From: Vulcanimicrobiales bacterium
GTDB lineage: Bacteria; Vulcanimicrobiota; Vulcanimicrobiia; Vulcanimicrobiales; Vulcanimicrobiaceae
DNA length: 17,732 nt
Reading direction: 5' to 3'
Assembly: GCA_038231455.1 (NCBI GenBank)
Contig: JBBRLI010000038.1
Location: 1 to 17,732 of the forward strand
The notes beneath the pieces were generated by a model. That model made no database searches and was not told where the DNA came from. It was given only the letters and a program-made list of their open reading frames with translations. The translations under genes and the position numbers were made by a program. Shown piece by piece: positions 1 to 17,732 of the stretch (the first letter of the stretch is position 1; every line of letters begins with the position of its first letter).

Positions 1-437
1 ATACGCAGTTTCGTGTTGTTCTTGGGGTTCATCACGGCGCGCCAAGTGAAGCGGATATCGCGTGCGTCGTACGGCGCGCCGTCGGCCCACTGCATACCGT
101 GTCGCAGGCGCAGGGTGATCGTCTTATTGTCTTTGCTGATCCCGCCGTTTGCGTAGGTCGGGATCTCGCGCGCCATCTCCGGAACGAGTTCGCCGTGCGG
201 ATCGAGCCGAAAGACAGGCGCGAAGAGCATGTTTGCGACTTCGTCCGTCGCCGCGGTATGCGAGAAGAGTTGATTGAGCGAGTCGGGTTCATCCGAATAA
301 CCGATGCGCACGACGTTCGGAATCGACCATGCGTGCCGGCCGCCGCTCGACGTCCCGGTATCACCGATGCGCGAACACGCCGTCGTCGCGAGCAGACCGA
401 AGGCGAGGGAAAAAGCGGCGATGCGCCGTGCGATCAT
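1..437 (-). CDS. Peptide ABC transporter substrate-binding lipoprotein, family 5 (OppA/DppA-like); N-terminal part only, runs off the window start
   Basis: Not in the ORF track because there is no stop in the window. Manual translation from ATG at 437 gives MIARRIAAFSLAFGLLATTAC-SRIG..., a lipoprotein signal peptide, then EPDSLNQ, GELVPEMA, ISKDNKTITLRLRHGMQWADGAPYDARDIRFTW, matching the family-5 SBP signature. ATGA overlap with the upstream gene's stop (434-437). Confidence 0.9.
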   Translation of the reverse strand, partial: MIARRIAAFSLAFGLLATTACSRIGDTGTSSGGRHAWSIPNVVRIGYSDEPDSLNQLFSHTAATDEVANMLFAPVFRLDPHGELVPEMAREIPTYANGGISKDNKTITLRLRHGMQWADGAPYDARDIRFTWRAVMNPKNNTKLR

Positions 438-1495
438 ACTTGTAGCACCTTTGTCTTTTCGATGGCGGGGGCGATCGCGTCGTAGAACGCGTGTGGTCCG
501 TAGCGGACGAGATCGTCGACGGGCAGATGCGTTTGCGCCTTCGCATCGGCGATCGCCGCCTGTGCTTCGGCATCGCTCATCCCAACCGTATTGAGAGCGA
601 TGCCGACGATCTTTGCCGGTTTCACGGTGCTGCAAAGACTCTCGTATAAGCGGATCAACTCGCGATACGAGAGGAGCGGCACGCCGTAACCTTCGATCTC
701 CGTGCGTTTGCAGAGATGGACGAGGACGAGCGCATCGGGCGCGCTTCCGAAGAGGAGCGCAAGCGTCACCGGCGCGTACGCCGGATGATTGATGCCGCCT
801 TGCCCTTCCACCACGAGCAAGTCGCCGGCGCGCCGTTCTCCTTCGAGCACGAGTTGTTCGGCCGCGCCCGGTGCGAAGTCGGCGATGACGCGATCGATCG
901 ACGTCCCCCAACCGGCGATGGCGATCCCCGTTTGTCCGGTCGGCACGAAGACGGCGTTGATACTCCGGTCGCGCGCCGCACGCACGATCTCAAGCGATGC
1001 CGTCATTTTCCCGACCGCGCAATCGCTGCCGACGGTGAGGAGAATCTTTGCTTCGATGTCGTACGCGGCACCCGAGAAGAGCGGCGCGGCGGGCGGTAAA
1101 CGCAGATCCCAAATGCGCGTGTCGTGTTCGCCTGCAAGGTCGCGAAATTCGGTGTCATCGCCGAGAAAATCGTGCAGACCGCTGACGACCTCGAGCTTCG
1201 CGCGGATCGCCGCGGCAACTTCGGCGCGCCATTCGGGCGGAAGCGCTCCGCCCGGCGGTGCCGTTCCGATCAAGAGGCTCGTCGGCCGGAACTCCAACGC
1301 ATCGGCGACGCTCGCGACGATCGGCGCGTCGGAATCGAGATACGGGACGACCTGCCGCACGGTTTTTCCGGCGTGGTCGGGATCGACGACCGCAACGGTG
1401 AGGTCGGTCGAATACGCGATCACGCCGTGTGCGGTCTTCGCCCCACGCGTTGCAAATTGATGGAGTGCGAGAACGACGTAGCGGCGATCGATCAT
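434..1495 (-). CDS. DUF1611 family P-loop protein (DgcN-like, putative D-glutamate N-acetyltransferase)
   Basis: Start taken at ATG 1495 (MIDRRYVVL), which overlaps the upstream stop (ATGA 1492-1495). Motifs AKTAHG, VVSGLH, TVGSDCAVGKMT, FVPTGQTGI, VEGQG and LLFGSAPDALVLVH are typical of DUF1611, a family usually adjacent to dipeptide epimerases. Confidence 0.88.
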   Translation of the reverse strand: MIDRRYVVLALHQFATRGAKTAHGVIAYSTDLTVAVVDPDHAGKTVRQVVPYLDSDAPIVASVADALEFRPTSLLIGTAPPGGALPPEWRAEVAAAIRAKLEVVSGLHDFLGDDTEFRDLAGEHDTRIWDLRLPPAAPLFSGAAYDIEAKILLTVGSDCAVGKMTASLEIVRAARDRSINAVFVPTGQTGIAIAGWGTSIDRVIADFAPGAAEQLVLEGERRAGDLLVVEGQGGINHPAYAPVTLALLFGSAPDALVLVHLCKRTEIEGYGVPLLSYRELIRLYESLCSTVKPAKIVGIALNTVGMSDAEAQAAIADAKAQTHLPVDDLVRYGPHAFYDAIAPAIEKTKVLQV

Positions 1496-2502
1496 CGCGC
1501 GACCTTCGCCGTTTCGTTCACGCCAAGACCGGGACCGTTGGGGAGGACGATCTTGCCGCGATCGTACGTGATGCCGGTAAACGGATCGCTTGCGGTCAGA
1601 AACGGCCCATCGAGATCGGCCCAATCGACGAGCGGCGAAATTTGCGCCGCGGCGGTGGTGAGGATTTGACTTTCGAGCATACAGCCGAGCATGATCTTGA
1701 AACCAAGCGCCCGCGCGACGTGCACCATTTCGAGCGCCGCACGAATGCCGCCGCACTTGACGAGTTTAATGTTGATCCCATCGACGCAACCGATGAGTTT
1801 TGGTAAATCGCGCGCGTCGATCGAATCCTCATCCGTGATGATTGGGATCGAGGAACGCTCGCGAATGTAGCGCAGCTTTTCGGGGGAGCCGGCTGGGATC
1901 GGCTGTTCGCAGAATTCAATGTCGTACTTAGCGAGTTCCGCAAGCATCGCGACGCTCGACTCGGGCGTCCAGCCTTCGTTTGCATCGACGCGAATCGTGC
2001 CCGTATAGACGGCGCGGATCGCGGCAATTGTCTCGATCTCGCTGCCTTTGCCGAGCTTGACTTTGATAACGGGATGATCGCCGACTTCGCGCGTCTTTGC
2101 GACCATCGTCGGGATCGTATCGATGCCGATCGTGAACGAGGTAAGCGGCGTGCGCGCGGGATCGAGGCCGAAGAGCTGCCAGAGCGGACGACCGAGATCT
2201 TTCCCGATCCAGTCATGCAGCGCGATATCCAGGCCGCAGCGCTGCGCGGGCGTCCAGCCAGCGAGCAACGCTTCGAGCCGATACGGATCCTGGCTATCGA
2301 GCGCGTGCGCGGCGTATCCGGCGCGAACGCTTTCCACCGTTTCGTCGTAGCGCTTGGACGGTGCCGTTTCACCGAGGCCTTCGATGTCGCGAAAGTTCAG
2401 CCGGACAACCGCGGTTTTTGCGGTTGCCTCCGTACTGCGCGCAATCGTAAAGGCATGCTTGAGCGGAAGTTCGAGGGCATCGACCTGCAGCGTGAGGCTC
2501 AC
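1492..2502 (-). CDS. Enolase-superfamily L-Ala-D/L-Glu epimerase / N-acetyl-D-Glu racemase (YcjG/YkfB/DgcA-like)
   Basis: Likely GTG start at 2502 (VSLTLQVDALELPLKHAFTIAR). Catalytic motifs IKVKLG (KxK), VDANE, EQP, DE, NIKL, GCMLE and DLDG are all present. Confidence 0.9.
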   Translation of the reverse strand: MSLTLQVDALELPLKHAFTIARSTEATAKTAVVRLNFRDIEGLGETAPSKRYDETVESVRAGYAAHALDSQDPYRLEALLAGWTPAQRCGLDIALHDWIGKDLGRPLWQLFGLDPARTPLTSFTIGIDTIPTMVAKTREVGDHPVIKVKLGKGSEIETIAAIRAVYTGTIRVDANEGWTPESSVAMLAELAKYDIEFCEQPIPAGSPEKLRYIRERSSIPIITDEDSIDARDLPKLIGCVDGINIKLVKCGGIRAALEMVHVARALGFKIMLGCMLESQILTTAAAQISPLVDWADLDGPFLTASDPFTGITYDRGKIVLPNGPGLGVNETAKVAR

Positions 2503-2563
2503 GGCCCGAGCTTCCGCGCGCCACGCGCAGGTCCTCGCCCGCAGGCGCTTGCAACATCGGGCG

Positions 2564-4039
2564 ATGGCATATCGACGGGCTCTGGTTTGGATGCGGCGCG
2601 ACCTGCGCTTAGGCGACAATACGGCACTACACGCGGCAGCACAAGAAAGCGAAAGCCTCGCTTGCGCATTCGTGCTCGATCCGACCTTATTGCGCGGCGA
2701 ACGCGTCGGCGCGCCCATCGTGCAGTTTTTCTTCGATTCCCTTGCCGAACTGCGCGAACGTTTGCAAGGAGCTGGTTCGGATCTCGCGCTGCTCGAAGGC
2801 GATTTTGCAACCGAGCTGATCGCGTATGCAAAACGGATCGGCGCCGATGCGGTCTTCTATAATTCCGACACCGAACCGACCGCCGTCGCGCGCGACCGGC
2901 GCACCGAAACGGCGTTCAAAAACGCTGGCCTCGCGGTCCATGCGTTCGTCGATCAAGTGTATTTCGAAGCGAATGCCGTCATGGCGCAAACCGGCAAACC
3001 GTACACGGTCTACACACCTTACCGACGGCGCTGGGAAGCGCTCTATCACGAGCACCGCAAGTTGCCCGTGCCCTCGGAGGTGGCGAGCGCGCCGAAACTC
3101 GTCCGTGCAAACGAACTTGGCGAGACGCGCGCGGTGCCGAAACCTGAAGAGTACGGCCATATCTCCTCGGACCGTTATCCGCGCGGCGGTGAGCGGCGCG
3201 CAACGCTCTTGCTCGCGGAATTCATGGAGAAGCACGCCGCGCGGTACCTCGACGATCGCAACACACCGGCGCTCCCGGGGACGTCGTTCCTCTCCCCGCA
3301 CTTGCGCGCGGGCACGATCGGAATCCGCGCGTGTGTGGAAGCGGCGACCAGCGCAAAGACGGGCGTTTTCAAACACGCTCTTGCGAGCATCGACGGTTGG
3401 ATCGGCGAACTCATTTGGCGCGATTTCTATCACCAAATTCTCGTACATCAGCCCAAGGTCGCCTTCGAGCCATTCGTCGAGGCCGCCAAACGCCTGAAAT
3501 ACCGCACCAACGACGTCGAGTATAGGGCGTGGTGCAATGGCGCGACCGGGTACCCGATTGTTGATGCCGCAATGATTCAGCTCAACACGACCGGCTGGAT
3601 GCACAACCGTTTGCGCATGATCGTCGCATCGTTTCTCACCAAGCACCTCTTCATGGATTACCACCTCGGCGAGCGCTACTTCGAACAGCGCCTCGCGGAT
3701 GCGGATTTGGCCGCGAATAACGGCGGCTGGCAGTGGTCCTCATCGACCGGAACGGACGCCGCGCCGTATTTCCGCATTTTCAACCCGACGATGCAAGGCA
3801 AGACGTTCGATCCCGAGGGGACCTTCGTGCGCGAGATGATCCCCGCGCTTGCCAAGCTCCCCAGCAAGTTCGTGCACGAACCTTGGTTGCTGCCGCCACT
3901 TATTGCTGCCGGACTGGGTTTTGAACTCGGGCGCGACTATCCCGAACCCATCGTCGATCATCGCGAGGCCCGCGAACGTGCACTCGCGTCCTTTACGCCC
4001 GTACTCGGAAAGAAAAGCGGCAAATCTGTCAAGACTTGA
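2564..4039 (+). CDS. phrB: Deoxyribodipyrimidine photolyase (class I CPD photolyase)
   Basis: ATG 2564 (MAYRRALVWMRRDLRLGDNTAL). Motifs PYTVYTPY, TSFLSPHLRAG, ELIWRDFY, GYPIVDAAM...GWMHNRLRMIVASFLTK, DADLAANNGGWQW and APYFRIFNP. Confidence 0.95.
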   Translation: MAYRRALVWMRRDLRLGDNTALHAAAQESESLACAFVLDPTLLRGERVGAPIVQFFFDSLAELRERLQGAGSDLALLEGDFATELIAYAKRIGADAVFYNSDTEPTAVARDRRTETAFKNAGLAVHAFVDQVYFEANAVMAQTGKPYTVYTPYRRRWEALYHEHRKLPVPSEVASAPKLVRANELGETRAVPKPEEYGHISSDRYPRGGERRATLLLAEFMEKHAARYLDDRNTPALPGTSFLSPHLRAGTIGIRACVEAATSAKTGVFKHALASIDGWIGELIWRDFYHQILVHQPKVAFEPFVEAAKRLKYRTNDVEYRAWCNGATGYPIVDAAMIQLNTTGWMHNRLRMIVASFLTKHLFMDYHLGERYFEQRLADADLAANNGGWQWSSSTGTDAAPYFRIFNPTMQGKTFDPEGTFVREMIPALAKLPSKFVHEPWLLPPLIAAGLGFELGRDYPEPIVDHREARERALASFTPVLGKKSGKSVKT

Positions 4040-4054
4040 CGGCAGTGGGATAAT
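4026..4054 (+). promoter_or_regulatory. Putative sigma70-type promoter for the 6S-like RNA
   Basis: CTGTCA (4026-4031), 17-bp spacer, then GATAAT (4049-4054) with an extended -10 TG at 4046-4047. Predicted start near 4060-4061, just before the structured RNA. Confidence 0.5.
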
Positions 4055-4067
4055 CACAGAGCGATAA

Positions 4068-4245
4068 CGACTGCGGCTGCTCGCGCAGATACCCCGGTGT
4101 TGGACCAACGCTAAAACCTAGGGAGCACAAGCTCCGGATACGATTGGCGTGATCGACGGGCAACCGTTGATACCTAAGCGCCCGGGCCGCACCCACCTGC
4201 GAGATCGCAGGTTCTCACCAGGTATATAGACGGCAATTGCGGTCG
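4068..4245 (+). ncRNA. ssrS: 6S RNA (SsrS)
   Basis: About 178-nt intergenic rod. The closing stem CGACTGCGGCTGC (4068-4080) pairs with GCAATTGCGGTCG (4233-4245), and ATACC..GGTG pairs with CACC.GGTAT. There is an A-rich central bubble (GACCAACGCTAAAACCTAGGGAGC), an apical stem TCGACGG-GCAA-CCGTTGA with a GNRA loop, and a 3'-bubble hairpin CACCCACCTGCGAGATCGCAGGTTC resembling Firmicutes-type 6S RNAs. Recognised by eye, no covariance search run. Confidence 0.8.
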
Positions 4246-4260
4246 AAGTCGCGCCTCTTC

Positions 4261-4296
4261 AAAAAGACGTTCGCTTATGAAGCGAGCGTCTTTTTT
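4261..4296. terminator. Bidirectional intrinsic terminator between the 6S RNA and the convergent TIM-barrel gene
   Basis: AAAAAGACGTTCGCTT-ATG-AAGCGAGCGTCTTTTTT: a 16-bp inverted repeat with one G-T position, an A-tract on the left and a T-tract on the right. It overlaps the stop codon of the minus-strand gene. Confidence 0.8.
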
Positions 4297-4994
4297 GCTG
4301 CGGCGATGCGCAGGGCTCGCACGGCGGCGGCCAGCGGTGCCCACGCATCGCTCGAATCGCCTGCGGGTGCCTCGACGATCGTCCAGCCTAAGAATGCGCT
4401 CGAAGCGACGAGTTCGGCATCGGCTTCGCTTGCGAGTGCGAGGACGATGCGGTCGCGACCGCCGAGGGTATCGCTTGCGATGTCGGCGGCGGGAACGGCG
4501 TAGCGCAGCCACGCGGAATCCACATCTTTGACGAGGTGACGGAGTTCGGCTAGATCGTTTGCGATCGAACCCGCGCGCGGTTGGCAAGCGAGCGTCACGG
4601 TCGCGCCCTTGGCTTGCGATGCGGCGGATTTCGCCAGCTTGACCGTCGCGTTGAAATCCGCCGGCGGCACTTCGCCCGGATTGCCGACCGCACAGAGAAT
4701 CATCGGCGTCCCGAGTGCGACCGCGATCCGTAGCGTCTCGGTGCGTTCGGCATCCGTTCGTTCGAGTGCGAGAAACGTCGTATCGTGAACGGCGACCGGC
4801 GTGAGGCCAAGGTCGACGGTGACTTTTTTACACTGCGCGAGGTAATCGGCGTCGGTCCGCGGCAGGTGCGCGAGTTCGTACACGATCCCATCGAGCCCCA
4901 GGTGTGCCGCGGACTGCTCGATCCACTCGAGCTGCGTGATCGCAAGCGTCGTAAGAAGTCGATCGAGCGTCAAACTCGAAGCGGCAAGTTTCAT
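4275..4994 (-). CDS. Xylose-isomerase-like TIM-barrel protein (AP endonuclease family 2 / sugar phosphate isomerase-epimerase fold), apparently degenerate
   Basis: ATG 4994 (MKLAASSLTLD), 239 aa. The pattern LGLDGI, DLGL, IAVALG, VTLA, VDS..L, GWTIVE fits this family, but several metal ligands appear to be missing. Confidence 0.7.
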   Translation of the reverse strand: MKLAASSLTLDRLLTTLAITQLEWIEQSAAHLGLDGIVYELAHLPRTDADYLAQCKKVTVDLGLTPVAVHDTTFLALERTDAERTETLRIAVALGTPMILCAVGNPGEVPPADFNATVKLAKSAASQAKGATVTLACQPRAGSIANDLAELRHLVKDVDSAWLRYAVPAADIASDTLGGRDRIVLALASEADAELVASSAFLGWTIVEAPAGDSSDAWAPLAAAVRALRIAAAKKTLAS

Positions 4995-5048
4995 CGCATC
5001 GGCGGTTCGCCCGCTTGCGAGCGTCCCCTGGCACCACACGGACACGAT

Positions 5049-5291
5049 ATGACGATCGACAAGAATTTCTGGGGCTCCGTGATCCCGCTGATCGCAATTG
5101 CGATCACGCTGGCGGAGTTTCTCTACGACCACACGCAGCCGCGCTGGCACAGCCCCTGGTTTTGGGCCGGTTTGCTCGCAACGGTCGCGCTCCTCATCGC
5201 GGTCCAAGTGCTGCGACGCCGGACGCCGAAGAACGCACCGCCACCTATTGGCGGCTCCGGCCAAACCGTCATCACCCGACTCCCGAAGTAG
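5049..5291 (+). CDS. Small hypothetical membrane protein (80 aa, two predicted TM helices)
   Basis: ATG 5049 [24 protein letters not shown]...[23 protein letters not shown]: two hydrophobic segments followed by a basic stop-transfer. Ends 7 bp before glyA. Confidence 0.7.
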
Positions 5292-5298
5292 GAACCGC

Positions 5299-6546
5299 AT
5301 GCAACTCCTCGATCAAAGCGTCCTTGCTAGTCAAGATCCCGAGCTTTATGCTGCGATCGAACGCGAAGAGAAGCGGCAACGCGACAACCTCGAGTTGATT
5401 GCATCGGAGAACTACGCCAGCCGCGCCGTGCGCGAAGCAACGGCAAGCGTGATGACCAATAAATACGCCGAGGGCTATCCGGGCCGTCGCTACTACGGCG
5501 GCTGCGAGTTCGTCGACATCGCCGAGACGCTTGCGATCGAACGGCTGCTCAAACTCTTTGGCGCGGACGCGGCAAACGTTCAGCCGCATGCCGGCGCGCA
5601 AGCGAACATGGCGGTGATGATGGCCGTGCTGAAACCGGGCGATACGATCATGGGCATGTCGCTTGCCCACGGCGGCCACCTCACGCACGGAACCAAAGTC
5701 AGTTACAGCGGCAAGATCTATAACGCCGTCGCGTATGGCGTGCGCAAAGATACCGACCTCATCGATTTTGACGAAATGCGCGCCGTTGCGCGCGAGCACA
5801 AACCCAAGATGATCATCGCGGGTGCGAGTTCGTATCCGCGCACGATGGACTATGCGCCCTTCCGTGAGATTGCCGATGAAATCGGTGCCCTCTTCCTCGT
5901 TGACATGGCGCACATCGCGGGCCTCGTTGCCGTGGGTCTGCATCCTTCGCCCGTGCCGTTTGCGGACTTTGTGACCTCGACGACGCACAAGACGCTGCGC
6001 GGACCGCGCGGCGGCCTGATTATGAGCAAAGCCGAGCACGCACAGGCGATCGATAAGAGCGTATTCCCCGGCATTCAAGGCGGACCGTTCATGAATGTGA
6101 TCGCCGCAAAAGCCGTCGCGTTTGGCGAGGCGCTCAAGCCGTCGTTCAAGGTGTATCAACAGCAAGTGATCGATAACGCGCGCGGGCTTGGCGAAGAGTT
6201 GCAGTCCGGCGGCGTGCGACTCGTCGGCGGCGGGACCGACACGCACATGGTCGTGGTGGACCTCTCACCGAAGAATCTCACCGGCAAAGACGTTGAGAAA
6301 TACCTCGATGAAATTCACATCACCGTCAATAAAAACGCGATCCCCTACGACACGCAAAAGCCAATGGTCACGAGCGGCATCCGCATCGGAACGCCGGCGA
6401 TCACCTCGCGCGGCTTTGGGATCGACGACGCGCGTGAAGTCGGGAAGATCATCGCCGAGGCACTCGATGACGTCGCGGCGCGCACGAACATTGATAAGCT
6501 GCGCGGCCGCGTGAGCGAACTGACCGCGCGCTTCGACGTACCGTAA
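5299..6546 (+). CDS. glyA: Serine hydroxymethyltransferase
   Basis: ATG 5299 after AGGA. Motifs [52 protein letters not shown] (PLP lysine) and SGIRIGTPA. Confidence 0.98.
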
Positions 6547-6549
6547 ACC

Positions 6550-7779
6550 TTAGGCGAGCGGCGTAACGCTCGCGGCGGCTTTCTTCGCCTTCACGCGCGC
6601 CGCGTCGGTATCGTCGGCGCGTGCGACCGCCACGCCCATGCGACGGCGGATGAACGCTTCGGGCTTTCCGAAAAGCCTAATGTCGACGCCCGGGATCGAG
6701 AGTGCTTCGCGCACGCCTTCGTAACGGATCCCCGATGCTTCCATGCCGCCATAGATGACGGCACTCGCGCCCGGCCGCGCGAGCGTGACGTCGACCGGCA
6801 GACCGAGAATCGCGCGAGCGTGCAATTCGAATTCGCTCTGCCACTGCGTTGCAATCGTCACAAGTCCGGTATCATGCGGTCGCGGACTGACCTCCGAGAA
6901 CCAGACCATGTCGCCTTTCACAAACAGCTCGACGCCGAAAACGCCGCAACCGCCAAGATCATCGGTGACGGCTTTGGCGATCGCCTGCGCGCGTTCGAGC
7001 GCGGCCGGCGCCATTGCATGCGGCTGCCAGCTCTCGACATAGTCGCCATGAACTTGCACGTGGCCGATCGGGGCGCAGAAACGCGTTTCGCTGTTGCCGT
7101 GTGCATCGAGCGCACGTACGGTGAGCAGCGTGATCTCATAGTCGAAATCGATCGCGCCTTCGACGATCACGCGGCCCGCATCGACGCGGCCGCCTTTCGC
7201 CGCGCAATCCCAAGCCGCATCAATTCCCTCGGCCGAATCCACTTTGGATTGCCCTTTGCCCGACGATGACATGACGGGCTTGATGAAGCACGGGTAGCCA
7301 ATCTCGGCAACCGCTTCACGCAGCGCTTCAATCGAGCCGGCGAAACGGTACGCTGACGTTGGAAGGCCGAGTGTCTCCGATGCAAGTCGCCGGATGCGTT
7401 CGCGATTCATCGTCATTTGCACGGCGCGCGCGGTCGGAACGACCATCTGGCCCAGCGCTTCGAGTTCCGCTAACGTATCGGTTGCGATCGCCTCAATCTC
7501 CGGCACGATCAAGTCGGGCTTCTCGATCGCGATGACGCGCTTAAGCGATTCGGGATCGCTCATATTGATGACGTGCGCGCGGTGCGCCACTTGCTGCCCG
7601 GGGGCATTGGCGTAGCGATCGACCGCGATGACTTCAACGCCGAGTCGTTGCAGCGAAATAATAACTTCTTTGCCCAGTTCACCGCTACCGAGCAACATGA
7701 CACGCGTTGCCTTCGGGCTCAGCGGCGTCCCAATGACGGGATTGCTTCGGTCAAAAGATGGACTGAAGGATGTCGGCAT
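6550..7779 (-). CDS. purT: Formate-dependent phosphoribosylglycinamide formyltransferase (ATP-grasp)
   Basis: Motifs [67 protein letters not shown] and RLFGKP...RRMGV. AAGGGG RBS upstream. Confidence 0.97.
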
Positions 7780-7858
7780 AGCGCCCCTTAGACGACATGT
7801 GCCGGGAACCGGTTCCTACGAGGTATGGCGCGGGCGGACTGCTTAAAACAGGCCAGGT

Positions 7859-8518
7859 ATGGACAATCGATTGGTCGTCGTCGACCACCCCGCCGTCGCC
7901 GACCGTCTCGCGCGCTTGCGCGACCGCACGGCAACAACGCCCGTGTTTCGGACGCTAGTCGAAGAATTAGGTCTCTTTCTCGCCTATGAAGCGACGCGCG
8001 GTCTGATTTTGCGGGACGCGACGGTCGAGACTCCGCTTCAGCCAATGACCGCCAAGCGGATCGCAACGCGCCCCGTCGTGGCGCCGATCTTACGCGCGGG
8101 CCTCGGACTACTCCCCGGATTTTTGAGTGTCATCGACGATGCGGTCGTCGCACATCTCGGATTCTATCGCGATCCCAACACGCTCGTCGCCGTGCCGTAC
8201 TACGCAAACTTGCCGGATGAACTCGCCGAACGCGATGTCTTCTGCGTCGATCCGATGCTCGCAACGGGACACTCGGGATCGGCGGCAGTCGCGATGCTCG
8301 AGTCGCGCGGCGCGCGCAGCATTACGTTCGTCTGCATCATCGCCGCACCCGAAGGTGTGAAGTTTTTGCTTGACGCGCATCCGACGATCCGCATCGTCGC
8401 AGGCGCGCTCGACACGCATCTCAACGATCACGGGTACATCGTGCCAGGGTTGGGCGATGCCGGCGACCGTATGTTCGGGTCGACGAGTTCCGTCCCGGTA
8501 AGCGTTCGACCGACCTAA
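7859..8518 (+). CDS. upp: Uracil phosphoribosyltransferase
   Basis: Motifs LRD..T, VETPL, PILRAG, PRPP-binding loop VDPMLATGHS, AAPEG and YIVPGLGDAGDRMFG. Confidence 0.97.
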   Translation: MDNRLVVVDHPAVADRLARLRDRTATTPVFRTLVEELGLFLAYEATRGLILRDATVETPLQPMTAKRIATRPVVAPILRAGLGLLPGFLSVIDDAVVAHLGFYRDPNTLVAVPYYANLPDELAERDVFCVDPMLATGHSGSAAVAMLESRGARSITFVCIIAAPEGVKFLLDAHPTIRIVAGALDTHLNDHGYIVPGLGDAGDRMFGSTSSVPVSVRPT

Positions 8519-8590
8519 CGCACGTCGACGACCTCTCTTGCCTTACAACTCAGCCGTCTTACAACGTAACGAATCGGTCGGAGACACACA

Positions 8591-9088
8591 TTGAATCAGT
8601 CGGAAAATCTGTCCGGCCGCACGACGTTTTCACTTCCGGATTATCGTGCGATGCTCTCGGTGACGAGTCGGCGGCTCGGATTTACGCAAGCAAAGGCCTT
8701 CCGGTACTCGGCGCTCGTTGGAATTGCCGGGTTCTTCGATACCACGAATTGGTCGGCCGTGTCGATCGCCTTCGGTGTGGTTGCAATCGCTCTGTACGCC
8801 GGCGCTTTCTGGATTGGGAACCGGACCTCCAAAATTTGCGCGGATCACGATGTTGGCGTCGAGCAACAGTATTTGGTCGGCGAGGACGGCGTGACGATTC
8901 GCGAAGTTGACAGTGAAGCACGCTATGGCTGGTCGCATTTCGACGCCGCATTTGAATCGCCGACCGTTTTTGCGCTGCGACACGGAATCGCGAGTGTGAT
9001 CCTACCGCTGCGCGCGTTTTCTTCGAACGACGTGTCGCGCGTTCGCGCGCTCATCTCGACACATCTGACAATTGCCCCAATGAAGTAA
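8591..9088 (+). CDS. YcxB-family membrane protein
   Basis: TTG start 7 nt after GGAG. Two N-terminal TM segments, then the YcxB-like C-terminal pattern EDGVTI...RYGWSHF...ES...ILPLRAF. Confidence 0.72.
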   Translation: MNQSENLSGRTTFSLPDYRAMLSVTSRRLGFTQAKAFRYSALVGIAGFFDTTNWSAVSIAFGVVAIALYAGAFWIGNRTSKICADHDVGVEQQYLVGEDGVTIREVDSEARYGWSHFDAAFESPTVFALRHGIASVILPLRAFSSNDVSRVRALISTHLTIAPMK

Positions 9089-9118
9089 GAGCACGCTTAA
9101 GTGCTCGCCGAGTCGCCG

Positions 9119-9142
9119 CTTTAAAACCTAAAGTCCGGGTAT
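9119..9142 (+). promoter_or_regulatory. Putative SigB/SigF-type general-stress promoter
   Basis: CTTTAA (9119-9124), 12-bp spacer, GGGTAT (9137-9142), close to the SigB consensus GTTTAA-N12-14-GGGTAT. Lies upstream of a general-stress-type gene with an AGGAGG RBS (9161-9166). Confidence 0.5.
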
Positions 9143-9173
9143 CAGCGCTTAGCCACCAACAGGAGGGGCATTT

Positions 9174-9680
9174 TTGATGGATACTCTGGTTACCGGTACG
9201 TTTCATGACGAAGCAGCAGCAAATCGCGCGATCGATCGTCTCGTCGATCTCGGCTATCCCAGCGATGACATCAGTGTCATCATGAGCAAAGAAACGCGCA
9301 GCCACTTTGAAAAGAATGCGGCTCCCGGTGAATCACAGGGTGCGCATATTGCCAAGGGCGCGGCAGGCGGAGCCGCAATCGGCGGAACGCTCGGCGCGCT
9401 GGTCTTAGGCGCACTCGCAACGACCGGCGCCGTCGGCGCAACGGTCGCAACGGGGGGTATCGCTGGCCCGTTCGTCGTCGGACCGCTCGCAGCAGCACTT
9501 GCCGGTGCGGGCGCAGGCGCAGCGGCCGGTAGCGGCCTCGGCGCGATCTTCGGTGCGGCAACCCCGCACGAGACCGTCGAAAAAGTTCAAAAAGATGTCG
9601 ACGCAGGACACATCGTCGTCGCCCTTCATGCCGAAGCGGATGATGTCGCCGAAGCCGAGACCATCCTGCACCACGGATAA
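9174..9680 (+). CDS. General stress protein (YflT-like N-terminal domain plus Gly/Ala-rich glycine-zipper membrane segment)
   Basis: AGGAGG RBS; start is TTG 9174 or ATG 9177. Sequence VTGTF...AANRAIDRL...GY...DISVI, then GAAGGAAIGGTLGAL...VVGPLAAALAGAGAGAAAG, and C-terminal GHIVVAL...AETIL. Confidence 0.8.
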   Translation: MMDTLVTGTFHDEAAANRAIDRLVDLGYPSDDISVIMSKETRSHFEKNAAPGESQGAHIAKGAAGGAAIGGTLGALVLGALATTGAVGATVATGGIAGPFVVGPLAAALAGAGAGAAAGSGLGAIFGAATPHETVEKVQKDVDAGHIVVALHAEADDVAEAETILHHG

Positions 9681-9702
9681 CCGCAAGTCGGTAAAAATGA
9701 CG

Positions 9703-9740
9703 GAGATGAGAGAGCGGTACTCTCTCATCTCTTTTCATTT
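9703..9740 (+). terminator. Intrinsic terminator after the stress-protein gene
   Basis: Perfect 12-bp stem GAGATGAGAGAG-CGGTA-CTCTCTCATCTC followed by TTTTCATTT. The flanking AAATGA/TCATTT can extend the pairing. Confidence 0.8.
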
Positions 9741-9826
9741 GAGGCGTAGCACGTACTCGGGTTACAGGGCGTGGAAGCATGCTAGCGAACCGCGAACCGA
9801 AGCGCCTGTTGGCAAAGGAGTCGACC

Positions 9827-9949
9827 GTGGAAGAACGTCCAAAAGAAGAATCGGCGATTGAATCGGAAGTGCAGCAACCGGACCCCAAAAAAGAATTGCA
9901 CGGGACGGCACACCCGCCCGCGAATGAAGGCGTTATTCCCTCGAATTAA
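9827..9949 (+). CDS. Small acidic, hydrophilic hypothetical protein (40 aa; 56 aa if the in-frame ATG at 9779 is used)
   Basis: Below the ORF-track cutoff. AAGGAG lies 6 nt before GTG 9827; translation MEERPKEESAIESEVQQPDPKKELHGTAHPPANEGVIPSN*. Confidence 0.5.
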   Translation: MEERPKEESAIESEVQQPDPKKELHGTAHPPANEGVIPSN

Positions 9950-9976
9950 CCCGCCACCAGAGGAGCGATTTCCGGG

Positions 9977-10455
9977 ATGCATCGTTTATCCATCGGTACT
10001 TTTCGATTGTTTCATCAGCGGGGCTGGCTCTTTCAGGATGCTCGGGCGGGAGCACGGCCTTGCCGCCAGCGTCGACGACGGTCATTTCCGGTGAATATCT
10101 GGGTACGACGACCGATCCGGTTGGCGGCGCGCAGCCGGCAGCTACGACATTCGCGCAACACGGAAACGCCGTTGGCGGAACGTTAATCATTGGCGCGGGG
10201 CCGACGAGTACGCCGGAGTCGATCGCACTCACGATCTCCGGTTCGGCTCTGAGCGGAAGCGGCACGGCGACCTTTAACGGGACCGTCTGCACGTTTGCGA
10301 TCACTGCGACATATACCAATAATCAGATTAGCGGAACGTACGTTCCGGTCGGCGGGTGCGCCGGGCGAAGCGGCACGATCTCGCTCACACAACAGTGTGC
10401 GAACCCCGCGGCATCGGTCGCGCGTCGTGCGCAGGGCGTCGTGCCCTCCTGCTAG
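9977..10455 (+). pseudogene. Beta-rich, Cys-containing lipoprotein whose start is out of frame (frameshift near 10000-10003 or non-canonical start)
   Basis: The frame of ORF 10060..10455 extends upstream through ...FSIVSSAGLALSGC-SGG (lipobox LSGC) but has no ATG/GTG/TTG between the TGA at 9925-9927 and the lipobox. ATG 9977 (AGGAG at 9961-9965) is in another frame; adding one T to the TTTT run at 10000-10003 gives MHRLSIGTFSIVSSAGLALSGC. Confidence 0.55.
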
Positions 10456-13007
10456 ATCGTTTGTGCGAGCGCGACGGCGCGCTCGTCGTCGAGATCGGCG
10501 CCTTGCGCGAAGAGTAAGGCGAGTTTTTGCTCATCGTAGGCCGCGCGTAGCTCGCTCAGGAGTCGCTCGATGCGCAGTTCGTCGGTGTTGTCGGGTTTCC
10601 AACCTAAGTCCGAGAGCCGCGCTTGCGAATAGCCGAAGAGTTGAGCGGCCGCTGCGAGGTCGACGTGTGCAGCGACCGCCGCTAGATAGCTGATCGCGTT
10701 CGCGATGATGGCAGCATGATTCGATTCGTAGGCAAGTTGGAGCACTTCGCGCGCGGCCGGGCCGCCGCGTTCGATATCCGGGATTGCGAGTGCGCTTGCA
10801 GCTACGTTGTTGAGCGCGTAGAGACGCAGGTCGCCCGTCGCGAGGTTCAACGCTTCAAGCGAGAGCTCGATGCCGCGTTCGAATTCTCCCGCGCCGATTT
10901 CGGCGATCGCCCACCAGTTGAGCGCGTTTGCGATTTCGTAGTCGCGCCCGAGCGTTCGGAAAAGCGCAACACACTCGGCATAATCGGCGCGTGCGCGCTC
11001 AAGTTCTTCGGCGCGATAGATGATACCGCAGCGTTGCAACGTCGATGCGATGAGGCGCGCCTCGCCGAGCGCCCGTGCCCCCGCGATCGCCTCGGCCGCG
11101 AGTGCGACGGCATCGTCGTAGTTGCCTTGGCGCCCAACTTGCTGCGCTAGTTGTGAGAGCGCGCGAACCAGGCCGCGCGTGTCATCGCTTTCGCGATAGC
11201 GTTCGACCGCGCGGCGCACGTCCGCACTCGCAGCAGTCAGTGCGACGCGATTGTTGTTGAGCATTGACATCCCGTAACGCAATCGCGCCTCGACGCTTGG
11301 CGGCAGAATTCCCGCTCTTGTTAACGCTTTCTCGCACCAGGAAACGCCTTCTGCCAAGAGCGCTAGGCGAAGGAACACCGGGACGCAATCACCGGCCAGT
11401 CGCGCACCGAGTGCCGGATCGTTCGCTTCATCGACCGACCACGTGAGCGCGACGCGAAGATTGTCGAGTTCCGCGCGCATCCGGGAGAGCCAGTCGGCAC
11501 GTGGCGCGTTGTCCCACTCCTCGTATGCGGTTGCCGCAAGGGCCGCGAAGAACGCCGCATGTCGCCACGCGACATCCGCCGATTCGCCTTCGGCAAGCCG
11601 GTCGCGCGCGTAGTCGTGGATTGACTGCAGCATGTGATAGCGCTGGCCGGCGTCATCGATTTCAGCGACGACGAGCGACTTGTCGACGAGCGAAGAGAGT
11701 AAATCGAGCGCGTCGTATGGCTCGATTGGATCGAATCCGGCTATGTCGGTAATCGCGTCGAGCGTGAATGTGCCGCCGAAAGCGGCAGCCCGTCGAAAGA
11801 GCGCTGCTTCGCTATCGACAAGAAGATCGTAGCTCCAATCGATGAGCGCGCGCAGCGTTTGCTGATGCGGCAGCGCCGTGCGGGTCCCACCCGTGAGGAT
11901 CCGGAAACGCTCGTTCAATCGGCGCGCGAGTTCGTCGACCGAGATGACCCGCACGCGCGCTGCCGCAAGTTCGATTGCAAGCGCGAGTCCGTCGAGCCGC
12001 TTGCAGATCGACTCGACCGTTACGGCGTTGGCCGGCGAGAGTTCGAAGAGCGGATTGCTAGCGACCGCGCGTTCGCAGAAGAGTTTCACCGCCGTCGTCG
12101 TGTCAAATGGCTTTAGGCGGTACACGCGTTCCCCCGCAAGATTGAGCGATTCGCGGCTCGTCGCGAGGATCGTGGCCGCCGGGCACGCATTGACGATCGC
12201 AGTAACGACGCGCGAGACTTCGGCAACGATGTGTTCGCAGTTGTCCAAGACGAGGCCGACGTTTCGCTGGCCGATCGTGCGAACGAGCGACTCGATCGGG
12301 GGACGCTCGCCGCCATCGGTCGCGCCGATCGTTGTCAGGATCGTCGAGGCGATAAGCGCGGGATCTGATATCGGCGAGAGATCGACAAACCAGACGTCAT
12401 CGCCGAGGTCGTCTTTTTCCATTGCGGCTGCCAGCGCAAGCCGCGTTTTGCCAACGCCACCCGGCCCGACGATCGTGACGAGCGGCGCCTCACCTAAGAG
12501 AGCGATGACGCGCGTGAGATCCTCACTACGGCCGATAAAGCTCGTGCCCATGCGCGGCAAATTGCGTTGACGGCGGGGCGATTCGGCTTTGGTGCGTTTG
12601 GGTGCGAGCACGTTGCGCACGGCGCCCGGGAGCATCGCAAGCGCTCCGGCAAAATCGTCGAATGCATCGAGCCATTGCCGGCGTCGGAGATAAAATTCAG
12701 CCCCAGCGTACGGATCGATTTTTTCGATGCGCACGCTCAGGATGGGCAGGCTGCGGCTCGATGCGAGTTCGAGTTCGTTGAGTACCGCATCCGAGTCGTT
12801 TGCGGCGCGTGAATACACGAGCACGACGATGCGGCTTGCGGCGATCGCGTCGACAAGGAAATGCGCGTACGACACGCCAGGCTTACCGTCGCGTGGTGCG
12901 ATCCAACAGGTAAGGCCGTCGGCCTCGAGCGCTGCGCAAATGGCATCCGCTGCCGCGCGGTCGAACGTCGAGTAGCTGATGAAGACGTCGTGTGCGTTTG
13001 GCGGCAC
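10452..13007 (-). CDS. TIR domain + STAND/AP-ATPase (NB-ARC-like, COG3903-type) + TPR-like helical repeat protein
   Basis: Probable GTG start at 13007, 2 nt after the upstream stop (the ORF track extends to TTG 13064). TIR: HDVFISYS...GLTCW...DAIAASRIVVLVYSRAANDSDAVLNELELA. ATPase: NLP...SFIGR, Walker A GPGGVGKT, Walker B LVLDNCEH, LATSRE, GLALAIELAAAR, TLRALIDWSYDLL, LVDKSLV. The C-terminal third has alanine-rich TPR-like repeats. Confidence 0.9.
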   Translation of the reverse strand: MPPNAHDVFISYSTFDRAAADAICAALEADGLTCWIAPRDGKPGVSYAHFLVDAIAASRIVVLVYSRAANDSDAVLNELELASSRSLPILSVRIEKIDPYAGAEFYLRRRQWLDAFDDFAGALAMLPGAVRNVLAPKRTKAESPRRQRNLPRMGTSFIGRSEDLTRVIALLGEAPLVTIVGPGGVGKTRLALAAAMEKDDLGDDVWFVDLSPISDPALIASTILTTIGATDGGERPPIESLVRTIGQRNVGLVLDNCEHIVAEVSRVVTAIVNACPAATILATSRESLNLAGERVYRLKPFDTTTAVKLFCERAVASNPLFELSPANAVTVESICKRLDGLALAIELAAARVRVISVDELARRLNERFRILTGGTRTALPHQQTLRALIDWSYDLLVDSEAALFRRAAAFGGTFTLDAITDIAGFDPIEPYDALDLLSSLVDKSLVVAEIDDAGQRYHMLQSIHDYARDRLAEGESADVAWRHAAFFAALAATAYEEWDNAPRADWLSRMRAELDNLRVALTWSVDEANDPALGARLAGDCVPVFLRLALLAEGVSWCEKALTRAGILPPSVEARLRYGMSMLNNNRVALTAASADVRRAVERYRESDDTRGLVRALSQLAQQVGRQGNYDDAVALAAEAIAGARALGEARLIASTLQRCGIIYRAEELERARADYAECVALFRTLGRDYEIANALNWWAIAEIGAGEFERGIELSLEALNLATGDLRLYALNNVAASALAIPDIERGGPAAREVLQLAYESNHAAIIANAISYLAAVAAHVDLAAAAQLFGYSQARLSDLGWKPDNTDELRIERLLSELRAAYDEQKLALLFAQGADLDDERAVALAQTI

Positions 13008-13009
13008 GG

Positions 13010-14602
13010 TCAGCCCGATCCCAACGGAACTTCGATCCGGCGGCCGCGTCGGAGTGCGAGCCAATCGGCGCTCTCGTGCAGTGCTTCTTTCCCGAGGTCA
13101 TCGGCAATGAGCGAACGCGCGTGAGCGTTGCGCGGTTCGTCCCACGCATCGAGTGCTTGCGTAAAGAGTAAATCCATGCCGGCCAGACGCGCCGCCTCCT
13201 CGGACATCGCGACTTGCTTAATCCATGCCCCGATCGTCCCCGCGAGCGCCGGCAAGACCCCCATGAGCAGAATGAGTTCATGCCGGTATGCCTGCAGCCA
13301 CGGAACGACGTGCCCCGCGATCTCGCCGAGCGCGGCAAGCAGTCCCATCGCGTAGACAACCGCGCTGATTTGGTTGAGACCGTTGAGCCCTCGCTCGCGT
13401 CGCCGGGCGCTCCGACGAAAATAGTCGCGCTGATCGACGATCCAGGCGCGCACGACGGCCTCATCGATTGGTGCGTGATGCGCGGTGCACGCGGTGCGCC
13501 GTCGCGCGAGCGTCTGGAGCACCGCGTCGTCCGTTGTGAATGCGCGCAAGGCAAATTGAATCCAACGCAATTCATTCCGGTGCTTCCGTAAGTAATATTC
13601 GGAAACGGACCAGTTCAGACCGCTGCGCACCCACATGAGTTGGATGCGAAGCGCCTCAGCCAACGTTCGATAGTCGAGGTGCCGCTGCTCGAAATTCGCA
13701 CGTCGTCCGACGAACCATATGACCGCCCCGAGTCCCAGTGCGCAAAAGTAGACGAGCAGCGATGTGAACGGGTTACCGTATTCAGAGTAGACGGCGTAGG
13801 AGACCACAAGGAACGTCAGACTTGCAAAGACAGCCGCTCGCGCGGCGCGTACGCGTCCTTGCATGTGGAGCGCAAAGGCATCGGCGTGCGTGAATGCGCG
13901 TTCGAGTGCGCTGCCGTCTGGCAGACCGCGTCCAGGCGTGGCGTTGAAAACGTCGATCTCCGCGAGTGATTCAAGATATGGAGCGATCTCGTCTTGGGCG
14001 ATGAAGCCGACATCGTGCGATGGGCGATGGTGCGGCGCACGCTGACGGCGAATCGGGATATGATAGACGAGCCCCGATTCGATCGGATCGGTCAGCGCAG
14101 CGTCGGATACGAGACGCCGATTGAGTTTTGATGCGGTCGTGAAAGCGGTACCGCCGATTTCCTCGCGTTCGGACCCATCCCAGAGAGCGAGTAGAAGCTG
14201 GCAGCGAACGGCGAGGAAATCGGCGAGCAGAGCGTAGGTATCGTCGTGTGTCTGTGTTGCCGCAGCGTCGAGAACGATCGGCGGCCGACCGACCAAGAAG
14301 CGGTCGAACGCGGCGCGTGCCGTCGCGTCATCCGCGAACGCGTTAGCAAAAATTTCCGCGCGCACCGGAAGCACGGGCACGAGTTCTGCTCCGAACGTCA
14401 GTGCGATCTCGGCGACGAGTTGATCGGCGCCGGCGGCGAGTCCGCAGAACACGCGCAGCGGTGTGGACGGGAAGCGCTTTGCGAGCACCCGGAAAAACGT
14501 TGTGATGCTCGCGACCGTCTCGTCACGATCCTCGGCCAAGAGGTCGCGGTGTCCGGTCACCCCGATGAGGAGCGGAATCCGGTAGTCGGCTCCGGCTTGC
14601 AT
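13010..14602 (-). CDS. SLOG (SMF/DprA-LOG superfamily, YspA-like) domain fused to two SLATT-like 2-TM domains
   Basis: N-terminal IGVTGHRD, CGLAAGADQLVAE, VLP and LLALWDG...GGT are SLOG motifs. Then AD..A + 2 TM + HLDYRTLAEALR (SLATT/DUF4231-like), followed by WIVDQRDYF + 2 TM + ALHESADW (second SLATT-like unit). Assigned from motif recognition, not an HMM search. Confidence 0.75.
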   Translation of the reverse strand: MQAGADYRIPLLIGVTGHRDLLAEDRDETVASITTFFRVLAKRFPSTPLRVFCGLAAGADQLVAEIALTFGAELVPVLPVRAEIFANAFADDATARAAFDRFLVGRPPIVLDAAATQTHDDTYALLADFLAVRCQLLLALWDGSEREEIGGTAFTTASKLNRRLVSDAALTDPIESGLVYHIPIRRQRAPHHRPSHDVGFIAQDEIAPYLESLAEIDVFNATPGRGLPDGSALERAFTHADAFALHMQGRVRAARAAVFASLTFLVVSYAVYSEYGNPFTSLLVYFCALGLGAVIWFVGRRANFEQRHLDYRTLAEALRIQLMWVRSGLNWSVSEYYLRKHRNELRWIQFALRAFTTDDAVLQTLARRRTACTAHHAPIDEAVVRAWIVDQRDYFRRSARRRERGLNGLNQISAVVYAMGLLAALGEIAGHVVPWLQAYRHELILLMGVLPALAGTIGAWIKQVAMSEEAARLAGMDLLFTQALDAWDEPRNAHARSLIADDLGKEALHESADWLALRRGRRIEVPLGSG

Positions 14603-14701
14603 TGACCCACTATGTTGGCATGCGATGCCGCTTTGTCATGCACCCCGTCCTACAAGGGCACTGCGGGCCCGGCGGACGCGAGCGCGAATAGTGTTCTCTC
14701 G

Positions 14702-15187
14702 GTGCATGATAATAAGCCGTCCTCTGATGACCGTCGGACTCTTGGAGCGACACGCCCCGGATGGGACGAGTATTTCATGGAGATCGCGCGCTCTGTCGCG
14801 ACGCGGGCAACGTGCCCGCGCGCCAGCGTCGGCGCTGTCTTGGTTCGCGCGCACCGAATCCTCACGACCGGCTATAACGGTGCCCCCCGCGGCGTGGCGC
14901 ACTGCACCGAAATTGGCTGCCTGCTCGCGAACGAACATTGTCAGCGGGCCACACACGCCGAGGCAAACGCGATCGTTCAGGGTGCGCTTCACGGCGTCGG
15001 CCTTGAAGGCGCGACGGCGTACTGCACGCATCAGCCGTGCGTCAACTGCACGAAACTGCTGATCAGCGCCGGCATCGAGAAGATTATCTACGAGCAGGCC
15101 TATCCCGATGCGATTGCAACGCAGCTTCTCTCCGAGGCCGGAGTCGCACTCGTGCCGTTTTCCGCGCTCGAGAAAACGCGCAAGTGA
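14702..15187 (+). CDS. dCMP deaminase (cytidine/deoxycytidylate deaminase family, ComEB-like)
   Basis: Motifs [28 protein letters not shown] and PCVNC (Zn ligands). Start uncertain: GTG 14702 preferred over ATG 14612. Confidence 0.92.
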
Positions 15188-16191
15188 GCAAGCTCTACAT
15201 TCTCATCACGATCGTGATCGCCATGATCACGGCGTATGCGACCACGCCGGCGGTGCGCCGACTGGCGCTGCAGGTGGGGATGCTCGATGAAACCGGCGAG
15301 CGCCGGATGCACGATATTCCGAAGCCTCGTATCGGCGGTATTGCCGTGTGGCTCGGCTTTGCGTTCGCTCTTTTTTCGATCGCGGGTTTTGCAATCGCTC
15401 GCCATCAATTACGGGATCTCGACTCGATCCACAATATTCTCGGCATCCTCTTCGGCGCAACGCTGATTTTGGTCGTTGGCATTTGGGACGACGTCATGAC
15501 GATGTCGGCGCGCAACAAGTTCGGCTTGCAAATCGTCGTCGCATCGGTCTCGATGCTTTACGGCTTCATCATTCAGGGTGTCGACTTACCGTTCACGCAC
15601 GATAAGTTCGTCGCGTTTCCGCTTTACGTGAGTATCCCGGTCACGCTGATCTGGTACCTCGGCATGATGAACGCAATCAACTTCATCGACGGACTCGACG
15701 GCTTACTGTCAGGCCTCACCGTCATCGCGGGCACCTCGATCATGCTGATCGCCTATCAGCACGGTCACACCAGCGAGACGCTGATCCTCGCCGCACTCAT
15801 CGGCGGCGCGCTCGGCTTTCTACCGCACAACTTCAACCCCGCAAAAATCATCTTAGGTGATTCGGGGGCGCTGTTCATTGGGTATGTCTTCGCCACGACC
15901 TCGATCATCGGCGGGAGCAAAACCGCGATCTCGGTGAGTTTACTCTTGCCCGTCATCGCGCTCGCGCTTCCGATCCTCGATACCGCCGTCACCATCGTGC
16001 GTCGCACGCGGGCGGGGAAAAAGATCACCGAAGCCGATCGCGGTCACTTCCACCACCAGCTCATCTTTCGATTCGGGCTGAACGTCAAACAGGCAGTTTT
16101 ACTGATCTATGCGCTCTGCATCGTCCTCGGCGTCGCCGCGCTCTTACTCTCCAATGGCATCGGCGGCACGCATTTCGCGCGGACGCTCTAA
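15184..16191 (+). CDS. MraY-family undecaprenyl-phosphate alpha-N-acetylglucosaminyl-1-phosphate transferase (TagO/WecA)
   Basis: GTG start overlapping the upstream stop (GTGA 15184-15187). Multi-TM protein with [47 protein letters not shown] and ADRGHFHH. Confidence 0.92.
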
Positions 16192-17373
16192 GTGAGCGCA
16201 CCGCTCCGCGTGATGATCGTGATGGGGACGCGTCCCGACACGATCAAGATGGCGCCGCTCGTCCTCGAATTGCAAAAGCATCGGCCCGCGATCGAACCGA
16301 TCGTCGTCGTCACCGCGCAGCATCGACAGATGCTCGATGAGGTGCTGAATCTCTTCGGCATCACCCCCGACTACGATCTCGATATCATGACGCCCGCGCA
16401 AACGCTTACCGAGATCACGACACGCGTGCTCATCGGCATGGAACCGGTGCTGCAGCAGGCGAAGCCCGACGTCGTGCTCGTGCACGGCGATACGACCACA
16501 TCGAGTGCTGCGGCGCTCGCGGCATTCTATGCAAAGATTCCGGTCGGACACGTCGAGGCCGGTCTGCGCACGAGTACGATCGCGGAGCCCTTTCCCGAAG
16601 AACTCAATCGCCGGATGACTGGCGTCATGGCGATGTATCACTTCGCTCCGACCGCTCGCTCGAAAGCAAATTTACTCGCAGAGCGCGTGATCGCAAAGAA
16701 CGTCTTCGTAACCGGCAACACCGTCATCGATGCGTTTCTTGCAACAGCGCGACTTGCCAATGGTCGGCGCGTACCGGCGCTCGAAGGCATCGACTCGACA
16801 CGCCCGCTCATTTTCGTCACGGCGCACCGCCGCGAAAATCACGACGCGATGTCCGAGATTGCCGAAGCCCTCAAAGAGATCGCCGCACTGCCAGAACGCC
16901 CGCAAATTTTGTGGCCCGTGCATCCCTCGCCGATGGTCAAGCCCGTTGCGCACCGGATCCTCGACGGGGTGTCGGGCGTGAGCTTAGTCGAGCCGCTCGA
17001 TTACGCCGATACGGTTGCGGTCGTGAAAGCCGCCCGCTTCGTGCTCACGGATTCCGGCGGACTTCAAGAAGAAGCGCCGACGCTCGGCAAACCCGTGCTC
17101 GTCATGCGCCGCGAAACCGAACGCCCTGAGGGTCTCGATGCGGGGACGCTGGAGCTGATCGGAACCGATCGCGCAACGATCGTCGCCAAAGCAAAAGCAC
17201 TCCTGAGCGATTCACCCGTGTTTCTCAAGATGGCACATGCGAGCAATCCGTACGGCGACGGACGAGCCTCCGAGCGTATTGCAGCTTTCTTGCTTGCGGA
17301 ATTCCGAGGCGGCGCGCGGCCGCACGAATTCTCGCTGGATATTGGAACGCAGGCGGTCGAGGCTTCCGCCTAG
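16192..17373 (+). CDS. wecB: UDP-N-acetylglucosamine 2-epimerase (non-hydrolysing)
   Basis: Motifs GTRP..IKMAP, TAQHRQMLD, VHGDTTT, GHVEAGLRT, PFPEELNR, TGNTVIDA, TAHRREN, TDSGGLQEEAP, TERPEG and NPYGDG. Confidence 0.96.
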   Translation: MSAPLRVMIVMGTRPDTIKMAPLVLELQKHRPAIEPIVVVTAQHRQMLDEVLNLFGITPDYDLDIMTPAQTLTEITTRVLIGMEPVLQQAKPDVVLVHGDTTTSSAAALAAFYAKIPVGHVEAGLRTSTIAEPFPEELNRRMTGVMAMYHFAPTARSKANLLAERVIAKNVFVTGNTVIDAFLATARLANGRRVPALEGIDSTRPLIFVTAHRRENHDAMSEIAEALKEIAALPERPQILWPVHPSPMVKPVAHRILDGVSGVSLVEPLDYADTVAVVKAARFVLTDSGGLQEEAPTLGKPVLVMRRETERPEGLDAGTLELIGTDRATIVAKAKALLSDSPVFLKMAHASNPYGDGRASERIAAFLLAEFRGGARPHEFSLDIGTQAVEASA

Positions 17374-17387
17374 CCGAAGACCAGCCG

Positions 17388-17603
17388 GTGCGTTTAATGG
17401 ATGTCGCCGGTATCGGGGTCGGCTTTTCGGGCATCGTCCTCGTTGGGCTAGCGCTTGGTTTCTTGCTCGCTAAGCGAGACGGAAACGGGCTCTGGGTTGT
17501 CGCGGGTCTCGCGACCGGCTTGATCGTGGGCGGCATCGCGATGGGGCGCCGACTCTGGTCCTTCATGCGTGAAAATCCGCCGAACGAGCCCAAATTACGA
17601 TGA
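17388..17603 (+). CDS. AtpZ/AtpI-family small membrane protein, first gene of the F0F1 ATP synthase operon
   Basis: About 70 aa with two TM helices (GIGVGFSGIVLVGLALGFLL...LWVVAGLATGLIVGG). Its position after wecB matches the usual start of the atp operon. Start is GTG 17388 or ATG 17397. Confidence 0.65.
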   Translation: MRLMDVAGIGVGFSGIVLVGLALGFLLAKRDGNGLWVVAGLATGLIVGGIAMGRRLWSFMRENPPNEPKLR

Positions 17604-17732
17604 AAGTCGAGGAGGGTTCGATCCTGGGCGACAGTAATAGCCAAAGCGCCGCCATGGGTCTCGCTTTGCATGCGTATTTCGCGCGTAAACGGACCGTGGG
17701 TGTGCGCGCCGCCATTTTCATCTGCGTTTTTG
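17600..17732 (+). CDS. Partial CDS, probably ATP synthase protein I (runs off the window)
   Basis: ATGA overlap with the previous stop. Open to the window end: MKVEEGSILGDSNSQSAAMGLALHAYFARKRTVGVRAAIFICVF. Identity inferred from gene order only. Confidence 0.4.
   Translation, partial: MKVEEGSILGDSNSQSAAMGLALHAYFARKRTVGVRAAIFICVF

What the first reader, a model, noticed from the sequence alone, without database searches (positions are those of the whole stretch)
10452..14602. Candidate two-gene NLR/second-messenger immune system: TIR-STAND-TPR sensor-enzyme plus SLOG-SLATT membrane effector
Seen in sequence: two tightly coupled minus-strand genes (TGA-cc-GTG at 13012-13005) running against the flanking genes. 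The first has SLOG motifs followed by four predicted TM helices in two SLATT-like units. The second has a TIR domain with the conserved catalytic Glu (codon 12774-12776), an intact Walker A/B STAND ATPase and TPR-like repeats. Established: in Thoeris, TIR proteins (ThsB) convert NAD+ into a signal that binds the SLOG domain of ThsA (type I) or gates a Macro-TM effector (type II); Avs/bacterial NLR STAND-TPR proteins oligomerise on sensing phage proteins; SLATT domains are predicted pore effectors in nucleotide-signalling conflict systems. Inference: the TPR senses an invader, the STAND domain oligomerises and activates the TIR, the ADPR-derived signal binds SLOG, and the SLATT pore opens, causing abortive infection. 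This resembles plant TNL signalling logic and matches none of the canonical Thoeris or Avs layouts I can name. Caveat: COG3903-type ATPases are often ordinary signalling regulators.
Basis: partly seen in the sequence, partly recalled or inferred. Interest (0 to 1): 0.88.

Follow-up and report, generated by a model that had tools for sequence, protein, structure and literature searches.

The report
NLR-type TIR sensor with SLOG-SLATT effector
Two overlapping-by-design bacterial genes encode a plant-like TIR-NB-ARC-TPR immune-receptor look-alike and a membrane protein with a nucleotide-sensor domain, which most likely form an untested variant of the Thoeris family of TIR-signalling cell-suicide defences.

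Summary
Gene A (13010-14602, minus) is a SLOG domain (YpsA/DprA type) followed by two SLATT-like 2-TM hairpins. Gene B (10452-13007, minus) is TIR + NB-ARC-type STAND ATPase + TPR, with invariant catalytic Glu78 and Walker A/B; TGA-cc-GTG joins them. The link is not chance: the effector family sits near a TIR gene in 42 of 80 loci from many phyla and in 43 of 68 loci of the window's phylum; in 22 of those 68 (10 genera) the TIR is fused to STAND, as here. In the own genome the only TIR ORF lies beside the only SLOG-SLATT ORF. 50 of 58 sampled genomes with this TIR type also carry the effector, often unlinked. Best reading (about 0.55): a Thoeris-like system in which an NLR-type sensor makes an NAD-derived signal that gates the SLOG-SLATT pore. 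The STAND-fused signal-maker is the new part; such TIRs were deliberately excluded from the published screen. Against: no defence-island context, the closest gene B relatives stand alone, no experiment. New variant of a known kind.

The parts
13010..14602 (-). Gene A: SLOG-SLATT-SLATT membrane protein, 530 aa, predicted signal-gated effector
   Evidence: ORF and translation; 72 homologues; model pLDDT 88.5; dN/dS 0.112 against the same-genus copy
13958..14578 (-). SLOG domain, residues about 9-215 (YpsA/DprA type), with invariant H18 R19 G58 D60 W141 G143 G151
   Evidence: VIA-align YpsA Z 15.0, DprA Z 12.6, ThsA SLOG Z 6.4; Foldseek YpsA E 8.7e-4; invariant columns
13613..13909 (-). First SLATT-like 2-TM hairpin, residues about 232-330 (TM 253-271, 281-299)
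   Evidence: Pfam DUF4231 E 0.051 and NCBIfam SLATT_3 E 0.017, both below cut-off; hydropathy; helices in model
13046..13462 (-). Second SLATT-like 2-TM hairpin, residues about 381-519 (TM 412-433, 443-461)
   Evidence: Pfam SLATT_1 E 0.016, NCBIfam SLATT_1 E 0.0082, below cut-off; hydropathy
13005..13012 (-). Gene junction TGA-cc-GTG: stop of gene A two bases before the start of gene B
   Evidence: Sequence read directly
10452..13007 (-). Gene B: TIR-NB-ARC-TPR protein, 851 aa, predicted sensor and signal-maker
   Evidence: Pfam; model pLDDT 88.4, pTM 0.73; Foldseek 6mfv, RPP1, ZAR1, CED-4, Apaf-1; dN/dS 0.095
12606..12992 (-). TIR domain, residues about 6-134
   Evidence: Pfam TIR_2 E 7.2e-21; only TIR ORF found in the own genome
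12774..12776 (-). Codon of Glu78, the conserved TIR catalytic glutamate position
   Evidence: Nearly invariant in 45 TIRs, invariant in 38 orthologues
11598..12542 (-). NB-ARC-type STAND NTPase, residues about 156-470; Walker A at 12444-12467
   Evidence: Pfam AAA_22, nSTAND1, NB-ARC; invariant G184 G186 K187 T188 D255; fold matches
10461..11582 (-). TPR-like helical repeat array, residues about 476-849, predicted ligand sensor
   Evidence: Pfam TPR_12 E 1.5e-6; paired helices throughout in the model; top fold match is a STAND-TPR protein
10060..10455 (+). Small conserved ORF, no known family, converging on and abutting the 3' end of gene B; possible third component
   Evidence: 81% identical in the same-genus genome; weaker homologues abut the TIR-STAND 3' end in L096, L103 and L148; no Pfam hit

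Best explanation
A two-gene Thoeris-like signalling system. Gene B is an NLR-type receptor: its TPR array is inferred to bind a trigger (a phage protein is the obvious candidate), the NB-ARC ATPase then oligomerises, and the clustered TIR domains cleave NAD+ into an ADP-ribose-derived messenger. Gene A receives it: the cytoplasmic SLOG domain binds the messenger and the two SLATT hairpins assemble or open in the membrane, stopping growth or killing the cell. Shown here: domain identities, conserved catalytic and P-loop residues, tight coupling, recurrent linkage and genome-level co-occurrence, purifying selection. Inferred: the trigger, oligomerisation, the messenger, SLOG as its receptor, pore action, and an anti-phage role.
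For: Effector-TIR linkage: a Pfam-confirmed TIR gene lies in the held DNA of 42 of 80 loci from many phyla, 33 of the 52 with at least 3 kb on both sides, 40 of 42 within 2 kb. In the window's phylum 43 of 68 loci have a TIR gene within about 7 kb and 22 of 68, from 10 genera, a TIR-STAND gene; 9 have the window's order with a gap of 11 nt or less. Own genome: one TIR ORF, one SLOG-SLATT ORF, adjacent; 4 other STAND paralogues lack TIR. Of 401 sampled genomes 117 carry the effector and 58 this TIR type; 50 of the 58 carry both; in one genus 22 of 22 TIR-positive against 17 of 58 TIR-negative. Of 46 long TIR frames 15 lie within 5 kb of the effector. The window TIR sits in a clade (SH-aLRT 99, 56 rows) with 21 short stand-alone TIRs that flank SLOG-SLATT genes, 15 of them from other phyla. 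Sister loci add patatin (24 of 68) and a split TIR plus nSTAND1-WD40. Patchy spread, 12 of 41 relatives; synteny only within the genus. TIR+SLATT and TIR+SLOG effectors are published Thoeris types.
Against: No experiment. The flanks are housekeeping genes; around 21 related TIR-STAND/effector loci, 90 neighbouring ORFs were mostly housekeeping with few PADLOC hits. PADLOC gives no system-level hit for either protein. The closest relatives of gene B (TIR 59-67% identical) are not next to the effector, and 18 such loci sit among housekeeping genes. 4 of 46 long TIR frames are in genomes without a single-protein effector match; a profile search left 3 of 5 checked genomes without one, though one of these has a double-SLATT neighbour. 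25 of 68 phylum loci show no TIR nearby. Counts are from related genomes and are not independent. TIRs in bacterial NLR-like proteins are generally taken as NAD-depleting executioners (preprint section 5). The SLOG is much closer to YpsA/DprA than to the cADPR-binding ThsA SLOG.
Confidence: 0.55

Rival explanations
1. Gene B is a self-contained Avs-like or bNACHT-like NLR whose TIR simply depletes NAD+ on activation. Gene A is a separate module that answers another signal, or a secondary amplifier, and the linkage reflects shared mobility.
For: The nearest relatives of gene B stand alone among housekeeping genes. 23 of 46 long TIR frames lie elsewhere in an effector-positive genome and 4 in genomes with no single-protein match. 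The published screen treats Avs TIRs as NAD-depleting effectors. 25 of 68 effector loci have no TIR nearby.
Against: Two-base gene junction, kept in 9 loci of 4 genera. 15 of 46 within 5 kb is far above the roughly 0.3% expected for a random place in a 3 Mb genome (expectation is my arithmetic). 50 of 58 genome co-occurrence, 22 of 22 in one genus even when unlinked. The TIR head clusters with short TIRs that pair with this effector.
Confidence: 0.2
2. A housekeeping or stress signalling pair, not immunity: a COG3903-like STAND regulator senses a cellular or environmental cue and modulates membrane permeability through an NAD-derived messenger.
For: Housekeeping flanks, stable position within the genus. 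No defence-island signal. Only 2 partial matches in 2.9 million viral contigs. STAND-TPR paralogues are in 326 of 401 genomes of the phylum. Earlier scan notes describe kinase-wired TIR-like/SLOG-SLATT cassettes (unchecked AI notes).
Against: Patchy spread even within a genus (39 of 80). Different genomic contexts in every other genus. Gene A's dN is about three times that of its flanks (0.125 against 0.033-0.045). Patatin and nSTAND-WD40 partners in sister loci are typical conflict-system parts.
Confidence: 0.15
3. Activation is by direct contact: the oligomerised NLR recruits or opens gene A's protein (TIR and SLOG are related folds) without a diffusible messenger.
For: Tight co-translation would favour complex formation. 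No data here show a small molecule.
Against: The pair is often unlinked yet co-inherited. The same effector family pairs with short TIR-only proteins and other TIR architectures. Glu78 is invariant, which points to catalysis.
Confidence: 0.07

Closest known systems
Type VII Thoeris (ThsB TIR + SLATT effector ThsH; signal canonical cADPR), bioRxiv 10.64898/2025.12.03.692087
   Same: A TIR gene paired with a SLATT-type membrane effector; predicted membrane-breaching outcome (passages and sections 5 and 8 read).
   Different: Here the effector carries an N-terminal SLOG domain and two SLATT units, and the TIR is fused to NB-ARC-TPR. No ThsH sequence or model was on hand, so family membership was not tested. 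The signal is unknown.
Type I Thoeris (ThsB + SIR2-SLOG ThsA; 3'cADPR)
   Same: A SLOG domain as the presumed receptor of a TIR product.
   Different: No SIR2 domain. The SLOG here matches ThsA's only at Z 6.4 against Z 15.0 for YpsA. The output is membrane, not NAD depletion.
Type III Thoeris (several TIR proteins + effector with an SMF/DprA-type SLOG; van den Berg 2024, seen only as cited in PMC13276650 and the preprint)
   Same: A DprA-type rather than STALD-type SLOG in the effector (review passage; fold match).
   Different: One TIR gene, not several. NCBIfam ThcB4 scores E 0.012, 14.5 bits against a cut-off of 220. The original paper was not read.
Candidate 'TIR + SLOG and 4TM' Thoeris class, said to be in Tables S1/S2 of the same preprint
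   Same: If the earlier notes are right, this is the same effector architecture next to TIR genes.
   Different: The preprint states that TIRs in Avs proteins were removed, so STAND-fused forms were probably not covered.
Avs/AVAST and bacterial NLR-related proteins
   Same: N-terminal effector-type domain, STAND ATPase, C-terminal TPR sensor; Avs3 appears among fold matches at E 9.5e-8.
   Different: No PADLOC Avs model hit. The ATPase is nearer NB-ARC/AP-ATPase members. A dedicated second gene with a nucleotide sensor is not part of Avs systems.
Plant TIR-NLRs (RPP1, Roq1, WRR4A) and plant TNPs (TIR-NBARC-TPR; PMC9806590, passages read)
   Same: The same three-part order; TNPs even share the TPR tail. 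RPP1 is the second-best fold match (E 2.7e-12). Plant TNLs make small molecules read by a separate receptor.
   Different: Similarity is architectural and structural, about 16% identity. That paper notes bacterial TIR-NB-TPR proteins resemble TNPs in the NB domain only. Orthology was not tested.

Membership tests
Thoeris (general) | TIR-domain protein with the catalytic glutamate | tested here: met
   TIR_2 E 7.2e-21; E78 invariant in 38 orthologues
Thoeris (general) | Effector gene with a ligand-sensing domain genomically linked to the TIR gene across genomes | tested here: met
   42 of 80 and 43 of 68 loci; SLOG fold
Thoeris (general) | TIR makes an NAD-derived signal on infection that activates the effector; system protects against phage | not testable with these tools
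   Needs LC-MS, toxicity and plaque assays
Thoeris (general) | TIR protein is a stand-alone ThsB-type sensor | tested here: not met
   TIR is fused to NB-ARC and TPR; Avs-type TIRs were excluded from the published Thoeris census
Type VII Thoeris | Effector of the ThsH SLATT family | not tested
   No ThsH sequence or model available; SLATT hits of the window protein are below cut-off, though homologues hit
Type I Thoeris | SIR2-SLOG effector | tested here: not met
   No SIR2 hit; C-terminal part is 4 TM helices
Type III Thoeris | Several TIR genes plus ThsD-type effector; NCBIfam type III models | tested here: not met
   One TIR ORF in the genome; ThcB4 14.5 bits against cut-off 220, no effector model hit
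SLOG superfamily | Rossmann-like SLOG fold with glycine-rich loops | tested here: met
   YpsA Z 15.0, DprA 12.6, ShosA 10.9, LOG about 9; YAcAr in 7 and DprA in 3 of 32 homologues
SLATT | 2-TM hairpin module matching SLATT profiles | tested here: inconclusive
   Window protein below the gathering scores; 12, 8 and 7 of 32 homologues hit DUF4231, SLATT_3, SLATT_1 at E up to 0.01; two hairpins present
STAND NTPase, NB-ARC/AP-ATPase clade | P-loop NTPase with Walker A/B plus helical and winged-helix domains, matching NB-ARC proteins | tested here: met
   Invariant Walker residues; Foldseek 6mfv 1.8e-13, RPP1, ZAR1, CED-4, Apaf-1 at probability 1.00; Pfam NB-ARC itself is below cut-off (19.3 against 23.5 bits)
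Avs (AVAST) families | Match to known Avs models | tested here: not met
   PADLOC hits are TIR-only models and mad8 at E 2.4e-4; no Avs model

The most novel reading that the evidence does not exclude
Bacteria of this phylum run a plant-like sensor/helper immune network. Several TIR-NB-ARC-TPR receptors, some encoded next to the effector and others hundreds of kilobases away, each sense a different trigger and all emit one diffusible NAD-derived messenger. A single shared SLOG-SLATT membrane executor reads it. That would be a prokaryotic counterpart of TNL to small molecule to EDS1/helper-NLR channel signalling, and would mean that NLR-borne bacterial TIRs can be signal-makers rather than NAD-depleting executioners.
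Probability: 0.25. Interest if true: 0.85.

Novelty: new variant of a known kind. Interest (0 to 1): 0.62.

Why it matters
Bacterial NLR-like proteins with TIR heads are usually read as one-protein killers, and the one systematic census of TIR signalling I could read set them aside. If this pair works as proposed, an NLR-type receptor feeds a second-messenger pathway in bacteria. That links the Avs/NLR and Thoeris branches of immunity. It also gives a simple two-gene model for a step that in plants needs TNL, EDS1 family and helper NLR. The effector family is large (4,743 representative clusters at E up to 1e-30), and I found no experimental study of it in the papers searched.

Tried and rejected
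RNA evidence: no RNA holder listed for the locus; read laying not used. Promoter and terminator scan of 9800-15000: one promoter-like site against 0.8 expected and 9 terminator-like sites against 5.1, nothing usable. Sequence search of solved structures: the TIR hits only an oyster TIR-STING (E 6.4e-6); STAND-TPR hits only a P-loop stretch of ArsA. TIR fused to the effector as a Rosetta stone: the 10 longest family members show no TIR by Pfam or by my TIR profile; two are tandem SLOG-SLOG-SLATT. Phage carriage: 2 partial matches among viral contigs. Synteny beyond the genus: none in 67 other loci. Defence-island context: not seen. The minus-strand ORF 9933-10319 as a third gene: rejected in favour of the plus-strand ORF 10060-10455, which is better conserved. 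Papers not held: Burroughs 2015 NAR and Burroughs and Aravind 2020; what I say of them is recalled. The Nature 2026 STAND census (PMC13581612) and NAR 2026 domain-centric screen (PMC13069673) have no SLOG or SLATT mention in their main text. Complex prediction was not run, since the proposed link is a small molecule. My first greedy ORF caller over-extended the effector frame and hid upstream TIR genes; I replaced it with profile searches of stop-to-stop frames.
Full report
WHAT IS THERE. The window is one whole contig of a 3.71 Mb, 106-contig genome rated 93.7% complete. Titles of the nearest named loci (L001, L062, L067, L080: Candidatus Eremiobacteraeota MAGs) suggest that phylum. Two minus-strand ORFs lie between plus-strand genes. 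Upstream of the pair lie photolyase, glyA, purT, upp, YcxB-like and YflT-like genes. Downstream lie a tadA-like deaminase, a family-4 glycosyltransferase and UDP-GlcNAc 2-epimerase. Gene A (13010-14602) ends in TGA at 13012-13010. Gene B starts at GTG 13007-13005, two bases later.

GENE A. Pfam and NCBIfam give only sub-threshold SLATT hits for the window protein, and PADLOC gives nothing useful. It has 72 homologues in the 90% cluster collection. A profile finds 4,743 representative clusters at E up to 1e-30. Across 32 aligned homologues H18, R19, G58, D60, W141, G143 and G151 are invariant. Members hit DUF4231 (12 of 32), SLATT_3 (8), SLATT_1 (7), the SLOG family YAcAr (7) and DprA (3).

The AlphaFold model is confident (pLDDT 88.5, pTM 0.86). 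Residues 9-215 match YpsA (Z 15.0, rmsd 2.6 A, 159 aligned), DprA (12.6), ShosA (10.9) and LOG enzymes (about 9). The cADPR-binding ThsA SLOG matches at only Z 6.4. Four hydrophobic segments form two hairpins. The family lacks a Glu after the GGT motif; from memory, LOG hydrolases have one there, which would favour a binding rather than a catalytic role. That motif is recalled, not tested.

GENE B. TIR_2 scores E 7.2e-21. The P-loop and NB-ARC hits are weaker, and TPR_12 scores 1.5e-6. In 38 orthologues taken from fetched loci, E78, Walker A G184/G186/K187/T188 and Walker B D255 are invariant. The model (pLDDT 88.4, pTM 0.73) matches an archaeal STAND-TPR protein best (6mfv, E 1.8e-13, TM 0.61 on the target). 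Next come the plant TIR-NLR RPP1 (2.7e-12), ZAR1, Sr35, NRC proteins, CED-4, Apaf-1, Roq1 and WRR4A. It is therefore a TIR-NB-ARC-TPR protein, the layout that plant biologists call TNP (PMC9806590, passages).

IS THE PAIRING REAL? I fetched 80 loci of the effector family from named genomes of many phyla; 493 of 600 pattern matches were relatives and the best 80 were kept. An iterated TIR profile found 44 ORFs in 42 of the 80 loci. All 44 plus gene B hit Pfam TIR_2, and 21 of the 45 also hit ThsB_TIR. Among the 52 loci with at least 3 kb on both sides, 33 have a TIR gene. 34 of the 42 TIR genes are on the effector's strand and 40 lie within 2 kb. Most are short TIR proteins just upstream. Only 3 of the 45 show NB-ARC.

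In a sample of 401 genomes of the window's phylum, 117 have the effector, all in two families. I fetched 68 of the matched places. These were best-scoring rows; I left out genomes flagged unpublished and several very short contigs. 43 have a TIR gene within about 7 kb. 22, from 10 genera, have a TIR-STAND gene. 9 have the window's order with a gap of at most 11 nt. Other orders also occur: upstream, convergent, or with a third gene between.

The own genome holds one TIR ORF and one SLOG-SLATT ORF, side by side. Its four other STAND paralogues have no TIR.

UNLINKED COPIES. This TIR type occurs in 58 of the 401 genomes, and 50 of those also have the effector. The eight without it include three genomes under 85% complete. 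In the largest genus all 22 TIR-positive genomes have the effector, against 17 of 58 TIR-negative ones. Of 46 TIR hits in frames of 800 aa or more:
- 15 lie within 5 kb of the effector;
- 4 lie at 5-20 kb;
- 23 lie elsewhere in an effector-positive genome;
- 4 lie in genomes without a match.

A profile search of five 'negative' genomes found weak partial matches in two. A third has a double-SLATT gene right beside its TIR-STAND gene. These genomes are related, so the counts overstate independence. Some counts include genomes flagged unpublished: G256, G192, G009 and G284.

THE TIR HEAD. In a tree of 103 TIR domains (106 columns, quick search, no outgroup from other systems), the window TIR falls in a clade with SH-aLRT 99. 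That clade holds 16 effector-adjacent and 16 solo STAND-fused TIRs. It also holds 21 short TIRs that flank SLOG-SLATT genes, 15 of them from other phyla. STAND-fused TIRs also occur in three other clades. So the NLR carries the TIR type that elsewhere pairs with this effector as a stand-alone protein. Sampling was by proximity to the effector, so exclusivity is not shown.

CONTEXT AND SELECTION. The same-genus genome has the pair at the same site: gene B 89%, gene A 81%, flanks 92-95% identical. No other genus shares the site. dN/dS is 0.11 for gene A and 0.10 for gene B, so both are maintained. Gene A's dN (0.125) is about three times that of the flanks.

There is no defence island. Flanks here and 90 ORFs around 21 related loci are mainly housekeeping, with few PADLOC hits. 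Sister loci do carry conflict-type partners:
- a patatin-like phospholipase next to the effector in 24 of 68 loci;
- a split TIR plus nSTAND1-WD40 arrangement.

WHAT IS KNOWN. I read the abstract, sections 5 and 32 and passages of bioRxiv 10.64898/2025.12.03.692087. It names:
- type VII Thoeris, TIR + SLATT effector, with cADPR as signal;
- type I, with a SIR2-SLOG effector;
- type III, with several TIRs and a SLOG effector.

It also states that TIRs in Avs proteins were removed from the census. A review passage says the type III SLOG is of the SMF/DprA kind (PMC13276650). Earlier notes of this scan say the preprint's supplementary tables list a 'SLOG and 4TM' candidate class. They also describe a DUF4062-STAND-TPR plus SLOG-SLATT pair in another genome. 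From memory, Burroughs et al. 2015 defined SLATT by its association with SLOG and SMODS; I could not open it. In six full-text searches I found no paper that describes a STAND-fused TIR paired with a SLOG-SLATT effector.

VERDICT. I read it as a new variant of Thoeris-type signalling in which the signal-maker is an NLR-type receptor (confidence about 0.55). The main rival is an autonomous NADase NLR with an unrelated neighbour (about 0.2).

Noticed in passing
window 10060-10455 (+); L096:9064-9792, L103:4568-5182, L148:3738-4379: A small ORF of no known family converges on gene B and ends where gene B ends. It is 81% identical in the same-genus genome. Weaker homologues sit in the same abutting position at TIR-STAND genes of two or three other genera, so it may be a third component.
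   Followed up: partly
L093-L158 (24 of 68 loci), e.g. L129:5727-7016, L098:9347-10570: A patatin-like phospholipase of about 420 aa (Pfam Patatin E 4e-22) is a recurrent neighbour of SLOG-SLATT genes in this phylum. It was not found in the 80 loci from other phyla or in the own genome.
   Followed up: partly
L095:8949-14816: A split version of the sensor: a 507 aa TIR protein followed by a separate 1448 aa nSTAND1-WD40 protein (nSTAND1 E 4.9e-87), next to SLOG-SLATT and patatin. The large protein recurs in 13 loci.
   Followed up: partly
L104, L107, L108, L109 (one genus): A three-gene order: SLOG-SLATT, then a roughly 450 aa protein with a weak Vgb_lyase/propeller-like hit, then TIR-STAND, all on one strand.
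   Followed up: partly
P0076 (836 aa), P0146 (811 aa): Family members with two SLOG domains in tandem before the SLATT part; both copies keep the GVTGHRD-like motif.
   Followed up: partly
L160 (G165) 7499-11449: A TIR-STAND gene lies divergent from a 427 aa double-SLATT protein (SLATT_1 E 1.2e-5, DUF4231 8.5e-5) with no recognisable SLOG. The whole-genome searches with the effector missed it.
   Followed up: partly
window 8591-9088 (+): The YcxB-like gene between upp and the YflT-like gene has no counterpart in the otherwise syntenic same-genus genome.
   Followed up: no
phylum sample: STAND-TPR paralogues of gene B's type are in 326 of 401 genomes, with up to 74 first-look candidates in one genome. 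Most have frames of 850-1000 aa, so a large family of NLR-like proteins with varied heads exists in this phylum.
   Followed up: no
window 13010-14602 against L091: Gene A's synonymous divergence from the same-genus copy (dS 1.13) is higher than that of gene B and the flanks (0.41-0.73). This could mean allelic exchange of the effector alone.
   Followed up: no
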